Source: Escherichia phage vB_Eco_NicPhage. From it: a DNA stretch of 64,000 nt. The DNA is taken from sequence record OY726582; one strand, written 5' to 3'. Under the pieces are notes generated by a model. That model worked only from the letters and a program-made list of their open reading frames with translations, searched no databases and was not told where the DNA came from. The position numbers were made by a program, and so were the translations under genes. Below are positions 1 to 64,000 of the stretch, piece by piece; within the stretch, counting starts at the first letter, position 1; each line of letters opens with the position of its first letter.

Positions 1-240
<240 letters not shown>

Positions 241-241
241 T

Positions 242-877
242 ATGGCAACATACTACAGATTGTATATTACAACATTTGAAACATCCACCGGTATAAAGAT
301 TTATGGTGGTAAACACAAATCAGTTTACGAAGACCCTTCAAAAGACCCTTATACTGGGTCTGGTACCTTTATACGAAGGGCCAAAAGAAAATACGGTCCG
401 TCTTGTATAAAAGAAATTATATGGTCTAAGCCATTTGAATCTAAAGCTCTAATGGACGAAGCTGAAGAGTTACTGGTAGATGAATTATCCATTTTAGAAA
501 ATTGCGCAAATCTTGTTAAAGGTGGTGCAGGCGGAAGGTCGTATATTAACCCAGAAGATAATCCATCTATAGGACAAAAACGTTCAGCCCAATCTAAAAA
601 GAAAATGTCTGACGCCGCAAAATCAAGAAAATGGACTGAAGAAGGGTTAAGAAAACGTAAAGAATCTACAGCAAGAATGTGGAAAGATTTCAAACATAGA
701 CATCCTGATTTTTCTGGTTCAAAAAATCCGGCAGCTCGAAAAGTTAGTGTAAATGGTAAAATATTTAACACCTGCAAAGAATGTGGTGAAGAATTTAATA
801 TCACATCAAGCGCGGTTATAGGCCGATGCAAAAACAACAAACCTAAATGGGCAGGATGGAATTATGTCGACGTATAA
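242..877 (+). CDS. free-standing GIY-YIG homing endonuclease (Seg-like)
   Basis: 211-aa ORF; N-terminal YRLYIT...KIYGGKH and [16 protein letters not shown] motifs match the GIY-YIG/Seg pattern also seen in the 18205 ORF; basic C-terminal region; inserted between genes 13 and 14 and overlaps gene 14 start by 14 nt. Confidence 0.7.
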
Positions 878-1628
878 TTCAAATTTATTTGCAAAGTTAG
901 AAAACCGAGAAGGCTATTCTAAAACTAATGAAACCGAGATTTTAAACAAATACGTGAACTTCAACAAATACGAAAATAGTCAAACCCTAGCTGATGTGTT
1001 AGTAGCAGAAAGCATACAGATGCGCGGTATTGAATGTTTTTATGTTCCACGTGAATATGTTGCCGTGGACCTTATCTTTGGTGAGGACCTTAAAAATAAA
1101 TTTACTAAAGCATGGAAATTTGCTGCATATCTGAACTCTTTTGAAGGTTATGAAGGAGCGAAATCGTTCTTCAGCAACTTCGGAATGCAAGTTCAAGACG
1201 AAGTTACATTATCTATTAACCCAGGTCTTTTCAAACACCAGGTCAACAATCAGGAGCCTAAGGAAGGTGATTTAATATACTTCCCAATGGACAACAGTTT
1301 GTTTGAGATTAACTGGGTTGAACCATATGACCCATTCTATCAAGTAGGTAAAAATGCGATTCGTAAAATTACTGCAGGCAAGTTTATTTACTCTGGCGAA
1401 GAAATCAATCCGGTGCTTCAGAAAAATGAAGGTATCAATATACCTGAATTTAGTGACTTGGAACTTAACCCTGTTAGAAATCTTGACGGTATCCATGACA
1501 TTAATATCGATGAATATTCTGAAGTTGAGCAAATCAATTCAGAGGCAAGTGAATACGTTGAGCCGTATGTAGTAGTTAACAACCGTGGTAGACAAAATTC
1601 ACCATTTGACGATGGGTTTATGAATTAA
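864..1628 (+). CDS. 14: neck protein gp14
   Basis: 254-aa ORF, T4 gp14-like length and position upstream of gene 15. Confidence 0.8.
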
Positions 1629-1677
1629 TAAATAGATAAGATAAAGCAAACACCGGTCGAAAGGCCGGTTAGGAGAA

Positions 1678-2629
1678 ATGATGTTTGGTTATTTTTACAA
1701 CTCGTCGTTCAGGCGATATATCACAATGATGGGCGATTTGTTTTCAAATATCCAAGTTAACCGTCAATTGTCTACAGGCAATAAATTAATTAGAGTTCCT
1801 ATTACGTATGCATCTAAAGAGCACTTTATGATGAAACTTAATAAATGGACCTCTATAAACTCACAAGAAGATGTGGCTAAAGTCGAAACTATTCTACCAC
1901 GTATAAATCTCCAAATGGTGGATTTCGTTTATAACCCAACGTTTAAAACGAATATATTGAATAACTCTCTTTTGAGTAAATCGACTAAGGATATTGTAGA
2001 CCAATACAACCCATCACCAATTAAAATGATTTTTGAACTGAGCATCTTTACTCGTTATGAAGATGATATGTTCCAAATCGTTGAGCAAATTATTCCATAT
2101 TTTCAGCCGCATTTTAATACGACTATGATTGAGCAATATGGGCAGGATATTCCATTTGAAAGGGATATTAAAGTCGTATGGATGGCAGCAGCAATGGATG
2201 AACAAATAGACGGTGATAATTTATCTCGTCGACGTTTAGAGTGGTCATTAACATTTGAAGTAAATGGATGGATGTATCCTCCGGTAGGCGCAGCTGAAGG
2301 CCTTATTAAAACGACTTATCTTGATTTTCATGCTAAACGGTGATAATTTATCTCGTCGACGTTTAGAGTGGTCATTAACATTTGAAGTAAATGGATGGAT
2401 GTATCCTCCGGTAGGCGCAGCTGAAGGCCTTATTAAAACGACTTATCTTGATTTTCATGCTAATGAACGAGACCTTCAAACAGCCGCCAGTGTTTTTGAA
2501 TCAGTTGATACAGAAATTAAACCGAGAGACGTTGAAGCACAAGATTGGAATGGTGAAGTTGAACAAACTTATACTCATGATATTCCAATCCCGTCTCCAC
2601 CAACCCCTCCTGGTCCTAGAAAACAATAA
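1678..2629 (+). pseudogene. 15: tail sheath stabiliser/completion protein gp15, frameshifted by a 127-bp tandem duplication
   Basis: ORF 1678..2343 (221 aa) ends at TGA created at the duplication junction; the rest of the gp15 C-terminus continues in another frame to 2629; removing one copy gives one ~274-aa ORF matching T4 gp15 length. Confidence 0.75.
2210..2463. repeat. perfect direct tandem duplication, 2 x 127 bp
   Basis: 2210-2336 and 2337-2463 are identical base for base; flanking bases differ, so the boundaries are exact. Confidence 0.95.
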
Positions 2630-2638
2630 GAGGTAAAT

Positions 2639-4952
<2,314 letters not shown>

Positions 4953-4982
4953 ATAAAATAAAGCAAATTAAGAGGAATTAAA

Positions 4983-6965
4983 ATGTCACTTCTCTCTCCG
5001 GGCGTTGAGCTCAAAGAAACTACCGTACAGAGTACTGTAGTTAATAACTCCACTGGTACTGCTGCCCTGGCTGGAAAATTCCAATGGGGACCTGCATTCC
5101 AGATTAAACAAATCACTGATGAAGTTGCATTAGTTGATATGTTTGGTACTCCTAATACGGATACAGCAGATTATTTCATGTCTGCTATGAACTTCCTTCA
5201 ATATGGTAATGACCTTCGTGTTGTACGCGCAGTTGACCGTGATACTGCTAAGAACTCATCTCCTGTAGCGGGCAATATTGAATTCACAATCTCTGCTGCT
5301 GGTAGTAACTATGCAGTTGGTGATAAAATTATCGTTAAGTATTTGACCGAAACTGTTGAAGCAGATGGTTATGTCACTTCAGTTGATGTCGATGGTAAAA
5401 TTCTTAACATTTATATCCCAACCGGTAAAATTATTGCTCGTGCAAAAGAAATTAATGAATATCCGGCATTGGGTTCTAACTGGACCGCCGAAGTTGCCAG
5501 TTCTTCTTCTGGACTCTCTGGCGTTATTACAATTGGTTCTATCGTAACCGATTCGGGTATTCTGTTAACTGAAGTTGAAACTTCTGAAGAAGCTATTACT
5601 TCTCTAACTTTCCAAGAATCTATTAAAAAATATGGTGTCCCAGGCGTAGTTGCTCTTTATCCTGGTGAACTTGGCGACCAGCTCGAAATTGAAATCGTAT
5701 CTAAAGCAGACTACGACAAAGGTGCTTCAGCCCAGTTAAAAATTTATCCTGATGGTGGTACTCGTGCATCTACTGCTAAAGCAATCTTTGGGTATGGCCC
5801 ACAAACTGATGACCAATATGCAATTATCGTTCGTCGTAACGATGCTGTAGTTCAGAGCGTAGTTCTTTCTACTAAACGTGGTGAACGCGATATTTATGGT
5901 AGTAATATCTTTATTGATGATTTCTTTGCTAAAGGCGCAAGCAATTATATTTTCGCTACTGCACAAGGTTGGCCAAAAGGTTTCTCTGGCGTAATCAAAC
6001 TGGGCGGTGGTTTATCATCTAATGAAACGGTTGACGCTGGTGATTTAATGGAAGCTTGGGATTTGTTTGCTGACCGCGAATCTGTTAATGCGCAGTTGTT
6101 TATTGCCGGTTCTTGTGCAGGTGAATCTTTAGAAGTTGCTTCTACAGTTCAGAAACATGTTGTAGCAATTGGTGATTCTCGCCAAGATTGCTTGGTTCTT
6201 TGCTCACCGCCACGTGCAACTATAGTCGGTATTCCTGTTAATCGTGCAGTTGATAATCTGGTTGATTGGCGTACTGCATCAGGATCTTACACTGATAATA
6301 ACTTTAATGTAAGTTCTACTTATGCTGCTATTGACGGTAACTATAAATATCAATACGACAAATATAACGATGTGAATCGTTGGGTTCCGTTAGCTGCTGA
6401 TATTGCCGGTCTTTGTGCTCGCACAGACAATATTTCTCAGCCTTGGATGTCTCCGGCCGGTTATAACCGTGGACAAATTCTTAACGTTATTAAGCTTGCA
6501 ATTGAAACTCGTCAACCACAACGTGATCGTTTGTATCAGGAAGCTATTAACCCTGTTACTGGTACCGGTGGTGATGGATATGTTCTGTATGGTGATAAAA
6601 CTGCCACTTCCGTTCCTTCACCATTTGACCGTATTAACGTTCGTCGTTTGTTCAATATGGTTAAAACGAACATTGGTTCAGCATCTAAATATCGCCTGTT
6701 TGAATTGAACAACGCATTTACCCGTTCTTCTTTCCGTACAGAGACTTCTCAATATCTACAGGGTATTAAAGCTCTCGGTGGTGTATATAACTTTAAAGTT
6801 GTTTGTGATACTACCAATAACACCCCAGCAGTTATCGACCGTAATGAATTTGTAGCTACTTTCTACTTACAACCTGCCCGCTCGATAAATTATATTACGT
6901 TGAACTTTGTAGCAACAGCAACTGGTGCCGATTTCGACGAACTAATTGGTGCTGTAGGTGGCTAA
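4983..6965 (+). CDS. 18: tail sheath protein gp18
   Basis: 660-aa ORF, T4 gp18 length and synteny. Confidence 0.95.
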   Translation: MSLLSPGVELKETTVQSTVVNNSTGTAALAGKFQWGPAFQIKQITDEVALVDMFGTPNTDTADYFMSAMNFLQYGNDLRVVRAVDRDTAKNSSPVAGNIEFTISAAGSNYAVGDKIIVKYLTETVEADGYVTSVDVDGKILNIYIPTGKIIARAKEINEYPALGSNWTAEVASSSSGLSGVITIGSIVTDSGILLTEVETSEEAITSLTFQESIKKYGVPGVVALYPGELGDQLEIEIVSKADYDKGASAQLKIYPDGGTRASTAKAIFGYGPQTDDQYAIIVRRNDAVVQSVVLSTKRGERDIYGSNIFIDDFFAKGASNYIFATAQGWPKGFSGVIKLGGGLSSNETVDAGDLMEAWDLFADRESVNAQLFIAGSCAGESLEVASTVQKHVVAIGDSRQDCLVLCSPPRATIVGIPVNRAVDNLVDWRTASGSYTDNNFNVSSTYAAIDGNYKYQYDKYNDVNRWVPLAADIAGLCARTDNISQPWMSPAGYNRGQILNVIKLAIETRQPQRDRLYQEAINPVTGTGGDGYVLYGDKTATSVPSPFDRINVRRLFNMVKTNIGSASKYRLFELNNAFTRSSFRTETSQYLQGIKALGGVYNFKVVCDTTNNTPAVIDRNEFVATFYLQPARSINYITLNFVATATGADFDELIGAVGG

Positions 6966-6976
6966 TAAGACGCCTG

Positions 6977-6998
6977 ATGGGCTATTTCGGTAGCCCAT
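6977..6998 (+). other. stem-loop after gene 18 (8-bp stem ATGGGCTA/TAGCCCAT, loop TTTCGG)
   Basis: Perfect inverted repeat read directly; no downstream T-run, so probably an RNA stability or processing element rather than a strong terminator. Confidence 0.4.
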
Positions 6999-7005
6999 AT
7001 AAATA
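6998..7005 (+). promoter_or_regulatory. late promoter TATAAATA upstream of gene 19
   Basis: Exact T4 late-promoter core about 70 nt upstream of the gene 19 ATG. Confidence 0.6.
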
Positions 7006-7077
7006 TACTATATCGTTTAAAAATTAATTCTATGGGCATCAGGTTAATCCTAAGCCCATATTACTACAGAGGCTAAT

Positions 7078-7569
7078 ATGTTTGTAGATGACGTAACTCG
7101 TGCCTTCGAATCAGGTGATTTCGCTCGCCCTAACCTGTTCGAAGTAGAAATCTCTTATCTTGGGCAAAACTTTAGCTTCCAGTGTCGTGCTACGGCTCTT
7201 CCTGCTGCGATTGTTGAAAAGGTTCCTGTTTCTTATATGAACCGTAAAATTAACGTGGCCGGTGATCGTACATTCGATGATTGGACTATTACAGTAATGA
7301 ACGATGATGCTCATAGCATTCGTCAGAAATTTGTTGATTGGCAAGGTATTGCAGCAGGACAAGGTAATGAAATTACCGGTGGTAAACCTGCTGAATATAA
7401 AAAGTCTGCTATCGTTCGTCAATTTGCCCGTGATGCTAAAACGGTCACTAAAGAAGTTGAAATTGTCGGCTTGTGGCCTACTAACGTTGGCGAAGTATCT
7501 CTTGACTGGGACAGCAATAACGAGATTGAAACGTTCGAAGTAACTCTTGCTCTTGATTGGTGGGAATAA
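7078..7569 (+). CDS. 19: tail tube protein gp19
   Basis: 163-aa ORF, T4 gp19 length and synteny. Confidence 0.9.
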   Translation: MFVDDVTRAFESGDFARPNLFEVEISYLGQNFSFQCRATALPAAIVEKVPVSYMNRKINVAGDRTFDDWTITVMNDDAHSIRQKFVDWQGIAAGQGNEITGGKPAEYKKSAIVRQFARDAKTVTKEVEIVGLWPTNVGEVSLDWDSNNEIETFEVTLALDWWE

Positions 7570-7575
7570 TCTGGT

Positions 7576-7591
7576 TGGGGAGAAATCCCCA
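7576..7591 (+). other. stem-loop TGGGGA-GAAA-TCCCCA after gene 19
   Basis: 6-bp stem with GNRA-type tetraloop read directly. Confidence 0.4.
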
Positions 7592-7617
7592 GCTTCCCGT
7601 GATGACGGAGAAGTCCA

Positions 7618-7625
7618 TATAAATA
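7618..7625 (+). promoter_or_regulatory. late promoter TATAAATA upstream of gene 20
   Basis: Exact TATAAATA about 30 nt upstream of the gene 20 ATG. Confidence 0.6.
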
Positions 7626-7653
7626 TAACTATAATTCCCATTCGGAGAATACA

Positions 7654-9225
7654 ATGAAATTTAATATCTTAAGTTTGTTTGCTCCATGGGCAAAAATGGA
7701 CGAACGTGATTACAAAGACCAAGAAAAAGAAAATTTAGAATCTATCACCGCACCAAAATTAGACGACGGCGCTAAAGAATACGAAGTATCTGAAAATGAA
7801 GCACAGCAAACATATAATGCTATGTTTCAGAGAATGTTCGGTAGTCAAGAACCAGGGCTCAAATCAACCCGTGAATTAATCGATACGTATCGAAATTTGA
7901 TGACGAACTATGAAGTGGATAATGCAGTCTCTGAAATAGTTTCCGATGCTATCGTGTATGAAGATGATACAGAAGTCGTTTCTATAAATTTAGACAACAC
8001 AAAATTTAGTCCAAATATCAAATCAATGATGTTGGATGAATTTAACGAAGTGTTAAATCATTTATCTTTCCAACGTAAAGGTTCAGATCATTTTAGACGT
8101 TGGTATGTAGATTCTCGAATTTTCTTCCATAAAATTATTGACCCTAAACGCCCTAAAGAAGGTATTAAAGAGCTTCGTCGTTTAGATCCACGTCAAGTTC
8201 AATATGTCCGTGAAGTTATTACAACCACTGAAGCCGGTGTTAAAATAGTCAAGGGTTATAAAGAATATTTCATTTATGACACATCACACGAATCTTACGC
8301 TTGTGATGGTCGCATATATGAAGCTGGCACAAAAATAAAAATCCCTAAAGCCGCGATTGTTTATGCCCATTCTGGTTTAGTTGATTGTTGTGGTAAAAAT
8401 ATCATTGGTTATTTGCATCGGGCTATTAAGCCGGCGAACCAATTAAAACTTCTTGAAGATGCCGTCGTAATTTATCGTATTACTCGTGCTCCTGATCGTC
8501 GTGTATGGTACGTTGATACAGGTAATATGCCTTCAAGAAAAGCAGCAGAACATATGCAACATGTTATGAATACGATGAAAAACCGTATTGCATATGATGC
8601 TACTACAGGCAAGATTAAAAACCAGCAGCATATTATGTCGATGACCGAAGATTATTGGTTACAACGACGTGATGGTAAAGCAGTAACAGAAGTTGATACA
8701 TTACCAGGTGCAGATAATACCGGAAATATGGAAGATGTACGTTGGTTCCGTAATGCGCTTTATATGGCTTTACGTATTCCTATTACCCGTATTCCAAGTG
8801 ACCAAGGTGGTATACAGTTTGATGCTGGTACTTCTATTACACGAGATGAATTATCATTTGGTAAATTTATTCGTGAGCTGCAACATAAATTTGAAGAGAT
8901 ATTCCTAGACCCGCTTAAAACTAATTTAATTCTTAAAGGAATTATTACAGAAGATGAGTGGAATGATGAAATAAATAATATTAAGATAAAATTTCATCGG
9001 GATAGTTATTTCTCGGAATTAAAGGATGCTGAGATTCTGGAGCGTCGCATTAATATGCTTCAGATGGCCGAACCATTTATTGGTAAATATATTTCTCACA
9101 GAACAGCTATGAAAGATATTCTTCAGATGTCTGACGAGGAAATTGAACAAGAGGCTAAGCAAATTGAAGAAGAGTCGAAAGAGGCTCGTTTCCAAGACCC
9201 CGACCAAGAACAAGAGGATTTTTAA
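7654..9225 (+). CDS. 20: portal vertex protein gp20
   Basis: 523-aa ORF; N-terminus [18 protein letters not shown] and overall sequence closely match remembered T4 gp20. Confidence 0.95.
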
Positions 9226-9458
9226 TGGACGATTTAATTCAAGCTATTAAATCAAACGACCTCGTTGCTACTCGAAAGTTTTTTGAAAGTGCAATGGCAG
9301 AAAAAACGGTTCGTTTGATTGAAGCACGCAAAGCAGAAATCGCGTCTCAATTTTTGATTGAAGGCGAAGAACCTGAAGAAGAAGAAAAGAAAGCTTCGGA
9401 AGACGACGCTGATGAAGGCGATGACGACGAAGACGAAGATGATGAGGACGATGAATAA
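9225..9458 (+). CDS. 67: prohead core protein gp67
   Basis: 77-aa ORF with strongly acidic C-terminus; position between 20 and 68. Confidence 0.8.
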
Positions 9459-9883
9459 TGTATCTTATCCCTGAATCTTATGAATTGGTACTCGAAAATG
9501 TCGAAGCACTTATTCCTGAAGCACAGGGCCGAATCGATGCATTGTCTTCTGCTCTCGATATTGACGATATAAATACTATTATCGAGAACATGCTTGAAAC
9601 TGAAACGGATTTAGCTGTTGCAATGGCTTCCATTATTAATGAAGAACAGTTAAATGAGTTTATCGTTAAACATGTTTCTTCTCGTGGTGAAGTCACCCGC
9701 ACTAAAGACCGTAAAACTCGTGAACGTAACGCGTTCCAAACAACCGGACTTTCTAAAGCAAAACGTAGACAAATCGCTCGTAAGGTCGTTAAAGCTAAAA
9801 AAGCTAACCCTTCAGGCCAAGTTAAAGGCTTGCGTAGGCGTAAAAAGGCTCTTAAACGTCGTAAAGCATTAGGATTAAGCTAA
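9458..9883 (+). CDS. 68: prohead core protein gp68
   Basis: 141-aa ORF with basic C-terminus; T4 gp68 length and synteny. Confidence 0.8.
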
Positions 9884-10524
9884 TGAATAAACCCGAGTTA
9901 CTTATTGAAACTTGGGGTCAACCCGGTGAGATTATTGATGGCGTTCCAATGTTGGAATCTCATGATGGAAAAGATTCTGGCTTAAAACCAGGGCTTTATA
10001 TAGAAGGTATTTTTCTTCAGGCAGAGGTTGTTAACCGAAATAAACGTTTATATCCTAAACGCGTTTTGGAAAAAGCAGTAAGTGACTATATTAAAGAACA
10101 AGTCGCAACCAAACAAGCCCTTGGAGAATTAAACCATCCACCTCGTGCAAATGTTGACCCTATGCAAGCCGCTATCATTATTGAAGATATGTGGTGGAAA
10201 GGAAACGATGTATATGGACGTGCTAGAATTATTGAAGGCGACCATGGTCCCGGCGATAAATTAGCTGCTAATATACGAGCTGGTTGGATTCCAGGTGTTT
10301 CCTCTCGTGGTCTTGGTTCTTTAACCGACACCAATAAAGGGTACCGTATCGTGAACGAAGGATTTAAATTAACCGTCGGTGTAGATGCCGTATGGGGTCC
10401 TTCTGCTCCAGATGCTTGGGTTACTCCTAAACAAATATCAGAATCAGAAAATTCGGTGGAAATCACCAAAAACAGTGCTGATGAAGCATTTAAAGCTCTC
10501 GCAGAGAGTTTAAAAGCATTATAA
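9883..10524 (+). CDS. 21: prohead core scaffold protease gp21
   Basis: 213-aa ORF, T4 gp21 length and synteny. Confidence 0.9.
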   Translation: MNKPELLIETWGQPGEIIDGVPMLESHDGKDSGLKPGLYIEGIFLQAEVVNRNKRLYPKRVLEKAVSDYIKEQVATKQALGELNHPPRANVDPMQAAIIIEDMWWKGNDVYGRARIIEGDHGPGDKLAANIRAGWIPGVSSRGLGSLTDTNKGYRIVNEGFKLTVGVDAVWGPSAPDAWVTPKQISESENSVEITKNSADEAFKALAESLKAL

Positions 10525-10527
10525 ATA
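10520..10527 (+). promoter_or_regulatory. late promoter TATAAATA upstream of gene 22
   Basis: TATAAATA overlapping the gene 21 stop codon, 30 nt upstream of the gene 22 ATG. Confidence 0.55.
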
Positions 10528-10557
10528 ATAATGTAATCTAAACCACAGGACACTAAA

Positions 10558-11370
10558 ATGATCAAAGAACAACTTTTGAAAGAAGCTCAGAATATCGAGA
10601 CTTCAGTTGCTCTTAATAGTGTTTTCGAATCAGTAGAACTGTCTCCGGACGTTAAAGCTAATTTCAGCACTGTATTCGAAGCCACCGTTAAGCAGGAAGC
10701 AGTCAAACTAGCTGAATCTCATATCAAAGCTATCGCCGAAAAAGCCGAAGAAGAAGTTGAAAAGGCTAAAGAAGATGCTGAAGAGAAAGCTGATAAAAAA
10801 TTGGCTGAACAAGCTTCTAAATTCCTGGACCATCTTGCAAAAGAATGGCTCGCAGAAAACCAAATCGCAGTTGATAAAGGCATTAAAGCTGATTTGTTCG
10901 AATCCATGCTTGGTGGTCTGAAAGAACTGTTTGTTGAACATAACGTTGTTGTTCCAGAAGAATCTGTAGATGTTGTAGCAGAAATGGAAGAAGAGCTGGC
11001 CGAACATAAAGAAGAAACCGCTCGTTTGTTCGAAGAAGTTACCAAACGTGATGCATATATCAATTACGTTCAGCGTGAAACCGCTATTAATGAAAGCGTA
11101 AAAGACCTGACTGAATCTCAGAAAGAAAAAGTTATTGGCCTGGTTGAAGGTATGGATTATTCTGACGCATTTGGTACTAAGTTAACTGCTATTGTAGAAA
11201 TGGTTAAAGGTTCTACTAAAGAAGAAGCCGCTATTACCGAAAGTATAAATACAGTTGACAATGACGCTGCCGGTCTTAATTTTGTTGCCGAAGCAGTTGA
11301 CACTACCACAACTCAGGTAGAACAGAATTCTAATGTAAGTTTATATGCGAAAGTCGCATCTCGTTTCTAA
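10558..11370 (+). CDS. 22: prohead core scaffold protein gp22
   Basis: 270-aa acidic, coiled-coil-like ORF; T4 gp22 length and synteny. Confidence 0.9.
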   Translation: MIKEQLLKEAQNIETSVALNSVFESVELSPDVKANFSTVFEATVKQEAVKLAESHIKAIAEKAEEEVEKAKEDAEEKADKKLAEQASKFLDHLAKEWLAENQIAVDKGIKADLFESMLGGLKELFVEHNVVVPEESVDVVAEMEEELAEHKEETARLFEEVTKRDAYINYVQRETAINESVKDLTESQKEKVIGLVEGMDYSDAFGTKLTAIVEMVKGSTKEEAAITESINTVDNDAAGLNFVAEAVDTTTTQVEQNSNVSLYAKVASRF

Positions 11371-11387
11371 TTTAAAGGTTAACACAA

Positions 11388-12956
11388 ATGACTACTATCA
11401 AAACTAAAGCTCAGCTCGTAGACAAATGGAAAGAACTGCTGGAAGGTGAAGGCCTGCCGGAAATCGCTAATAGCAAGCAGGCTATTATCGCTAAAATCTT
11501 CGAAAACCAGGAAAAAGATTTCGAAGTATCCCCTGAATATAAAGACGAGAAAATCGCTCAGGCATTTGGTTCTTTCTTGACCGAAGCTGAAATTGGTGGT
11601 GACCATGGTTATAATGCTCAGAACATCGCAGCAGGTCAAACCTCTGGTGCAGTAACCCAAATTGGGCCGGCAGTTATGGGTATGGTTCGTCGTGCTATTC
11701 CTAATCTAATCGCTTTTGATATTTGTGGTGTTCAGCCTATGAACAGCCCGACCGGTCAGGTATTTGCTCTCCGTGCAGTATATGGTAAAGACCCTATCGC
11801 TGCTGGCGCTAAAGAAGCTTTCCATCCGATGTATGCCCCAGACGCGATGTTCTCTGGTCAGGGTGCTGCTAAGAAATTCCCAGCTCTGGCTGCTGACACT
11901 ACTACTGTTGTAGGTGATATCTATACTCACTTCTTCCAAGAAACTGGTACTGTATATCTGCAAGCTTCTGCTGTCGTAACACTTGATTCTGGTGCAACTG
12001 ATGCAGCTAAATTAGATGCAGAAGTTAAGAAACAAATGGAAGCTGGTGCACTGGTAGAAATCGCTGAAGGTATGGCTACTTCTATCGCTGAACTCCAGGA
12101 AGGTTTCAACGGTTCTACCGATAACCCATGGAATGAAATGGGCTTCCGTATCGATAAACAAGTTATCGAAGCTAAATCTCGCCAGCTGAAAGCTGCTTAC
12201 TCTATCGAATTAGCACAAGACCTCCGTGCAGTACACGGTATGGATGCTGATGCTGAACTGAGCGGTATTCTGGCTACAGAAATTATGCTAGAAATCAACC
12301 GTGAAGTTGTTGATTGGATTAACTACTCAGCACAGGTTGGTAAATCTGGTATGACCCTGACTCCGGGTTCTAAAGCTGGTGTATTTGACTTCCAGGACCC
12401 GATTGATATCCGTGGTGCTCGTTGGGCCGGTGAAAGCTTTAAATCTCTGTTGTTCCAGATTGATAAAGAAGCAGTTGAAATTGCTCGTCAAACCGGTCGT
12501 GGTGAAGGTAACTTCATTATCGCTTCCCGTAACGTAGTTAACGTACTGGCTTCAGTTGATACTGGTATTTCTTACGCTGCACAGGGCCTGGCTTCTGGTT
12601 TTAATACCGACACTACTAAGTCTGTATTTGCCGGTGTACTTGGTGGTAAATACCGCGTATACATCGACCAGTATGCTAAACAGGATTACTTCACCGTTGG
12701 TTACAAAGGCGCTAACGAAATGGATGCAGGTATTTACTATGCTCCTTACGTTGCACTTACCCCGCTGCGTGGTTCCGATCCTAAGAACTTCCAGCCGGTA
12801 ATGGGCTTTAAAACTCGTTACGGTATCGGTGTTAACCCGTTTGCTGAAAGTTCCCTGCAGGCTCCAGGTGCTCGCATCCAGTCCGGTATGCCATCTATCC
12901 TGAACAGCCTTGGTAAGAACGCTTACTTCCGCCGTGTATATGTAAAAGGCATCTAA
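11388..12956 (+). CDS. 23: major capsid protein gp23
   Basis: 522-aa ORF highly similar to remembered T4 gp23 (for example LLEGEGLPEIANSKQAIIAKIFENQEKDF). Confidence 0.97.
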   Translation: MTTIKTKAQLVDKWKELLEGEGLPEIANSKQAIIAKIFENQEKDFEVSPEYKDEKIAQAFGSFLTEAEIGGDHGYNAQNIAAGQTSGAVTQIGPAVMGMVRRAIPNLIAFDICGVQPMNSPTGQVFALRAVYGKDPIAAGAKEAFHPMYAPDAMFSGQGAAKKFPALAADTTTVVGDIYTHFFQETGTVYLQASAVVTLDSGATDAAKLDAEVKKQMEAGALVEIAEGMATSIAELQEGFNGSTDNPWNEMGFRIDKQVIEAKSRQLKAAYSIELAQDLRAVHGMDADAELSGILATEIMLEINREVVDWINYSAQVGKSGMTLTPGSKAGVFDFQDPIDIRGARWAGESFKSLLFQIDKEAVEIARQTGRGEGNFIIASRNVVNVLASVDTGISYAAQGLASGFNTDTTKSVFAGVLGGKYRVYIDQYAKQDYFTVGYKGANEMDAGIYYAPYVALTPLRGSDPKNFQPVMGFKTRYGIGVNPFAESSLQAPGARIQSGMPSILNSLGKNAYFRRVYVKGI

Positions 12957-12980
12957 TCTTAATTGATTAAATCTTATTTT

Positions 12981-13004
12981 GGGAGACTTCGGTCTCCCAT
13001 TTTT
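12981..13004 (+). terminator. intrinsic terminator after gene 23 (GGGAGAC-UUCG-GUCUCCC plus U-run)
   Basis: 7-bp GC-rich stem with UUCG tetraloop followed by ATTTTT. Confidence 0.75.
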
Positions 13005-13008
13005 GGTT

Positions 13009-13278
13009 TTATTTCTGTGCAATTTCGATGTAAGTTTTCAAAATATTTTGCCAATTAGGCATACCTTCTTGGACATATGCCGGAGAACCATCTTTGTTTT
13101 TGAATGATGCAAGTTTATCAGTGGCCCAATAACCTTTAGCTCGAGCTTCAGAATCAACTTTCATCCATACTTTGTTGAAGGCATTACCATTAACTTTTGC
13201 ACCATATTTTTCTACTAACTTAACTGCTTCAGCTTCCAGAACTTTTAAAGTATCTCGTAAGAAACGTGCTTTAGTCAT
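13009..13278 (-). CDS. hypothetical protein, orphan early gene between capsid genes 23 and 24
   Basis: 89-aa ORF with GAGGAG ribosome-binding site and its own sigma70-like promoter upstream; no recognisable domain. Confidence 0.55.
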   Translation of the reverse strand: MTKARFLRDTLKVLEAEAVKLVEKYGAKVNGNAFNKVWMKVDSEARAKGYWATDKLASFKNKDGSPAYVQEGMPNWQNILKTYIEIAQK

Positions 13279-13308
13279 TTTGTTTACTCCTCTGTAGTTG
13301 ATAAGTCT

Positions 13309-13338
13309 ATAGTATCACATACTAAATACGTTGTAAAC
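13309..13338 (-). promoter_or_regulatory. early sigma70-like promoter (-35 GTTTAC, 18-nt spacer, -10 TACTAT)
   Basis: Minus-strand GTTTAC...TGATACTATAGAC about 25 nt upstream of the 13278 ATG. Confidence 0.55.
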
Positions 13339-13344
13339 AATCTT

Positions 13345-13352
13345 TATAAATA
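13345..13352 (+). promoter_or_regulatory. late promoter TATAAATA upstream of gene 24
   Basis: Exact TATAAATA 28 nt upstream of the gene 24 ATG. Confidence 0.6.
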
Positions 13353-13379
13353 ATCTATATCACATAAGGAAAAAATGCA

Positions 13380-14663
13380 ATGAGTAAAATCCAAAAATTA
13401 TTGCGTGAATCTACAACGTCTACTAGCAACTCAATTGGTCGCCCAAATCTCGTTGCTTTGACTCGCGCTACGACTAAATTAGTATATTCTGACATTGTAG
13501 CAACACAAAGAACTAATCAACCTGTTGCTGCTTTTTATGGTATCAAATATCTTAACCCAGATAATGAATTTACATTTAAAACTGGTGCTACTTATGCTGG
13601 CGAAGTTGGATATGTAGACCGAGAAAAAATTACTGAACTCACAGAAGAATCAAAAGTCACACTAAATAAAGGTGATTTTTTCAAATATAATAATATCGTC
13701 TATAAAGTGTTAGAAGATACACCATTTGCAGATATTCAAGAAAGTGATCTAGAATTAGCTCTTCAGATTGCAGTCGTTCATTTAAAGGTACGGTTATTTT
13801 CAGATGCAGCGGTAACAAGCAAATTTGAAAGCTCTGATAGCGAAATTTCTGATGCAAGATTCCAGATTAATAAATGGCAAACTTCAGTCAAATCTCGTAA
13901 ACTTAAAACTGGCCTCACGGTTGAATTAGCGCAAGATTTGGAAGCGAATGGATTTGATGCCCCTAACTTCTTAGAAGATTTGCTTGCTACTGAAATGGCT
14001 GATGAAATTAATAAAGATATTCTTCAGTCTTTAATTACTGTATCGAAACGTTATAAAGTTACTGGAATTACTGACACCGGATTTATTGACTTGAGCTATG
14101 CATCCGCTCCAGAAGCAGGTCGTTCATTATATCGAATGGTGTGTGAAATGGTATCACACATTCAAAAAGAGACAACTTATACTGCAACGTTTTGTGTAGC
14201 CTCAGCTCGTGCAGCTGCTATTCTTGCTGCTTCTGGTTGGTTAAAACATAAGCCAGAAGATGACAAGTATCTTTCACAAAATGCTTATGGATTCTTGGCA
14301 AATGGATTACCTCTTTACTGCGATACCAACAGTCCGTTAGATTATGTTATTGTGGGTGTTGTAGAAAATATCGGCGAAAAAGAAATTGTAGGGTCCATCT
14401 TTTATGCTCCATACACTGAAGGAGTAGATTTAGATGACCCGGAACATGTCGGTGCATTTAAAGTTGTAGTTGATCCGGAAAGTTTGCAACCGTCTATCGG
14501 ATTATTGGTTAGATATGCTTTATCAGCAAATCCTTACACAGTAGCAAAAGACGAAAAAGAAGCGAGAATAATTGATGGTGGGGACATGGATAAAATGGCA
14601 GGACGTTCAGACTTGTCTGTTTTACTCGGTGTTAAATTGCCTAAAATTATTATAGATGAATAA
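13380..14663 (+). CDS. 24: capsid vertex protein gp24
   Basis: 427-aa ORF (T4 gp24 is 427 aa); gp23-paralogous fold expected; synteny. Confidence 0.9.
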   Translation: MSKIQKLLRESTTSTSNSIGRPNLVALTRATTKLVYSDIVATQRTNQPVAAFYGIKYLNPDNEFTFKTGATYAGEVGYVDREKITELTEESKVTLNKGDFFKYNNIVYKVLEDTPFADIQESDLELALQIAVVHLKVRLFSDAAVTSKFESSDSEISDARFQINKWQTSVKSRKLKTGLTVELAQDLEANGFDAPNFLEDLLATEMADEINKDILQSLITVSKRYKVTGITDTGFIDLSYASAPEAGRSLYRMVCEMVSHIQKETTYTATFCVASARAAAILAASGWLKHKPEDDKYLSQNAYGFLANGLPLYCDTNSPLDYVIVGVVENIGEKEIVGSIFYAPYTEGVDLDDPEHVGAFKVVVDPESLQPSIGLLVRYALSANPYTVAKDEKEARIIDGGDMDKMAGRSDLSVLLGVKLPKIIIDE

Positions 14664-14670
14664 ACAAAAA

Positions 14671-14696
14671 AAGGGACCTTACGGTCCCTTTTTTCG
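14671..14696. terminator. bidirectional intrinsic terminator between gene 24 (+) and rnlB (-)
   Basis: AAGGGACC-TTAC-GGTCCCTT hairpin flanked by an A-run upstream and a T-run downstream. Confidence 0.7.
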
Positions 14697-15695
14697 TTAT
14701 GATACTAATTCAATCCATGCAGGACGCAGAACATCTTGCACCATTCGGACTAATTCTTTCTTAACAAGATTCGGATTATCAGATGATGTTAATACAATAC
14801 CTTCACGAGAAGTTTCTTCCAGAATATCTTGAACAGTCAATCCCATCACTTTGCCAAAATCTTTTGGCGTTACAGTCCCAATCTTAGAAATAACATTATT
14901 AACACGATTTAATGTAACATAACAAGCTAGAACATCAAGCAAGTTTTTGTCAATTTCGGTTAATGGAACCTGAGTTTTAATAGGCTTATCAGACTTTTTC
15001 TTTTCACTGAATTTAGAGTTCTTGCACTTAATAGCTACACGAGTACCGTTTGGCAGCCATTTAGGAAAACAAGGCTTCAGAACATAACCTTCTGCTGTAT
15101 TATCGCCAATAACATTAGCATCAAATACACAATTATTTGCTTCTACAAGGTCTTCTGACGCAGTAGCATTATAAGCGGCTAAGACAGAATCAAGGTCGTT
15201 TGGAATCATGATAAGAGCATCAAATGTGCCACGTCCAAGCATTGGTGCCATTTTAAAACCGAATTCATTACAGAAATCTTGCATTTCGTAATCGGTCAAA
15301 TACGTATTATCACCACTTTCTGTATTGATAAGGATATCGAACACATAAAAATCTTTTTCACCGTAGTCAACACCTTTCTGGATTCCACCACCAGCGAATT
15401 CACCAAAGACCTGATATGATACAGCTCGAGAACTACCCATTACTTCTTGAACGTTTTTAATAGCCTTATCATACTTCTTGAGTACAATTTCATAACCATA
15501 AAAATCTTCTGCTGGAAGAATAGGGCCTGTGCGCTTGGCGCATGTGACGTTGTCACGTTCAATTATTAACGAGAAGTTAGTCCCATGGATTTTCTCACGT
15601 GCTACCCAAACACCAGTAGTCAAACCATTAGTGTAGAGTTTTTCAATAAACTTAGAGTTGTAGTGGTTTTCAAGACTGCTGTATTTCTTAAACAT
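14697..15695 (-). CDS. rnlB: RNA ligase 2 (Rnl2)
   Basis: 332-aa ORF near-identical in long stretches to remembered T4 Rnl2 ([27 protein letters not shown] nucleotidyltransferase motif). Confidence 0.92.
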
Positions 15696-15814
15696 AAATC
15701 ACCATTATAAATAATAATATCAAAATAATTAGCAGAGACTCTATCTCTGACCGGATGTTTAATTTGAATGGATAGAACCTAGATTCATTATACCATCAAA
15801 AATTGTAAAGCATA

Positions 15815-16066
15815 TTAGAACTTGATTTCTATCCAATGACCATCACGCTGGTCGTGATTAATTTTGTACTGAAAGCCGTTATCACGAAGCCATTGACCGA
15901 CTTGTTCAGTTATAGTTAAATCATTCTTTGACGGATAGTACGTGAATTGTGTCTGGCCTTTATCAGCGGCTTTCTCTGCCATCACAGAGAAGTTAGTAAT
16001 AAAATCACTCAACAAATTAGCTTTAGTGGCCAGCGCCCTTTCTCTTAATTCCTGTGCAAAACTCAT
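15815..16066 (-). CDS. hypothetical protein (T4 24.2-like position)
   Basis: 83-aa ORF between rnlB and hoc. Confidence 0.5.
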   Translation of the reverse strand: MSFAQELRERALATKANLLSDFITNFSVMAEKAADKGQTQFTYYPSKNDLTITEQVGQWLRDNGFQYKINHDQRDGHWIEIKF

Positions 16067-16263
16067 TTCTTCACCTTTTTGTTAATCAAACGTTTACGGT
16101 ATACAACTTTTTCTTTTGCTTTAAACTTTGACCGAGCTGTCTCGGCTTTAGTCCATAGTAATCCAACTTCTTTAGGTTGTAAACCAATTTTTTGAGCAAT
16201 TTCTACGAATGAAAATCCCGCCTCATGTAATGTATAAACTTCAACTTCAGCTCTCATAATCAA
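16063..16263 (-). CDS. hypothetical small basic protein (T4 24.3-like position)
   Basis: 66-aa ORF; 4-nt overlap with the downstream gene. Confidence 0.5.
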   Translation of the reverse strand: MIMRAEVEVYTLHEAGFSFVEIAQKIGLQPKEVGLLWTKAETARSKFKAKEKVVYRKRLINKKVKK

Positions 16264-16324
16264 TCCCGTATTATTTGGTTTGTGCCATTATATACATAAA
16301 TCTCAAGTTGTGTTTTGTATGCTT

Positions 16325-16353
16325 TAAAAACGAAGAAAGGGGCCGAAGCCCCT
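16325..16353 (-). terminator. intrinsic terminator after hoc (GGGGC-UUCG-GCCCC plus U-run on minus strand)
   Basis: Hairpin at 16338-16353 followed on the minus strand by a T-rich run. Confidence 0.6.
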
Positions 16354-16358
16354 TACGA

Positions 16359-17489
16359 TTATGGATACGTATAGATGATACCAGTTTCCAAAGCAGTTTT
16401 ATGGATGATGTATCCATTACGTGATTCTTGAACATCAACTTCCGGATAGTCTTTCATCATCTTCTGAAGAGTGTAACGATGCAGGTAGTATTTACTATCT
16501 GGATCTTCAGTTTTCCAATCTTTACCTTCTTCAGTCATTTTTTGGATTTCATCCATAACCCACCAACCGCACCAGATGTAAGCTGAAGTACGATGTGGAA
16601 GAGGATGAACATAAGGTAGTTCACCTTCTGGTTCTGGAGCAACTTTATCAGTTACCTGAACTTGACCTTCTGCTGTAATAGTTTTGCTATCGTAATCAGT
16701 TGCAGTAATAGTTGCAGTAACTTCAATAGTTTGACTTCCAATAGACGAGGTATCAACGGTATATACATTAGTTGACCCTTCTACAGGAGAAGAATCTTTC
16801 TTCCATGAATACGCAATTTGCGCTTCTTCTGGAGCATCCGTAACATTAGCCGTAAATGTAGCCGAAGCATCTTGTTGAACATTAATAGAAGGAGGAGTCA
16901 ATGTAACCTGTGGATTCATTGTCTTCTTATTAACCGTTAATGATACTTCATTCGAAGTAACTTCCTTTGCATCATAATCTGTCGCAGTTACTTGGGCTAC
17001 ACATTTAATTCTTTTTACTCCACTTGTAGTTGGAGTATAGCTAAATGTAGAGTTAGTTTCTCCACCAACCTGTGAATCATCTACATACCACTGATACGTA
17101 GCAGACGCTCCAGCTGGTTGAGAAGCTAAGGCAGCAGTAAATTGAACTGGGGTTCCAATTACTCCAGCTGAAGGACTATTGGGAGTTACAGCTAAGGTAG
17201 TCGTTTGTGTCTTGTTTTGAACTGTGATGGTTGTAGAAGCTTCTGCTGTTTCAGCTTCAGCTTCTGGAACTGTATTTGTTGCAACTACTTTAATAGTCTT
17301 TTGACCGGCAGGTCCTTTTAGTACATAACTAAAAGTTGCTTCAGCTCCATCTTGCGGAACATCATCTACAGACCAAGCATATGTAATAGTTCCACCTCCA
17401 GTTTCACCACTGGGAGTAGCAGTAAACTGCTTAGTCTCATCTATAACTCCAGTAGGTGTTTTAGGAGTTATATCAACTGTAAAAGCCAT
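16359..17489 (-). CDS. hoc: Hoc outer capsid decoration protein (Ig-like domains)
   Basis: 376-aa ORF closely matching remembered T4 Hoc (FTVDITPKTPTGVIDETKQFTATPSG..., C-terminal capsid-binding region). Confidence 0.92.
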   Translation of the reverse strand: MAFTVDITPKTPTGVIDETKQFTATPSGETGGGTITYAWSVDDVPQDGAEATFSYVLKGPAGQKTIKVVATNTVPEAEAETAEASTTITVQNKTQTTTLAVTPNSPSAGVIGTPVQFTAALASQPAGASATYQWYVDDSQVGGETNSTFSYTPTTSGVKRIKCVAQVTATDYDAKEVTSNEVSLTVNKKTMNPQVTLTPPSINVQQDASATFTANVTDAPEEAQIAYSWKKDSSPVEGSTNVYTVDTSSIGSQTIEVTATITATDYDSKTITAEGQVQVTDKVAPEPEGELPYVHPLPHRTSAYIWCGWWVMDEIQKMTEEGKDWKTEDPDSKYYLHRYTLQKMMKDYPEVDVQESRNGYIIHKTALETGIIYTYP

Positions 17490-17498
17490 AAGTTATCC

Positions 17499-18167
17499 TT
17501 ATTTTAATGTTACGAAAGAAGAATTACGAGTTTCACGAATTAGAACTGATCCATCGCGATTAATATAATAAATTAAGCTAAATAATGTTTGGTGAGCAGA
17601 AGCATGCACAAAACTAGTTGGGCGAGATTTCCAATCTGGGGTTTCGGCTATCCATTGATAAATCCACCAAGGAACAGTAACATATCCTGGGCCTTTGCCT
17701 AATTTAATGAGTGTAGGACTAAAATTTTCAGGCAGAACAAATTTTACTTCTTTATTTACCTCTGGCTCCGGCTCTTTTTCAGATTCAACAACCTGAGTAA
17801 TTGCTTCTTCGAATTTATCATGGTCGAATTCTTTTTCTTGTTCGACAACTTCTAATACTTCAACTTGTTCTGTTGGAGAATCAAACAACAGAATAGCTTC
17901 TTCTTTAACTTCTTCGTTGGTGAAATTAACACCGTCCACATCATCTGCGGCAGTAATTAAATCGGTGATAGATAATCCATCGGTTTCAGGTAATGGTTCA
18001 TCAGCCAGTGCGTTAAGAGCTTCTTCGATATCAATAACAATATTATCGAATGATTTTGTTTTCTTAACACTAATGCCAAATTGTTCCGCATATTCAAACA
18101 GTTTAGCTTTGGCTTCCTTTTTATCAGAAAGAGCACGTAACTCTTCAATATAGTCTTTATCGATCAT
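17499..18167 (-). CDS. inh: Inh-like protein (inhibitor of prohead protease), acidic
   Basis: 222-aa acidic ORF immediately after hoc as in T4; assignment mainly by synteny. Confidence 0.55.
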   Translation of the reverse strand: MIDKDYIEELRALSDKKEAKAKLFEYAEQFGISVKKTKSFDNIVIDIEEALNALADEPLPETDGLSITDLITAADDVDGVNFTNEEVKEEAILLFDSPTEQVEVLEVVEQEKEFDHDKFEEAITQVVESEKEPEPEVNKEVKFVLPENFSPTLIKLGKGPGYVTVPWWIYQWIAETPDWKSRPTSFVHASAHQTLFSLIYYINRDGSVLIRETRNSSFVTLK

Positions 18168-18180
18168 GGTATTTCCTCAT

Positions 18181-18188
18181 TATAAATA
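18181..18188 (+). promoter_or_regulatory. late promoter TATAAATA upstream of the SegE-like endonuclease gene
   Basis: Exact TATAAATA 17-29 nt upstream of candidate ATGs at 18205 and 18217. Confidence 0.55.
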
Positions 18189-18204
18189 TAACTATATTTA
18201 TTAC

Positions 18205-18948
18205 ATGGAAAAGAGTATGTATCACTTTGTTTATGAGACCGTAAATTTAATTAATGGTAAAAAGTACATTGGCAAACATTCTACAGAAAATTTAAATGAT
18301 TCGTATCTAGGGTCAGGTGTTGCCTTAAATCGCGCTATCAAAAAATACGGAGAAGAATCATTTAAACGTTCAATAATTAAACAATTTGAAACTTCCGCTG
18401 AAGCTTTAGAATACGAAGCTCAGTTAGTAACAGAGGATTTGGTCAAATCTAACGAGTATTATAATATGCGCCAAGGCGGTGAAGGTGGAAGGTATAAGTA
18501 CACCGAAGCTGATAAGACTAAAATGTCTAATAGTGCTAAAGAACGAATAAAGAGGCTTGGTCATAATCTTTTAGGAAAACACAGATCGGAAGAAACAAAA
18601 AGAAAACTATCTGAAACAAATAAACGTCGATACTCTGAAGACCCAACATGCCACGGGCGGTATGGTACAGGAAAGCCAAAGATTGATAAAATTAAAGGTC
18701 CTAAAAATCCTACAACTCTAAATAAAATTTGTGTTAACAACGGTAAAGAAAACAGATTTATATCAGCCGAGGACCCGATGCCTGAAGGATTTGTAAAAGG
18801 AATGGTCCAACTTAATAGAAAATCTAGAAAGGGCTGTGAAGTAAAACCTACGACCACCGGCAGAATATGGGTAAATAACGGGGCTATAAATAAATTAGTA
18901 AATCCGTTATCCATCCCAGATGGATATGTTAAAGGCCGTTTAAGGTAA
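18205..18948 (+). CDS. GIY-YIG homing endonuclease, SegE-like by position (between inh and uvsW)
   Basis: GIY-YIG motifs (HFVYETVNLINGKKYIGKH, YLGSGVALNRAIKKYG, R...GGEGG) and a basic C-terminal half; track ORF starts at 18166 but the late promoter lies inside that extension, so start placed at 18205 (18217 also possible). Confidence 0.75.
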   Translation: MEKSMYHFVYETVNLINGKKYIGKHSTENLNDSYLGSGVALNRAIKKYGEESFKRSIIKQFETSAEALEYEAQLVTEDLVKSNEYYNMRQGGEGGRYKYTEADKTKMSNSAKERIKRLGHNLLGKHRSEETKRKLSETNKRRYSEDPTCHGRYGTGKPKIDKIKGPKNPTTLNKICVNNGKENRFISAEDPMPEGFVKGMVQLNRKSRKGCEVKPTTTGRIWVNNGAINKLVNPLSIPDGYVKGRLR

Positions 18949-18953
18949 TTATT

Positions 18954-20468
18954 ATGACAGATATTAAAGTACATTTTCACGATTTTAGCCATGTAAGAAT
19001 TGAATGCGACGAAAGCGTGTTCTATGAATTACGCGACTTTTTTAGCTTTGAAGCCGATGGGTACAAATTCAACCCGCGTTACAAATATGGGAACTGGGAT
19101 GGTAGAATTCGACTTTTAGATTACAACCGTTTGTTACCATATGGACTTGTAGGACAAATAAAAAAGTTCTGTAGCAATATGAGTTATTCTGTATGGGTTG
19201 ACCCTAAAATCTTTGAGACCGAAGACCTTACCAGAGAAGATTTTGACGCATGGCTTTCTAAACAAGAAATTTATTCGGGCAACGCCAAAATCGAACCACA
19301 TTGGTATCAAAAAGATGCAGTATATGAAGGACTAGTTAATCGTCGTCGAATTTTAAACCTTCCGACATCAGCAGGTAAATCACTAATCCAAGCACTTTTA
19401 GCTCGATATTATCTAGAGAACTATGAAGGTAAAATTCTCATTATCGTCCCTACAACAGCATTGACAACCCAGATGGCTAATGATTTTGTTGATTATCGCT
19501 TGTTTAGTCATTCGATGATTAAGAAAATTGGCGGTGGTGCTGATAAAGCAGACAAATCTAAAAACGACGCTCCAATTATTGTTGGCACATGGCAAACAGT
19601 AGTTAAGCAGCCTAAAGAATGGTTCTCTCAGTTCGGTATGATGATGAACGATGAATGCCACTTAGCAACAGGCAAAAGTATTTCTTCAATCATCGCAGGA
19701 TTAAATAATTGTATGTTTAAATTCGGTTTATCTGGCTCATTAAGAGACGGAAAGGCCAATGTAATGCAGTACGTAGGTATGTTCGGCGAAATCTTCCGTC
19801 CTGTTAGCACGTCTAAATTAATGGAAGATGGACAGGTAACTGAGCTTAAGATTAATAGTATTTTCCTTCGTTATCCAGACGAATTCGCCACCAAATTAAA
19901 AGGTAAAACATACCAAGAAGAAGTTAAAATTATTACCGGACTAAAACGACGTACAAAGTGGATTGCTCAACTTTCAGTCAAATTGGCTAAGAAAGACGAG
20001 AACGCTTTTGTAATGTTTAAACACGTTACACACGGTAAAGAAATATTTGAAGCTATTAAAGAGCTTGGATACGAAAAAGTTTATTACGTATCAGGTGAAG
20101 TTGATACTGAAACACGTAACGCGCTTAAAGTCATGGCAGAAAATGGTAAAGGCATTATTATTGTCGCATCATATGGAGTATTCTCTACTGGTATTTCAGT
20201 CAAGAATCTTCATCATGTTATTTTTGCCCATGGTGTTAAATCAAAAATTATCGTACTTCAAACCGTAGGTCGCGTGCTTCGTAAGCATGGTTCTAAATCT
20301 GTTGCTACAGTTTGGGATCTCATCGACGATGCAGGTGTAAAACCTAAATCATTAAATACTAAAAAGAAGTATACTCATCTTAATTACTTGTTAAAACACG
20401 GTATTGATCGTATCCAACGTTACGCTGATGAGAAATTTAACTATGTAATGAAAACAATTAATTTATAA
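18954..20468 (+). CDS. uvsW: UvsW helicase (SF2, recombination/repair)
   Basis: 504-aa ORF with helicase motifs (PTSAGKS Walker A, DECH box), T4 UvsW length. Confidence 0.9.
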   Translation: MTDIKVHFHDFSHVRIECDESVFYELRDFFSFEADGYKFNPRYKYGNWDGRIRLLDYNRLLPYGLVGQIKKFCSNMSYSVWVDPKIFETEDLTREDFDAWLSKQEIYSGNAKIEPHWYQKDAVYEGLVNRRRILNLPTSAGKSLIQALLARYYLENYEGKILIIVPTTALTTQMANDFVDYRLFSHSMIKKIGGGADKADKSKNDAPIIVGTWQTVVKQPKEWFSQFGMMMNDECHLATGKSISSIIAGLNNCMFKFGLSGSLRDGKANVMQYVGMFGEIFRPVSTSKLMEDGQVTELKINSIFLRYPDEFATKLKGKTYQEEVKIITGLKRRTKWIAQLSVKLAKKDENAFVMFKHVTHGKEIFEAIKELGYEKVYYVSGEVDTETRNALKVMAENGKGIIIVASYGVFSTGISVKNLHHVIFAHGVKSKIIVLQTVGRVLRKHGSKSVATVWDLIDDAGVKPKSLNTKKKYTHLNYLLKHGIDRIQRYADEKFNYVMKTINL

Positions 20469-20482
20469 GGGCTTCGGCCCTT
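20467..20482 (+). other. stem-loop AAGGGC-UUCG-GCCCUU between uvsW and uvsW.1
   Basis: Perfect hairpin with no U-run, directly followed by the AGGAG ribosome-binding site of uvsW.1. Confidence 0.45.
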
Positions 20483-20493
20483 AGGAGATAAAA

Positions 20494-20724
20494 ATGGTAC
20501 TTGAATTTAAACAATTTTTATACGAAGCATCTATTGACGAATTCATGGGTAAAATTGCTAGTTGTCATACCCTAGAAGGGCTTGAAGAATTGGAAGCTTA
20601 TTATAAGAAACGTATAAAAGAAACGGAATTAAAAGATACAGATGATATTTCTGTCAGGGATGCCTTAGCAGGTAAGCGTGCCGAACTTGAAGGCGATGAT
20701 GAGGATGTGGAAGAAGACTTCTAA
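20494..20724 (+). CDS. uvsW.1: UvsW.1 small acidic protein
   Basis: 76-aa ORF immediately downstream of uvsW, same size as T4 UvsW.1. Confidence 0.7.
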   Translation: MVLEFKQFLYEASIDEFMGKIASCHTLEGLEELEAYYKKRIKETELKDTDDISVRDALAGKRAELEGDDEDVEEDF

Positions 20725-20726
20725 TT

Positions 20727-20756
20727 AAAAAAAGGCCCGACCTTTTTGGAAGGGCC
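20727..20756 (-). terminator. terminator hairpin GGCCC...GGGCC with flanking A/T runs between uvsW.1 and the uvsY operon
   Basis: Inverted repeat at 20734-20756 followed on the minus strand by TTTTTTT. Confidence 0.5.
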
Positions 20757-20782
20757 AAAAACCATAGGCAAAAAAGGTAACA

Positions 20783-20950
20783 CTATAGTAAAAGTTGGGT
20801 TTCATTCAATTGCTCTTCTGAACTTTCTGAAACCGGCAATTGTTGGACATAATTATAACAAGGACCAGGATGTGCTGGACCTTTGTCTGTTTCAACAACC
20901 AATGCAGAATCGATTGGAGTTTTACAGACAACACAAATCTTATCTGACAT
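20783..20950 (-). CDS. small Cys-containing protein (uvsY.-2-like position), 55 aa
   Basis: Own translation: MSDKICVVCKTPIDSALVVETDKGPAHPGPCYNYVQQLPVSESSEEQLNETQLLL, preceded by GGAGG; below the 60-aa cutoff of the ORF track. Confidence 0.45.
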   Translation of the reverse strand: MSDKICVVCKTPIDSALVVETDKGPAHPGPCYNYVQQLPVSESSEEQLNETQLLL

Positions 20951-20982
20951 GATTGCCTCCTAAGTTGAAATTACATATCTAT

Positions 20983-21207
20983 TTATACCACTCGCATGCA
21001 CATATCGATACCCATATCTTTTGTATAAAAATACTCGTCGATGTACCCAGCAAACTTCCCTTTAATATAAAGGACGTCTTCGCCACAAGGGTGGTCTGCC
21101 AGGATACGAATATCCTGACGACGTAGACGATACTTTTCCATTAAGAATTTAATTTCAGTTTCAAATTCTTCGTCATTATTAAAGGCATCTTCAATTGAAT
21201 AACGCAT
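20983..21207 (-). CDS. hypothetical protein (uvsY.-1-like position)
   Basis: 74-aa ORF abutting the uvsY stop. Confidence 0.55.
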   Translation of the reverse strand: MRYSIEDAFNNDEEFETEIKFLMEKYRLRRQDIRILADHPCGEDVLYIKGKFAGYIDEYFYTKDMGIDMCMRVV

Positions 21208-21620
21208 TATTGCCCCGCTTCAAATTCTCGCATATCCTGGATATGTTTAAGTGCAAAACTACGAGACTTAACTGCGTCAAGTGCACCACTACAGAACTCA
21301 AGTAAAATTCCCCAGTATTGTAAAGTAGTCTCTATTTTAAGCACATCTTTATCTGCAGCCAGGACAGTTTTCATTTCAGATTTCTCGTATCGGTCCATAC
21401 TGAATTCATCACCGTCACCTCGTCCCGAGTAGTAGTCTAATCTTGCTTTTAGAGCAGTTTTCTTCTGAGTCTCTATACGCAACATTTCTTTACGAATAAA
21501 TGAGTGCTTACGTAGCCATTTGCTGTATAACTTAACATTATTCGCCGTCTCATATTGCAACTTTGTCATATCAATAGCTAAGTCTGCGTCTAACTCTTCC
21601 TGTAAATCTTCCAGCTTCAT
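21207..21620 (-). CDS. uvsY: UvsY recombination mediator
   Basis: 137-aa ORF closely matching remembered T4 UvsY (LEDLQEEL..., RLDYYSGRGDGDEFSMDRYEKSEMKTVL). Confidence 0.92.
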   Translation of the reverse strand: MKLEDLQEELDADLAIDMTKLQYETANNVKLYSKWLRKHSFIRKEMLRIETQKKTALKARLDYYSGRGDGDEFSMDRYEKSEMKTVLAADKDVLKIETTLQYWGILLEFCSGALDAVKSRSFALKHIQDMREFEAGQ

Positions 21621-21674
21621 AATATTCTCTCTTTAACTAATAATCTCCCGGCTGTATCGGAAGGACCTAAAACC

Positions 21675-21700
21675 ATTATACATAGGTTGCCTTGAAGCAT
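21675..21700 (-). promoter_or_regulatory. MotA-dependent middle promoter for uvsY (MotA box ATGCTTCA, 12 nt, -10 TATAAT)
   Basis: Minus-strand aATGCTTCAaggcaacctatgTATAAT about 55 nt upstream of the uvsY ATG; matches the T4 middle-promoter architecture. Confidence 0.5.
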
Positions 21701-22098
21701 TACACTCTATTGCTTGACGCTAACTGAAGTTTAATTTGTTCAATATCGTCAGGGTTGTCTACGACCGAAAATCTAATCTCTACTATAACCGTATAGTCAT
21801 CATATACTGGCGTTACACTTACAGAAAGTTTGTCGATGCGTGGCTCATAGTTACGAACAGCTGCCTGGATATTACGCTCAATCGTATCGGCTGTAAGTGG
21901 TGTCATGTTCTCGAAAAGTTCATCAACCAAATCGCATCCAAATTCAGGGTCGAAGGGGCGTGAGCCTTTTCTAGTTGTCACTATACCAAGAAGACTATTT
22001 TTAATAGAACGAAGTCCTACAGAACGAGCAACGTCCTTGTTCCAATCCATACGCATTTCTGGATCGATATCTGAATAAAGTTTATTGATATTAGACAT
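21700..22098 (-). CDS. 25: baseplate wedge protein gp25
   Basis: 132-aa ORF, T4 gp25 length and synteny. Confidence 0.9.
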   Translation of the reverse strand: MSNINKLYSDIDPEMRMDWNKDVARSVGLRSIKNSLLGIVTTRKGSRPFDPEFGCDLVDELFENMTPLTADTIERNIQAAVRNYEPRIDKLSVSVTPVYDDYTVIVEIRFSVVDNPDDIEQIKLQLASSNRV

Positions 22099-22724
22099 TA
22101 TAGTAACTCAAAGAATTCTTTGAGGCCTCGTATTGTGTGAACGTGTGACGCCCCACATTTGGGACATTTAATAGGGGTTGCCAGATAAATTGATGGCGAC
22201 ACCAAAAGATTTTTAATATTGATCATATCATCTTCTGTTATAAGGCCGTAAAGGTCGTTTATTTCTGCTTCAGTTAAATCTTCAACAGGGATGGACTCTC
22301 CATTGACAAAAACGGCCTCAATACATGAAGCAATCATTAATGCGATATTTTTATCGTCAAATAATTTAGGTTGACGGAACTTAATTTTAATACCACTGAA
22401 CGAATACCAGGGATCGGCCTGTTCATCTAATTGAGTGTGCAATAAATTCATATAGACTTGAAATGAATGCCCACAGGAACAATTCCAGGTGTGTTCTTGA
22501 TTCACTTCACCTAATGAATGGGCCCACAGATTTACCAACAATAACTCGGCTTCTTGTTTAGTCAAGTTTTTAGCGTTAGAGCAATTAGTGATAATATTGT
22601 TCACTGCTGATTCAATAGTACCGGTAGCCCGTGCACCTATGAGTCCTAAATATTCTTTTAAAGTAAAGGCTCTACAATTCACTTCTTTATCGCCTAAACG
22701 TACGGTAAACGTATATTTGTACAT
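22098..22724 (-). CDS. 26: baseplate hub protein gp26
   Basis: 208-aa ORF, T4 gp26 length; divergent from gene 51. Confidence 0.85.
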   Translation of the reverse strand: MYKYTFTVRLGDKEVNCRAFTLKEYLGLIGARATGTIESAVNNIITNCSNAKNLTKQEAELLLVNLWAHSLGEVNQEHTWNCSCGHSFQVYMNLLHTQLDEQADPWYSFSGIKIKFRQPKLFDDKNIALMIASCIEAVFVNGESIPVEDLTEAEINDLYGLITEDDMINIKNLLVSPSIYLATPIKCPKCGASHVHTIRGLKEFFELL

Positions 22725-22742
22725 GTTAACTCCTTTATTGTG

Positions 22743-22750
22743 TATTTATA
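22743..22750 (-). promoter_or_regulatory. late promoter TATAAATA (minus strand) for genes 26/25
   Basis: Plus-strand TATTTATA is TATAAATA on the minus strand, about 20 nt upstream of the gene 26 ATG. Confidence 0.55.
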
Positions 22751-22754
22751 AATA
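22747..22754 (+). promoter_or_regulatory. late promoter TATAAATA (plus strand) for gene 51
   Basis: TATAAATA 18 nt upstream of the gene 51 ATG; overlaps the minus-strand late promoter. Confidence 0.55.
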
Positions 22755-22771
22755 ATAGAAAAGGAGTAATT

Positions 22772-23524
22772 ATGGCTAATATAATTCGTTGTAAATTACC
22801 GGATGGTGTTCATCGTTTTAAGCCGTTCACCGTAGCGGATTATAGAGACTTTTTACTAGTTAGAAATGATATCGAACATCGTTCGCCGCAAGAACAAAAA
22901 GAAATAATTGCCGATCTGATTGATGATTATTTTGGCGAGTACCCTAAAACATGGCAACCATTTATATTCCTGCAAGTTTTTGCAGGCTCTATAGGCAAAA
23001 CAAAAGTTCCCGTTATTTTCACTTGCCCTAAATGCTCTAAAGAAAAAACTGCACCATTTGAGATATATCAAAAAGAACTAGTCGAACCTGAACTTGATGT
23101 TGCTGGTATAAAAATACGTTTTTCTTTCCCTGAAAAGTTTTATGACAACAAAGCATTAATGATAAGTGAAAACATAAAAGAAATATATTATAATGACGAA
23201 TGGTACCCATGGAATGATTTGACTGAAGAGAACCAAATCCAAGTAATAGAAGCAATAGACATTGACTCGCTCGAGAAGGTTATTGCTTCTATGAATCCTA
23301 TTAATTTGACCCTTAGATTAGGATGTTGTGAACGACATGTTAAAACATATACTGATATCTTAGAGGTTTTTAAATTGTTAGTTAACCCTGATGAGATTTT
23401 TACATTCTATCAGATAAACCATTCACTGGTAAAGAGTCAATACACATTGGATTCTATTATGCAAATGATTCCTGTTGAACGTGGTATTGCTTTAACATTA
23501 GTAGAAAAGGACCATAAAAAATGA
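22772..23524 (+). CDS. 51: baseplate hub assembly protein gp51
   Basis: 250-aa ORF, T4 gp51 length and synteny. Confidence 0.85.
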
Positions 23525-24693
23525 AAGTATTCCAACGTCCAGGATATCCTAACTTAAGCGTTAAATTATACCAAGATTATTCGGCTTGGCAAGAAAATAG
23601 ATACGTTGAACTCGCGGCAACAATAACAACTTTAACCATGCGAGATTCGCTATATGGAAGAAATGAAGGGATTCTTCAATTTTATGACACTAAAAACATC
23701 CACACTAAAATGGACGGTAGACAGATAGTTCAAATCTCTGTTTCAAATTCAAACACACCTCTCCAAGTTAGAACTCGAATTTACGGATGCAGACATTATT
23801 CTGTGTCTGTGGACTCAAAAGGTGACAATATTATTGCAATTGAGCTTGGAACAATACATTCTATAGAGAACCTTAAATTTGGGCGTCCATTCTTCCCGGA
23901 TGCAGGCGAATCTATACGTGAAATGTTAGGTGTCATATACAAAGACCGTGCGTTAATTACTCCGCCAATAAACACTATTAATGCTTATGTTCCTGATATC
24001 CCTTGGACAAGCACATTTGATGATTATTTGGCATATGTCAGAGAATTAGGACTTGCTACAGCGAGTGATAAGTTCGTATTCGTATGGCAAGATATTTTAG
24101 GCGTAAACATGATTGACTACGATACTCTTATTGGTCAGGAAGGCATTAAGATGATTGTAGGTGAGCCAAATACTGTAGGTCAGTATATTCAAGAGCTTGA
24201 GTATCCATTAGTATGGGATTTTACCTGGATGACTAAAGCCAACCAATTTACAAGAGACCCTATTAAAAACGCCACGATATTCGCTCATTCATTTTTAGAT
24301 ACATCTATTCCGGTTATTGTTACAGGCGATGGTGATAATGCTATTCTTGTGTCAAGATCCGGTGGATATTCCGAAATGACCTATCGTAATGGATTTGAAG
24401 AAGCAAGTCGTCTTCAGACAATGGCTCAATATGACGGATATGCTAAATGCACTACTACAGGTAATTTTAACATAACGCCTGCTACTAAAATTATATTTGT
24501 TGACCAAAAGAACCAATTCAAATCCGAATTTTACGTCGATGAAGTTATTCATGAGTTATCAAATAACAACTCACAAACTCATCTGTACATGTTTACCAAC
24601 TCAATGGTGTTAGAACCTGTTAACCCAGTTAAGGTTAAAAATGAACTTAAATCTGATTCTACCTCTAAAGAAAATAATTCTACCACAGTCTAA
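23521..24693 (+). CDS. 27: baseplate hub protein gp27
   Basis: 390-aa ORF, T4 gp27 length and synteny. Confidence 0.9.
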
Positions 24694-25174
24694 TAAAAAG
24701 GTAATGATTCCCAAATTAGGGCTCAAACATTATAATCTTTTAAAGGACGTTAAAGGCCCTGATGAAAACATGAAAATCTTAGCTGATTCTATTTGTAAAA
24801 ATATGAGTCCCGCAGATTTTGATTTTGCATGTCTACACATATTGGAATTTAATAACAAACTTAAGTCTGAAGTTGAAAAAGATGGATTCACTTATAAACT
24901 AGATGACGTCTATGTATGCCAACGAACAGAATTCCAATTTCAAGGTAATACTTTTTATTTTAGACCCCCAGGCAAATTTGAACAATTCGCTACAATCAGT
25001 GAAATGCTATCAAATTGCTTAATAAAAGTTAATGACGAAGAGAAAGAAATTTCTTTCCTTGAGATGCCTGCTTTTGTAATCAAATGGGCAGAAGACCTTT
25101 CGACAACTATTGCTATTCCAGGCCCTAATGGTCCTATTAAGGGTATAGCAGAAATTATTGGATTGCTTGAATGA
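24641..25174 (+). CDS. 28: baseplate hub distal subunit gp28
   Basis: 177-aa ORF, T4 gp28 length; overlaps the gene 27 3' end. Confidence 0.8.
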
Positions 25175-26943
25175 AACCTGAAGAAATGAAATCCATGCGT
25201 AGAAATAAGGTCATTGCCGATAATAAACCACAAAAAGTAGCTGCAACAGCAGCTACCGATTCATTAGAAGCATTGAATGACATTTCATCAAAACTAGACG
25301 ATGTCCAAGCCGCGTCTGAACTCACATCACAAAGTGTAGAAGATAAAGGCAATGGAATTATTGAATCAATTGGAGACTTAAAGAATTCGACAGATAATAC
25401 TGCTGAAGGCACAGAGCTTATCGCAGAAGTTATTGAAAAACAAACTGAAGTCACTAAAAGTATAAACGAAGTTTCTAGTGCAATAAGCTCTAAGTTAGAC
25501 CGATTAGCTACATTATTAGAGCAAAAATTACAAACATCTACCGCTATTCAAAATACAGGAGGCACCTCTCTTGAAGTAATTGAGAACGCAATACCTGTTA
25601 AAGTTGTTGAGAATGAAACTTCTGATGAGCTGTTTAAAGCATTCCCTACACCTGAAAAGATTGATAATAAGCCGGACGAAGATTTCTTCCCGGCTCCGGT
25701 TCAAGAAAGTGCTAATTCTACTTCTGATTCTAAAGGCGGAATTAGCTTTAAATTGAGCGATAAAATTGCAATGCTCACCAAAACAGTTCAAACCGGGTTT
25801 AATAAATCAATATCAATTTCAGACAGAATTGCTGGAATGCTTTTCAAATACACTATAACAGCTGCTATTGAAGCAGCAAAAATGGCCGCACTTATTCTTG
25901 GTATTGTTATCGGTATTGATTTATTGATAGTCCATTTCAAATATTGGACAGACAAGTTCACTTCTGCCTGGGATTTATTTGATGAAAACTTTACTAAATT
26001 CTCCGATGAAGCTAAAGAGTGGGGTAAATTCTTAAGTGATATATTCACTTCTATTGACTCTATAAAACAATTGTGGGAAGCTGGAGACTGGGGTGGTTTA
26101 ACCGTTGCTATTGTCAAAGGTGTAGGAACAGCATTAATGAACTTAGGTGAACTAATTCAATTAGGAATGGCTAAACTCTCTGCGTCTATATTGCGTGCTA
26201 TAGGTTTTGGCGATACCGCGGACGAAATAGAAGGACGTGCTTTAGAAGGATTCCAAGAAACTACTGGGAACAAATTAAAGAAAGAAGACCAAGAGAAAGT
26301 CGCTAAATATCAAATGAAACGTGACGATGGGGAATTAGGAACCGTTTCTAAAGGTCTTGATATGTTACAACGCGGCAAAACATTCGTTACTAACTGGGTT
26401 CGTGGTAATGACAATAAAGAAGAGTTTAGTACAAGCGATGAGCGTGCTGCGGAATCAGCAAAATTAAAAGAGTTACCTGAAGAGGAGCGTAAAGAGGCGT
26501 ATATAAAAGCTAATGAAACTCGTGCGGCACTAGTTAGATTTGAGGATTATATCGATAAAATCGATATGACTAATCCGGAAAATGCTAAAAACGTCGAGAA
26601 GTCTTATGCTGATTTAAGTAAACTTATTAAAGACCCTGAACTTAATAAAACTCCTGTTATTAAAAAGGAATTAGATGCTAGATTTGAAAAGCTAAATAAT
26701 AAAATGACTGAAGCCAAAAAGGCTCAGACAACAGTTAAGCCTGAATCTTCGTCTAAATCTCCAGAAGCAAAACAAGTTCAGTCAATAGAGAAAGGACGTG
26801 CTTCTGAATCTAAACAACAGCAACCGGTAGCGGCGATTAGTAACACAAATAATGTCGTCAAAAAGAATACCGTAGTCCAGAATATGACCCCTGTAACAAG
26901 TACAACGGCTCCTGGAATTTTCCATGCCACCGGTGTTAATTAA
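25171..26943 (+). CDS. 29: baseplate hub / tail length determinator gp29
   Basis: 590-aa ORF, T4 gp29 length and synteny. Confidence 0.9.
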   Translation: MKPEEMKSMRRNKVIADNKPQKVAATAATDSLEALNDISSKLDDVQAASELTSQSVEDKGNGIIESIGDLKNSTDNTAEGTELIAEVIEKQTEVTKSINEVSSAISSKLDRLATLLEQKLQTSTAIQNTGGTSLEVIENAIPVKVVENETSDELFKAFPTPEKIDNKPDEDFFPAPVQESANSTSDSKGGISFKLSDKIAMLTKTVQTGFNKSISISDRIAGMLFKYTITAAIEAAKMAALILGIVIGIDLLIVHFKYWTDKFTSAWDLFDENFTKFSDEAKEWGKFLSDIFTSIDSIKQLWEAGDWGGLTVAIVKGVGTALMNLGELIQLGMAKLSASILRAIGFGDTADEIEGRALEGFQETTGNKLKKEDQEKVAKYQMKRDDGELGTVSKGLDMLQRGKTFVTNWVRGNDNKEEFSTSDERAAESAKLKELPEEERKEAYIKANETRAALVRFEDYIDKIDMTNPENAKNVEKSYADLSKLIKDPELNKTPVIKKELDARFEKLNNKMTEAKKAQTTVKPESSSKSPEAKQVQSIEKGRASESKQQQPVAAISNTNNVVKKNTVVQNMTPVTSTTAPGIFHATGVN

Positions 26944-26951
26944 GGATTATT

Positions 26952-28061
26952 ATGATTAGTGTAAAAGAAATAGTAGTAGATGCAAAGGATTTAAATAAAG
27001 CAATCCCAGTCTCAGAAAGTGCTGGGCAAAGCACTAAAACCGAAACAACTACTAAAACTTATGTTGCTCAATTTCCTACAGGAAGAGCAGCCGGAAATGA
27101 CTCCACAGGAGACTTCCAGGTAACAGACCTTTATAAGAATGGATTATTATTTACCGCGTACAATATGTCTGCACGCGATTCAGGATCCCTCAGGAATTTA
27201 CGTCCGGCATATGCCGGTACTTCATCTAATGGTATCATATCAGATTTAACTGATAATGTTAAAGATGCAGTGACTAAATTCTCTAATGGATTGCTTCCTG
27301 CCGGGGCTAATAAATCTACTATAAATAAAACTCCTGTTGCTAATATACTTTTGCCACGTTCCAAATCTGACGTCGATACAACTTCACATCGTTTTAATGA
27401 TATCGGTGATAGCCTTATTACTAAAGGTGGAGGTACTGCTACGGGTGTTTTAAGTAACATTGCTTCTACTGCAGTCTTTGGTGCATTAGATTCTATTACT
27501 CAAGGGCTTATGGCTGATAATAACGAACAGATTTATACGACTTCTCGTAGTATGTACGGTGGTGCTGAGAACCGTACCAAAGTCTTTACATGGGATTTAA
27601 CTCCGCGTTCAACTGAAGACCTTATGGCTATTATAAACATTTACCAGTATTTTAACTATTTCTCATATGGTGAGACCGGTAAATCACAGTACGCCCAAGA
27701 GATTAAAAGTTATTTAGACGAATGGTACCGTTCAACGTTTATTGAGCCTATGACACCGGACGATGCAGTAAAAAATAAGACATTGTTTGAAAAGATTACT
27801 GCGTCATTAACAAATGTATTAGTTGTAAGCAACCCTACAATTTGGATGGTTAAAAACTTTGGTTATACGTCTAAATTTGATGGATTAACTGACGTATTTG
27901 GTCCATGTCAAATTCAAAGCGTACGTTTTGATAAAACTCCAAATGGACAATTTAATGGTCTCGCTGTTGCTCCTAACTTACCATCAACATTTACGTTAGA
28001 GATAACAATGCGAGAAATTATTACATTAAACCGTTCTTCACTTTATGCGGGGACTTTCTAA
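26952..28061 (+). CDS. 48: baseplate tail tube cap gp48
   Basis: 369-aa ORF, synteny 29-48-54. Confidence 0.85.
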   Translation: MISVKEIVVDAKDLNKAIPVSESAGQSTKTETTTKTYVAQFPTGRAAGNDSTGDFQVTDLYKNGLLFTAYNMSARDSGSLRNLRPAYAGTSSNGIISDLTDNVKDAVTKFSNGLLPAGANKSTINKTPVANILLPRSKSDVDTTSHRFNDIGDSLITKGGGTATGVLSNIASTAVFGALDSITQGLMADNNEQIYTTSRSMYGGAENRTKVFTWDLTPRSTEDLMAIINIYQYFNYFSYGETGKSQYAQEIKSYLDEWYRSTFIEPMTPDDAVKNKTLFEKITASLTNVLVVSNPTIWMVKNFGYTSKFDGLTDVFGPCQIQSVRFDKTPNGQFNGLAVAPNLPSTFTLEITMREIITLNRSSLYAGTF

Positions 28062-29023
28062 TGTATTCTTTAGAAGAATTTAATAACCAAGCTATAAATG
28101 CAGATTTCCAACGAAACAATATGTTTAGTTGTGTATTTGCTACTACACCATCGACCAAATCATCTTCACTAATTTCGTCAATTGGTAGTTTTGCTTATAA
28201 TAACTTAGGGTTGGATTCAGATTGGCTAGGATTGTCTCAAGGTGATATCAATCAGGGCGTAACAACCCTGATTACAGCAGGAACACAGAAATTAATTCGA
28301 AAATCAGGTATAAGTAAATATCTGATTGGAGCAATGAGTCAACGTACGGTACAAAGCTTGTTAGGTGAGTTCACAGTAGGAGCTTATCTGATAGACTTCT
28401 TCAATATGGCATATAATAATACAGGTTTAATGATTTATTCTGTAAAAATGCCTGAGAACCGATTATCTTATGAAACGGATTTCAACTATAACTCCCCGAA
28501 CATCCGAATTACAGGCCGTGAAATGGACCCGTTAGTAATAAGCTTTAGAATGGATTCTGAAGCATCTAACTTTAGAGCAATGCAAGACTGGGTAAACTCG
28601 GTCCAAGACCCTGTAACAGGTCTTCGCGCTTTACCACAAGATGTCGAAGCAGATATTCAGGTTAATTTACACGCACGAAATGGTTTACCACATACCGCTG
28701 TCATGTTCACAGGATGTATTCCTGTTAGTGTCTCTTCTCCTGAATTAACGTATGATGGTGATAATCAGATAACAGTTTTTGATGTAACATTTGCTTATCG
28801 CGTTATGCAATCAGGTGCTGTAAATAGACAGGCTGCTTTAGAATGGCTGGAATCAGGACTTATTAGTAGTGTTTCAGGAATGTTTGGAAATAATCAGAAT
28901 GATTCTGGACTAGGAAGTGCAGTATCAAGACTTTCTAGATTAGGTGGGACTGCCGGTGGTGTGTCTAATATAAACACATTGACAGGTGTTGTGAATTCTG
29001 CGTCAAGAGTTTTAGGACTATAA
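28061..29023 (+). CDS. 54: baseplate tail tube initiator gp54
   Basis: 320-aa ORF, T4 gp54 length and synteny. Confidence 0.85.
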   Translation: MYSLEEFNNQAINADFQRNNMFSCVFATTPSTKSSSLISSIGSFAYNNLGLDSDWLGLSQGDINQGVTTLITAGTQKLIRKSGISKYLIGAMSQRTVQSLLGEFTVGAYLIDFFNMAYNNTGLMIYSVKMPENRLSYETDFNYNSPNIRITGREMDPLVISFRMDSEASNFRAMQDWVNSVQDPVTGLRALPQDVEADIQVNLHARNGLPHTAVMFTGCIPVSVSSPELTYDGDNQITVFDVTFAYRVMQSGAVNRQAALEWLESGLISSVSGMFGNNQNDSGLGSAVSRLSRLGGTAGGVSNINTLTGVVNSASRVLGL

Positions 29024-29028
29024 GAAAA

Positions 29029-29047
29029 AGGGAGACGTTGTCTCCCT
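29029..29047. terminator. hairpin AGGGAGAC-GUUG-GUCUCCCU between gene 54 (+) and the alt operon (-)
   Basis: 8-bp stem; T-run on the minus-strand side, A-run on the plus side. Confidence 0.55.
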
Positions 29048-29055
29048 TTAGTGGT

Positions 29056-29349
29056 TTATTTACGGAATGAAAGGAATGCTGGTGCTCGGAATGGAGTATC
29101 ATCTTTAGAGTATTTAACTAATACGACCATTGGTACCTCTGTTTCTAAATGACCTGTCACTACACCGATAAAAATTTGATCAGTGTGCTCAGGGTCACGA
29201 AAGTTTTTAAGAGGTTCCATAGCAATATGGAATGCACCTGGGAATACTCGATTCAATTCGTCAATCACAGCTTCGTTAAAAACATCATCCGCTGGGATAG
29301 CATCTTCAACTACTAGTTCTTGACCATTAAAGCGAAGCATAGATTTCAT
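29056..29349 (-). CDS. hypothetical protein (alt.-1-like position)
   Basis: Start placed at MKSMLRF, which has a GAGGA ribosome-binding site; the longer track ORF to 29421 would include the promoter -10 and overlap alt. Confidence 0.5.
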   Translation of the reverse strand: MKSMLRFNGQELVVEDAIPADDVFNEAVIDELNRVFPGAFHIAMEPLKNFRDPEHTDQIFIGVVTGHLETEVPMVVLVKYSKDDTPFRAPAFLSFRK

Positions 29350-29378
29350 AACGTTTTCCTCATGTTGTTGATGGGATG

Positions 29379-29408
29379 ATAGTATCACACATCCGTGTGT
29401 TTGTAAAC
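29379..29408 (-). promoter_or_regulatory. early sigma70-like promoter (-35 GTTTAC, 18 nt, -10 TACTAT)
   Basis: Minus-strand GTTTACaaacacacggatgtgtgaTACTAT, 30 nt upstream of the 29349 ATG. Confidence 0.55.
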
Positions 29409-31495
29409 TATCCTTGGACAAATTTAAACGGAACTGATTCTAAATCCATTAAAGATGCTAACAATTTCAAACCTTTAGGTGCACTAGTTTTTTCTACAAA
29501 TGAGGCAAAAGATACCGGCTCATCTGATTCGATTTCACCCGTCATAGCAACTACCTCGCCTGTTTCCATGAGAACATCACCATCGTAAATGACAGCTTCG
29601 TCCAACTGGTCCGAGGACATGACTTCAGCTTGAATAAATTTAAGGTTGGATTCTAAACCTGCACCAGTGTCAGATGACGCATCTGTAATTTTATTTATCT
29701 GCAAGAGAATGCCTCTAGGCAAAATAATTTCTTGCTCATTAGGGTGATTACTCAACTGTCCGGGATAAATCACGTTAACTTTATGAGCGCCATCAATAGC
29801 CCATCCAACATTAACACGAATTTGTTCTGGCGCATGCATAGCGGTACGTGCCAGGCTAGGAGAAATAGTAACACCTTCGTCATTATTGTCAATGTTAAGC
29901 TCTTTGCGAACTTCTTCAGGAGCAAGTCCAAGGGCAACGTTCTCTTTAAACCCACCAAAAATAATAGGAGCTAATGAAGTAGAAACATAGTTTCTGAAGT
30001 AGAATACCTTATTTTTAACCATTGCTTCGTAAATAGGCATTCTGATAGACTGGGCTCTATACAACGTTAGTCCTTCAGGTAAACGGTCTCCATTTAAAAA
30101 CGCCGAATCAAGACCATCAATAGCGCGTTTAACTTCATCTTCATCTGCAACATCATAAAAATCCGGTTTATAACGGCCTAACAACATATTATTGATATCG
30201 GTATACGCAGAAGAGGCATATTCGCGAATAGCTCGTTTTTCAGCAACAGAGTATTGTTTAGGGTCCCGATTCATTGTTATATTAAAGGTGCCTCTAGCCG
30301 ATTCTCGTGCATAAGTATACATCACATTAGACAAGAACGCTGATTTACGTTGTTTCCAAGTTTTTTCAGATACTTCAGCTAAAACATCGTCGGCCAGTTG
30401 GAAATTATCACGTCTAAAATCTTCAAACCATTCGTCTTTAATAGAGTCCGCAATTTCGTTTGCAGCTTCAACAAAAGCAGCTAATGCTTTAACAGATGTT
30501 GTTTTTTCAGTTTTAATTTTCTTAGCAAACTTTTCTAAAGTTGGCTTAATAACACTACCATAAGAAACTTCATCAGCAAATCTAAAGGATTCATCAATAC
30601 GATTATAAATCTTATTTTCGATATCAGCAACTAAAGTGCCTTTTGCTGTGGATGATGCTTGGGCTAGTACGATTTCATATGCTTCAGGAAGTAATTCGGC
30701 TGTAGCCGGGCCACTAACTTCTTTAGCAGAATTTTCGTATTTCTGGAATAACTCACCTTCTTGGCGGTCAGCTTCTAAAGATTGGCTTGCGGCAATAGCA
30801 CGACGAGAAATTTTAGTACGAGCAATAACAGGCTTATCTTTACGTTTTTCTTCTACAGCAGCAATAGAACCAGCGATAGCCGTTTCTTTGGTGACTTTTT
30901 CGCCGGTCTTTTTACTCACATAAACTTCGCCAACATCAGAATCTACTTTCGTGTACAACTCTGTGTTAATGTTAGGGATGCCTTTAATATCTTCAATGTT
31001 GGCATTTTTACGAACCATCATCACATAGGTGTGTTTACCTGTGAATTGATACATTGCCGACAATACTTTAAAACGACCACCGGTTTTAGTAGAAACTAAA
31101 CGAGCAAGAAGAGTTTGAAGCTGTTGTCCACGTCCTTTCAATTTCTTGGTAGGGAATCGGAACAGAACTGCATCCATACGAAGAGCTTTAACCTGTTCAT
31201 ATACCGTATTGAAAATGGTGTTGATTGCATCAATAGGAGCAGGACCAAGGCCATTTTTCAATTCAGCGAGATTACCCTTTTCAGACAGACTCATAATAAC
31301 AACATGAGCGTATTTGTCGCCAAGTTTAACTTGTTTTACAGCATCGCCTTCAGAAAGGTAAGAGAATAAGCGAACTACGATGTTTGTATCGATATCACCA
31401 ATTTTCCAGACTTGTGGAACTTTAGCTTTAGGGTTCAAATTGACGACAGGAAGACTGCCTTCAGATTCAAACACTTCATTTAATTGTTCAGACAT
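29408..31495 (-). CDS. alt: Alt ADP-ribosyltransferase (head-packaged, modifies host RNA polymerase)
   Basis: 695-aa ORF; size and position (between gene 54 and ligase gene 30) as T4 alt. Confidence 0.8.
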   Translation of the reverse strand: MSEQLNEVFESEGSLPVVNLNPKAKVPQVWKIGDIDTNIVVRLFSYLSEGDAVKQVKLGDKYAHVVIMSLSEKGNLAELKNGLGPAPIDAINTIFNTVYEQVKALRMDAVLFRFPTKKLKGRGQQLQTLLARLVSTKTGGRFKVLSAMYQFTGKHTYVMMVRKNANIEDIKGIPNINTELYTKVDSDVGEVYVSKKTGEKVTKETAIAGSIAAVEEKRKDKPVIARTKISRRAIAASQSLEADRQEGELFQKYENSAKEVSGPATAELLPEAYEIVLAQASSTAKGTLVADIENKIYNRIDESFRFADEVSYGSVIKPTLEKFAKKIKTEKTTSVKALAAFVEAANEIADSIKDEWFEDFRRDNFQLADDVLAEVSEKTWKQRKSAFLSNVMYTYARESARGTFNITMNRDPKQYSVAEKRAIREYASSAYTDINNMLLGRYKPDFYDVADEDEVKRAIDGLDSAFLNGDRLPEGLTLYRAQSIRMPIYEAMVKNKVFYFRNYVSTSLAPIIFGGFKENVALGLAPEEVRKELNIDNNDEGVTISPSLARTAMHAPEQIRVNVGWAIDGAHKVNVIYPGQLSNHPNEQEIILPRGILLQINKITDASSDTGAGLESNLKFIQAEVMSSDQLDEAVIYDGDVLMETGEVVAMTGEIESDEPVSFASFVEKTSAPKGLKLLASLMDLESVPFKFVQG

Positions 31496-31529
31496 AGTGT
31501 TTTCCTTTTAGTAATAATTTATATTTATG

Positions 31530-31550
31530 CCAAAAAGAGCCCGAAGGCTC
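31530..31550 (-). terminator. hairpin GAGCC-UUCG-GGCUC plus U-run upstream of alt
   Basis: Minus-strand hairpin followed by TCTTTTTGG. Confidence 0.5.
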
Positions 31551-31739
31551 TTAATCCACAATCGGGAGCAAAGTACGATAAACTTCAAAATTAGGACCTT
31601 TTTCGTACTTATCGAAATTGTCCATAAAAATATGATAGGAATCGTTATTAGGAAAATCTAATATAATCTGAGAGCAAGAGGTGGAAACATCTCCACCATC
31701 CTTCTTAGCTACAATAACTGTTTCTAAATAAGCTTTCAT
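31551..31739 (-). CDS. hypothetical small protein
   Basis: 62 aa from the ATG that overlaps the ligase stop (TAATG). Confidence 0.4.
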   Translation of the reverse strand: MKAYLETVIVAKKDGGDVSTSCSQIILDFPNNDSYHIFMDNFDKYEKGPNFEVYRTLLPIVD

Positions 31740-33232
31740 TATAAACCTGTCTGGGACCACGGTCCAAATACGTCTTCAAACGAATCCGCTTCTGTTTTAT
31801 CAAAACGGAACCCTTTAATAATTGGGAGGAAAATACCTACAGTGCCTTCACGTCCTTTAGAATGAACCCAACCATTACATTCACAATCAGCAATACGTCC
31901 AATCAATTTACCTTCACGAGCTTCGGCCATTAATCGTTCACGGTCCAAATCATGTCGCTCATCTAAAGGAATAAGAACCTTTACACCATCAACTGTTTTA
32001 TGAGTTGTATCTTTAAACCCTGAACCACAATCGGTTGTAATACGACGACAACGTGATACGAGTTCGACACCACCTAATTTGTTAGGGTCTTTAGAGTGTT
32101 CATAGTATCCTACAACTTCTAAAGCGATATCAATAACTTCTTTAAATTTAATTAGGTTCTTAGAACGTTTGTTTTCCCAATATGAATCACGGTTTTTAAG
32201 GATAATACCTTCAAGACCTTGGTCAACATATTTTTTATAAACCACTTTAGCTTCGTCAAGATTACGAACTAACTGATTTTCAATTGGCTCAATTCGTTTA
32301 AAGCCTTCAGCCATATTTTCAAGAGCAGCAAAACGAACATCGTATTTCTGACCTTTAATTTTGCCATCAGAATAGACTTCATCTAAAGGAACATAGTCCC
32401 AGGCTTGAAGAACCATACCTTCAGCTTCTTTAGGAGAAATAGTCCCTTGAAGAGATTTATTTGCTAAACCGTTTGAAGTGCTACGGTCCGCAACTTGTAC
32501 TTCTTCGGATTCTTCATTATCACCAAATAAGAACGACAGGTCATTTCCTGAGCTCACAGCCTTTTTAATATCAAATGAATGGTAAACTAATTCACCGTCG
32601 ATTAAAACCCCATTATGGTGTCTTTCACGAGCTTCTTTAGTCATTTCCATTAGTTCATCCGCTAATAGAGTAAGACCATGATATTCGTTGCCGGCACGAG
32701 AAAAGAATTGAACACCATCATCGCGAACTTCAGCGAAACAACGAGCACCATCTGCTTTTAATTGGGCAAATGCGGGCCATTTAATATTTTTAGTAATCAA
32801 TTTCTCGTCATATGCAGATGCTAACATCTGTGGTTGCAATTGAATAAGTCCAGGCCACACCTTATTCGCGATAGACACTGAAGCACCTACTTCAAGGTCG
32901 CGCATCATTACACGACGAAGGACTTCTACATCATCAGGTTTACCATCAGCGATATAACCCATGAGCTCTTTAATTGCAGCATTACCAGTGAGTTTACGAG
33001 TGGCTAATGTGAACTCAATAAAATCCAACATGTCATCTAATTCAAGAAGACCATACGCTTGAGACCTTTCACCTGGTCCTGGCCATTTCTTAATATAATA
33101 CTGGATACCACGTGCATATGTTAAACGATACACACGTTCAAGTAATTTGTTGTCCTTATTTTTCTTAAGGATTTCCTGTTTTGTTTTAGTAGAACCGATC
33201 GCAGCTATTTGGTTTAAAATATCTAAAATCAT
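31739..33232 (-). CDS. 30: ATP-dependent DNA ligase gp30
   Basis: 497-aa ORF with adenylation motif I KADG (QLKADGARCF); T4 gp30-like length and position. Confidence 0.93.
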   Translation of the reverse strand: MILDILNQIAAIGSTKTKQEILKKNKDNKLLERVYRLTYARGIQYYIKKWPGPGERSQAYGLLELDDMLDFIEFTLATRKLTGNAAIKELMGYIADGKPDDVEVLRRVMMRDLEVGASVSIANKVWPGLIQLQPQMLASAYDEKLITKNIKWPAFAQLKADGARCFAEVRDDGVQFFSRAGNEYHGLTLLADELMEMTKEARERHHNGVLIDGELVYHSFDIKKAVSSGNDLSFLFGDNEESEEVQVADRSTSNGLANKSLQGTISPKEAEGMVLQAWDYVPLDEVYSDGKIKGQKYDVRFAALENMAEGFKRIEPIENQLVRNLDEAKVVYKKYVDQGLEGIILKNRDSYWENKRSKNLIKFKEVIDIALEVVGYYEHSKDPNKLGGVELVSRCRRITTDCGSGFKDTTHKTVDGVKVLIPLDERHDLDRERLMAEAREGKLIGRIADCECNGWVHSKGREGTVGIFLPIIKGFRFDKTEADSFEDVFGPWSQTGL

Positions 33233-33498
33233 TTGATGTCCTCGATTTTGGTTACGGTTCTATTATAAGCCACTTCATCTAGAAGCGATTTCAGCGTTTT
33301 CTGATAAGTTGTAATCCATTTACCGAGTCCTTCAACATAGTATTCTGAAATGTAGATGAACCCTTGTTCAACACACTCTTTAAATATTTCTGCGTCTTTT
33401 ACTGAACGAAACAATGGTCAGTCTCGAAAGAACATGTTAACGTGACCGTAGTCACGTGTGGTATTTTTGCCATCTGTAATATCATGAACTACAAACAT
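33229..33498 (-). pseudogene. small early ORF interrupted by an in-frame TGA (opal) codon
   Basis: ATG at 33498, 26 codons, TGA at 33418-33420, then 62 further sense codons in the same frame to 33229; the downstream part has no ATG (track start is TTG). Confidence 0.45.
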
Positions 33499-33507
33499 AA
33501 TTAACCC

Positions 33508-34332
33508 TTAACAATTTATAGACCAAGTCCATTTAGACGAATCTAAAGGAAAGTTTTGAATCGTCCACCACGGCTGCATATCAGTTGGTCCTGGGGTTCG
33601 CCAGGTATATGGAGTACGTGTTGTCGAGGGGCCACCAATTTGATTGGGCCATGCACCTGGACTTGTTGCACCAGATTCTTTAAGCAAATCCGCCAATCGT
33701 TTTAAAAGGTCTTCACGATCTGAATCTGAATTATTCTTAGGCAGAACCAAACGAGATTCAATATCATCCCACGTGTGTACACGTTGTGCAGTACGAGGAA
33801 TGGCATCACGTTCACCACGAGCCAACCAATAAATCGGTACATTAAGAATTTCTGCCGCATGGTCACAATGATGAGCTAAATCGTCAACGTAACAAATTAC
33901 GTTATATTTTGTTTTAGCTAGTTCGAATAATTGTTCCTTTGAAGAATCATGACCACACATCATTACTTCAGAGAAAGCGCCTGGGAACAAAGCATTCAAA
34001 TTAAATTGTCTATTCAATCGAGCATCAATTGAATCACCTAGCGCCGTCACGGCTACAAAATTATAGTCTTCTTTTAGTTTATTGATAACTCGAAGAGCAT
34101 CAGAATAAGGCGCTAAGTAACGAATAAAATCAGAGCTATTATATTTTTCTATTAATTGTTTACCAAGGTTATCGTCGGTATTGAACAGTTTACCAGGAGA
34201 AATAAATTTTTCGTCCTGAATCATTTTTAAAATATGTTCTAATGGAAGGTTATATTTTTGGGCAAAATAAGGAAGTCCAGATTGCCAGCTTAAACATACA
34301 CCATCAATATCAGTCAAAATAGTAGGCTTCAT
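33508..34332 (-). CDS. HAD-superfamily hydrolase-like protein (T4 30.2-like position)
   Basis: 274-aa ORF; N-terminal ILTDIDGV (HAD motif I) and YVDDLAHH (motif IV-like); unusual Trp/Pro-rich C-terminal tail. Confidence 0.5.
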   Translation of the reverse strand: MKPTILTDIDGVCLSWQSGLPYFAQKYNLPLEHILKMIQDEKFISPGKLFNTDDNLGKQLIEKYNSSDFIRYLAPYSDALRVINKLKEDYNFVAVTALGDSIDARLNRQFNLNALFPGAFSEVMMCGHDSSKEQLFELAKTKYNVICYVDDLAHHCDHAAEILNVPIYWLARGERDAIPRTAQRVHTWDDIESRLVLPKNNSDSDREDLLKRLADLLKESGATSPGAWPNQIGGPSTTRTPYTWRTPGPTDMQPWWTIQNFPLDSSKWTWSINC

Positions 34333-34796
34333 AAAGAGTCTCTTAATAGGTTTAACACGTCAATAAATTCATCTTCAGTTAGTATTGTATCATCTTTTGT
34401 TAGGTGGCTGGCCATGCTGTGCTTCAAAATTTTTCCTTTAGAGGCTTGTAAGGCATCACGAAACCCCTTGTTTTGGATCGCGGCTTCAAAATATGCATTT
34501 GTGTATAATTCTTTCCACGCTTCGGAGTATCTTGAAAATGGAACTCCTAACCAGAAGAGAGTCCCACGGTCCTGAGCTCTTGCGTAAGACCTTCCAGCTT
34601 GCTGTGCGGCCAGTCCTGACAGCCCAAATATACGTCTTTGTTGTTCAACATTTTTCACCTTACATCCTTGGAGAAATCCTTCAAGACCTCCGAATTGAAT
34701 ACCATCCATAACAAAAGGCCATTGAGCAAAGTTACTTAATGCACATGACGGCCATTTGAAATTACTTCTTATTTCTAATTCAGACATCTTTAACAC
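34329..34796 (-). CDS. NADAR/YbiA-like (DUF1768) protein (T4 30.3-like position)
   Basis: 155-aa ORF; SNFAQWPF...DG...F.S.EGFLQ motif block aligns with E. coli YbiA DFSNFAAWPIKVDGKTWPTSEHYFQ. Confidence 0.6.
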   Translation of the reverse strand: MLKMSELEIRSNFKWPSCALSNFAQWPFVMDGIQFGGLEGFLQGCKVKNVEQQRRIFGLSGLAAQQAGRSYARAQDRGTLFWLGVPFSRYSEAWKELYTNAYFEAAIQNKGFRDALQASKGKILKHSMASHLTKDDTILTEDEFIDVLNLLRDSL

Positions 34797-34998
34797 TTAT
34801 AATTTCAACATCAGCCCAATGTCCGTATCCAGGTATACGGTCTTCGATAGATAAATTTCTGTCATTTTTAGGCATTTTAATTGACGTAACGTATGGTTCT
34901 AAACGGTTTTCCGCGTAATATGGAAAAACGTCGGTTACACGATAAGTAACTTCAATCATTTCCGTACCAAACAATTTCTGGATTAATTTATTCAACAT
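34780..34998 (-). CDS. hypothetical protein
   Basis: 72-aa ORF with ATG start, in the co-directional early cluster. Confidence 0.4.
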   Translation of the reverse strand: MLNKLIQKLFGTEMIEVTYRVTDVFPYYAENRLEPYVTSIKMPKNDRNLSIEDRIPGYGHWADVEIISVKDV

Positions 34999-35185
34999 GT
35001 TTCAACCCTTTAATAGGAGATAACTCTTTACCCATACGTATGTCAGAAGTCCCATCAACCCATTGAACAGCATACGCTTCATTGATAATTCCAACGGCAG
35101 TTTTAAATTCTTTGAGAACTTTAAAAATCATCCCAGGGATTCCAACACCTTTTAATTGGACTGTTTGTGCTATTAAAAATTTCAT
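34988..35185 (-). CDS. hypothetical protein
   Basis: 65-aa ORF with ATG start, in the co-directional early cluster. Confidence 0.4.
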   Translation of the reverse strand: MKFLIAQTVQLKGVGIPGMIFKVLKEFKTAVGIINEAYAVQWVDGTSDIRMGKELSPIKGLKHVE

Positions 35186-35239
35186 ATTTTTCCACTTACT
35201 AAAGAAATCATTATACTCTAATCCGTCCTTGGATGTACA

Positions 35240-35854
35240 CTACTTAATGAAATTAATTTCTACCGGATGAACAACAGGTTGAGCAGTGATATATTGAGTA
35301 ATTGCTTTCATGACTAGAGCTTCAGAACCAGGATTTTTCTCAACGAATTCACGTGCTAGGTTATGAGCTTCGAGTTCACTCAATAAACCGGAACGCTGGC
35401 ATCGGCGGTCTTGAGTACCCTGTTCAGATAAAAGGACTACTACATATTTTTCATCGTCGTAGGGCTTAGCCAGTTGAGCAAATGTTCCTTTACTTCCAAA
35501 AGGAGAGTTATGTCGCCACATCACGCCGTGAGGAGTTTCAACCTTCGTATATTCGTGCGGTCCATTTTTCTTAGTTTCTTGATGTGGAACTTCATAGACC
35601 TTAGGGTTAGGACATTCAATAAAATGCTCATCTAAATCGGTCGAGAATATTAAAGTAAAACAATTACTGAATTTACCAACACCGGCCTGATAAATTTTAC
35701 CTTCAGAAGTTCTAATTTCACAAACTGAGCCGGCATCAGTAACTTCTAAAACTTCAAAAGGCTCAATAAGGTCATATGAGAACATGTTTTTAAGGCGTGG
35801 AGTAATATCCCCATTTTTAAAATTCATTTTATAAAAAGTATTAACTTTAAACAT
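35240..35854 (-). CDS. hypothetical protein
   Basis: Start placed at MFKVNTFY (GAGGA ribosome-binding site just after a hairpin); about 204 aa. Confidence 0.5.
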   Translation of the reverse strand: MFKVNTFYKMNFKNGDITPRLKNMFSYDLIEPFEVLEVTDAGSVCEIRTSEGKIYQAGVGKFSNCFTLIFSTDLDEHFIECPNPKVYEVPHQETKKNGPHEYTKVETPHGVMWRHNSPFGSKGTFAQLAKPYDDEKYVVVLLSEQGTQDRRCQRSGLLSELEAHNLAREFVEKNPGSEALVMKAITQYITAQPVVHPVEINFIK

Positions 35855-35889
35855 AATTTCCTCAGTGGGAGCCGAAGCTCCCAATTAAT

Positions 35890-36255
35890 TTAGATATCAA
35901 ATTCGTTAAGAACTACATCAAAGATTGCTTCGAGATGTTCAGGTTTAGCTCGGTTGCTCAGGATATGACGAATCCAAGTTTTAACCAGAAGTTTACGATT
36001 AACACCATTCCAGCAAGGATGAATACCTAAATCACGCTGACGGAAATCATCATCTAATGCAATTTTAAAATTTGAACCTTCCATCGTGATTGAAACCGTG
36101 ATACCATTTTCAAATCGCATATAAACGTAATTAGGAGTCATGCACTGTTCGATTTCACAAACTGTACCGTTTTCGTGTTTCCATAAGCAAATAACTTCAG
36201 AAGAACCAGCAATACCGTTAGAAACATATTTACGTTCGAAGTTGGTGTAGTTCAT
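35890..36255 (-). CDS. hypothetical protein
   Basis: 121-aa ORF preceded by an early promoter. Confidence 0.5.
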   Translation of the reverse strand: MNYTNFERKYVSNGIAGSSEVICLWKHENGTVCEIEQCMTPNYVYMRFENGITVSITMEGSNFKIALDDDFRQRDLGIHPCWNGVNRKLLVKTWIRHILSNRAKPEHLEAIFDVVLNEFDI

Positions 36256-36296
36256 TTTATTCTCCAGATGTTTAAGTTGTTTGTTGGTACAGGTCT

Positions 36297-36325
36297 ATAA
36301 TAACATAACCTGTACCAAAGTAAAC
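36297..36325 (-). promoter_or_regulatory. early sigma70-like promoter (-35 GTTTAC, 17 nt, -10 TATTAT) flanked by the inverted repeat GGTACAGG/CCTGTACC
   Basis: Minus-strand GTTTACtttggtacaggttatgtTATTATagacctgtacc upstream of the 36255 ATG. Confidence 0.5.
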
Positions 36326-36329
36326 TGTT

Positions 36330-36698
36330 TTATGCAACTTTAATCCAATTGTCTAAATTTAAAACACCTTTGGCTTTCATTTTTTCGATCAGGTTATCTG
36401 CTGTAATGCGTCCATTTTGATACCATGTAACATCTTCAGAGTAACCAGTTTCTTCGTCAACATATGTTTCTGAACGAATTTTACCGGTAATAATAGTTTT
36501 TAATTCATATGTGTCACCTGTGAAAAAGTTTGCTAACACAATTTTCCAAGAGAAATCATCTGAAGGACCTTCAGGGGTCATACAACCTACGAACTCAAAT
36601 TGCTCTTTGTATAACATCCACTGGAATTCTTTAATTTCGATAGCTTTATAACCGTCGTGGTCTTTACATTTGATGTATGAGTTCAGATTGATTTTCAT
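36330..36698 (-). CDS. hypothetical protein
   Basis: 122-aa ORF preceded by an early promoter. Confidence 0.5.
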   Translation of the reverse strand: MKINLNSYIKCKDHDGYKAIEIKEFQWMLYKEQFEFVGCMTPEGPSDDFSWKIVLANFFTGDTYELKTIITGKIRSETYVDEETGYSEDVTWYQNGRITADNLIEKMKAKGVLNLDNWIKVA

Positions 36699-36740
36699 TT
36701 TGTTCTCCGGTTTGTTTTATCGATTAGGTGGTACAAGTCT

Positions 36741-36769
36741 ATAGTAACACATCCTACAGGAGAGTAAAC
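36741..36769 (-). promoter_or_regulatory. early sigma70-like promoter (-35 GTTTAC, 17 nt, -10 TACTAT)
   Basis: Minus-strand GTTTACtctcctgtaggatgtgtTACTATagac, about 40 nt upstream of the 36698 ATG. Confidence 0.55.
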
Positions 36770-36796
36770 ATCTTTTTTAAACTTTTTCTGCCCTAA

Positions 36797-36824
36797 ACGC
36801 ACAAAAGGGAGACCGAAGTCTCCC
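36797..36824 (-). terminator. intrinsic terminator GGGAGAC-UUCG-GUCUCCC plus U-run (minus strand)
   Basis: Same 18-nt hairpin as at 12981, in minus orientation, followed by CTTTTGTGCGTTT. Confidence 0.7.
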
Positions 36825-36829
36825 TAAAA

Positions 36830-37009
36830 TTATGCAACAACCTTTCCAAAACGAGAAGCATCATCTCGAAGAACTGCACGTGCTCTGCGCATGATCTTCT
36901 CAACTGTTTGATTAATACGAGAGTTCGACCCACGCTTGTATCCAGCGCGTTTAGAGGTACCATCAACTTTCTTTTCAACTGCTTTCTTTGCTTTAGCTTG
37001 TTTTGCCAT
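36830..37009 (-). CDS. small lysine/arginine-rich protein, 59 aa (possible nucleic-acid binding)
   Basis: Own translation: MAKQAKAKKAVEKKVDGTSKRAGYKRGSNSRINQTVEKIMRRARAVLRDDASRFGKVVA; below the 60-aa cutoff of the ORF track; followed by the terminator. Confidence 0.4.
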   Translation of the reverse strand: MAKQAKAKKAVEKKVDGTSKRAGYKRGSNSRINQTVEKIMRRARAVLRDDASRFGKVVA

Positions 37010-37304
37010 TATAAATTCTCTTTAAATGAAAATGCAGGACTTATTGACATTGCCTGCGCAAGCCCTCAAGGGGAACATAGGTTTTGGATATTTAACGACA
37101 GGATAACCATAAACCCGTCATCATACCAACCACGACTTAGACAGATAACCTTTTTCTGACGCGTGATAGTACAAAATACATTCAAGAGGTACACCGTAAA
37201 ACTGCCGGGGCCTTAAAACTATAATGATTCGCAAATCATTAATCAGACAGTTCGACGGCTCCTCGATTTTCTAGCCGCACTTAAGGTAGCGAATCACCTA
37301 AAAC

Positions 37305-37553
37305 TTATTTAAGGGTAATAACAAAATGACGTACTGCTTTACGAGCTGCAGAAGCCAAAGGCTTAGCATATTTCAGTTCATCTTTTGCTTCCAGTTCAGA
37401 GGCCAAAGCTGCCTGTACCGGGTTCAGATGTTTGAAATAATGCAGGATTTCCAGTGCTTCGGCTTCAACATCAATCGACGCGCCGTAGTTTTCGTGACCG
37501 TTATTCCATGCGTTTCGTTGCAGTTCAAGAGCGTGTTGTAATTGTTTAATCAT
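37305..37553 (-). CDS. rIII: rIII lysis inhibition accessory protein
   Basis: 82-aa ORF (T4 rIII is 82 aa) immediately downstream of gene 31 as in T4. Confidence 0.7.
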   Translation of the reverse strand: MIKQLQHALELQRNAWNNGHENYGASIDVEAEALEILHYFKHLNPVQAALASELEAKDELKYAKPLASAARKAVRHFVITLK

Positions 37554-37669
37554 TTTAAATTCTCAATTCGAGATAATATTTAGTAGCCACGTTCGTCTGA
37601 ATTTCACCTTCTTTCGACAAGTCTCTCAGTTGTAGGCTACCGCTTAGAAGAGTGTTCTCTTCATATAGT

Positions 37670-37677
37670 TATTTATA
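37670..37677 (-). promoter_or_regulatory. possible late promoter TATAAATA (minus strand) upstream of rIII
   Basis: Plus-strand TATTTATA overlapping the gene 31 stop, about 120 nt upstream of the rIII ATG. Confidence 0.35.
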
Positions 37678-38010
37678 TCACTTATAAAGACACGGAATAG
37701 CTTTATAGTGGCATGTTACGAATTTCTGTTTAATTTCTTTAGGTTGTTTAAGTCCCAAAGCCACAAATGGATGTGGAACATTTCGAATTTGTCCAACTGG
37801 TAGTGGAGTCAAATCACCGACTTCAACAAAACCTTCAGGAACATCAGGACCTACAGAATGAACTACACATAGTTCAGGAACTTCACCTTGAACACGTTTA
37901 CCAATCACAAGTCCTGATTCGGTAACTTCTTCATCACCTGCTTGAGCGGGTTCAGAAACCAGAATGACATATTCACCAACAGCACGAATTGGGAGTTGTA
38001 CTTCAGACAT
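37678..38010 (-). CDS. 31: co-chaperonin gp31 (GroES-like, capsid folding)
   Basis: 110-aa ORF (T4 gp31 is 111 aa), Gly/Val-rich GroES-like composition, synteny with rIII and cd. Confidence 0.85.
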
Positions 38011-38067
38011 CTTATTTCCTTGTTGTTTGACGATAGATTAATAATACCATACTATTCGTAAAGCATA

Positions 38068-38376
38068 TTACATAAGAAGCAAACGTTCTACCGGAGTACC
38101 ATCAACCGAAATTACTTTATCAAGGCGGAAAGAACGCCACTGACCTAACTTGGTATCGAATGCTCGAACTGATTCACGAGGTTCAGAACGAACTTCTGAT
38201 GCCGGATTGTTATTTTCATATTTGACTTCAAGTTCATCGCGAGAAGCAAACATAGTGCGTACCTCACCGTTAGCCTTTTCAAATACAACACAATGAACGC
38301 CTACAGACAGAATAGTTTTAATACGTTCACGAAGAACCATAGTTTCTTGTTCAGTTAAAATCATATTATTCACCAC
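38068..38376 (-). CDS. hypothetical protein (31.1-like position)
   Basis: 102-aa ORF between cd and gene 31. Confidence 0.5.
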   Translation of the reverse strand: MVNNMILTEQETMVLRERIKTILSVGVHCVVFEKANGEVRTMFASRDELEVKYENNNPASEVRSEPRESVRAFDTKLGQWRSFRLDKVISVDGTPVERLLLM

Positions 38377-38947
38377 AAAAGTTTCGGATTTGTTCCCAAT
38401 TCAGAGAACGAAGATTATTACGAGAGTACTGAATTACTTCAATACCGGCTTGTTTTAGAATGTCTGCCCAATTTTCAGGAGATCGGTCGTATAATTCTGC
38501 ATATACAACCTTTTTAATACCTGACTGTGTAATAGCTTTAGTGCAATCAGGACACGGAGAAAGCGTCGTATATAACGTAGCACCTTCAATAGAATTACCT
38601 TTACGAGCTGCAAATAAAATTGCATTCAGTTCAGCATGGATTTCATTATTAGCAGACCATGCACTATGAGCGGCCCGATGTTCTTTAGCCAAAACAAAAT
38701 TATCCACCCGTCCAAATGCTGTAGTGCCTTCTTTATGCCCAGCAACGATGACCGGGCTTGGTTTATTCTTCAACCAACCGTTTTCGGATGCATGTTCGCA
38801 ACAGTTTGTACCACCTGAAGGAGAGCCATTATAACCTGTAGAAATAATGCGTCCATCTTTTTCAATGACGGCACCAACTTTCCATGAACAACATTTTGAT
38901 TCTTGAGAAATCAAATAAGCAATTTGAAGATATGTGCTAGCTTTCAT
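38366..38947 (-). CDS. cd: dCMP deaminase
   Basis: 193-aa ORF (T4 Cd is 193 aa) with zinc-binding deaminase motifs (HAE, PCxxC). Confidence 0.9.
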   Translation of the reverse strand: MKASTYLQIAYLISQESKCCSWKVGAVIEKDGRIISTGYNGSPSGGTNCCEHASENGWLKNKPSPVIVAGHKEGTTAFGRVDNFVLAKEHRAAHSAWSANNEIHAELNAILFAARKGNSIEGATLYTTLSPCPDCTKAITQSGIKKVVYAELYDRSPENWADILKQAGIEVIQYSRNNLRSLNWEQIRNFCGE

Positions 38948-39939
38948 TATTGAACCTTATTAATATAAGTTAACAGCTCTTTAGTTTGTTCCCAACTGAT
39001 GCACGCATCGGTAACGGAAACGCCATAGGACATATTATCAGAAATTTTTTGATTTCCTTCATGTAGGAATGATTCTATCATAATTCCTTTGACCAAATCA
39101 TTAGCTGCTAAATTTTTACCAATACCAATTTGATTGCTATAATGCCCAGCAGCGTTTGCATGGCTACAGTCAACCATTACATAATGATTCAGACCTACTG
39201 CACTTGCTTTGTTAGAAGCTTCTTGAATATCAGAAGAATGATAGTTCGGGCCGTTGGTCCCGCCACGCAATACGATATGCGTATTCTGATTACCTTCAGC
39301 TTCAACAATGCCTACAGTACCATCGACGTCCATACCCATATACCGATGAGGCCTGGCGGCACTATACATCGCGTCTGTAGCTACTTTAATAGAACCATTG
39401 GTTGCGTTCTTGAAGCCTACGCACATCGGTAGACCTGAAGCAATTTCACGATGTGTCTGACTTTCAGTCGTACGGGCGCCAATAGCAACCCATGAGAAAA
39501 TACCAGAAAGATACTTAATCGTGAATGGGTCTAATACTTCAGTTGCTAATGGAAGTCCCATACGTAGAAGTTTACGACACAATGTTCGTGCAACTATAAG
39601 ACCGTGGTTCATATCAAAACTTCCGTCAAGATATGGATCATTTACAAGACCTTTCCAACCTACGGTAGTTCGAGGCTTTTCAAAATAAACGCGCATCACT
39701 AACAGAACATTAGGAAGACGAGTTTGAAGTTCAGCTAGACGTTTGCCGTATTCAACAGCAGCAATAGGGTCATGAATTGAACAAGGACCTACAACAATAA
39801 GTTTGCGTGGGTCTTCACCGTTCATAATCGAATTAACTTGTTCGCGATGAGAAGCCACTTGTGATGCGTAAGCTTCCGACAAAGGAATAATCTCAGCCAG
39901 TTCTTTTGGAGAAATAAGTTTTCTGACGACAGGTAACAT
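38947..39939 (-). CDS. 3-deoxy-D-arabino-heptulosonate-7-phosphate (DAHP) synthase, class I-alpha (AroG/AroF/AroH-like)
   Basis: 330-aa ORF aligning along its length with remembered E. coli AroG (VVGPCSIHDP, MRVYFEKPRTTVGWKGL, AIGARTTESQ.HRE.ASGL, GFKN.T.G.IKVA, RGG..PNY, ESHL.EGNQ); stop overlaps the cd ATG (TAATG). Confidence 0.9.
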   Translation of the reverse strand: MLPVVRKLISPKELAEIIPLSEAYASQVASHREQVNSIMNGEDPRKLIVVGPCSIHDPIAAVEYGKRLAELQTRLPNVLLVMRVYFEKPRTTVGWKGLVNDPYLDGSFDMNHGLIVARTLCRKLLRMGLPLATEVLDPFTIKYLSGIFSWVAIGARTTESQTHREIASGLPMCVGFKNATNGSIKVATDAMYSAARPHRYMGMDVDGTVGIVEAEGNQNTHIVLRGGTNGPNYHSSDIQEASNKASAVGLNHYVMVDCSHANAAGHYSNQIGIGKNLAANDLVKGIMIESFLHEGNQKISDNMSYGVSVTDACISWEQTKELLTYINKVQ

Positions 39940-39947
39940 AACAATCC

Positions 39948-40073
39948 TTAGGAGATATAAACAGATTCTGATTCAACAATACCTTTAACCGGATTAGACA
40001 GGCTAAGTTGGTAGTGCTCAGATTTATGACCATTCTCGATAGTAATGAGATAGCTCTCATTATAGTGTTCCAT
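39948..40073 (-). CDS. hypothetical 41-aa peptide
   Basis: Own translation MEHYNESYLITIENGHKSEHYQLSLSNPVKGIVESESVYIS; ATG overlaps the 3' end of the upstream ORF; weak support. Confidence 0.3.
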   Translation of the reverse strand: MEHYNESYLITIENGHKSEHYQLSLSNPVKGIVESESVYIS

Positions 40074-40296
40074 ATACTCGAGTTGCTTCAACAAGACCAT
40101 CACTGCCTAATTTAAGATTAGTAATTTGGTCACCATCTTTAGGATTAACGATTATGAGAAAAGAACGTGGAGATTCTTGAATAACTCGTAATGTTGCATC
40201 TTGGAAACGTTCAGACACTTTATTGATGAGTGCTTGAGCAAATTCTTTTACTTTAATCTGAAATTCGTGTACTGTAATTGGGTTTTCACTTAGCAT
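40060..40296 (-). CDS. hypothetical protein
   Basis: 78-aa ORF with GAGGA ribosome-binding site and early promoter upstream. Confidence 0.45.
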   Translation of the reverse strand: MLSENPITVHEFQIKVKEFAQALINKVSERFQDATLRVIQESPRSFLIIVNPKDGDQITNLKLGSDGLVEATRVYGTL

Positions 40297-40334
40297 TTCT
40301 ATTTCCTCATTTGTTGGTAGAGTTATAGTATCAC

Positions 40335-40364
40335 AACTCCACCACGTTGTAAACCATTAAATTG
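40335..40364 (-). promoter_or_regulatory. early sigma70-like promoter (-35 GTTTAC, 18 nt, -10 TACTAT)
   Basis: Minus-strand GTTTACaacgtggtggagttgtgaTACTATaactc upstream of the 40296 ATG. Confidence 0.55.
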
Positions 40365-40632
40365 CTTTGCATTCAATTTTTTGTGTACCGAAATTGATAT
40401 CACATTGGATAACTAAATCGCCGTCAAGATCAAATACCACGATGACGTGTGCAGACCCAGGGAGAAGAGTAATAGCAATAGAATCTACTTGGTCTGGGAG
40501 CAAAGCATTGAGTACATGAGTTACTTGAGCATGAACTCTGAGTTCGGCTGCATTATCAAGCACTTCAAACATATTATTAGCAATAATCTGACTGAAGACT
40601 ACCTTTACAATTTCAGAATAAGTTGGGAACAT
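40357..40632 (-). CDS. hypothetical protein
   Basis: 91-aa ORF in the co-directional early gene array. Confidence 0.45.
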   Translation of the reverse strand: MFPTYSEIVKVVFSQIIANNMFEVLDNAAELRVHAQVTHVLNALLPDQVDSIAITLLPGSAHVIVVFDLDGDLVIQCDINFGTQKIECKAI

Positions 40633-40639
40633 AATTACC

Positions 40640-40864
40640 TCAGTGCACAGTATTTACTTTAACTCGAACAACAAATCGCTCGGTTGGATCACCTACAGGA
40701 ACAAACTCTACATGATATTCACCTTTGTAACGAGTATTCAGATCATTACGAATTCCTGCGAGTTTGTTGATTAATGTAGGACTCATATTAAGTCCCACTA
40801 GTTTACGAAGCATTTTGTATGCTTCATCTTCGATTTCATGATGTTTATCGTACATAGTTTTCAT
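40640..40864 (-). CDS. hypothetical protein
   Basis: 74-aa ORF in the co-directional early gene array. Confidence 0.45.
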   Translation of the reverse strand: MKTMYDKHHEIEDEAYKMLRKLVGLNMSPTLINKLAGIRNDLNTRYKGEYHVEFVPVGDPTERFVVRVKVNTVH

Positions 40865-41036
40865 TTAACCATTCAATTGCCTGGTCGACGTTATCAAATA
40901 TCCCGCCGTCCAAACGTTCTTCATGCTCATAGTCCAGCACATCAATACCGAACTGTCCATTTACTAAAGGCCAGGCAACAAACAAATATTCTTTATGCTG
41001 TTCGATGGCCTCAATCACTTCATATAATCGTTTCAT
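40845..41036 (-). CDS. hypothetical protein
   Basis: 63-aa acidic ORF. Confidence 0.4.
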   Translation of the reverse strand: MKRLYEVIEAIEQHKEYLFVAWPLVNGQFGIDVLDYEHEERLDGGIFDNVDQAIEWLNENYVR

Positions 41037-42123
<1,087 letters not shown>

Positions 42124-42124
<1 letters not shown>

Positions 42125-42423
42125 TATTTTATTCCTAAGAAAATTTCAAGAATACGAATGTTATGCTCGCGCCGGTCTTTATTAATTTCAGCAACGTTTT
42201 TATTAATTGACGTACTTCTAACGTTTGAAGAAATAAATTTAATCATATGACTTTTGAGTTGTTGCAAATCCAACCCTTTTTCTTTAGCAGCTTTACGAAG
42301 AGCTTTACCTGCTTCATCTAGTGCCTTTGCTGCATCTTTGTCATAATTGCCAAGTGACATTCCACGACAGATATCAATATACTCATCAGACCGTTTGATG
42401 TAATTCTCTAGTAATGTTTTCAT
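42124..42423 (-). CDS. hypothetical protein
   Basis: 99-aa ORF. Confidence 0.45.
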
Positions 42424-42480
42424 TTAGATTTCCTCAATTATCCATAGGAGCATTATACTCTGCTCCTGAGAGTTTGTAAA

Positions 42481-42705
42481 CTATTTTACTAAAGATTCAA
42501 TATACTCGTGAAGAGCTTTAGTCGCTACTGCCCACTTATTCTGATATTCATTTTTCAGATTAGCACGAGACTGAACTAACAATCGGTCATTAGTCGGAGG
42601 CAAAGATTCTAATCGTTGAATCTGGCGCCCATAAATCATAGCCGCCATTTCAGATTCATAGATAAGCCCTTTAATGTATTCATGCTGTTCTTTAGTCATT
42701 GGCAT
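42481..42705 (-). CDS. hypothetical protein
   Basis: 74-aa ORF. Confidence 0.4.
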   Translation of the reverse strand: MPMTKEQHEYIKGLIYESEMAAMIYGRQIQRLESLPPTNDRLLVQSRANLKNEYQNKWAVATKALHEYIESLVK

Positions 42706-42986
42706 TTTTCCTCTTTTAAACCACTACGATAATAACATAACATAGTCTTCTGGTCATGTATATATCTTTTTACGTCGTTTAACCAGATACGAAATTCTTG
42801 AGAGTCTTCAAATGGCATTCCAACCCACGGATTACCATCAATAACCTTTACTTGCCATTTCTGGTTGTATTCGGAAATAGGCGTAGGCCATGAAGGATGT
42901 AAAGTTTCTTTAGGGCTTACTGGCACATCCTGAGTACATCCAACTAGGAGACCAATAGATAATACAGCCACAGTTAATTTAATCAT
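42696..42986 (-). CDS. o-spanin-like outer-membrane lipoprotein (T4 PseT.2-like)
   Basis: 96-aa ORF with signal peptide and lipobox LLVGC; immediately downstream of an i-spanin-like gene. Confidence 0.55.
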   Translation of the reverse strand: MIKLTVAVLSIGLLVGCTQDVPVSPKETLHPSWPTPISEYNQKWQVKVIDGNPWVGMPFEDSQEFRIWLNDVKRYIHDQKTMLCYYRSGLKEEKCQ

Positions 42987-43339
42987 TCTGAGAGCTTCCT
43001 GAGGTCTTCTGCAAAGGAATCGAAGGACCTGTTGATTTGTTTTTCGACCAATCCTGGCTTACTTGCCACCACGTTCTTCTTCTTCGAATCCTTACGGAGC
43101 TTTTCATTTTCAGCCTTAAGTTGGTCAACTAAAACACGGTTCTTATAAGTCATTTCTTCGATTGACTGATATTGAATCTTGAAGTCGTCTAATACTTTAG
43201 CATTGTTTTTAGCAGTCTCTTTAACAGAAGCCAATTCAGTATTCAGCGAATCGACTTTATGGTTCAGAAATGCTATTGTTACAGTAGCAACAACTGCAAA
43301 AGCTGCCACTACAATATATGATGCATTTACTTTAAGCAT
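42983..43339 (-). CDS. i-spanin-like inner-membrane protein (T4 PseT.3-like)
   Basis: 118-aa ORF with N-terminal hydrophobic transmembrane segment (IVVAAFAVVATVTIAFL) followed by a coiled-coil-like periplasmic region. Confidence 0.55.
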   Translation of the reverse strand: MLKVNASYIVVAAFAVVATVTIAFLNHKVDSLNTELASVKETAKNNAKVLDDFKIQYQSIEEMTYKNRVLVDQLKAENEKLRKDSKKKNVVASKPGLVEKQINRSFDSFAEDLRKLSE

Positions 43340-43827
43340 GTTTGAATAATCTCAATGATTTCGTCTCGGGATAATCCATTGATAAGAACTGTTTTAGGCC
43401 CGTCAGTTTGGATTTTGTATGATTCAAACAATACACACAACTCTTCTGCTGTATGATATGGGCTTGAGATTCCGAGACGGTTGAATTTGTCGGTAAGAGG
43501 GTCGCAAATAATATAGAATTTGATACCTGCGATATGTACGTTTGGTTGACTAATATTAATGAACACATTAGCGTCATATTTAGTCAAATTGTTTTGAAGA
43601 AATTCTACCATAGAATTAACTGCTTCTGGCATCGCTTCGCGTTTCTCTTCAGCGTATCGGGTTGAATACTCTTTTTGTTTTACTTTCTTTTTAAGATTTT
43701 TGGCCAGTGTAACACGTAGGTCAGTAAGATAACCAACTGGACGTCCTTTCTTAAAGACCCGGATTCCGTCAGTTGTGTCTCCAAAAGCGTTTACGATCAT
43801 ATCGTTAGTAATCAATTGCATATTCAT
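43327..43827 (-). CDS. alc: Alc-like protein (host transcription shutoff on cytosine DNA)
   Basis: About 166 aa from MNMQLITN (T4 Alc is 167 aa); position between pseT.3 and rnlA as in T4; start chosen downstream of the promoter. Confidence 0.55.
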   Translation of the reverse strand: MNMQLITNDMIVNAFGDTTDGIRVFKKGRPVGYLTDLRVTLAKNLKKKVKQKEYSTRYAEEKREAMPEAVNSMVEFLQNNLTKYDANVFINISQPNVHIAGIKFYIICDPLTDKFNRLGISSPYHTAEELCVLFESYKIQTDGPKTVLINGLSRDEIIEIIQTCLK

Positions 43828-43856
43828 AATTTTCTCCTCGTGTTGTTGATAAACCC

Positions 43857-43886
43857 ATAGTATCACCATCCTTGGTGTTTGTAAAC
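43857..43886 (-). promoter_or_regulatory. early sigma70-like promoter (-35 GTTTAC, 18 nt, -10 TACTAT)
   Basis: Minus-strand GTTTACaaacaccaaggatggtgaTACTATgggt about 30 nt upstream of the alc ATG. Confidence 0.55.
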
Positions 43887-43888
43887 CG

Positions 43889-45022
<1,134 letters not shown>

Positions 45023-45040
45023 TCAGTTAGTTTTTTTTAA

Positions 45041-45070
45041 ATTGTACCACAATCCTTGTGGTATGTAAAC
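45041..45070 (-). promoter_or_regulatory. early sigma70-like promoter upstream of rnlA (-35 GTTTAC, -10 TACAAT) with embedded inverted repeat ACCACAA/TTGTGGT
   Basis: Minus-strand GTTTACataccacaaggattgtggTACAAT about 30 nt upstream of the rnlA ATG. Confidence 0.5.
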
Positions 45071-45480
45071 TACTTTTTCTTATGTTGGATATTCCAAGGC
45101 GGGTTGAACTTTTTGATAAAAAGTGGTTCTTCAAGGTCCATTGTTGCGATGGTCATTGAACCAAGTTCGTTGGTGACTGAAAGGTCAAAACATTGGCGGG
45201 CCCAGAATTCAACCTTTTTGCCTTGCATTAAGGCATCCAAAATCATAAGTGATTTTCTTGAATCTGAAGTCTGGTCTTTTCGATTTATGGCTGTTCGATA
45301 ATAGTTAATGCGTTTCTTTAAATTCTTGGTTTTACCAATATACACGAGTTCGTCATCTATAGCAATAGCATATATGACATTTTTCTTATTAGGGACATCA
45401 ACTGTTTTAATTGTTGCATCTTCTAATAGCTCCAATTCTGTATATTTAATAAAGGAATATTCGGCGGCGATATCTTTCAT
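45070..45480 (-). CDS. denA: endonuclease II (DenA)
   Basis: 136-aa ORF (T4 DenA is 136 aa), GIY-YIG-like core (VIYAIAIDDELVYIGKTKNLKKR), located between nrdB and rnlA. Confidence 0.88.
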   Translation of the reverse strand: MKDIAAEYSFIKYTELELLEDATIKTVDVPNKKNVIYAIAIDDELVYIGKTKNLKKRINYYRTAINRKDQTSDSRKSLMILDALMQGKKVEFWARQCFDLSVTNELGSMTIATMDLEEPLFIKKFNPPWNIQHKKK

Positions 45481-45487
45481 AATAAAG

Positions 45488-45501
45488 TGGGACCGAAGTC
45501 C
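45488..45501 (-). other. hairpin GGGAC-UUCG-GUCCC between nrdB and denA
   Basis: Perfect 5-bp stem with tetraloop; weak U-run. Confidence 0.4.
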
Positions 45502-45506
45502 CGTCC

Positions 45507-46685
45507 TTAGAAATATTTTTTGTATGAATTGATTACATTTTGGTCTACATCATTATCAATTTGTGCGACAAGATAAGAACTGATTTCAACTTCCTGAGGA
45601 GCTGCTTGAACTAAATCAGAGTTCAGATATTCACGAATCCAAGGATACGGATGCTTGGTCGGAGCATCCGTAATTGGACATGGCAAACCACACTGTTTCA
45701 TACGAGACACAGTCAAGTAATCAACAAAAGCACACATACTCTGCGTATTGATACCTGGACATGTACCATCTTTAAAGAGGTGTGCAGCCCATTCCTTCTC
45801 TTGACTATTTACTTCCATAAAAATGTCAACTGCTTCTTGTTCACATTCTTTAGCAATTTGAACCCACTCATCACCGTCAGTACCAGATTGAAGTTGACGG
45901 ATAATGTACTGAGTACCCTTGAGATGGAGTTGTTCGTCACGAGCAATGAACTTCATAATCTTTGCATTGCCTTCCATAATTTCCATATTTTTATGGAAGT
46001 TAAAGGTACATGCAAATGATACGTAAAAACGAATAGCTTCCAAGGCGTTAATTACATGAAGGCAAAGATAAAGAGATTTCATTAGCTCACGCTTCCAATA
46101 TGTCTCATGCTCAATAGCATCTTCAATAACGTCTTCGTCTGCATTAATTTCTTTTTGGTATTCGATATCGGCTTTAGCGTTTTCCCAATAACGAGTTTTA
46201 ACCAGAACATCATCGTAATATTTACCTATTGATTCAGCTCGTTTCATGATTGCTTCGTCTAATACAATCTCATCAAATACTTTGGATGGATCGGTATAAA
46301 GATTTCGCATAATATGAGTGTACGAACGAGAGTGAATAGTTTCACTGAATGTCCATGTTGCAACCCACGTATCTAATGAAGGGTCGGAAATCAGTGCCAT
46401 AAGTACCGCAGATGGGGCCCTGCCTTGGATAGAATCTAATAATGATTGATACTTAAGATTGTTTGTAAAGATGTCCTGTTGGAACTGAGGAAGCTTATTG
46501 AACTGCGCAGAGTCCAACATCAAGTTTACCTCTTCTGGGCGCCAGAAAAATGACAATTGCTTTTCAATAAGTTCTTCAAAAACTTTATGTCGCTGAATAT
46601 CATAACGTGCGAGGCCAAGACCAGAACCAAAGAACATTGGTTCATTCAAAACATCGACTTGTTGTGTGTTAAAAACTGTACTCAT
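45507..46685 (-). CDS. nrdB: ribonucleotide reductase small subunit NrdB (aerobic class Ia), uninterrupted
   Basis: 392-aa continuous ORF (T4 NrdB is 388 aa). Confidence 0.93.
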   Translation of the reverse strand: MSTVFNTQQVDVLNEPMFFGSGLGLARYDIQRHKVFEELIEKQLSFFWRPEEVNLMLDSAQFNKLPQFQQDIFTNNLKYQSLLDSIQGRAPSAVLMALISDPSLDTWVATWTFSETIHSRSYTHIMRNLYTDPSKVFDEIVLDEAIMKRAESIGKYYDDVLVKTRYWENAKADIEYQKEINADEDVIEDAIEHETYWKRELMKSLYLCLHVINALEAIRFYVSFACTFNFHKNMEIMEGNAKIMKFIARDEQLHLKGTQYIIRQLQSGTDGDEWVQIAKECEQEAVDIFMEVNSQEKEWAAHLFKDGTCPGINTQSMCAFVDYLTVSRMKQCGLPCPITDAPTKHPYPWIREYLNSDLVQAAPQEVEISSYLVAQIDNDVDQNVINSYKKYF

Positions 46686-46740
46686 TATATTTTCTCACTT
46701 AGTTATTAACTCATCCATGAGTAAATTATAATCAAAAGTC

Positions 46741-48996
46741 TTAAAGCTTACAAGCAGAACAATCTTCAGCTTTAGGTGTTTCTAATTCATAGTCATCTGT
46801 ACCTGACCCATCACGAGTGTTATGATAGTAGAGGTTTTTTCCGCCAAAGTACCAGAAGTAAAGCAGATCGTCAAGCATTACCGACATTGGCACTTTACCT
46901 TTCTCAAATACTGCAGGGTCATAGTAAGTATTAGCAGAAGCAGATTGGCACACCCATTTCAACATGATAGCAACTTGGGTCAAATAAGGTTTATTACCTT
47001 TCTTAGCAAGTTTCCACGCGTAGTCGTAAAGACTCATGTTATGTTCTATATTAGGAACAACCTGACGGAAGTTGCCTTCTTTAGATTCTTTAATACTCAC
47101 TGGACCGCGTGGGGGCTCAATCCCGTTTGTAGAGTTCGATACTTGACTGCTTGACTCACAAGGCATGAGTGCAGACAACGTTGAGTTACGAATTCCATGT
47201 TCTTTGAGTTCAGCTCGAAGTTCTTCCCAATCACATACGTAGTTCGGGGCTGCGATTTGGTCAATCTTTTTATTGTACCAGTCGATAGGTAATTCGCCTC
47301 TAGACCATTTAGTGTCTGAATAATACTCGCAACATCCTTTTTCTTTGGCGAGTTTGATTGAAGCTTTGATAAGGCCATATTGCAATCTCTCAAACAATTC
47401 ATGAGTCAAATCGTTAGCGTCTTCATATGAAGCGAAGTTAGAAGCTAACCATGCAGCATAGTTCGTAACACCAACACCAAGATTACGACGCTTTTTGGCT
47501 TTTAAAGCTTCTGGAACCGGATAATCTTGATAGTCTAACAGGTTATCAAGTGCACGTACTTGTACTTCAGCAAGTTCATTAATTTTATCTTGGTCTTGCC
47601 AATCAAATTTATCTAACACGAATGCAGATAACGTGCATAAACCAATTTCAGCATCAGGACCATTCACATCATTAGTTGGAATAGCGATTTCACAACATAA
47701 GTTACTCTGACGAATTGGAGCTTTTTCACGAATAAACGGAGTGTAGTTATTCGTGTTATCAACAAACTGTGGATAAATTCGAGCAGTACCAGAGCGTTCA
47801 GTCATGAACAATTCAAAGAGTTCTAGTGCTTTGATTCTTTTCTTTCTGATTGTTGGGTCTTTTTCAGCTTTCTCATAAAGCTCACGGAATTTATCTTGAT
47901 CTTCAAAGAACGAGTAGTATAGTTCGCCTGACATTTCGTGAGGGCTAAATAAAGTAATATAATCATTTTTACCAAGGCGTTCCATCATAAGGTCATTAAT
48001 CTGAATTCCGTAGTCCATATGTCGAATACGGTTTTCATCCACGCCTTTGTTATTTTTCAGAACTAATAGGTTCTCTACTTCTAAGTGCCACATCGGATAA
48101 TACGCTGTAGCAGCACCACCACGAATACCACCTTGAGAACAAGATTTTACTGCAGTTTGGAAATGTTTCCAGAATGGAATAACACCCGTATGTCGAACTT
48201 CACCCATACCGATCTTAGAACCTTCTGCACGAAGCATACCAACGTTTATACCAATACCAGCTCGTTTAGAAATATATTCAATAATTGATGCTGAAGTTTT
48301 GTTAATAGATTTTAACGAATCACCGGCTTCAATAACTACACAACTAGAGAACTGGCGAGTTGGAGTACGAGCACCTGCCATAATTGGGGTTGGCAATGAA
48401 ACTTGATGAGTAGAAACGGCATTATAAAAACGAATAATATGTTTCAAACGGTCATGAGTTTCGTTTTGGTGTAAGGCCATGCCAATAGCCATGATAGCAA
48501 ACTGGGGAGTTTCATAAATCTTCCCAGTTGTTTTATCTTTAACTAGATATTTTTCTTTAAGCTGCATAGCACCAGCATAAGTCAGGTCAAAGTCTCGTTC
48601 ATGTTTAATCTGTGAATCGAGATAAATGATTTCTTCTGCTGAATATTGAGACAACAGCTCAGGGTCATATTTGCCTTCATTAACACAATAAGAAATATGG
48701 TCGATAAAAGCAGGCGGTTCAAACTGCCCATATACATCTTTACGAAGTGCAAACATTAGCCCTTTGGCGGCGACATACTGATAATCAGGTTCTTCGACAG
48801 AAATCGAGTTAGCTGCAACTTTAATACAAATCTTCTGGATATCTTTGGTGCTCATCCCGTCGACAAGATGGGTCTTAATTTCTTCATACAATTCATATGG
48901 GTCAATTTGTGTTCCTTCACATTGCCAAGTTAAGACTTGAATAATTTTCTGTGCATCAAAATTTTGTGATACACCACTGCTCTTAGTTACTTGCAT
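46741..48996 (-). CDS. nrdA: ribonucleotide reductase large subunit NrdA
   Basis: 751-aa ORF (T4 NrdA is 754 aa); C-terminal redox cysteines; synteny. Confidence 0.95.
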   Translation of the reverse strand: MQVTKSSGVSQNFDAQKIIQVLTWQCEGTQIDPYELYEEIKTHLVDGMSTKDIQKICIKVAANSISVEEPDYQYVAAKGLMFALRKDVYGQFEPPAFIDHISYCVNEGKYDPELLSQYSAEEIIYLDSQIKHERDFDLTYAGAMQLKEKYLVKDKTTGKIYETPQFAIMAIGMALHQNETHDRLKHIIRFYNAVSTHQVSLPTPIMAGARTPTRQFSSCVVIEAGDSLKSINKTSASIIEYISKRAGIGINVGMLRAEGSKIGMGEVRHTGVIPFWKHFQTAVKSCSQGGIRGGAATAYYPMWHLEVENLLVLKNNKGVDENRIRHMDYGIQINDLMMERLGKNDYITLFSPHEMSGELYYSFFEDQDKFRELYEKAEKDPTIRKKRIKALELFELFMTERSGTARIYPQFVDNTNNYTPFIREKAPIRQSNLCCEIAIPTNDVNGPDAEIGLCTLSAFVLDKFDWQDQDKINELAEVQVRALDNLLDYQDYPVPEALKAKKRRNLGVGVTNYAAWLASNFASYEDANDLTHELFERLQYGLIKASIKLAKEKGCCEYYSDTKWSRGELPIDWYNKKIDQIAAPNYVCDWEELRAELKEHGIRNSTLSALMPCESSSQVSNSTNGIEPPRGPVSIKESKEGNFRQVVPNIEHNMSLYDYAWKLAKKGNKPYLTQVAIMLKWVCQSASANTYYDPAVFEKGKVPMSVMLDDLLYFWYFGGKNLYYHNTRDGSGTDDYELETPKAEDCSACKL

Positions 48997-49292
48997 ATGT
49001 CCTCTATATTAAATTCGTCTTTAAAAAGTTTATTAACCACTAGAGCTATTATATCACCATGACAGGCTTTTGGTTTACATGTGCATCCCAGACGCATACC
49101 ACGTAAAGGTTCTAGATGAGCTTTTGTGATTTCTCCACACTTAATTCTCTTAATAAAATCCTTTTTGAAAAGCTCAATAGCTTCTTCTCGGGAAGAGGCA
49201 TCCTTGCCTACATAATTTCCCCAGAATGTGCCACGATGAATATTAACATCAAAATCGGATTTATATTTATTCACAACGCGGCACATTTTCAT
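48987..49292 (-). CDS. hypothetical protein (nrdA.1-like position)
   Basis: 101-aa ORF between td and nrdA. Confidence 0.5.
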   Translation of the reverse strand: MKMCRVVNKYKSDFDVNIHRGTFWGNYVGKDASSREEAIELFKKDFIKRIKCGEITKAHLEPLRGMRLGCTCKPKACHGDIIALVVNKLFKDEFNIEDICK

Positions 49293-49546
49293 TACATGTC
49301 CTCTGCAATAATTTCTTCGTATTCTTTAGGAGTCAAGACCGTGATATTAAAATAAACCAACGGTTCTTTTTCTATACCGAATCCACCACAGAATTCACGA
49401 TATTCATAAATTCGTTCATGTGAATAACAAATGAATCGTTCACCTTTAACTGTGATTTCACTATTTGGTGAAGGGATATCCAGTTCACTTGGATTTTTCA
49501 TTTCAAAAATTGTGGTGCCATATGAATTAATAAAACGTAAAATCAT
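49292..49546 (-). CDS. hypothetical protein (nrdA.2-like position)
   Basis: 84-aa ORF. Confidence 0.45.
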   Translation of the reverse strand: MILRFINSYGTTIFEMKNPSELDIPSPNSEITVKGERFICYSHERIYEYREFCGGFGIEKEPLVYFNITVLTPKEYEEIIAEDM

Positions 49547-50407
49547 TTATACCGCCATTTTAGCTTTGATAGTTGGATGAGATTCGTAATTTTTAAGAAC
49601 GAAATCAGAATGTGTCATCGTTCCAGTAACCCAGTCCATTTGGATTTTTGTAGGCCAATTCTCAAAATTACTAGGCCAATTAATTTCAAGAGAACATAAC
49701 TCTTTAGGTTCACGACGAAGAACTTCTTTGCATTGTTCTACATGATTGCTGTAGATATGCGTGTTGCCGCCTGAGAACACTAAATCACCTGGGATAAGGT
49801 TACACATCTTCGCTACAATATGCGTCAAGGCAGCGTACGAGGCAATGTTGAACGGCAGGCCCAAGAAAACATCTACACTGCGTTGATACCATTGTAAATC
49901 AAGATGCCCATTACGCACATTAAATTGATAGAACATATGACAAGGAGGAAGAGCCATTTGGTCAATTTCGGCTGGGTTCCATGCAGAAACTATTTGACGA
50001 CGATCATTAGGAAGAGCTTTAATACGGTCGATAGTTTTGACCAATTGGTCTACACCACCAAAATCACGCCATTGCTTACCATAAATAGGACCAAGTTCGC
50101 CGCTATGATATCCAAGGTCTTTTGCCTGATTTTCATAGTTGTCGTCCCAAATAGTTTTACCTTGAATAAGACTACCATGAGTACGAATACGCAAATCATT
50201 AACATTGGTAGAACCAGACATGAACCACAGTAACTCGGCAATACAAGCTTTCCATGCTAATTTCTTAGTTGTTACCGCAGGGAATCCTTTAGTCAGATCC
50301 CAACGTAATTTAGTTCCGAACAGGGCAATAGTGCCGGTACCTGTACGGTCGTCTGTTTCGTAGCCATTTTCTAGGATATCATTAATCAGGTATTGGTATT
50401 GTTTCAT
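49547..50407 (-). CDS. td: thymidylate synthase, uninterrupted
   Basis: 286-aa continuous ORF (T4 Td is 286 aa after intron splicing); thymidylate synthase-like sequence (PPCH, active-site region). Confidence 0.95.
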   Translation of the reverse strand: MKQYQYLINDILENGYETDDRTGTGTIALFGTKLRWDLTKGFPAVTTKKLAWKACIAELLWFMSGSTNVNDLRIRTHGSLIQGKTIWDDNYENQAKDLGYHSGELGPIYGKQWRDFGGVDQLVKTIDRIKALPNDRRQIVSAWNPAEIDQMALPPCHMFYQFNVRNGHLDLQWYQRSVDVFLGLPFNIASYAALTHIVAKMCNLIPGDLVFSGGNTHIYSNHVEQCKEVLRREPKELCSLEINWPSNFENWPTKIQMDWVTGTMTHSDFVLKNYESHPTIKAKMAV

Positions 50408-50991
50408 TTATAAACGCTCTCAGTAATTTCGGTGAGTTCATCGATTCTGTAGTAATGAGATTCTACCATAGAACGTTGAAGCATAATATCTTGGACGAAA
50501 TCTTTATCAAGTTGAACATCGGAATTAACACGACATTTCTTAATGATTTTAGTCATCACGATTTCATCGGCATAAGGCAGTGCTTGTTTAAGTAGAGCAG
50601 GACCGCCGATAACAGATACATTAACATGTTCAGTAGAAAGTTTAAACGGTACATCAGTTGCAGGGCTAAACAGGTTAATTTCACCACCTGTTACCAAGGT
50701 AATAAATTCAGATTGGGTGATATAGAACCGTGCAAGTTCATCAGTTTTAGTCCTAGGCAGTTTTCTGGCCATATCAGTGACAACCACATGAGTACGATCT
50801 GGGAGTAGACGAGGTAATGATGCAAAAGTCTTAGCACCCATAACCATTACAGTGTTTTTAGTGCGAGCAACAAAGTTACTCATATCTTGTTTGATATGCT
50901 TCCATGGAAGTCCATCACCTAATCCAAAAGCATATTCCAGTTTATCATCAACTGTTTTAGATGGTGCGCATGCGAATACTAATTTAAGCAT
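50404..50991 (-). CDS. frd: dihydrofolate reductase
   Basis: 195-aa ORF directly upstream of td with 4-nt overlap; T4 Frd is 193 aa. Confidence 0.88.
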   Translation of the reverse strand: MLKLVFACAPSKTVDDKLEYAFGLGDGLPWKHIKQDMSNFVARTKNTVMVMGAKTFASLPRLLPDRTHVVVTDMARKLPRTKTDELARFYITQSEFITLVTGGEINLFSPATDVPFKLSTEHVNVSVIGGPALLKQALPYADEIVMTKIIKKCRVNSDVQLDKDFVQDIMLQRSMVESHYYRIDELTEITESVYK

Positions 50992-51232
50992 TTTTAAGTC
51001 CTTTAATAACTTTTTGGATTTGTGATTTAGACGAAACTAGTTCTGTCTGAATTTCCAAACCATCGGTTTGGTCAAATGTTGTAACACAAACACGGGGTTT
51101 TGTTGTGTATCGTCCAGACAAATCAAATGCATCACCAATGAATTCGGCCAAATCCGGATGGTCTAAATTAACTGAAGTATAAACTTCATATCCGACATCA
51201 GCGCCTTGAGAGTATTCAACAACAACATTCAT
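50984..51232 (-). CDS. hypothetical protein (frd.1-like position)
   Basis: 82-aa ORF. Confidence 0.5.
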   Translation of the reverse strand: MNVVVEYSQGADVGYEVYTSVNLDHPDLAEFIGDAFDLSGRYTTKPRVCVTTFDQTDGLEIQTELVSSKSQIQKVIKGLKNA

Positions 51233-51234
51233 AA

Positions 51235-51483
51235 TTATTTCCTCAGATTTTTCTTAACAACTTTCCAATCGGCTTTGAACATTTCAACATCAGAGTGGCA
51301 AATCCAGAATCCTGCACTTTCACCATCTTCGTAGAGTGGACATCCATCACATTCTTCGTTCCAACCCATTTCGCGTAAAGCTTCTTCAGCTTGTTCAAGG
51401 AGTTCAGCATCTTTACCAACGATGTTGAAGTACCATTTACCTCTAACTTCCGAATCTTTGATGCTCTGGCGTTGCAATCTCAT
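51235..51483 (-). CDS. hypothetical protein (frd.2-like position)
   Basis: 82-aa ORF with four Cys (CDGC...C.H). Confidence 0.5.
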   Translation of the reverse strand: MRLQRQSIKDSEVRGKWYFNIVGKDAELLEQAEEALREMGWNEECDGCPLYEDGESAGFWICHSDVEMFKADWKVVKKNLRK

Positions 51484-51546
51484 TTTATTCTCCTCTTCAC
51501 TTTTATTTTATAGGGCTACTATAACATAGCCCTATCTTGTTATAAA

Positions 51547-51939
51547 CTACTTTTTAAAAGTTTTTTGCAAAAGTTTGATGATTTCGTCGACGTTAGTTTC
51601 ATCTACGATACAATGGATTTTTGTTACACCTAAAGTTATACCTTCGTTAGTAGGTTGAGGCTTTACTAAATCTACCTCAGTAAAGTATTTGAACTCGTCA
51701 GGATAAATCTCAAAATAAGTTTCAATTTCATCACCGGCAGAACATACAGTACCATCTTCCATAGTTACACTTACTACGTTTGACGTATCGCTATCATAAT
51801 CAGGTTCCATTCCGTTTACAACAAAACTAGGCCCGTGGAGTTCAATCAATTTTAACATCTTAGCGTTATTATGTGGTGCTTCTTGAACAAAGTCGTCTTT
51901 AAATAAAGGGTTAATGATATAAGATTTTCCGATTTCCAT
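51547..51939 (-). CDS. hypothetical protein (frd.3-like position)
   Basis: 130-aa ORF preceded by an early promoter. Confidence 0.5.
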   Translation of the reverse strand: MEIGKSYIINPLFKDDFVQEAPHNNAKMLKLIELHGPSFVVNGMEPDYDSDTSNVVSVTMEDGTVCSAGDEIETYFEIYPDEFKYFTEVDLVKPQPTNEGITLGVTKIHCIVDETNVDEIIKLLQKTFKK

Positions 51940-51968
51940 TTTGATTTCCTCATGTTGTTAATAGGTCT

Positions 51969-51997
51969 ATACTAACACATCCAGGGAAGAAGTAAAC
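51969..51997 (-). promoter_or_regulatory. early sigma70-like promoter (-35 GTTTAC, 17 nt, -10 TAGTAT)
   Basis: Minus-strand GTTTACttcttccctggatgtgtTAGTATagac, about 30 nt upstream of the 51939 ATG. Confidence 0.55.
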
Positions 51998-52020
51998 AAC
52001 TTTTTCGGCAATTTACAGAT

Positions 52021-52046
52021 ACTCAAAAGGGAGACCGAAGTCTCCC
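52021..52046 (-). terminator. intrinsic terminator after gene 32 (GGGAGAC-UUCG-GUCUCCC plus U-run)
   Basis: Same 18-nt hairpin as at 12981 and 36807, followed on the minus strand by TTTTGAG. Confidence 0.7.
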
Positions 52047-52052
52047 AATTTA

Positions 52053-52955
52053 TTATAGACCGGCTAACAGGTCATCGAGGTCACCATCATCAGAGGACGA
52101 GGTAGAACTCATGAAGTCATCTTCAGTTTTTGCAGAACTAAAGGCTTCCATGTCTTTATCGAAATCGTCAAGGTCAGAAGCAACTTTATCTGCAACAGAA
52201 GCTGCTGCGGCTGCTGCACCACCAAGAGCGGCAGTACCAAGAACCTTAGCGAAAGATTCATTTAATTTTTCAAAGGATTTGAACTGGTCTTTAGCCGTCA
52301 AAGTAGTAAGGTCTACCATCTGGTCATATAGTTCTTTCTGGAATGCTTCATCATTAATACGAGGAATTTCAGATTGACCCAAGAATTTAGATTCGTCATA
52401 GTTGCTAAAACCGGAAACCTGCTTAGCTTTCAGAACGAAGTTGGCACCTTCAAACGGACAAGTAACATCAACTGGAGTTTCACCCATTTCGGTATCAACA
52501 GCAATCATTGCATTGATTTTGTCCCAAATCTTTTTACCGAAACGATATTTAAATACTTTACCTTCGTTATCTGGAGCTTGAGGGTCTTTAACAACCAGAA
52601 TATTAGCCCAATAAGAAGTTTTACGTTTCAGTTGAGAATATTCATTTTTGTTGGTATTGTACAGGTCATTTTTACTAATGTACTGACATACAGGACAAGA
52701 GTCATAATCACCATGTGTAGAAGAGCAATTTTCAATATACCATTTACCATTTTTCTTGAAACCGTGGTTAACAAGAATTGCAAATGGTAGTGCATCATCA
52801 GTTTTTGCTGGCAAGAAACGAATTACCGCTTGACCATTACCGGATGCATCTAGCTTCAGCTTCCATTCGCCTTTATCTTCTGAAGAGAAACCTTTGTTAC
52901 CATTCAGTTTAGCCATTTGAGCAGCGAGGTCAGCAGTAGATTTACGTTTAAACAT
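52053..52955 (-). CDS. 32: single-stranded DNA-binding protein gp32
   Basis: 300-aa ORF closely matching remembered T4 gp32 ([23 protein letters not shown], acidic C-terminal tail). Confidence 0.95.
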
Positions 52956-53073
52956 GGATTATTACCTTTTATTTAGATTATTTAATTTATTTACAGTTGG
53001 TTGCTACGACACTTATACCTCGTAGCTGGTATGATTTATTTATAAAGTAATTTTAACACACAAGAAATAAAGC
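52956..53073 (-). promoter_or_regulatory. gene 32 leader: autoregulatory translational operator with A/U-rich repeats and candidate pseudoknot, plus late-promoter-like TATAAATA
   Basis: Minus-strand leader contains ccagcuacgagguauaagugucguagc (paired GCUACG/CGUAGC) followed by a UUAAAU-rich tract ending at the gene 32 ATG; a TATAAATA lies upstream. Confidence 0.5.
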
Positions 53074-53727
53074 TTAATACTTACATGATTTGATTGTTTC
53101 TATGAACAATTTCTTAGCAACATTTCCATCGATTTGAAGTATTTTTCGATATGCCTTTAATTTGGTAGAATAATTTTGCCAGACTAAGTTATCGGTGAGT
53201 TCGTCGTGCTTATCTATAATATTCAAAAACGAGTCCAACAATAAGAAAGTTTCAAATGAAATTATATTGCTTTGTAGCAATTTAAATATGTAGCTCGACT
53301 GAACGTTGTTATTATAATCAAATATCTCTTGAAGCGCACTAACTTCAACTTTCTTACTGAAATAGTAGATGTTACGTACGTCTTCAGCAAACGTCTCCTT
53401 GGCTTGTTTGAGACGTCCAATATATTCCCTATAGAAAACTAATGCATCAGCGTCTGATATCTCACCAATCCATGCGTCTTGGTTAGCAACTAAGTTGCTT
53501 ATGAATATCAAGGTGAGTTCCTTCAATTTATATTTCTCTGCTAGTTTTTCAAAGAAATATTTATCTCGGCGTTTTTGATACGCATTATCCGAAACACGCA
53601 TGCACCAGTTATATTTGATTACGTCATACCGACCATTAAAATGTTGTTTGCACATCAAGTATAGTTTGTATACCGATTTTCCGTTAATATAACGTTCTCC
53701 ATCAGGAGGCATGCGTATTTTAATCAT
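53074..53727 (-). CDS. 59: helicase loader gp59
   Basis: 217-aa ORF (T4 gp59 is 217 aa), immediately upstream of gene 32. Confidence 0.9.
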   Translation of the reverse strand: MIKIRMPPDGERYINGKSVYKLYLMCKQHFNGRYDVIKYNWCMRVSDNAYQKRRDKYFFEKLAEKYKLKELTLIFISNLVANQDAWIGEISDADALVFYREYIGRLKQAKETFAEDVRNIYYFSKKVEVSALQEIFDYNNNVQSSYIFKLLQSNIISFETFLLLDSFLNIIDKHDELTDNLVWQNYSTKLKAYRKILQIDGNVAKKLFIETIKSCKY

Positions 53728-54062
53728 AATAAGAAATCTAACGTATTAGTTTTTTCACCACGAGCAACTGATGGGCGAAGCATGTTTTCGTCAATTGCTT
53801 CGCTTGTAATTTTTTCAACAATTCCTGTAGGAATAAATTTAGCAAATTGTGTTTCTGGAATAGAATTTTCTTCCAAGAAAGCAGTTGTTGCTTCTAAATA
53901 AGACATACCAAATTGTTCAACCATGGATTCGATAATGAATCCGTTTTCTTGTCGGTCAAGCAATTTAGCGATATCATCTTTATCGTGTTTTACTGCTAAT
54001 TCTTGTTCAGATAAACCGGCCTCATCAACCGGTTTAATATCACTTAGTGAAAACTGTGTCAT
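53724..54062 (-). CDS. 33: late transcription co-activator gp33
   Basis: 112-aa acidic ORF (T4 gp33 is 112 aa), synteny. Confidence 0.85.
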   Translation of the reverse strand: MTQFSLSDIKPVDEAGLSEQELAVKHDKDDIAKLLDRQENGFIIESMVEQFGMSYLEATTAFLEENSIPETQFAKFIPTGIVEKITSEAIDENMLRPSVARGEKTNTLDFLL

Positions 54063-54309
54063 AAAGCTCGACTACCTCTTCGTTTTCAGCTTCAAATTGA
54101 TCACGAGCGTCTTTATGATAAAGAGCTAACAAACGATTAAACATTTTTCCATCGACACCAAGCTCTTCTTTAGCACGAGTACGAATGTCTTTAATCAGTT
54201 CATTATAACCAGAAATTTTAAGTTTGTTATCGGAAGCTTCCTTGACTAGTTTAGCCAGTTCTTCACCATGCACATCTTGATTAAATTCAACTGCTTCTTT
54301 CTTAGCCAT
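54040..54309 (-). CDS. dsbA: DsbA double-stranded DNA-binding protein
   Basis: 89 aa from MAKKEAV (T4 DsbA is 89 aa); the track ORF has 6 extra N-terminal codons. Confidence 0.7.
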   Translation of the reverse strand: MAKKEAVEFNQDVHGEELAKLVKEASDNKLKISGYNELIKDIRTRAKEELGVDGKMFNRLLALYHKDARDQFEAENEEVVELYDTVFTK

Positions 54310-54316
54310 GTTTACC

Positions 54317-55234
54317 TCAGAATTCATTAATTACACTTGTTAATTTAGAAAGACCAGATTTTACAAAGTATGAATAAATCTTGCCTTTAGGTTGTTGTTT
54401 ATATGAGTTATAATACTCTATAATGGTTGAAGCAATATTATCAGGGATATAATCAAAATCAATGAGAACCAAATTTTCTTGATACCGTTTATATTCTTCT
54501 GCACTTAATAATACTTCAGCTTGAGAACGGTCATTGGCAATTGCTTCAATAATCGATGTTTTCATACTCGGAGTTCGTTCACCATCAACTCTGGTAAACC
54601 AGAAGTCGCCACGAACTCGAACAGATGCAACACCATCCTTACGGTCACCTTTAAGAATTTTAGTCATGCAATCAATTTCAGCAGAACCATTCTTAATTTT
54701 AACCCATTTTTTCTGTGGTGGCGACCACTGTTTAACGTTAGGATATTTGTGTAATTGTGTAAAGTCACCATCTGATGCAACAATACATACTTTATGTCCA
54801 GCTAATGACAAATATTTAGTTAATACACCGATATGGTCATCCGCTTCATACTTGTCAATATCCATTACAACGTATGGCATGTATTTCTTAATCTCATCAA
54901 CAACTTGATGGAGTGCAGTAAAATATCCTTCCCAATCCCACTTTGAAGCTTCACGATCGGTTTTACGATTTTTCTTGTAATAGTAAGCAAAGTCTCGACG
55001 CCAATAACCCGAAGTAGCATTATCCATACACAATACAAATTTTGTATAGCCTTGCTTACGGAACATCACTACGTTTTTACGAATTGAATTCAAGATTACA
55101 TGGCGAACCATTGGAACTGTAATTTTATCGCCGTCTTCAAAGTTGTTTAATGCGGCTGCCAGTGCAATGTTACTAAAGTCGGCAAGTGCAATACCTTCTT
55201 TGTAATCTTCATCCAACATCATTTCTAAATCCAT
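54317..55234 (-). CDS. rnh: RNase H (5'-3' exonuclease / flap endonuclease)
   Basis: 305-aa ORF (T4 RNase H is 305 aa), synteny upstream of dsbA. Confidence 0.9.
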   Translation of the reverse strand: MDLEMMLDEDYKEGIALADFSNIALAAALNNFEDGDKITVPMVRHVILNSIRKNVVMFRKQGYTKFVLCMDNATSGYWRRDFAYYYKKNRKTDREASKWDWEGYFTALHQVVDEIKKYMPYVVMDIDKYEADDHIGVLTKYLSLAGHKVCIVASDGDFTQLHKYPNVKQWSPPQKKWVKIKNGSAEIDCMTKILKGDRKDGVASVRVRGDFWFTRVDGERTPSMKTSIIEAIANDRSQAEVLLSAEEYKRYQENLVLIDFDYIPDNIASTIIEYYNSYKQQPKGKIYSYFVKSGLSKLTSVINEF

Positions 55235-55265
55235 ATGAACCTCTTGTTCAGTTAGTCAACTTGTC

Positions 55266-55295
55266 TATAGTAACACACTCATTTGAAAGCGTAAA
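55266..55295 (-). promoter_or_regulatory. early sigma70-like promoter for rnh (-35 GTTTAC, 18 nt, -10 TACTAT)
   Basis: Minus-strand GTTTACgctttcaaatgagtgtgtTACTATagac about 30 nt upstream of the rnh ATG. Confidence 0.55.
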
Positions 55296-55298
55296 CTG

Positions 55299-55306
55299 GT
55301 ATAAAT
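55299..55306 (+). promoter_or_regulatory. late promoter TATAAATA upstream of gene 34
   Basis: TATAAATA 32 nt upstream of the gene 34 ATG; divergent from the rnh early promoter. Confidence 0.6.
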
Positions 55307-55337
55307 AAGTATTATTGAAACAATAAAGGAAAAACGA

Positions 55338-58300
55338 ATGGCCGACATCAAACGTAAGTTCAGAGCCGAAGACGGTCTGGACGCCGGTGGCGACAAGATT
55401 GTTAACGTAGCATTAGCCGACCGTACAGTAGGTACTGATGGCGTAAACGTTGACTTCCTGGTACAAGAAAACACCGTTCAAGTATATGATTCTACGCGTG
55501 GATATAACAAAGGATTTGTTGTTCTTTATGACAACCGTTTATATCAAGCAATAAATGATATCGTGTCTCCTTCCGGGGCATTTAACCTTTTACAATGGCG
55601 TGCAGTTCGTACTGATGCACAATGGATAACTGTCGCTTCTGGGACTTATCAACTTTCTTCAGGTGAATCGATTTCGGTTAACACTGGGGCCGGCAATGAT
55701 ATGGTTTTCACGTTGCCGAATACGCCGGTTGATGGCGATACTGTTGTTTTGGCTGATATTGGCGGAAGAACCGGGACAGTTAAAGTACAGATTAACGCGT
55801 CTGTGCAGAGTATTTTAAACTTTAGAGGTGAACAGGTTCGTACGGTTTTAATGACGCGTCCGCGTTCACAACTATTGTTTGTGTTTAGTAATCGTTTGTG
55901 GCAGATGTATATTATCGATTATGGTAAAGAATCAATCACTGTTACACCTGCGACACCATATCAAGCACAAGCAAATGATTTTATCGTTCGTCGTTTTACT
56001 AGTGCAGCACCAATCAACATTACACTTCCACGTAATGCTAACAATGGTGATATAATCCACCTAGTTGATTTAGATAAATTAAACCCACTGTATCATACAA
56101 TTGTTAAAACATTTGATGATACAACGTCTATTGGTGAAGTCGGGACTCATATTGCCGAAGGCAGAAATGACTCTGACGCGTTTTTTGTTTTTGATGCTGC
56201 AAGTAGTTTATGGCGTATATGGGAAGGCGACCAGAAATCGCGTCTTCGTATTATCCGGGCGGATTCAAATATTCGTCCAAATGAAGAAGTTCTTATTTTT
56301 GGCACAAATAACGCTACAACCGGAACTATTAATCTTACGCTGCCTACCGGAATTTTGAGTGGTGACACTGTTAAAATTTCAATGAACTACATGCGTAAAG
56401 GCCAAACAGTAAAAATTAAAGCTGCCGAAGGTGATACAATTGCTTCTTCTGTTGCGTTGCTTCAGTTCCCTAAACGTTCTGAATATCCACCTGATGCTCA
56501 ATGGGTCTCTGTTACTGAACTAGAATTCAATGGCACTACTTCATATGTTCCTGTATTAGAATTAGCGTATATCGAAGACACCGTTGCTGGTACACGTTAT
56601 TGGGTTGTGCAACAGAATGTCCCTACGGTAGAACGTGTTGATGCTGGATCTGATGCTACACGAGCTCGTTTAGGTGTTATTGCTCTTGCTACTCAAGCGC
56701 AAGCAAATGTTGATTTAGAGAATACTCCAGCTAAAGAAGTGGCTATTACTCCTGAAACGTTGGCAAATCGTACAGCAACTGAAGCTCGACGTGGTATCGC
56801 TAAAATTGCTACAACAGCACAAGTTAATCAGAATTCCACTGCAACATTTGTGGATGATACTATTGTTACGCCTAAAAAACTAAATGAGCGTACAGCAACT
56901 GAAACTCGTCGTGGTCTTGCTGAAATTGCTACTCAGGTTGAAACAGATGCTGGTCTTGATGACACAACGATTATTACACCTAAGAAATTGCAGGCACGTC
57001 AGGGTTCTGAAACACTATCTGGTATAGTTAAATATGTATCAACTACTTCTGCTACTCCTGCTGAAACTCGTGGGGCCGCAGGCACTAACATTTATAATAA
57101 AACCGTAAATAATTTAACTATTTCTCCTAAAGCCCTTGACCAATATAAAGCAACTTATGCTCAACAAGGTGCAGTAATTTTAGCTGTTGATAGTGAAGTA
57201 ATTGCTGGTCAATCTCAAGCAGGTTATTCTCATGCTGTAGTAACTCCTGAAACACTACATAAGAAAACTTCTACTGATGGACGTATTGGCTTAATTGAAA
57301 TTGCTACGCAAGCAGAAACTAATGCTGGGACTGATTATACTAGAGCAGTAACGCCTAAGACATTAAATGATAGGAAAGCTACGGAAGGATTATCCGGCAT
57401 AGCCGAACTTGCTACGCAAGTTGAATTTGATACTGGAACTGATGATACTCGTATCTCGACTCCACTGAAAATTAAAACTCATTTTGATTCTTCTGACCGT
57501 ACCAGTGTTAATTCTGATTCCGGACTTATTGAAGAAGGAACCTTATGGAACCATTATACTCTTGATATTTCTAAAGCAAATGAAACACAACGTGGTACAC
57601 TTCGAGTAGCGACCCAGGCAGAATCTAATGCAGGAACTTTAGATGATGTTCTTATTACTCCTAAAAAGCTTTTAGGGACTAAGTCCACTGAAACGTCTGA
57701 AGGCGTAATTAAGGTTGCTACTCAGGCTGAAACTGTAACAGGAACTTCTGCTAATACTGCTGTATCTCCTAAGAATTTAAAATGGATTGTCCAGAATGAA
57801 CCAACATGGGCTGCTACTACAGCAATTCGCGGATTCGTTAAAACTTCATCTGGTTCTATTACATTTGTTGGTAATGATACAGTTGGTTCAACACAACCTT
57901 TAGAATCATATGAGAAAAATAGCTATGCGGTATCACCATATGAATTAAACCGTGTACTTGCTAACTATTTGCCATTAAAAGCAAAAGCTGCTGACGCAAA
58001 TTTATTAGATGGTCTAGATTCATCTCAGTTCATTCGTAGGGACATTGCACAGACGGTTAATGGTTCACTAACCTTAACCCAACAAACGAATCTGAGTGCC
58101 CCTCTTGTATCAACTAGTACTGCTACGTTTGGTGGTTCAGTTTCGGCAAATAGTACATTAACTATTTCTAATACTGGAACGGCAACTCGTCTGATTTTTG
58201 AGAAAGGACCTCAAACTGGAACTAACCCAGCACAGACGATGACTATCAGAGTTTGGGGAAATGAATTTGGTGGTAGTGGTTCAGATACAACACGTTCTAC

Positions 58301-59216
58301 TGTATTTGAAGTTGGTGATGAAACATCTAATCACTTTTATTCTCAACGTAATAAAGCTGGGAATATAACGTTTAGCATTAATGGTACTGTGATGCCAATA
58401 AACATTAATGCTTCCGGTTTGATGAATGTTAATGGCGTTGCAACATTTGGTCGTTCAGTCACAGCCAATGGTGAATTCATTAGCAAGTCTGCAAATGCTT
58501 TCAGAGCAATTAGCGGTGATTACGGATTCTTTATTCGTAATGATGCTGCTAATACCTATTTTATGCTTACTGCATCCGGTGATCAGACCGGTGGATTTAA
58601 TGGATTACGTCCTTTGGCTATTAATAATGCATCTGGCCAAGTAACGATTGGTGAAGGCTTAATCATTGCCAAAGGTGCTACTATAAATTCAGGTGGTTTA
58701 ACTGTTAACTCGAGAATTCGTTCTCAGGGTACTAAAGCATCTGATTTATATACCCGTGCGCCAACATCTGATACTGTAGGATTCTGGTCAATCGATATTA
58801 ACGATTCAGCCACTTATAACCAGTTCCCGGGTTATTTTAAAATGGTTGAAAAAACTAATGAAGTGACTGGGCTTCCATACTTAGAACGTGGCGAAGAAGT
58901 TAAATCTCCTGGTACATTGACTCAGTTTGGTAATACACTTGATTCGCTTTACCAAGATTGGATTACTTATCCAACAACTCCAGAGGCACGTACAACCCGT
59001 TGGACACGTACATGGCAGAAAACTAAAAATTCTTGGTCAAGTTTTGTTCAGGTATTTGATGGTGGAAACCCTCCTCAACCTTCTGATATTGGTGCTTTAC
59101 CTTCTGATAATGCAACAATCGGAAACTTGACAATAAGGGATTTCTTAAGGATTGGTAATGTCCGCATTATTCCAGACCCTGTGAATAAATCTGTTAAATT
59201 CGAGTGGATTGAATAA
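55338..59216 (+). CDS. 34: long tail fibre proximal subunit gp34
   Basis: 1292-aa ORF (T4 gp34 is 1289 aa) with internal repeats; synteny 34-35-36-37. Confidence 0.93.
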   Translation: MADIKRKFRAEDGLDAGGDKIVNVALADRTVGTDGVNVDFLVQENTVQVYDSTRGYNKGFVVLYDNRLYQAINDIVSPSGAFNLLQWRAVRTDAQWITVASGTYQLSSGESISVNTGAGNDMVFTLPNTPVDGDTVVLADIGGRTGTVKVQINASVQSILNFRGEQVRTVLMTRPRSQLLFVFSNRLWQMYIIDYGKESITVTPATPYQAQANDFIVRRFTSAAPINITLPRNANNGDIIHLVDLDKLNPLYHTIVKTFDDTTSIGEVGTHIAEGRNDSDAFFVFDAASSLWRIWEGDQKSRLRIIRADSNIRPNEEVLIFGTNNATTGTINLTLPTGILSGDTVKISMNYMRKGQTVKIKAAEGDTIASSVALLQFPKRSEYPPDAQWVSVTELEFNGTTSYVPVLELAYIEDTVAGTRYWVVQQNVPTVERVDAGSDATRARLGVIALATQAQANVDLENTPAKEVAITPETLANRTATEARRGIAKIATTAQVNQNSTATFVDDTIVTPKKLNERTATETRRGLAEIATQVETDAGLDDTTIITPKKLQARQGSETLSGIVKYVSTTSATPAETRGAAGTNIYNKTVNNLTISPKALDQYKATYAQQGAVILAVDSEVIAGQSQAGYSHAVVTPETLHKKTSTDGRIGLIEIATQAETNAGTDYTRAVTPKTLNDRKATEGLSGIAELATQVEFDTGTDDTRISTPLKIKTHFDSSDRTSVNSDSGLIEEGTLWNHYTLDISKANETQRGTLRVATQAESNAGTLDDVLITPKKLLGTKSTETSEGVIKVATQAETVTGTSANTAVSPKNLKWIVQNEPTWAATTAIRGFVKTSSGSITFVGNDTVGSTQPLESYEKNSYAVSPYELNRVLANYLPLKAKAADANLLDGLDSSQFIRRDIAQTVNGSLTLTQQTNLSAPLVSTSTATFGGSVSANSTLTISNTGTATRLIFEKGPQTGTNPAQTMTIRVWGNEFGGSGSDTTRSTVFEVGDETSNHFYSQRNKAGNITFSINGTVMPININASGLMNVNGVATFGRSVTANGEFISKSANAFRAISGDYGFFIRNDAANTYFMLTASGDQTGGFNGLRPLAINNASGQVTIGEGLIIAKGATINSGGLTVNSRIRSQGTKASDLYTRAPTSDTVGFWSIDINDSATYNQFPGYFKMVEKTNEVTGLPYLERGEEVKSPGTLTQFGNTLDSLYQDWITYPTTPEARTTRWTRTWQKTKNSWSSFVQVFDGGNPPQPSDIGALPSDNATIGNLTIRDFLRIGNVRIIPDPVNKSVKFEWIE

Positions 59217-59224
59217 GAGGTATT

Positions 59225-60352
59225 ATGGAAAAATTTATGGCTAAGTTTGGACAAGGATACGTCCAAACGCCATTTTTATCGGAAAGCAATTCAGTACGAT
59301 TTAAATTAAGCATAGCGGGCTCTTGTCCGCTATCAACATCTCCTGCTTATATTAAGTTCCAGGATAATCCACTCGGGTCCCAGGTTTTTTCCGTTGGATT
59401 AAACGTTCGTATAATAAATCCTACAACAGGTGCAGTAGTTGAATCTAAGTCATATAATTTCTCTACTGAAAACGACGCCACGTCAAGTGCATTTGTTACT
59501 TTCATGGACACATACGCTTCAAATTTTATATTTGCTCTTGTTACTAACGCTAAAACAAACTTTCCTCCTGAAGTTCTTGCATGGTTTACCAAAGCTGGGA
59601 GTTCTGTTATTCCATTAGCTCAACAAGTTTTAAATATAGTGGACATTTCTTATTCGGCATTTTATATTTCTGGTAAGAATGCTATAGCACTAGAACATAT
59701 TAAGTATAGTAATAAGAAAACTTCAACCGACTATAGTACACCACTTGATGTTGTGTACGACACGATCGATGATATTGGTGCTACCGGCTTCCCTAGTCGT
59801 ACGTACGAATCGACAGACACATTTTTATCTGCTGTTGGAGGTACTAATAATGAAATTAAAAGGATGCCTACAACATCCATTATTACACCTCTCGCTGGGT
59901 ATAAATTGAAGCCTGGAGATTTCCTTTATATGAAATTCCAACTAATGGCCAATGCTGATTTGTTAGCACAAGGGACGACACGACTTTCTATTCGTTTCTT
60001 TAAATCTCCTTCTACTTCACCTATTTCATTTAAGGATATAAACTTTGATGGGGCTGCAGGTGAATGGAAGATATATGAAGACTACATAGAAATTCCTGCT
60101 GGTGCTGACGGGTTCACGATTTATTGTTATCGTACAGCTCCAGTCGGGCAAGGTGGATTAAGAAACGTTATATTCACTGAAGTATCATGTAATGGAAGCG
60201 TTTCAAAACCTGCTGAGTTTGGTATAAATGGTATTCGTGTAAATTATGTTTCAGAATCTTTAAGTGCTCCAGACATAATGACATTACCTACTCAATCTTC
60301 AACTGATACTGGTAAGGTATTTGGACAAGAATTTAAAGAAGCATCAGAATAA
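59225..60352 (+). CDS. 35: long tail fibre hinge connector gp35
   Basis: 375-aa ORF, synteny. Confidence 0.85.
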   Translation: MEKFMAKFGQGYVQTPFLSESNSVRFKLSIAGSCPLSTSPAYIKFQDNPLGSQVFSVGLNVRIINPTTGAVVESKSYNFSTENDATSSAFVTFMDTYASNFIFALVTNAKTNFPPEVLAWFTKAGSSVIPLAQQVLNIVDISYSAFYISGKNAIALEHIKYSNKKTSTDYSTPLDVVYDTIDDIGATGFPSRTYESTDTFLSAVGGTNNEIKRMPTTSIITPLAGYKLKPGDFLYMKFQLMANADLLAQGTTRLSIRFFKSPSTSPISFKDINFDGAAGEWKIYEDYIEIPAGADGFTIYCYRTAPVGQGGLRNVIFTEVSCNGSVSKPAEFGINGIRVNYVSESLSAPDIMTLPTQSSTDTGKVFGQEFKEASE

Positions 60353-60357
60353 ATTTA

Positions 60358-60381
60358 GGGAGACTTCGGTCTCCCATTTTT
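60358..60381 (+). terminator. intrinsic terminator after gene 35 (GGGAGAC-UUCG-GUCUCCC plus U-run)
   Basis: Identical hairpin to 12981-12998, followed by ATTTTTG. Confidence 0.75.
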
Positions 60382-60382
60382 G

Positions 60383-60390
60383 TATAAATA
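60383..60390 (+). promoter_or_regulatory. late promoter TATAAATA upstream of gene 36
   Basis: TATAAATA 25 nt upstream of the gene 36 ATG, directly after the terminator. Confidence 0.6.
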
Positions 60391-60414
60391 TGGTATACAT
60401 ATAAGGAGACAACT

Positions 60415-61080
60415 ATGGCCGATTTAAAAGCTGGTAGTACAACTGGTGGTGCCGTTATATGGCATCAAGGTAATTTCCCTTTAATGCCAGCAGGTGATGA
60501 CGTCCTGTATAAAACGTTTAAACTCTATTCAGAATATAATAAACCGCAAGCTGCTGATAACGATTTCGTTTCTAAAGCTAATGGTGGTACTTATGCATCA
60601 AAGGTAACATTTAACGGCGGCGTTCAAGTCCCGTATGCTGTAAACAACACAAACCCGTGCGGTATTTATCCAGGTAACGGTGATAATGCTACTTTTGCTG
60701 TAGCAAATATCGATATTGTTTCATGGAATGGTATTGGTTTTAAATCATCGCAAGGTTCAGCAGCCCGAACTGTTGTAATTAATGCACGTAATGGTGATAT
60801 TAATACAAAAGGTGTTGTGTCTGCGGCAGGTCAAGTAAGAAGTGATGCAGCTGCTCCTATAGCAGCGAATGACCTTACTAGAAAGGACTATGTTGATGGA
60901 CGAATAAATATTGTTACGGATAACGCAAATTCCCGTGTATTGCGTAAAGGCGATACCATGACTGGTACTTTAACAGCACCAAACTTTTTCTCACAGAATC
61001 CGGCGTCTGAGGCTAATCATGTTCCTCGTTTCGACCAGATTGTAATTAAAGATTCTGTTCAAGATTTCGGCTATTATTAA
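60415..61080 (+). CDS. 36: long tail fibre distal connector gp36
   Basis: 221-aa ORF (T4 gp36 is 221 aa), synteny. Confidence 0.85.
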
Positions 61081-61088
61081 GAGGACTT

Positions 61089-64000
61089 ATGGCTACATTA
61101 AAACAGATACAATTTAAAAGAAGCAAAGTAGCAGGAGTTAATCCTACTGCAGCACAATTAGCCGAAGGCGAATTAGCGATAAACTTAAAAGATCGAACTC
61201 TTTTTACTAAAGATGACCTCGGTAATATCATTGACTTAAGCATTTCTGCTGGCGGTAATATCAGTGGAAACGTAACTATTGATGGAACTTTACGCGTCAA
61301 TGGACCAATAAACAATTTTGGAAATTTTTCCACAAGTGGCCAGATTACCTCTGGTGGTAGTATTTCAGCTCAAGTTTTTAGAGCATTGCAAGGTTCGTTT
61401 TATACAAGAGCTTCAACCGGTGAAACAGCAAATGCTCATTTATGGTTTGAAAATGCTGATGGCACTGAACGAGGCGTTATGTATGCCCGTCCTCAAACTA
61501 CAACTGATGGTGAAATACGCCTTAGGGTTAGACAAGGAACAGGAAGCACTACTAATAGTGAATTCTATTTCCGCTCTATAAATGGAGGCGAATTTCAGGC
61601 TAACCGTATTTTAGCATCAGATTCGTTAGTAACTAAACGCATTGCAGTTGATACAGTTATTCACGGTGGCAAAGCCTTTGGTGTATATGATACAGATTCA
61701 TTAGTTAACTATGTATACCCAGGCACCGGTGAAACGAATGGTGTAAACTATCTTCGTAGAGTTCGTGCCAAATCCGGTGGCACTATGTGGCATGAGCTTT
61801 GTACTGCTCAATTAGGCCAAGCTGATGAAATGTCTTGGTGGACAGGTAATACTCCACAGTCAAAACAGTATGGTATTCGTAATGATGGTCGAATGGCTGG
61901 CCGTAATAGCCTTGCATTAGGTACATTCACTACAGATTTCCCGTCTAGCGATTATGGTAACGTCGGTGTAATGGGCGATAAGTATCTTGTTCTCGGTGAC
62001 ACTGTAACAGGTCTGAAATATATTAAACAAGGAGTTTATGATTTAGTTGGCGGTGGTTATTCTGTTGCTTCTATTACTCCTGACAGTTTCCGTAGTACTC
62101 GTAAAGCGTTATTTGGACGTTCAGAAGACCAAGGCACTACATGGATTATGCCTGGTACTAATGCTGCATTTTTATCAGTCCAAACTCAAGCGGATGTGAA
62201 TAACGCAGGGGACGGTCGGACGCATATTGGCTATAACTCAGGCGGAAAAATGAACCACTATTTCCGTGGTAAAGGCAAAACTAATATTAATACTCAAGAA
62301 GGCATGGAAGTTAACCCGGGTATTTTGAAATTGGTAACTGGCTCTAATAATGTAATGTTTTATGCTGATGGCGGTATTACATCTGTTAAGCAGCTTTCAA
62401 TATATAATGGCATATATTTAGCAGCTAATAATTCTACTGCTGGGCTAACATTCGCTCCAACTACTACAATTGATGGCACTAAGCAAATTTTGTGGGAAGG
62501 CGGTACTCGTGCTGGTCAGAATAAAAGCTATGTAACTGTTAAAGCATGGGGTAATTCATTTAACGCATCCGGCGATCGTAATCGTGAAACTGTATTTGAA
62601 GTTAGTGACGGGCAAGGATATTATTTTTATTCACAGCGTGTGGCTCCAAGTGGCTCTGAAACTACTGGGCCTGTTGTAACCCAGTTCAATGGACAAGTTA
62701 ATGCTAGAGGAAGTATTATTACTGACGGAAGTCTTAGAGTTAACGGATTAAGTACATTATCCGGACAAGTTACTATGGATAACGGGCTTGTTTTATCCGG
62801 CGGTGGTTCTATTACCGGTCAAGTTAAAATCGGTAATACCGCAGATGCTTTCCGTATTTACAATGCTGAATATGGAGCTATTTTCCGTCGTTCTGAAGCG
62901 TCTTTGCATATTATACCTACACTTAAAGATGCAGGTGAAAGTGGTGGTATTTCTAACCTTCGCCCATTGAGTGTTTCTCTTAACAACGGTATGGTTCAAA
63001 TGCGCCATTCTGTTACGTTAGGTGATGATGGTGCTGGCGGTAATATGGTGACCGTTGATAATGATAATAAACTTGTTGTTATAACTAGTCATAGTCGCAT
63101 TTCTCCTAATTACCGTATGCAATTAGGACAATCGGCATATATCGACGCTGAATGTACTGATACTGCACGACCTGCTGGAGCCGGTTCTTTTGCTTCACAA
63201 AATAATGAAAACGTTCGTGCTCCGTTCTATATGAATATTGATAGAACAGATACAAGCACTTATGTTCCTATTGTGAAACAAAGATACGTTCAAAATAATA
63301 GTTGCTATTCTATTGGTACTTTAATTAATGGTGGTAACTTTAGAGTTCATTATCACGAAGGTGGTGACGGCGTTTCTACTGGTGCTGTTATAAAGGATCT
63401 TGGATGGGAATTTAATAAAAACGGTGATTTTTATTCTCCTGGTAAATTAGGCGCTGGTAATGTTCGTATTGGTACTGATGGTAATATCACTGGTGGTTCT
63501 GGTAATTTTGCTAACTTGAATACAACAATAAATAACCTTAAGACGGATATTGTCTCAAGTTATCCTATTGGTGCTCCGATTCCTTGGCCTACTGATACAC
63601 CTCCTGAAGGTTATGCCATAATGGAAGGTCAAACATTTGATGCTGACTTGTATCCTAAGTTAGCTGCGGTGTATCCTTCCGGCACTCTGCCTGATATGCG
63701 TGGTCAAACTATCAAGGGTAAACCATCTGGGCGTGCTGTATTGAGTACAGAAGCAGACGGTGTTAAGTCACATAGCCATAGTGCAAGTGCATCAAGCACA
63801 GATTTGGGTACTAAGACCACTTCTAGTTTTGATTACGGTAGCAAAACGACTTCAAGCTTTGATTATGGTACTAAGACCAGTAATACCACTGGCAACCATA
63901 ACCATACAGTGAGTGGTAATACTAGTGCCGCTGGTAACCACCAGCACTCACAGACAGGCCCAAGAGGACCTAGTAACCAACCGACCGGGATATTTCCTAA
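61089..64000 (+). CDS. 37: long tail fibre distal subunit gp37 (receptor-binding), 3' end beyond window
   Basis: Frame open from ATG at 61089 ([43 protein letters not shown]) at least through 63837 where I checked it; His-x-His motifs (NHNH, NHQH) near the window end. Confidence 0.9.

Follow-up and report, generated by a model that had tools for sequence, protein, structure and literature searches.

The gene 30.3 orthologue of Escherichia phage vB_Eco_NicPhage is an intact adfN of the phage NADAR subfamily and a probable counter to DarTG1 defence

The 64,000-nucleotide stretch of Escherichia phage vB_Eco_NicPhage analysed here (record OY726582; hereafter the window) contains, on its minus strand, an open reading frame whose longest form occupies 34329..34796 (GTG start, 155 aa). 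A sequence-only reading had assigned this frame to the NADAR (YbiA, DUF1768) family, and had proposed that its product might reverse DarT-type ADP-ribosylation of phage DNA by host defence systems. The locus thus raises the question of which gene this is, how it relates to the NADAR enzymes, and whether this phage carries a functional copy.

The encoded protein matched the Pfam family PF08010 (Phage_30_3) over all 138 positions of the profile, with 232 bits (gathering cutoff 36) and E 2.2e-69, and aligned without gaps to gp30.3 of phage T4, with 146 of 152 residues identical (96%). The six substitutions relative to T4 (R11K, P89E, V121I, I126M, G129H and A139D) all fall outside the invariant or nearly invariant columns of an alignment of 64 homologues. 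As in T4, the gene is located between genes 30.2 and 30.4, with overlapping start and stop codons on both sides. Judged by its sequence and position, the reading frame is a real gene and the orthologue of T4 gene 30.3, which Johannesman et al. 2025 named adfN (anti-DarT factor NADAR; PMC11825919). Using tblastn, we identified homologues in 1510 phage records, of which 1503 cover at least 80% of the query, in phages of Escherichia, Klebsiella, Aeromonas, Acinetobacter, Vibrio and other host genera; phage FL18 encodes a 100% identical protein. The product is labelled "hypothetical protein" in nearly all of these records, PHROGs assigns it to phrog_652 ("unknown function"), and an NCBIfam search with the window protein matched no family. 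The practical value of the identification therefore lies in annotation, and it carries little weight as a discovery: the gene, fold, activity and anti-defence role are already known, having been published for the T4 orthologue in 2023-2025, and bioinformatic analysis identified the gp30.3 family as phage NADARs over ten years ago.

Translation more likely begins at the ATG at 34787 than at the GTG at 34796, nine bases upstream. The ATG is the annotated start in T4, RB69 and APCEc01, and the tblastn matches of distant homologues begin at residues 1-4 of the 152-residue form. The adfN coding sequence, for a phage-type NADAR DNA ADP-ribosylglycohydrolase, accordingly spans 34329..34787 on the minus strand (152 aa), and the in-frame GTG extension at 34788..34796 (minus strand) is probably untranslated. 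Sequence and ORF coordinates place an overlap between the adfN start and the gene 30.4 stop at 34780..34787 (minus strand, ATGTCTGA), with an identical 8-nt overlap in T4, and an ATGA overlap between the adfN stop and the gene 30.2 start at 34329..34332 (minus strand), again arranged as in T4. Through the latter, adfN and 30.2 are probably translationally coupled. A scan of 33000..38200 for sigma-70 promoters and terminators returned 18 sites, against 16.1 +/- 3.7 in shuffled sequence, and thus no excess. The T4 annotation places a further gene, 30.3' (75 aa), out of frame inside 30.3, corresponding to 34424..34651 (minus strand) in the window; this frame starts at the same ATG as in T4 and meets a stop already at codon 35, indicating that 30.3' is not conserved and is probably no real gene.

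Escherichia phage APCEc01, a member of Mosigvirus and the closest relative, shares 99.6% identity with the region, and RB69 shares approximately 95-100% DNA identity with it except at 34996..35881, indicating that the window derives from an RB69-group T4-like phage (Mosigvirus). The excepted segment is the only part of the 29.3-38 kb region shared with neither RB69 nor T4. Gene 30.6 is replaced in it by a 30.5-like ORF of 65 aa and a 214-aa ORF (35240..35884, minus strand; 204 aa with the ATG start of the APCEc01 annotation), the latter matching only phrog_17531, of unknown function, and no Pfam family. The segment has the appearance of a swapped accessory cassette. Comparison with T4 over 34198..34797 additionally identified gene 30.3 as an island of 87-91% nucleotide identity, within flanks of mostly 40-70% (74-81% over the 5' portion of 30.2). 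At the protein level, identity to T4 is 96% for 30.3, 69% for 30.2, 63% for the ligase, 53% for 30.4 and 41% for Alt. Such an island would reflect either unusually strong purifying selection or a recent exchange of the gene between Tequatrovirus and Mosigvirus.

Pfam and T4 comparisons resolve the surroundings into a same-strand run of alt, alt.1, gene 30, 30.1 (DUF3045), 30.2, 30.3, 30.4, 30.5, the 214-aa ORF, 30.7, 30.8, 30.9, rIII, gene 31 (Cpn10), 31.1 and cd (dCMP deaminase). The sequence-only reading had drawn attention to alt, some 3 kb away, and the distance holds: alt (29408..31495, minus strand; Pfam ADPrib_exo_Tox, 2.9e-28) ends 2.8 kb from the adfN 3' end. Between the two genes lie alt.1, the DNA ligase gene 30 (31739..33232, minus strand; Pfam and T4 comparison), 30.1 and 30.2. 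The order alt - 30 - 30.2 - 30.3 is shared with T4, RB69 and Acinetobacter phage Ac42. In RB43, 30.3 was found with 30.2 and 30 within 4 kb and alt was not, and neither alt nor 30.2 homologues were found within 4 kb of the gp30.3 homologues of Vibrio phage K566, Rhizobium phage RL38J1 and Ralstonia phage RSP15. A functional alt-adfN module was rejected, as alt does not accompany 30.3 homologues outside the Straboviridae (Vibrio, Rhizobium and Ralstonia phages, within 4 kb), and we attribute the proximity to a gene order conserved among the Straboviridae.

These distributions bear on the idea that AdfN serves the phage's own Alt (or ModA/ModB), by cleaning up off-target ADP-ribosylation by these enzymes. 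The shared strand, the short distance and the alt homologue near 30.3 in Ac42 would fit such a role, although four genes including DNA ligase intervene, and alt homologues are absent within 4 kb of the homologues in RB43, K566, RL38J1 and RSP15. Moreover, the target of Alt is protein arginine, and this linkage is chemically unlike the guanine N-glycosidic bond cut by NADARs. Finally, adfN is not required on E. coli K-12 lacking DarTG1, despite the presence of Alt (bioRxiv 10.1101/2025.11.20.689424). We consider this role very improbable.

The relationship to NADAR proteins was visible only at the profile and structure level. For the single sequence, the Pfam NADAR family PF08719 gave no match even at E<=1, an outcome that, taken literally, speaks against the family assignment, and phmmer of the protein against PDB sequences retrieved no NADAR, the sole match being a chance lectin (E 2.4). 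In contrast, a profile of 64 gp30.3 homologues, sharing 35-96% identity, placed E. coli YbiA (2b3w) first among PDB sequences (E 0.0084), pairing LSNF...EGFLQ..K with FSNF...EHYFQ..K. Alignment of the same 64 homologues to YbiA with hhalign gave a probability of 93.4% over 91 columns (E 2.6e-7). Individually, 25 of the 64 relatives touched PF08719 at E<=0.1 (best 1.5e-7), and one database relative (P0064) contains both PF08010 and PF08719. The hallmark block named by the sequence-only reading is indeed present: L17-S-N-F20, E36-G-F-L-Q40 and K43 correspond column for column to F29-SNF, E48-HYFQ and K55 of YbiA.

An AlphaFold2 model built from 63 sequences, with the T4 row left out, was of high confidence (mean pLDDT 93.3, pTM 0.89), and its predicted structure has the NADAR fold, a helical core with small flanking sheets. 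Foldseek identified E. coli YbiA as the closest solved relative of the model, as it was by sequence, with approximately 20% identity to the window protein (YbiA 2b3w and the Phytophthora NADAR 8bau, 18-20%). Thus the assignment of AdfN to the NADAR superfamily, as its phage gp30.3 subfamily, is solid.

The invariant columns of the 64-homologue alignment include L17, S18, N19, F20, E36, G37, F38, Q40, K43 and H123, and the window protein retains every invariant residue. Three of these define the active site. Glu36 (codon GAA, 34680..34682, minus strand), the catalytic glutamate, is invariant in 64 of 64 homologues and corresponds to E43 of the P. nicotianae NADAR, E88 of E. coli C7 and E48 of YbiA. 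Lys43 (codon AAG, 34659..34661, minus strand), the phosphate-coordinating lysine, is equally invariant (64/64) and corresponds to Pn K50, C7 K95 and YbiA K55. On alignment with YbiA, both residues are thus conserved. In the Phytophthora enzyme (E43/K50) and its E. coli C7 counterpart (E88/K95), activity requires this pair of residues, which make contacts to the distal ribose and to the phosphates of ADP-ribose.

The third position is His123 (codon CAC, 34419..34421, minus strand), the subfamily-defining residue of the last strand, which is again invariant (64/64) and follows or ends a strand at residues 120-122/123 of the model. The hhalign alignment stops at K122 opposite YbiA V124, and H123 lies one column further; from the alignment, secondary structure and literature, we infer that it pairs with YbiA E125. 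Three papers describe this position as glutamate in YbiA-type, aspartate in DarG1-type and histidine in phage NADARs. "YbiA-like" is hence apt at the level of the NADAR superfamily, and does not extend to the strict YbiA subfamily, in which the third catalytic residue is glutamate. As a separate observation, a seven-base segment of codons 127-130 (34398..34409, minus strand) differs from RB69 at five nucleotides and from T4 at four (GCCAGCCACCTA against GCTAGTGGTCTA), resulting in Gly129 to His. This substitution falls in the loop right after the catalytic His123, in a column that is variable across the family.

Being the closest solved relative by both sequence and Foldseek, YbiA suggests another possible function, that of a housekeeping N-glycosidase acting on reactive intermediates of the riboflavin pathway and not on DNA. 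Identity of only about 20%, the replacement of the YbiA-defining glutamate by an invariant histidine, the activity of the T4 orthologue on ADP-ribosylated DNA and its defence-specific phenotype make this function extremely improbable for AdfN.

The published work on T4 identifies gp30.3 as both required and sufficient for DarTG1 resistance. Mapping with chimeric phages placed the determinant of DarTG1 resistance in the 3' portion of 30.3, and deletion of adfN leaves both T4 and T2 unable to form plaques on DarTG1 cells (PMC11825919). Supplied in trans, adfN rescues RB69, and rescue is lowered by E36A, by K43A and by truncation of the C-terminus of T4 AdfN (PMC11825919). Purified T4 AdfN strips ADP-ribose from DarT1-modified DNA, which the E36A variant does not, and two-hybrid assays detected no binding between AdfN and DarT1 (PMC11825919). 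Independently, Cihlova et al. 2024 found that the NADAR of an E. coli-infecting phage hydrolyses guanine-ADP-ribose and not thymine-ADP-ribose (PMC11125620); a later paper from the Cihlova group identifies this construct as the T4 NADAR gene. In a transposon screen, insertions in 30.3/adfN were lost specifically on DarTG1 (bioRxiv 10.1101/2025.11.20.689424), AdfN is without effect on DarTG2 (PMC11825919), and a 2026 paper reports that T4 NADAR does not remove cytosine-ADP-ribose.

The predicted activity on guanine-linked ADP-ribose is thus borne out by in vitro hydrolysis by the T4 orthologue (PMC11825919, PMC11125620). The broader proposal, reversal of DarT-type DNA ADP-ribosylation, stands for the guanine modification of DarT1, given the T4 deletion, the RB69 rescue and the in vitro removal; it fails for the thymine-ADP-ribose of DarT2, and the enzyme is likewise inactive on cytosine-ADP-ribose. 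By analogy with the 96%-identical T4 protein, for which enzymatic activity, guanine specificity and the anti-DarTG1 phenotype have been demonstrated, the window allele is expected to behave alike.

We consider it highly probable, at roughly 0.9, that adfN is an "orphan antitoxin" of the phage NADAR branch, which undoes the guanine ADP-ribosylation of phage DNA by DarT1. On infection of a cell with the DarTG1 toxin-antitoxin system, the toxin DarT1 would ADP-ribosylate guanines of the phage DNA and block its replication. AdfN, as a minimal NADAR core domain, would bind the ADP-ribose with Lys43 at the phosphates and the distal ribose surrounded by Glu36 and His123, and would hydrolyse the N-glycosidic bond that joins the ribose to guanine N2. 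The DNA would return to its unmodified state, allowing replication, and DarT1 itself would be neither bound nor inhibited.

One alternative is a wider substrate range. AdfN might mainly reverse other nucleic-acid ADP-ribosylation, for instance guanine-ADP-ribose placed on RNA by host or competitor ADP-ribosyltransferases, with the action against DarTG1 as one role of several. Representatives of all NADAR families, including those of phages, are reported in the literature to act in vitro on both RNA and DNA, clearing guanine-ADP-ribose from either, and the spread of the family over 1510 phage records and many host genera is perhaps broader than DarTG1 alone explains. However, in both the genome-wide transposon screen and targeted deletions the phenotype of T4 adfN appears on DarTG1 only, and AdfN has not been linked to any defence based on an RNA-directed guanine ADP-ribosyltransferase. 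We regard a mainly RNA-directed or otherwise broader role as unlikely, and retain reversal of DarT1 modification as the preferred function.

Whether this function extends to the window depends on the allele. RB69 is the type phage of the genus to which the window phage belongs, and the two share 93-100% DNA identity across 30.3. RB69 is sensitive to DarTG1, and its 30.3 carries a thymidine insertion at position 411 and encodes a protein 15 residues shorter (PMC11825919). In a three-way DNA alignment, the extra T of RB69 (gene position 411, alignment column 414) appears as ACTAACTTGAAG. The window reads ACTAAC-TGAAG, without the extra T, which is missing in T4 too. Accordingly, the gene is annotated with 414 nt (137 aa) in RB69 against 459 nt (152 aa) in the window, where the frame runs through all 152 codons to the stop used by T4. 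The absence of the frameshift T indicates that the window allele is full length. It retains the C-terminal alpha-helix (residues 138-151; 34335..34376, minus strand; modelled with a block pLDDT of 89-98), which is lost in the RB69 allele and is required for full activity.

Membership of the RB69 genus, the 93-100% identity across the gene, and the frequency of truncated or fused 30.3 variants in databases could be taken to mean that this adfN is a crippled, non-protective allele like that of RB69. The missing frameshift T, the 152 codons ending at the T4 stop, the retention of all invariant residues and a model that is confident through the C-terminal helix leave that reading barely credible; an RB69-type inactive allele was rejected on the DNA alignment, as the extra T is absent. 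The preferred account, an intact and protective adfN, would mean that the window phage, unlike RB69, resists DarTG1, and an RB69-group phage with this allele should plate on DarTG1 hosts where RB69 cannot, a phenotype predicted from sequence. The allele state of adfN additionally bears on the prediction of host range for T4-like therapeutic phages.

We additionally identified short 30.3 products (86-109 aa) in the deposited T4-like phages SV76, UGJNEcP4, vB_Eco_NR1 and vB_EcoM-RPN226. Of the short or chimeric relatives P0008, P0014, P0016, P0017 and P0049, some are fused to parts of other 30.x families (PF11097, PF06919 and PF06019); P0016, a metagenomic relative of 154 aa, is also chimeric. 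These products point to natural adfN loss or deletion alleles besides the RB69 frameshift.

The action of AdfN also appears to depend on its context. In uninfected E. coli, T4 AdfN gives no protection from DarT1, and its rescue of T5 and Bas25 is weak (PMC11825919, PMC11125620), suggesting that simple hydrolysis may not be the whole mechanism and that a phage factor or context may be needed. The dependence on T-even infection is not due to DNA hydroxymethylation or glucosylation, which suggests a T-even-specific requirement. T4 AdfN is fully effective in T-even infection only, and an additional T-even-encoded protein has been proposed as one possible cause.

A candidate for such a partner adjoins adfN. 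Gene 30.2 (33508..34332, minus strand), whose start lies within the ATGA overlap with the adfN stop, encodes a protein of the HAD superfamily. Pfam alone gave a sub-threshold HAD_2 match, and the best PDB matches include the 5'(3')-deoxyribonucleotidases 2jao, 3bwv and 2i7d (E ~1e-8). D8, D10, K132, D150 and D151 are invariant, and the AlphaFold core (pLDDT >90) is followed by a C-terminal tail of approximately 50 residues that is predicted to be disordered. Homologues of gp30.2 were identified in 1441 phage records, hypothetical in most annotations, and 30.2 adjoins or lies near 30.3 in T4, RB69, Ac42 and RB43. A partnership of AdfN with this translationally coupled HAD-fold phosphatase is a distinctly doubtful suggestion; if true, gp30.2 could remove the ADP-ribose that AdfN releases, or link repair in some other way to the nucleotide metabolism of the phage.

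Finally, we compared AdfN with the characterised systems to which it is related. E. coli YbiA and the Phytophthora NADAR (8bau) have a glutamate on the last strand where AdfN has histidine; YbiA serves riboflavin metabolism as a housekeeping enzyme, and cytosine-ADP-ribose, on which T4 NADAR is inactive, is an additional substrate of YbiA-type and general NADARs. The DarG1 antitoxins (BC4488-type; for example Geobacter lovleyi 8bat and E. coli C7) use a catalytic aspartate (C7 D171) in place of H123, and have 219 residues with an N-terminal extension, whereas AdfN has 152 residues and lacks this extension. The DarG1 gene adjoins that of its toxin DarT1, and adfN does not: its neighbours are 30.2 (HAD-like), 30.4, 30.5 and DNA ligase, and the only ADP-ribosyltransferase nearby is Alt (PF03496). 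Nor does the T4 protein substitute for DarG1 in uninfected cells. RB69, whose 30.3 shares 93-97% DNA identity with the window gene, has the same neighbours as the window up to 30.4, and differs in its frameshifted allele. The closest counterpart is T4 AdfN itself: T4 belongs to Tequatrovirus and the window phage to Mosigvirus, and their proteins have E36, K43, H123, the C-terminal helix and the genomic position in common.

Follow-up and report, generated by a model that had tools for sequence, protein, structure and literature searches.

Predicted T4-type early promoters in a Mosigvirus genome: a minus-strand family with conserved flanks and promoter-specific stem-loops

Positions 36,741 to 36,769 of a 64,000-nucleotide stretch of Escherichia phage vB_Eco_NicPhage (OY726582; the whole stretch is hereafter the window) carry a promoter-like element that recurs across the window on the minus strand, which raises the question of what reads these elements and why their conservation extends beyond the two hexamers. 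The original prediction grouped this site with eight others and suggested that the additional conservation marks an extra recognition element, i.e. an extended -10, a discriminator, or a binding site for a phage or host factor. Our analysis indicates that the sites are very probably the early promoters (Pe) of a T4-like Mosigvirus and, by analogy with T4, would be read by the unmodified E. coli sigma70 holoenzyme right after injection of the DNA. The promoter family, its extra conservation and the stem-loops embedded in it are already known from the literature on T4, on RB69 and on the promoter-early stem-loops (PeSLs).

The segment 35000-39000 of the window is 99.7% identical to Escherichia phage vB_EcoM_G53, a Mosigvirus, and 98-99% identical to many RB69-like phages. 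The gene order of the window matches that of T4 and RB69, with late structural genes on the plus strand and a long pre-replicative block, running from alt to rnh, on the minus strand. On these sequence comparisons the window is a Mosigvirus genome closely related to RB69. For scans of the whole genome the window was joined to the flanks of G53 (MK327943).

The strict pattern GTTTAC-N16-18-TA[ACGT]TAT matches the minus strand of the window nine times and the plus strand not at all, whereas dinucleotide shuffles contain 0.14 matches on average and never more than 1; this rules out a chance origin and shows the predicted family to be real. A two-block weight matrix, built iteratively on the whole genome, recovered 53 minus-strand sites and no plus-strand site genome-wide, and 12 and none, respectively, in the window, where the scores are bimodal, with 12 sites at 24 or above and almost nothing between 4 and 14. 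The same procedure applied to T4 yielded 37 minus-strand sites and none on the plus strand. Confinement to the minus strand, which had been claimed for the nine sites, thus extends to the entire genome, and would arise because the pre-replicative genes of T4-like phages are transcribed in that direction. A scan of the interval 35800-37400 with a generic sigma70 consensus reported only the promoter at 36297 of the two present there and also missed the UUCG hairpins; such a scan scores the early promoters poorly, since neither GTTTAC nor TACTAT is identical to the corresponding E. coli hexamer. The palindrome that forms these hairpins, 18-nt GGGAGAC-(TTCG/CGAA)-GTCTCCC, occurs in four copies in the window (12981-12998, 36807-36824, 52029-52046 and 60358-60375), the first of which comes after gene 23, while the second and third lie just upstream of early promoters (Table 1).

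Table 1. Predicted early promoters and associated features of the window. Identities to RB69 sites are over about 50 nt; folding energies are predicted.
Feature	Position	Strand	Sequence elements and setting	RB69 and T4 counterparts	Hairpin or stem-loop
Early promoter, 89-aa ORF (13009-13278)	13309-13338	minus	-10 TACTAT 13309-13314; -35 GTTTAC 13333-13338	RB69 Pe:109605, 96%; T4 homology begins at 13331, inside the promoter	
Early promoter, 24.2	16155-16184	minus	Within ORF 24.3, 88 nt upstream of the 24.2 ATG (16066)	RB69 Pe:112451, 98%; T4 homology block begins at 16150	
Early promoter, alt.-3	29379-29408	minus		RB69 Pe:125323, 94%; T4 123064-123093	Spacer hairpin CACAC-GGAT-GTGTG (29386-29399)
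Early promoter, 30.7	36297-36325	minus	GTTTAC-N17 spacer class	RB69 Pe:131670; T4 129890-129918 (T4 arms GGTACAGG/CCTGTACC)	Stem-loop 36285-36317 around -10; arms GGTACAGGT/ACCTGTACC; -16.5 kcal/mol
Early promoter, 30.8	36741-36769	minus		RB69 Pe:132117, 92%	
Early promoter, cd.2	40325-40354	minus		RB69 Pe:134561, 98%; T4 133302 (Pe133295)	Stem-loop 40315-40344 around -10; arms GGTGGAGTT/AACTCTACC; -16.9 kcal/mol
Early promoter, 99-aa ORF (42124-42423)	42452-42481	minus	-10 TATAAT	RB69 Pe:136687, 98%; T4 homology block begins at 42488	Stem-loop 42441-42471; arms AGGAGC/GCTCCT flank -10
Early promoter, alc	43857-43886	minus		RB69 Pe:138093, 90%; T4 136307-136336	Spacer hairpin CACC-AAGGAT-GGTG (43864-43877)
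Early promoter, rnlA	45041-45070	minus	-10 TACAAT	RB69 Pe:139277, 100%	Spacer hairpin TACCACA-AGGAT-TGTGGTA (45045-45063)
Early promoter, frd.1	51518-51547	minus	-35 GTTTAT; -10 TATAGT	RB69 Pe:145300, 98%	Stem-loop 51510-51535 around -10; arms ATAGGGCTAT/ATAGCCCTAT; -15.4 kcal/mol
Early promoter, frd.2	51969-51997	minus	GTTTAC-N17 spacer class	RB69 Pe:146013, likewise with '1 bp del' spacer	
Early promoter, rnh	55267-55296	minus		RB69 Pe:149309; T4 150734-150763 (Pe148.6)	
Middle-type promoter, gene 31	38041-38065	minus	MotA box ATGCTTTA-N12-TATTAT, then CTATC start region as in early promoters	T4 P31	
alt gene	29408-31495	minus	Pfam PF03496, E=2.9e-28	Syntenic with RB69 and T4 alt	
Terminator-like hairpin	36807-36824	minus	38 nt upstream of the -35 of the 36741 promoter		GGGAGAC-TTCG-GTCTCCC, then TTTT
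Terminator-like hairpin	52029-52046	minus	Upstream of the 51969 promoter		GGGAGAC-TTCG-GTCTCCC, then TTTT

Each of the 12 sites lies upstream of, and is co-oriented with, an ortholog of a T4 pre-replicative gene; the genes served are named in Table 1, together with two small ORFs. Seven of the nine coordinate pairs first listed (those starting at 13309, 29379, 36297, 36741, 43857, 45041 and 51969) were exact, whereas two were misplaced, 40335-40364 by 10 nt and 55266-55295 by 1 nt. The -10 consensus TA(C/G/T)TAT given for the nine leaves out one of them, 45041, and the list lacked three members, namely 16155, 42452 and 51518. As for the proposed distance of 25-40 nt to the downstream ATG, we measured 27-42 nt from the end of the -10 in 11 of the 12 sites and 88 nt at 16155; given its ORF-internal location this far from the next ATG, the latter promoter may be weaker or have another role. 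The 88-nt leader of 16155 (16066-16184, minus) has a hairpin rich in G/C, GCCGAGACAGCTCGGTC, ahead of the 24.2 start, and is unlike the leaders of the other sites, which are short and unstructured. The leaders of 29379, 40325, 42452 and 51969 (e.g. 29350-29372) have in common AUCAACAACAUGAGGAAA, in which an out-of-frame AUG, 12-14 nt ahead of the true start codon, directly precedes the GAGGA Shine-Dalgarno sequence.

To place the family among known promoters we took the RB69 sequences at the 13 Pe coordinates listed for the homologous region (Additional file 3, PMC1524935). All 12 window sites pair one-to-one with RB69 Pe sites at 63-100% identity over about 50 nt, and the RB69 sites annotated as '1 bp del' are those of the N17 spacer class here; RB69 Pe:136969 has no counterpart above the scan threshold in the window. 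Nolan et al. 2006 predicted 58 early promoters in RB69, 57 of them on the minus strand, and noted, besides GTTTAC at -36 to -31, A-rich sequence from -40 to -44, a stretch rich in G and T on the 5' side of -12 and, in RB69, C residues between -3 and -1 (PMC1524935). GTTTAC, the A-rich tract, the C residues and the '1 bp del' class all recur in our sites, although the published set was predicted in a different isolate. The T4 early promoters, described by Hinton 2010 as 'uber' UP/-35/TGn/-10 promoters with additional consensus regions, are used by the unmodified host polymerase (PMC2988021). The window sites resemble them in GTTTAC(A/T) at -36 to -30, the TGn element, a -10 of the form TA(T/C)(T/A)AT, A-rich sequence at -44 to -40, a CTATCAA start region, exclusive minus-strand location and association with pre-replicative genes. 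Several have positional orthologs in T4 (Table 1), and that of 40325 is named in the T4 record itself as 'early promoter Pe133295 between cd.2 and cd.3'. This T4-type design and the orthology to RB69 and T4 promoters support the proposal that the sites are early promoters.

The T4 counterpart of the rnh promoter, Pe148.6, is active 1 min after infection by primer extension, and its published map starts at 150,727 (PMC6024815), which is 7 nt past the -10 located in our T4 scan; for this ortholog the start thus falls within the 6-8 nt downstream of the -10 that had been predicted. Within the library searched, no mapping of transcript 5' ends turned up for this phage or for any Mosigvirus, so that the activity and timing of the window promoters rest on T4 orthology. 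The two phages also differ: 53 early sites are predicted here versus 37 in T4, the N17 spacer class accounts for 15 of the 53 but only 2 of the 37, and the lineage preferences are GG at -20/-19, T-13 and AGACC at -6 to -2 in this phage as opposed to G-13 and ACAAC in T4.

The anatomy of the sites bears on the extra conservation. In the window the -35 is GTTTAC in 11 of 12 sites and GTTTAT in the remaining one; over the 53 genomic sites G-36 is present in 87%, T-35, T-33 and A-32 each in 100%, and C-31 in 98%. GTTTAC is separated from the -10 by 17 or 18 nt at all sites, and T-12, A-11 and T-7 are invariant. Outside the hexamers the logo of the 53 sites gives T-15 in 81%, G-14 in 79%, A-40 in 83%, T-1 in 85% and A+1 in 83%, and overall approximates tttcA.AAAa..GTTTAC(A/T)...GG.TRTGnTA(T/C)(T/A)AT AGACCT A(+1)TCAA, which reproduces the surrounding motif GGATGTGTTACTATAGAC of the original prediction. 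For a non-circular test of the flanks we used only the 36 sites picked by the hexamer pattern alone, and this confirmed conservation beyond the hexamers: G-14 is present in 30 of the 36 (p=1e-16), T-15 in 29 and T-17 in 22, with R-16 enriched alongside them upstream of the -10; enrichment extends to C-3, C-2, T-1, A+1, T+2 and C+3 (p<1e-5 for each) and, farther upstream, to A at -44, -42, -41 and -40 (p from 2e-4 to 1e-8). The extended -10, one of the candidates for the additional element, is indeed present, as TG occupies -15/-14 in 9 of the 11 pattern-picked window sites and in 41 of the 53 genomic sites (77%). The TGn element is contacted by region 3 of sigma, and transcription starts preferentially at a purine (+1) that is preceded by a pyrimidine (-1). 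As in E. coli promoters with extended -10 elements (TGn/TRTGn), T-15 and G-14 immediately precede the -10, with enrichment of T-17 and R-16 here too; the host promoters of this type, however, usually lack a good -35, whereas the early promoters combine all elements (PMC2988021).

Comparison with T4 separates the flank positions into two groups. TG at -15/-14, T-17, the upstream A-tract, G-36, A-6 and T-1 A+1 T+2 C+3 are common to T4 and this phage and, because both use the same E. coli polymerase, are best read as polymerase contacts or determinants of start-site selection. Enriched in the Mosigvirus lineage only are G-20 (64% versus 32% in T4), together with the adjoining G of the GG at -20/-19, G-5 (51% versus 24%) and C-3 (74% versus 49%); these look more like a family signature kept by common descent or recombination. 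The discriminator element that had been suggested is accordingly only partly general, since G-5 differs this much between two phages served by one polymerase. Such lineage-specific positions also lend some weight to a different account, in which the extra conservation stems mainly from descent and recombinational homogenisation of a mobile PeSL cassette and not from polymerase contacts. PeSLs have been proposed to mediate modular gene shuffling (PMC4122927, PMC2839356), and 6 of the 12 promoters have the end of a T4 homology block no more than 30 nt away; at 36325, where the upstream ORF 30.8 has diverged, the homology stops exactly at the -35. These endpoints are as expected if the cassettes are junctions of modular exchange, but both promoters and block ends favor intergenic DNA, which confounds the association. 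Moreover, the strongest of the extra positions (TG at -15/-14, the A-tract, G-36, T-1/A+1) are those common to T4 and match known contacts. As the main source of the conservation this account is therefore possible but rather doubtful, and it complements reading by the sigma70 holoenzyme more than it replaces it; part of the flank conservation does belong to promoter-specific stem-loops and to the shared descent of PeSL cassettes. The T4 homology edges that lie in or beside early promoters are at 13331, 16150, 29410, 36325, 42488 and 51494-51506.

Many sites contain an inverted repeat with the left arm in the spacer and the right arm running from the last bases of the -10 to about +3. Four of the window promoters (36297, 40325, 42452 and 51518) have stems bracketing the -10 with predicted energies of -12 to -17 kcal/mol, and in three (29379, 43857 and 45041) the spacer itself folds into a short hairpin. 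When each spacer was paired with its own downstream segment and with those of other promoters, Watson-Crick runs averaged 5.04 in cognate versus 3.79 in non-cognate pairs (z=8.7 in this genome; z=6.4 in T4), and runs of 6 or more were seen in 18 cognate pairs versus 4.7 expected. The arm sequences vary among promoters yet remain complementary, at least ten distinct pairs being found. Promoter cores fold better than shuffles, 26 of the 53 reaching z<-2, while about half have no significant stem. The folding is biased to the sense strand, with a mean z of -2.67 versus -1.62 for the other strand in this genome (p=2e-6) and of -1.88 versus -1.06 in T4 (p=7e-4). Nine phages from two genera retain the cd.2 hairpin; the two differences between the genera are one-sided changes that preserve a G.U pair on the sense strand. 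Taken together, these features favor a structure formed by read-through RNA over an operator bound by a protein. A spacer motif that recurs in both phages consists of CACA/CACC, AAGGAT and then TGTG/GGTG, and folds into a small hairpin in which the extended -10 TGTG serves as the right arm; it is found in the three spacer hairpins of Table 1 and at T4 2429, 50944 and 167057.

The remaining candidate of the original prediction, a phage or host factor that binds the flanks TGTGTTA and ATAGAC in a sequence-specific manner, found no support and appears highly improbable; a factor that shuts off early transcription would be one example. It would accommodate the dyad symmetry centered on the -10 of many promoters, and the shut-off mechanism of T4 early promoters is described as not completely understood. 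However, the arms of the dyads differ between promoters while remaining complementary (GGACT/AGTCC, GGGCT/AGCCC, GGTCT/AGACC, GGAAG/CTTCC, GAGAGC/GCTCTC and GGTACAGG/CCTGTACC), which is the signature of a nucleic-acid structure and not of one protein on one sequence; we rejected the operator reading of the dyads on the ground that their arms covary instead of being conserved. In addition, the register of the arms relative to the -10 varies, the folding is sense-strand biased and includes G.U pairs, and the invariant flank positions are those of TGn and the start site. Least likely of all, to the point of being negligible, is that the sites are MotA/AsiA-dependent middle promoters or late promoters: middle promoters do have the -10 and TGn block in common with early ones, and one true middle-type site lies in the window upstream of gene 31, but positions -36 to -31 read GTTTAC or GTTTAT at every one of the 12 sites, and both the MotA box ((a/t)(a/t)(a/t)TGCTTtA centered at -30) and the late motif TATAAATA are absent from all 12. 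The predicted start of the gene 31 middle promoter is 24 nt before the ATG at 38010, and the site corresponds to T4 P31, whose start at 131540 is likewise 24 nt before the gene 31 ATG.

Returning to the stem-loops of the early promoters, the closest known elements are the PeSLs, which Arbiol et al. 2010 defined in RB49/phi1, with stems most often between the -35 and -10 or over the -10 and acting as terminators or attenuators (PMC2839356), and which were broadened by Comeau et al. 2014 to T4/PST, where they follow the consensus TTTACW-N17-TAYWAT (PMC4122927). Our promoters share with them the order of AT-rich tract, sigma70-type early promoter, stem-loop, Shine-Dalgarno sequence and ATG, the placement of the stem, and a fit to the T4/PST consensus; a location of cassettes at homology boundaries with a related phage may be a further point in common. 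They differ in that the RB49/phi1 stems are G/C-rich and shown to terminate, while those found here mostly contain A/T and have no U-tract, so that they are not canonical intrinsic terminators; mini-circle formation by recombination between cassettes and termination or attenuation of upstream transcription are features shown for the RB49/phi1 PeSLs only (PMC2839356). The PeSL papers place the T4/PST stems just upstream of the promoter and describe the RB49 stems as terminators (PMC4122927, PMC2839356). Another parallel is offered by T4 e, soc, 49 and I-TevI, where a promoter lies in the 5' arm of an inhibitory hairpin formed, as here, only in read-through RNA (PMC3014915); those promoters, however, are late and the hairpin masks the site where ribosomes bind, whereas most of the present hairpins enclose the -10, with the Shine-Dalgarno sequence left unpaired.

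Some spacers are complementary over 10-14 nt to the downstream Shine-Dalgarno region, as at G53 59820, 20366, 63455 and 7412 (minus strand, outside the window) and at T4 6601, 62768 (regB) and 65385; for instance, TTCTCCTCTAGTTG pairs with CAACTAGAGGAGAA, and the differences seen in another copy are compensatory. Such pairing would resemble the arrangement of T4 e, soc, 49 and I-TevI. The longest complementary run between spacer and leader is mildly above that of permuted pairings (z=3.2 in this genome and 2.4 in T4). A general anti-Shine-Dalgarno role of the spacer, by which translation of read-through RNA would be blocked, was nevertheless rejected, as the predicted accessibility of the stretch from the Shine-Dalgarno sequence to the AUG in such RNA is 0.55 with cognate versus 0.54 with non-cognate promoters (p=0.57), and 0.47 versus 0.48 in T4 (p=0.67). 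From the sequences, individual cases look real and the effect does not look general.

We accordingly propose the following picture of how these promoters might operate. The A-rich UP-like tract at -44 to -40 would be bound by the alpha C-terminal domains of the polymerase, the T4-specific -35 variant G(-36)TTTAC(A/T) by sigma region 4, and the TRTGn extended -10 by sigma region 3. The canonical hexamers would be held 16-17 bp apart, with a -10 of the form TA(T/C)(T/A)AT, and the start region CCT-A(+1)-TC would set the start 7 nt after the -10. T4 Alt is an ADP-ribosyltransferase that is injected with the DNA and boosts some early promoters about two-fold (PMC2988021); by analogy, the Alt protein encoded in the window probably enhances some of the promoters described here. 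The stem-loop present in about half of the promoters would form only in RNA read through from upstream, where it probably attenuates or insulates the read-through, and the cassette may also supply homologous sequence for exchanging genes as modules.

For annotation, which is where their main value lies, the 12 sites delimit the early transcription units in this Mosigvirus region. The T4 early-promoter design (UP, GTTTAC, TGn and -10) carries over to this isolate, and the sites may mark junctions of modular gene exchange. By analogy with T4 they are probably very strong promoters of the sigma70 type, and could serve as genetic parts. The family itself opens no new question, and of its features only the embedded stem-loops have a function that is still putative in the T-even group. 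A quantified, -10-centered dyad that is general in the Tevenvirinae would modestly extend the work on PeSLs. Tentatively, the stem-loops in about half of the T4 and Mosigvirus early promoters might even represent a selected RNA-level device acting on read-through transcripts only, though we hold this to be somewhat unlikely. If so, they could serve for attenuation, for insulation of leaders, or as processing or stability sites on read-through RNA, and each cassette would determine how much its own initiation contributes relative to the read-through inherited from upstream.

Follow-up and report, generated by a model that had tools for sequence, protein, structure and literature searches.

A phage-encoded type I-alpha DAHP synthase with a remodelled feedback-inhibition site in the pseT-cd region of a Mosigvirus

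Introduction

The cyanophage transaldolase gene talC represents a single-gene auxiliary takeover of a flux-controlling metabolic step. DAHP synthases have been annotated in phages of the genera Mosigvirus, Kanagawavirus, Marfavirus, Bragavirus and Gualtarvirus; the GenBank labels on the homologues vary, with many products recorded as 'hypothetical protein' or 'putative aldolase' and several as Tyr-sensitive-type enzymes. Phage DAHP synthases have been mentioned in passing as auxiliary metabolic genes of unknown function (bioRxiv 10.1101/2020.01.19.911818, PMC8022965, PMC11845039), and our search of the literature found no biochemical or infection data for any of them. For the E. coli enzymes, the AroG substitutions P150L, S180F, L175D and F209A/S are known to result in feedback resistance, and the main chain of the inhibitor is contacted by Q151/Q152 and S180/S181 (PMC9529685). 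Similarly, replacement of Gln152 or deletion of Ile11 in AroF leads to a Tyr-insensitive enzyme (PMC5791370).

Here, we analysed a DAHP synthase gene in a 64,000-nt stretch of DNA, hereafter the window, a Mosigvirus sequence that shares 98-99% identity with complete genomes of the genus. That the gene exists and what it encodes is already known, and the window gene is a typical family member. What we add is that the phage enzymes form a clade without close bacterial kin, which is marked by nine diagnostic substitutions, a remodelled feedback site and the loss of N-terminal residues.

Results

The synthase is encoded on the minus strand of the window:

38947..39939, minus strand: CDS of a type I-alpha, AroF-like DAHP synthase, assigned by family profiles, alignment and an AlphaFold2 model

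The ORF begins with ATG and codes for 330 aa; the same coordinates had been given in a preliminary description, which called the product a full-length, 'aroG-like' class I-alpha DAHP synthase. Profile searches placed the protein in this family far beyond chance, with scores above the curated cutoffs for type I-alpha DAHP synthases (EC 2.5.1.54) of Pfam DAHP_synth_1 (PF00793; E 2e-75, 253.5 bits, cutoff 25.5) and the NCBIfam aroFGH equivalog TIGR00034 (428.8 bits, cutoff 173.2), as well as above that of PRK12755 (457.1 bits, cutoff 343). The class assignment is also borne out by the alignment with AroF, the fold and the catalytic residues. The term 'aroG-like' is correct with regard to the family but not to the closest isoenzyme, since the protein is closer to AroF (51% identity, full length) than to AroG (47%), and its best PDB match is E. 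coli AroF (6agm, E 5e-105). It matches PHROG 5045 (E 3e-181) and shows no material difference from the annotated phage DAHP synthases, with which it shares the family and the position at the locus.

The window protein is 100% identical to a product of phage vB_EcoM_G2285, and the survey for homologues that had been suggested revealed a widely annotated family, with intact ORFs that each cover at least 80% of the query in 212 phage records. The enzymes of T4-like phages are monophyletic (50/50 neighbour-joining bootstraps), and the deep clade members P0020 and P0022 are likewise encoded on T4-like contigs. Across phage sequences down to 56% identity, 111 of the 330 positions are invariant, and dN/dS within Mosigvirus is 0-0.37; the gene is under purifying selection. 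Bacterial relatives reach ~50-55% identity at best, the closest of them being spread over different taxa, and we therefore rejected a recent host donor. With a GC content of 41.1% and a GC3 of 29%, the gene is AT-rich as described and within the range of the adjacent phage genes (GC3 15-34%), as compared to a GC3 of 50-57% for E. coli aroF/G/H. The earlier argument against a recent host-derived chimera thus holds, based on the phage-like composition and the lack of a close bacterial donor.

To compare catalytic residues, 127 sequences (29 phage-type, 98 non-phage) were aligned and 11 positions were tabulated: those of the four metal ligands, the five PEP ligands and, from the KPRT motif, the Arg and Thr. 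In the phage enzyme, the metal ligands are C53, H260, E289 and D311 (AroG Cys61, His268, Glu302 and Asp326), the PEP ligands are R83, K88, R156, K177 and R225 (AroG Arg92, Lys97, Arg165, Lys186 and Arg234), and the E4P-phosphate motif is K88-P89-R90-T91. Every metal- and PEP-binding residue, the loss of which had been named as a reason to abandon the assignment, is therefore present. All 11 positions are identical in 124 of the 127 sequences, including all 29 phage-type ones, and the sole deviation in the other three is a Thr-to-Ser exchange at AroG T100. The AlphaFold2 model (pLDDT 93.8) superimposes on N. meningitidis and E. coli DAH7PS structures with a TM score of 0.96 and an rmsd of 1.3 A. 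It predicts a (beta/alpha)8 barrel with an N-terminal extension, which is about nine residues shorter and of which residues 1-10 are predicted to be coil, and the beta6a/6b regulatory hairpin, whose strands span residues 198-203 and 209-214. From its sequence, the gene is hence predicted to encode a metal-dependent type I-alpha DAHP synthase that is catalytically competent and would form DAHP from PEP and erythrose-4-phosphate (E4P).

The following features, listed in the direction of transcription, surround the gene:

41037..41936, minus strand: pseT polynucleotide kinase/phosphatase, 74% identical to T4, the upstream anchor of the conserved pseT...synthase-cd synteny
40845..41036, minus strand: cd.4-like ORF, 63 aa, 52% identical to T4 cd.4
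40357..40632, minus strand: cd.3 homologue, 91 aa, phrog_1695, 80% identical to T4 cd.3
40060..40296, minus strand: cd.2 homologue, 78 aa, DUF7320, phrog_1504, 70.5% identical to T4 cd.2
39948..40073, minus strand: 41-aa ORF occupying the 120-nt spacer that separates cd.2 from the synthase gene, part of the cassette described below, putatively coding
39945..39950, minus strand: Shine-Dalgarno-like TAAGGA (TTATATCTCCTAAGGATTGTTATG), 5 nt upstream of the synthase ATG, from the sequence
38955..38959, minus strand: TAAGG Shine-Dalgarno sequence of cd, within the 3' end of the synthase gene, from the sequence
38945..38949, minus strand: TAATG, synthase stop and cd start with a one-base overlap, from the sequence
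38366..38947, minus strand: cd, dCMP deaminase, 193 aa, 71.5% identical to T4 Cd, from profile and comparison with T4
38068..38376, minus strand: 31.1 homologue with a WYL_2 domain, directly downstream of cd

The synthase gene had been proposed to occupy the place of T4 cd.1-cd.5. This applies to the cd.1 slot only, as cd.2, cd.3 and cd.4 each still have a homologue upstream; no homologues of T4 cd.1, cd.5 and 31.2 were detected by tblastn in the 64,000-nt window, and a tRNA scan of the window gave no hits. The described overlap with the dCMP deaminase start was confirmed, as the synthase TAA (38949..38947) and the cd ATG (38947..38945) share one base. No terminator-like or promoter-like site was found between the two genes, and a dedicated synthase promoter was rejected, as neither a sigma-70-like or MotA-box promoter nor a terminator was found in the 120-nt spacer upstream. 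Transcription of the synthase would start at promoters further upstream, as part of the early/middle pseT-cd string; its translation would use its own Shine-Dalgarno sequence, and translation of cd would begin at the synthase stop codon. The order of pseT-side small ORFs, synthase and cd is common to the annotated genera, but in Bragavirus and Gualtarvirus a homing endonuclease or another ORF lies between synthase and cd. Because of these intervening ORFs, and because cd.1 and cd overlap in T4 as well, the overlap reflects generic T4-style packing and says little about a functional tie to nucleotide metabolism. Of the coupling to cd claimed earlier, the tight packing is supported, but not a functional link read from the overlap.

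The gene is flanked by an imperfect 15-nt direct repeat, of which 13 of 15 positions are identical:

40049..40063, minus strand: left copy ATAATGAGAGCTATC, at the cd.2 stop, upstream boundary of the cassette
38936..38950, minus strand: right copy ATAATGAAAGCTAGC, at the synthase stop and cd start

Recombination between the two copies, which delimit a cassette of 1113 nt, yields exactly the cd.2-cd junction of moha, a phage without the synthase. Moha is one of three Mosigvirus isolates lacking the gene, the other two being mar005P1 and ECO111 5-P. The gene is carried by a genuine virus genome, has a viral composition and is dispensable, as expected for a phage auxiliary metabolic gene. T4 and most T4-like phages do without it and some Mosigviruses have lost it; any benefit must therefore be conditional.

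The alignment of the feedback-inhibition residues with those of the E. coli isoenzymes, which the preliminary description had called for, revealed a remodelled regulatory site:

I141, K142, G146, I147, I166, P171, Y200 and A214 (phage numbering), minus strand: remodelled regulatory-site residues, from the alignment

Both anchors of the inhibitor backbone are exchanged (Gln to Lys142, Ser to Pro171), further pocket changes are Pro to Ile141, Asp to Gly146, Met/Leu to Ile166, Phe to Tyr200 and Thr to Ala214, and about nine N-terminal residues are absent. The canonical inhibitor pocket, consisting of Gln151, Ser180, Pro150, Leu/Met175, Phe209 and N-terminal residues of the partner subunit, is consequently not preserved, and K142, P171, I141, I166 and Y200 are found at these five positions. 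Gln151 and Ser180 are kept in 97-98% of the bacterial homologues but are both exchanged in every phage-type sequence. At AroG P150/Q151/S180, the phage-type sequences have I-K-P (27/29), I-R-P or P-K-P (one each), as opposed to P-Q-S in 86 of the 98 non-phage sequences. Ahead of the AroG I13 column, all phage-type sequences have 2-6 residues and the bacterial ones 10-47, except for one with 5. Only nine positions are diagnostic for the phage clade and five of these are among the ten published AroG feedback-resistance positions (hypergeometric P ~1e-6). Seven of the residues (I141, K142, G146, I166, P171, Y200 and A214) show 97-100% conservation among phage genera with an overall identity of only 56-60%. 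Unlike the phage clade, DAHP synthases on giant-virus and other IMG/VR contigs retain the canonical site. Two bacterial sequences, P0109 and P0110, also have an altered regulatory site; the latter is found in an ordinary chromosomal context with no biosynthetic cluster in its neighbourhood.

Compared with E. coli AroF (6agm/6agl), the phage enzyme shares the type I-alpha TIM barrel, identical metal, PEP and E4P residues and, in AroG numbering, the AroF-type Pro147 and the Tyr-type Gly211. It differs by Gln152->Lys, Ser181->Pro, Pro151->Ile, Asp156->Gly and Phe210->Tyr, the loss of the first ~nine residues, short deletions in two C-terminal loops and, for the gene, a GC3 of 29% against 50%.

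Discussion

We propose that this gene probably encodes a competent, deregulated DAHP synthase that serves Mosigvirus as an accessory function and keeps flux through the chorismate pathway going after host shut-off. DAHP synthase controls flux at the first step of the pathway, and the later shikimate enzymes would be those of the host, persisting past shut-off; a single deregulated enzyme should therefore suffice to maintain or raise chorismate flux, which would feed Phe, Tyr and Trp and possibly pABA/folate and quinones. We also considered a link to DNA modification, as Mosigviruses arabinosylate hmC. It was rejected, since the complete E4P/PEP site is that of a true DAHP synthase and since the enzyme is also present in Kanagawavirus, Marfavirus, Bragavirus and Gualtarvirus.

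Since the pocket residues are exchanged and the N-terminus is shortened, the phage enzyme is most likely insensitive to feedback by aromatic amino acids. At the positions changed in the engineered aroG (P150L, S180F, L175D, F209A/S) and aroF (Q152, delta-Ile11) alleles, the phage clade has natural exchanges (P150I, S180P, L/M175I, F209Y, Q151K), together with an N-terminal truncation. However, the phage residues are different ones, occur in combination and are fixed across a viral clade instead of being single laboratory mutations. In AroH, the residue equivalent to P150 is naturally a Gly, yet the enzyme remains Trp-sensitive; a change at this position alone therefore proves nothing.

It is unlikely, albeit with a real chance, that the protein is instead an ordinary Tyr-sensitive AroF-type enzyme, which adds regulated capacity or substitutes for a decaying host enzyme. 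AroF is the closest relative, several GenBank records carry this label, and D146, P147 (AroF type), L179, G211 (Tyr type, AroG position 211) and the beta6a/6b hairpin are retained, so that residual binding of Tyr is possible. Yet both inhibitor anchors are exchanged in every phage-type sequence, the N-terminal segment is gone and five of the nine clade-diagnostic changes fall on known feedback-resistance positions. As the canonical pocket is not preserved, labels such as 'Tyr-sensitive' are unsupported for the phage enzyme.

A counterpoint to simple loss of regulation is that the I-K-G-I-P-Y-A pocket set is nearly invariant across at least five genera, whereas drift would be expected in a site that had only been disabled. 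The remodelled site may therefore be maintained because of a structural role or because it binds another ligand. One might tentatively speculate that T4-like phages have a DAHP synthase lineage of their own, acquired long ago, in which the allosteric pocket was rebuilt rather than just broken and then frozen, either locking the enzyme on or responding to a new, phage-relevant effector, that it gives the phage private control over entry into the chorismate pathway, and with it over aromatic amino acids and folate, and that the gene travels within Mosigvirus as a repeat-flanked cassette; we regard this scenario as unlikely.

Quite unlikely is folate as the selected product, with chorismate leading via pABA to folate for thymidylate synthase, dCMP hydroxymethylase and baseplate folate. 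T4-type phages depend on folate, the gene adjoins cd in a nucleotide-precursor string, and in L011 the genes for DHFR and thymidylate synthase lie in the same string, a few kilobases upstream. However, no pab or fol biosynthesis gene accompanies the synthase, folate needs are catalytic and small compared to amino acid demand, T4 itself lacks the gene, and in Bragavirus and Gualtarvirus the synthase and cd are not adjacent.

We are more doubtful still that the site has been re-specified for another effector, for instance a nucleotide, a folate-related metabolite or a phage protein, tying chorismate supply to phage metabolism. This would fit with the conservation of the replacement residues across distant genera, the Lys brought into the pocket, the location within an early nucleotide-metabolism string and a distant sister gene (L029) that adjoins dTMP kinase. 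Packing at the dimer interface could explain the conservation equally well, though, and position in a hyperplastic region is weak evidence.

A drain on PEP and/or E4P, redirecting central carbon or disabling PEP-dependent host functions, is highly improbable. An unregulated DAHP synthase would use up both substrates and phages do rewire the pentose-phosphate pathway, but no supporting gene context was found for this speculative idea, and a drain that boosts pentose-phosphate output was rejected on stoichiometry, as E4P removal would lower, rather than raise, non-oxidative ribose-5-phosphate output. Finally, it is scarcely credible that the gene is a host-derived relic in decay, or that its product is a KDO8P-synthase-like enzyme or generic aldolase acting on another substrate: some isolates lack the gene and many records read 'hypothetical protein' or 'putative aldolase', but the aroFGH equivalog cutoff is exceeded by 250 bits, the metal-binding Cys and KPRT motif are kept, the 212 ORFs are intact at the coverage given above, and the gene shows purifying selection, clade-wide conservation and a phage-like codon composition.

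Taken together, the proposed deregulated synthase resembles talC-type genes in that one host-like control-point enzyme would be expressed during infection and is dispensable in the laboratory. It acts in a different pathway and the presumed trick of the phage would be the removal of allosteric feedback rather than a kinetic improvement. The gene illustrates how a lytic phage might take over host biosynthesis with one enzyme, through a feedback-proof first step. If this is true, it would be a concrete case of a phage auxiliary gene acting by deregulation and not by added capacity, and would offer a feedback-resistant DAHP synthase that is natural and evolution-tested, possibly useful for the bioproduction of aromatic compounds. 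It would also need consideration as a condition-dependent fitness factor in the selection of therapeutic Mosigvirus phages, as isolates with and without the gene exist.

Results

The preliminary description had taken the 330-aa ORF for a DAHP synthase, and this assignment was borne out by matches to Pfam DAHP_synth_1 (E 2e-75), the NCBIfam aroFGH equivalog TIGR00034 (429 bits, cutoff 173) and PRK12755 (457 bits, cutoff 343). The closest solved structure is that of the E. coli Tyr-sensitive AroF (6agm, E 5e-105), with the N. meningitidis enzyme and AroG ranking lower, and identity to the E. coli K-12 isoenzymes (from NC_000913) is 51% for AroF, 47% for AroG and 44% for AroH. The active site is complete: all four metal ligands (C53, H260, E289, D311), all PEP ligands (R83, K88, R156, K177, R225) and the K88-P89-R90-T91 motif are kept. 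An AlphaFold2 model, for which a 57-sequence alignment served as input (mean pLDDT 93.8, pTM 0.92), agrees with solved type I-alpha DAHP synthases at a TM of 0.96 and an rmsd of 1.3 A. Since every feature testable in silico fits, we place the protein, by its sequence features and predicted fold, in the type I-alpha family, and it is very probably catalytically competent.

The 7 kb around the synthase is 98-99% identical to complete genomes of Mosigvirus (Straboviridae, Tevenvirinae), such as vB_EcoM_G53, JK45 and APCEc01, and the protein itself is 100% identical to a product of phage vB_EcoM_G2285. A tblastn survey found homologues over the full length in 212 phage records: identity is at least 95% in 139, 60-80% in 47 and below 60% in 26. 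Their GenBank names are phospho-2-dehydro-3-deoxyheptonate aldolase, DAHP synthetase, AroG, 'aroF, Tyr-sensitive', 'putative aldolase' and hypothetical protein, and the PHROGs match is phrog_5045 (E 3e-181), in the category 'moron, auxiliary metabolic gene and host takeover'. The DAHP synthase domain was pointed out in the phiC120 genome paper (PMC8022965), and a Kanagawavirus homologue was mentioned in a 2025 Klebsiella phage paper, in which aromatic amino acid supply was hypothesised (PMC11845039). A third brief mention is in a bioRxiv preprint (10.1101/2020.01.19.911818). The synthase is already known as an annotation and is a catalogued phage auxiliary metabolic gene; in the literature searched, these three papers refer to it in passing only, and no enzymology, genetics or metabolomics of a phage DAHP synthase was found there. 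Several records (KP869104.1, MG589383.1 and others) mislabel the synthase as 'Tyr-sensitive', 'putative aldolase', 'phosphate synthase I alpha' or hypothetical protein, and the dCMP deaminase as 'ribD riboflavin biosynthesis protein'.

The composition is fully phage-like, as had been claimed, with a GC3 of 29% inside the range of the neighbouring genes (15-34%), compared with 50-57% for E. coli aroF/G/H. Among 5.8 billion proteins, phage-type matches span 99% to about 56% identity, and below these come only bacterial proteins of scattered taxa at 50-55% (Planctomycetota, Pontiella, gammaproteobacteria and enterobacterial AroF). The 29 phage-type sequences, which represent DAHP synthases of T4-like phages, are monophyletic, forming a single bipartition in 50/50 neighbour-joining bootstraps, and the two deepest members sit on T4-like contigs. 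The evidence points to a single old acquisition and away from a recent host capture.

In T4, the gene order is pseT, cd.5, cd.4, cd.3, cd.2, cd.1, cd, 31.2, 31.1, 31, rIII. The window has the following features.

Features of the synthase locus
41037-41936 (-), pseT
40845-41036 (-), cd.4-like ORF
40640-40864 (-), 74-aa ORF between the cd.4-like ORF and cd.3, without a T4 counterpart
40357-40632 (-), cd.3
40060-40296 (-), cd.2
39940-40059, 120-nt spacer between cd.2 and the synthase
38947-39939 (-), DAHP synthase
38366-38947 (-), cd
38068-38376 (-), 31.1
37678-38010, gene 31
37305-37553, rIII
40063..40049 (-), direct repeat, left copy, ATAATGAGAGCTATC
38950..38936 (-), direct repeat, right copy, ATAATGAAAGCTAGC
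5 nt 5' of the synthase ATG (-), synthase Shine-Dalgarno sequence, TAAGGA
7 nt 5' of the cd ATG, within the synthase gene (-), cd Shine-Dalgarno sequence, TAAGG

The synthase ORF is ATG-initiated and its coordinates proved exact, and the proposed overlap with cd is present: the synthase TAA (38949..38947) and the cd ATG share one base (TAATG). The cd product, a dCMP deaminase of 193 aa, is 71.5% identical to T4 Cd. Stop/start overlaps are generic at this locus, and T4 cd.1 and cd overlap as well. The synthase had been thought to replace T4 cd.1-cd.5; as cd.2, cd.3 and the cd.4-like ORF are still present and cd.1 is absent, it occupies the cd.1 slot only. No homologues of T4 cd.1, cd.5 or 31.2 were found anywhere in the 64-kb window. 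Between cd.2 and cd there are no terminator-like, sigma-70-like or MotA-box sites, and read-through from upstream is the simplest model for synthase transcription. Synteny is conserved, with the order pseT, small ORFs, synthase, cd shared by Kanagawavirus CIP9, Marfavirus PhiKpNIH-6 and a deep-branching metagenomic T4-like contig, but it is broken in Bragavirus, where a different ORF follows the synthase, and in Gualtarvirus, where a homing endonuclease lies between synthase and cd. The synthase-cd adjacency is therefore ancestral but not obligatory.

Further observations concern the surroundings. The 31.1 homologue (38068..38376, minus strand) has a WYL_2 (Sm-like SH3 beta-barrel) domain, and the name 'tail fiber protein' given to it in many GenBank phage records is apparently an error that has spread from record to record. 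A MotA-box-like middle-promoter motif (TGCTTTAC...TATTAT; 38041..38065, minus strand) lies directly upstream of gene 31; over the whole window, TGCTT-N13-16-TANNNT was counted 28 times where 17 would be expected, with most occurrences on the minus strand, which fits middle promoters of the T4 type. A scan of the 64-kb window with ARAGORN gave no tRNA genes.

In three Mosigvirus records (moha, vB_Eco_mar005P1 and ECO111 5-P), the flanks match but about 1.1 kb is missing, and in moha the cd.2 stop directly overlaps the cd ATG. The missing cassette (spacer plus synthase, 1113 nt) is bounded by the imperfect 15-nt repeat copies (13/15 identical), between which recombination would give the exact moha junction. 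Presence of the synthase is polymorphic even inside the species Mosigvirus mar005p1, and these natural loss variants show that the phage can form plaques on laboratory E. coli without it. Comparison of four Mosigvirus genomes gave 0-2 differing sites per 100 nt across synthase, spacer and cd.2 (38950-40300), 4-8 in cd and up to 35 in cd.3; dS is 0.009-0.03 for the synthase versus 0.10-0.36 for cd, and the synthase is under purifying selection (dN/dS 0-0.37). Over 40300..40700, the window cd.3 allele differs from three other Mosigvirus genomes at 31-37 sites per 100 nt, whereas the adjoining cd.2-synthase block is nearly identical, which marks an abrupt edge of a recombination mosaic near 40300. 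As a lead from four genomes, this suggests that the cd.2-spacer-synthase block was recently shared by recombination. The spacer is filled by a 41-aa ORF (MEHYNESYLITIENGHKSEHYQLSLSNPVKGIVESESVYIS; 39948..40073, minus strand), which stops 8 nt short of the synthase ATG and carries the label hypothetical protein in phages ChristianSchoenbein (bas46_0049) and LF82-3; as such, it is absent from the Kanagawavirus and Marfavirus loci.

On the question, raised in the preliminary description, of whether feedback inhibition has been lost, alignment with AroF, AroG and AroH revealed a remodelled regulatory site. In all phage-type sequences, no more than 2-6 residues precede the AroG Ile13 column, compared with 10-47 in all bacterial homologues except one, so that the segment with AroG Asp6/Asp7, which reportedly contributes to the Phe site of the partner subunit, is missing, as are the residues preceding AroF Ile11. 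Only nine positions in the whole protein (AroG 73, 150, 151, 155, 156, 175, 180, 209 and 223) are clade-diagnostic, that is, have a phage consensus of at least 90% unlike a bacterial consensus of at least 80%.

Regulatory-site residues, AroG to window protein
Pro150 to Ile141
Gln151 to Lys142
Asp155 to Gly146
Leu/Met175 to Ile166
Ser180 to Pro171
Phe209 to Tyr200
Thr223 to Ala214

Five of the nine (150, 151, 175, 180, 209) are among ten AroG positions published as giving or affecting feedback resistance (PMC9529685; hypergeometric probability about 1e-6), and a sixth, Asp155, forms the salt bridge that the same work targeted in order to make the inhibitor site less stable. Bound Phe or Tyr is contacted at its main chain by Gln151/152 and Ser180/181 (PMC9529685), and AroF with Gln152 replaced or Ile11 deleted is Tyr-insensitive (PMC5791370). 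Judged from these residues, the T4-like phage enzyme has probably lost all or much of its sensitivity to feedback by aromatic amino acids. However, the replacement residues are nearly invariant across phage-type sequences, a pattern that may reflect a structural role or a new ligand just as it may reflect simple loss. Furthermore, AroH has Gly at position 150 yet stays regulated, and the window protein keeps Asp146, the AroF-type Pro147, Leu179 and the Tyr-type Gly211 (AroG numbering) as well as the beta6a/6b hairpin.

Unlike the T4-like clade, about 65 DAHP synthases encoded on giant-virus MAG contigs or elsewhere in IMG/VR have the canonical P-Q-D-(L/M)-S-F-T at these positions. About 50 GVMAG contigs, which may be viral or cellular contamination, encode such type I-alpha enzymes (within L032-L094), which have a canonical regulatory site and 40-48% identity to the window protein. 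The exception among the IMG/VR sequences is the pair L029/L030, with P-N-H-L-P-Y-S, which 30/40 neighbour-joining bootstraps place as sister to the T4-like clade; its pocket partly resembles that of the clade (Q151N, D155H, S180P, F209Y), and its N-terminus is full-length. L029 lies at 3971..5020 on the 262-kb viral contig IMGVR_UViG_3300028829_003504, next to genes for a dTMP kinase and a Nudix hydrolase.

Discussion

The overall interpretation in the preliminary description was essentially right. To this we add two directly testable points: the feedback site is remodelled throughout the clade, with the changes statistically concentrated there, and the gene is present or absent as a cassette flanked by repeats. 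We propose that, early in infection, the synthase would condense PEP and E4P into DAHP and would escape inhibition by Tyr, Phe and Trp. Since DAHP synthase is the control point at which the shikimate pathway begins, and since the host enzymes that follow it would outlast host transcription, the phage enzyme would sustain or raise chorismate-derived supply. On balance, we favour this proposal of an active, feedback-free enzyme sustaining chorismate-derived supply, and the products that matter may be aromatic amino acids, folate or quinones.
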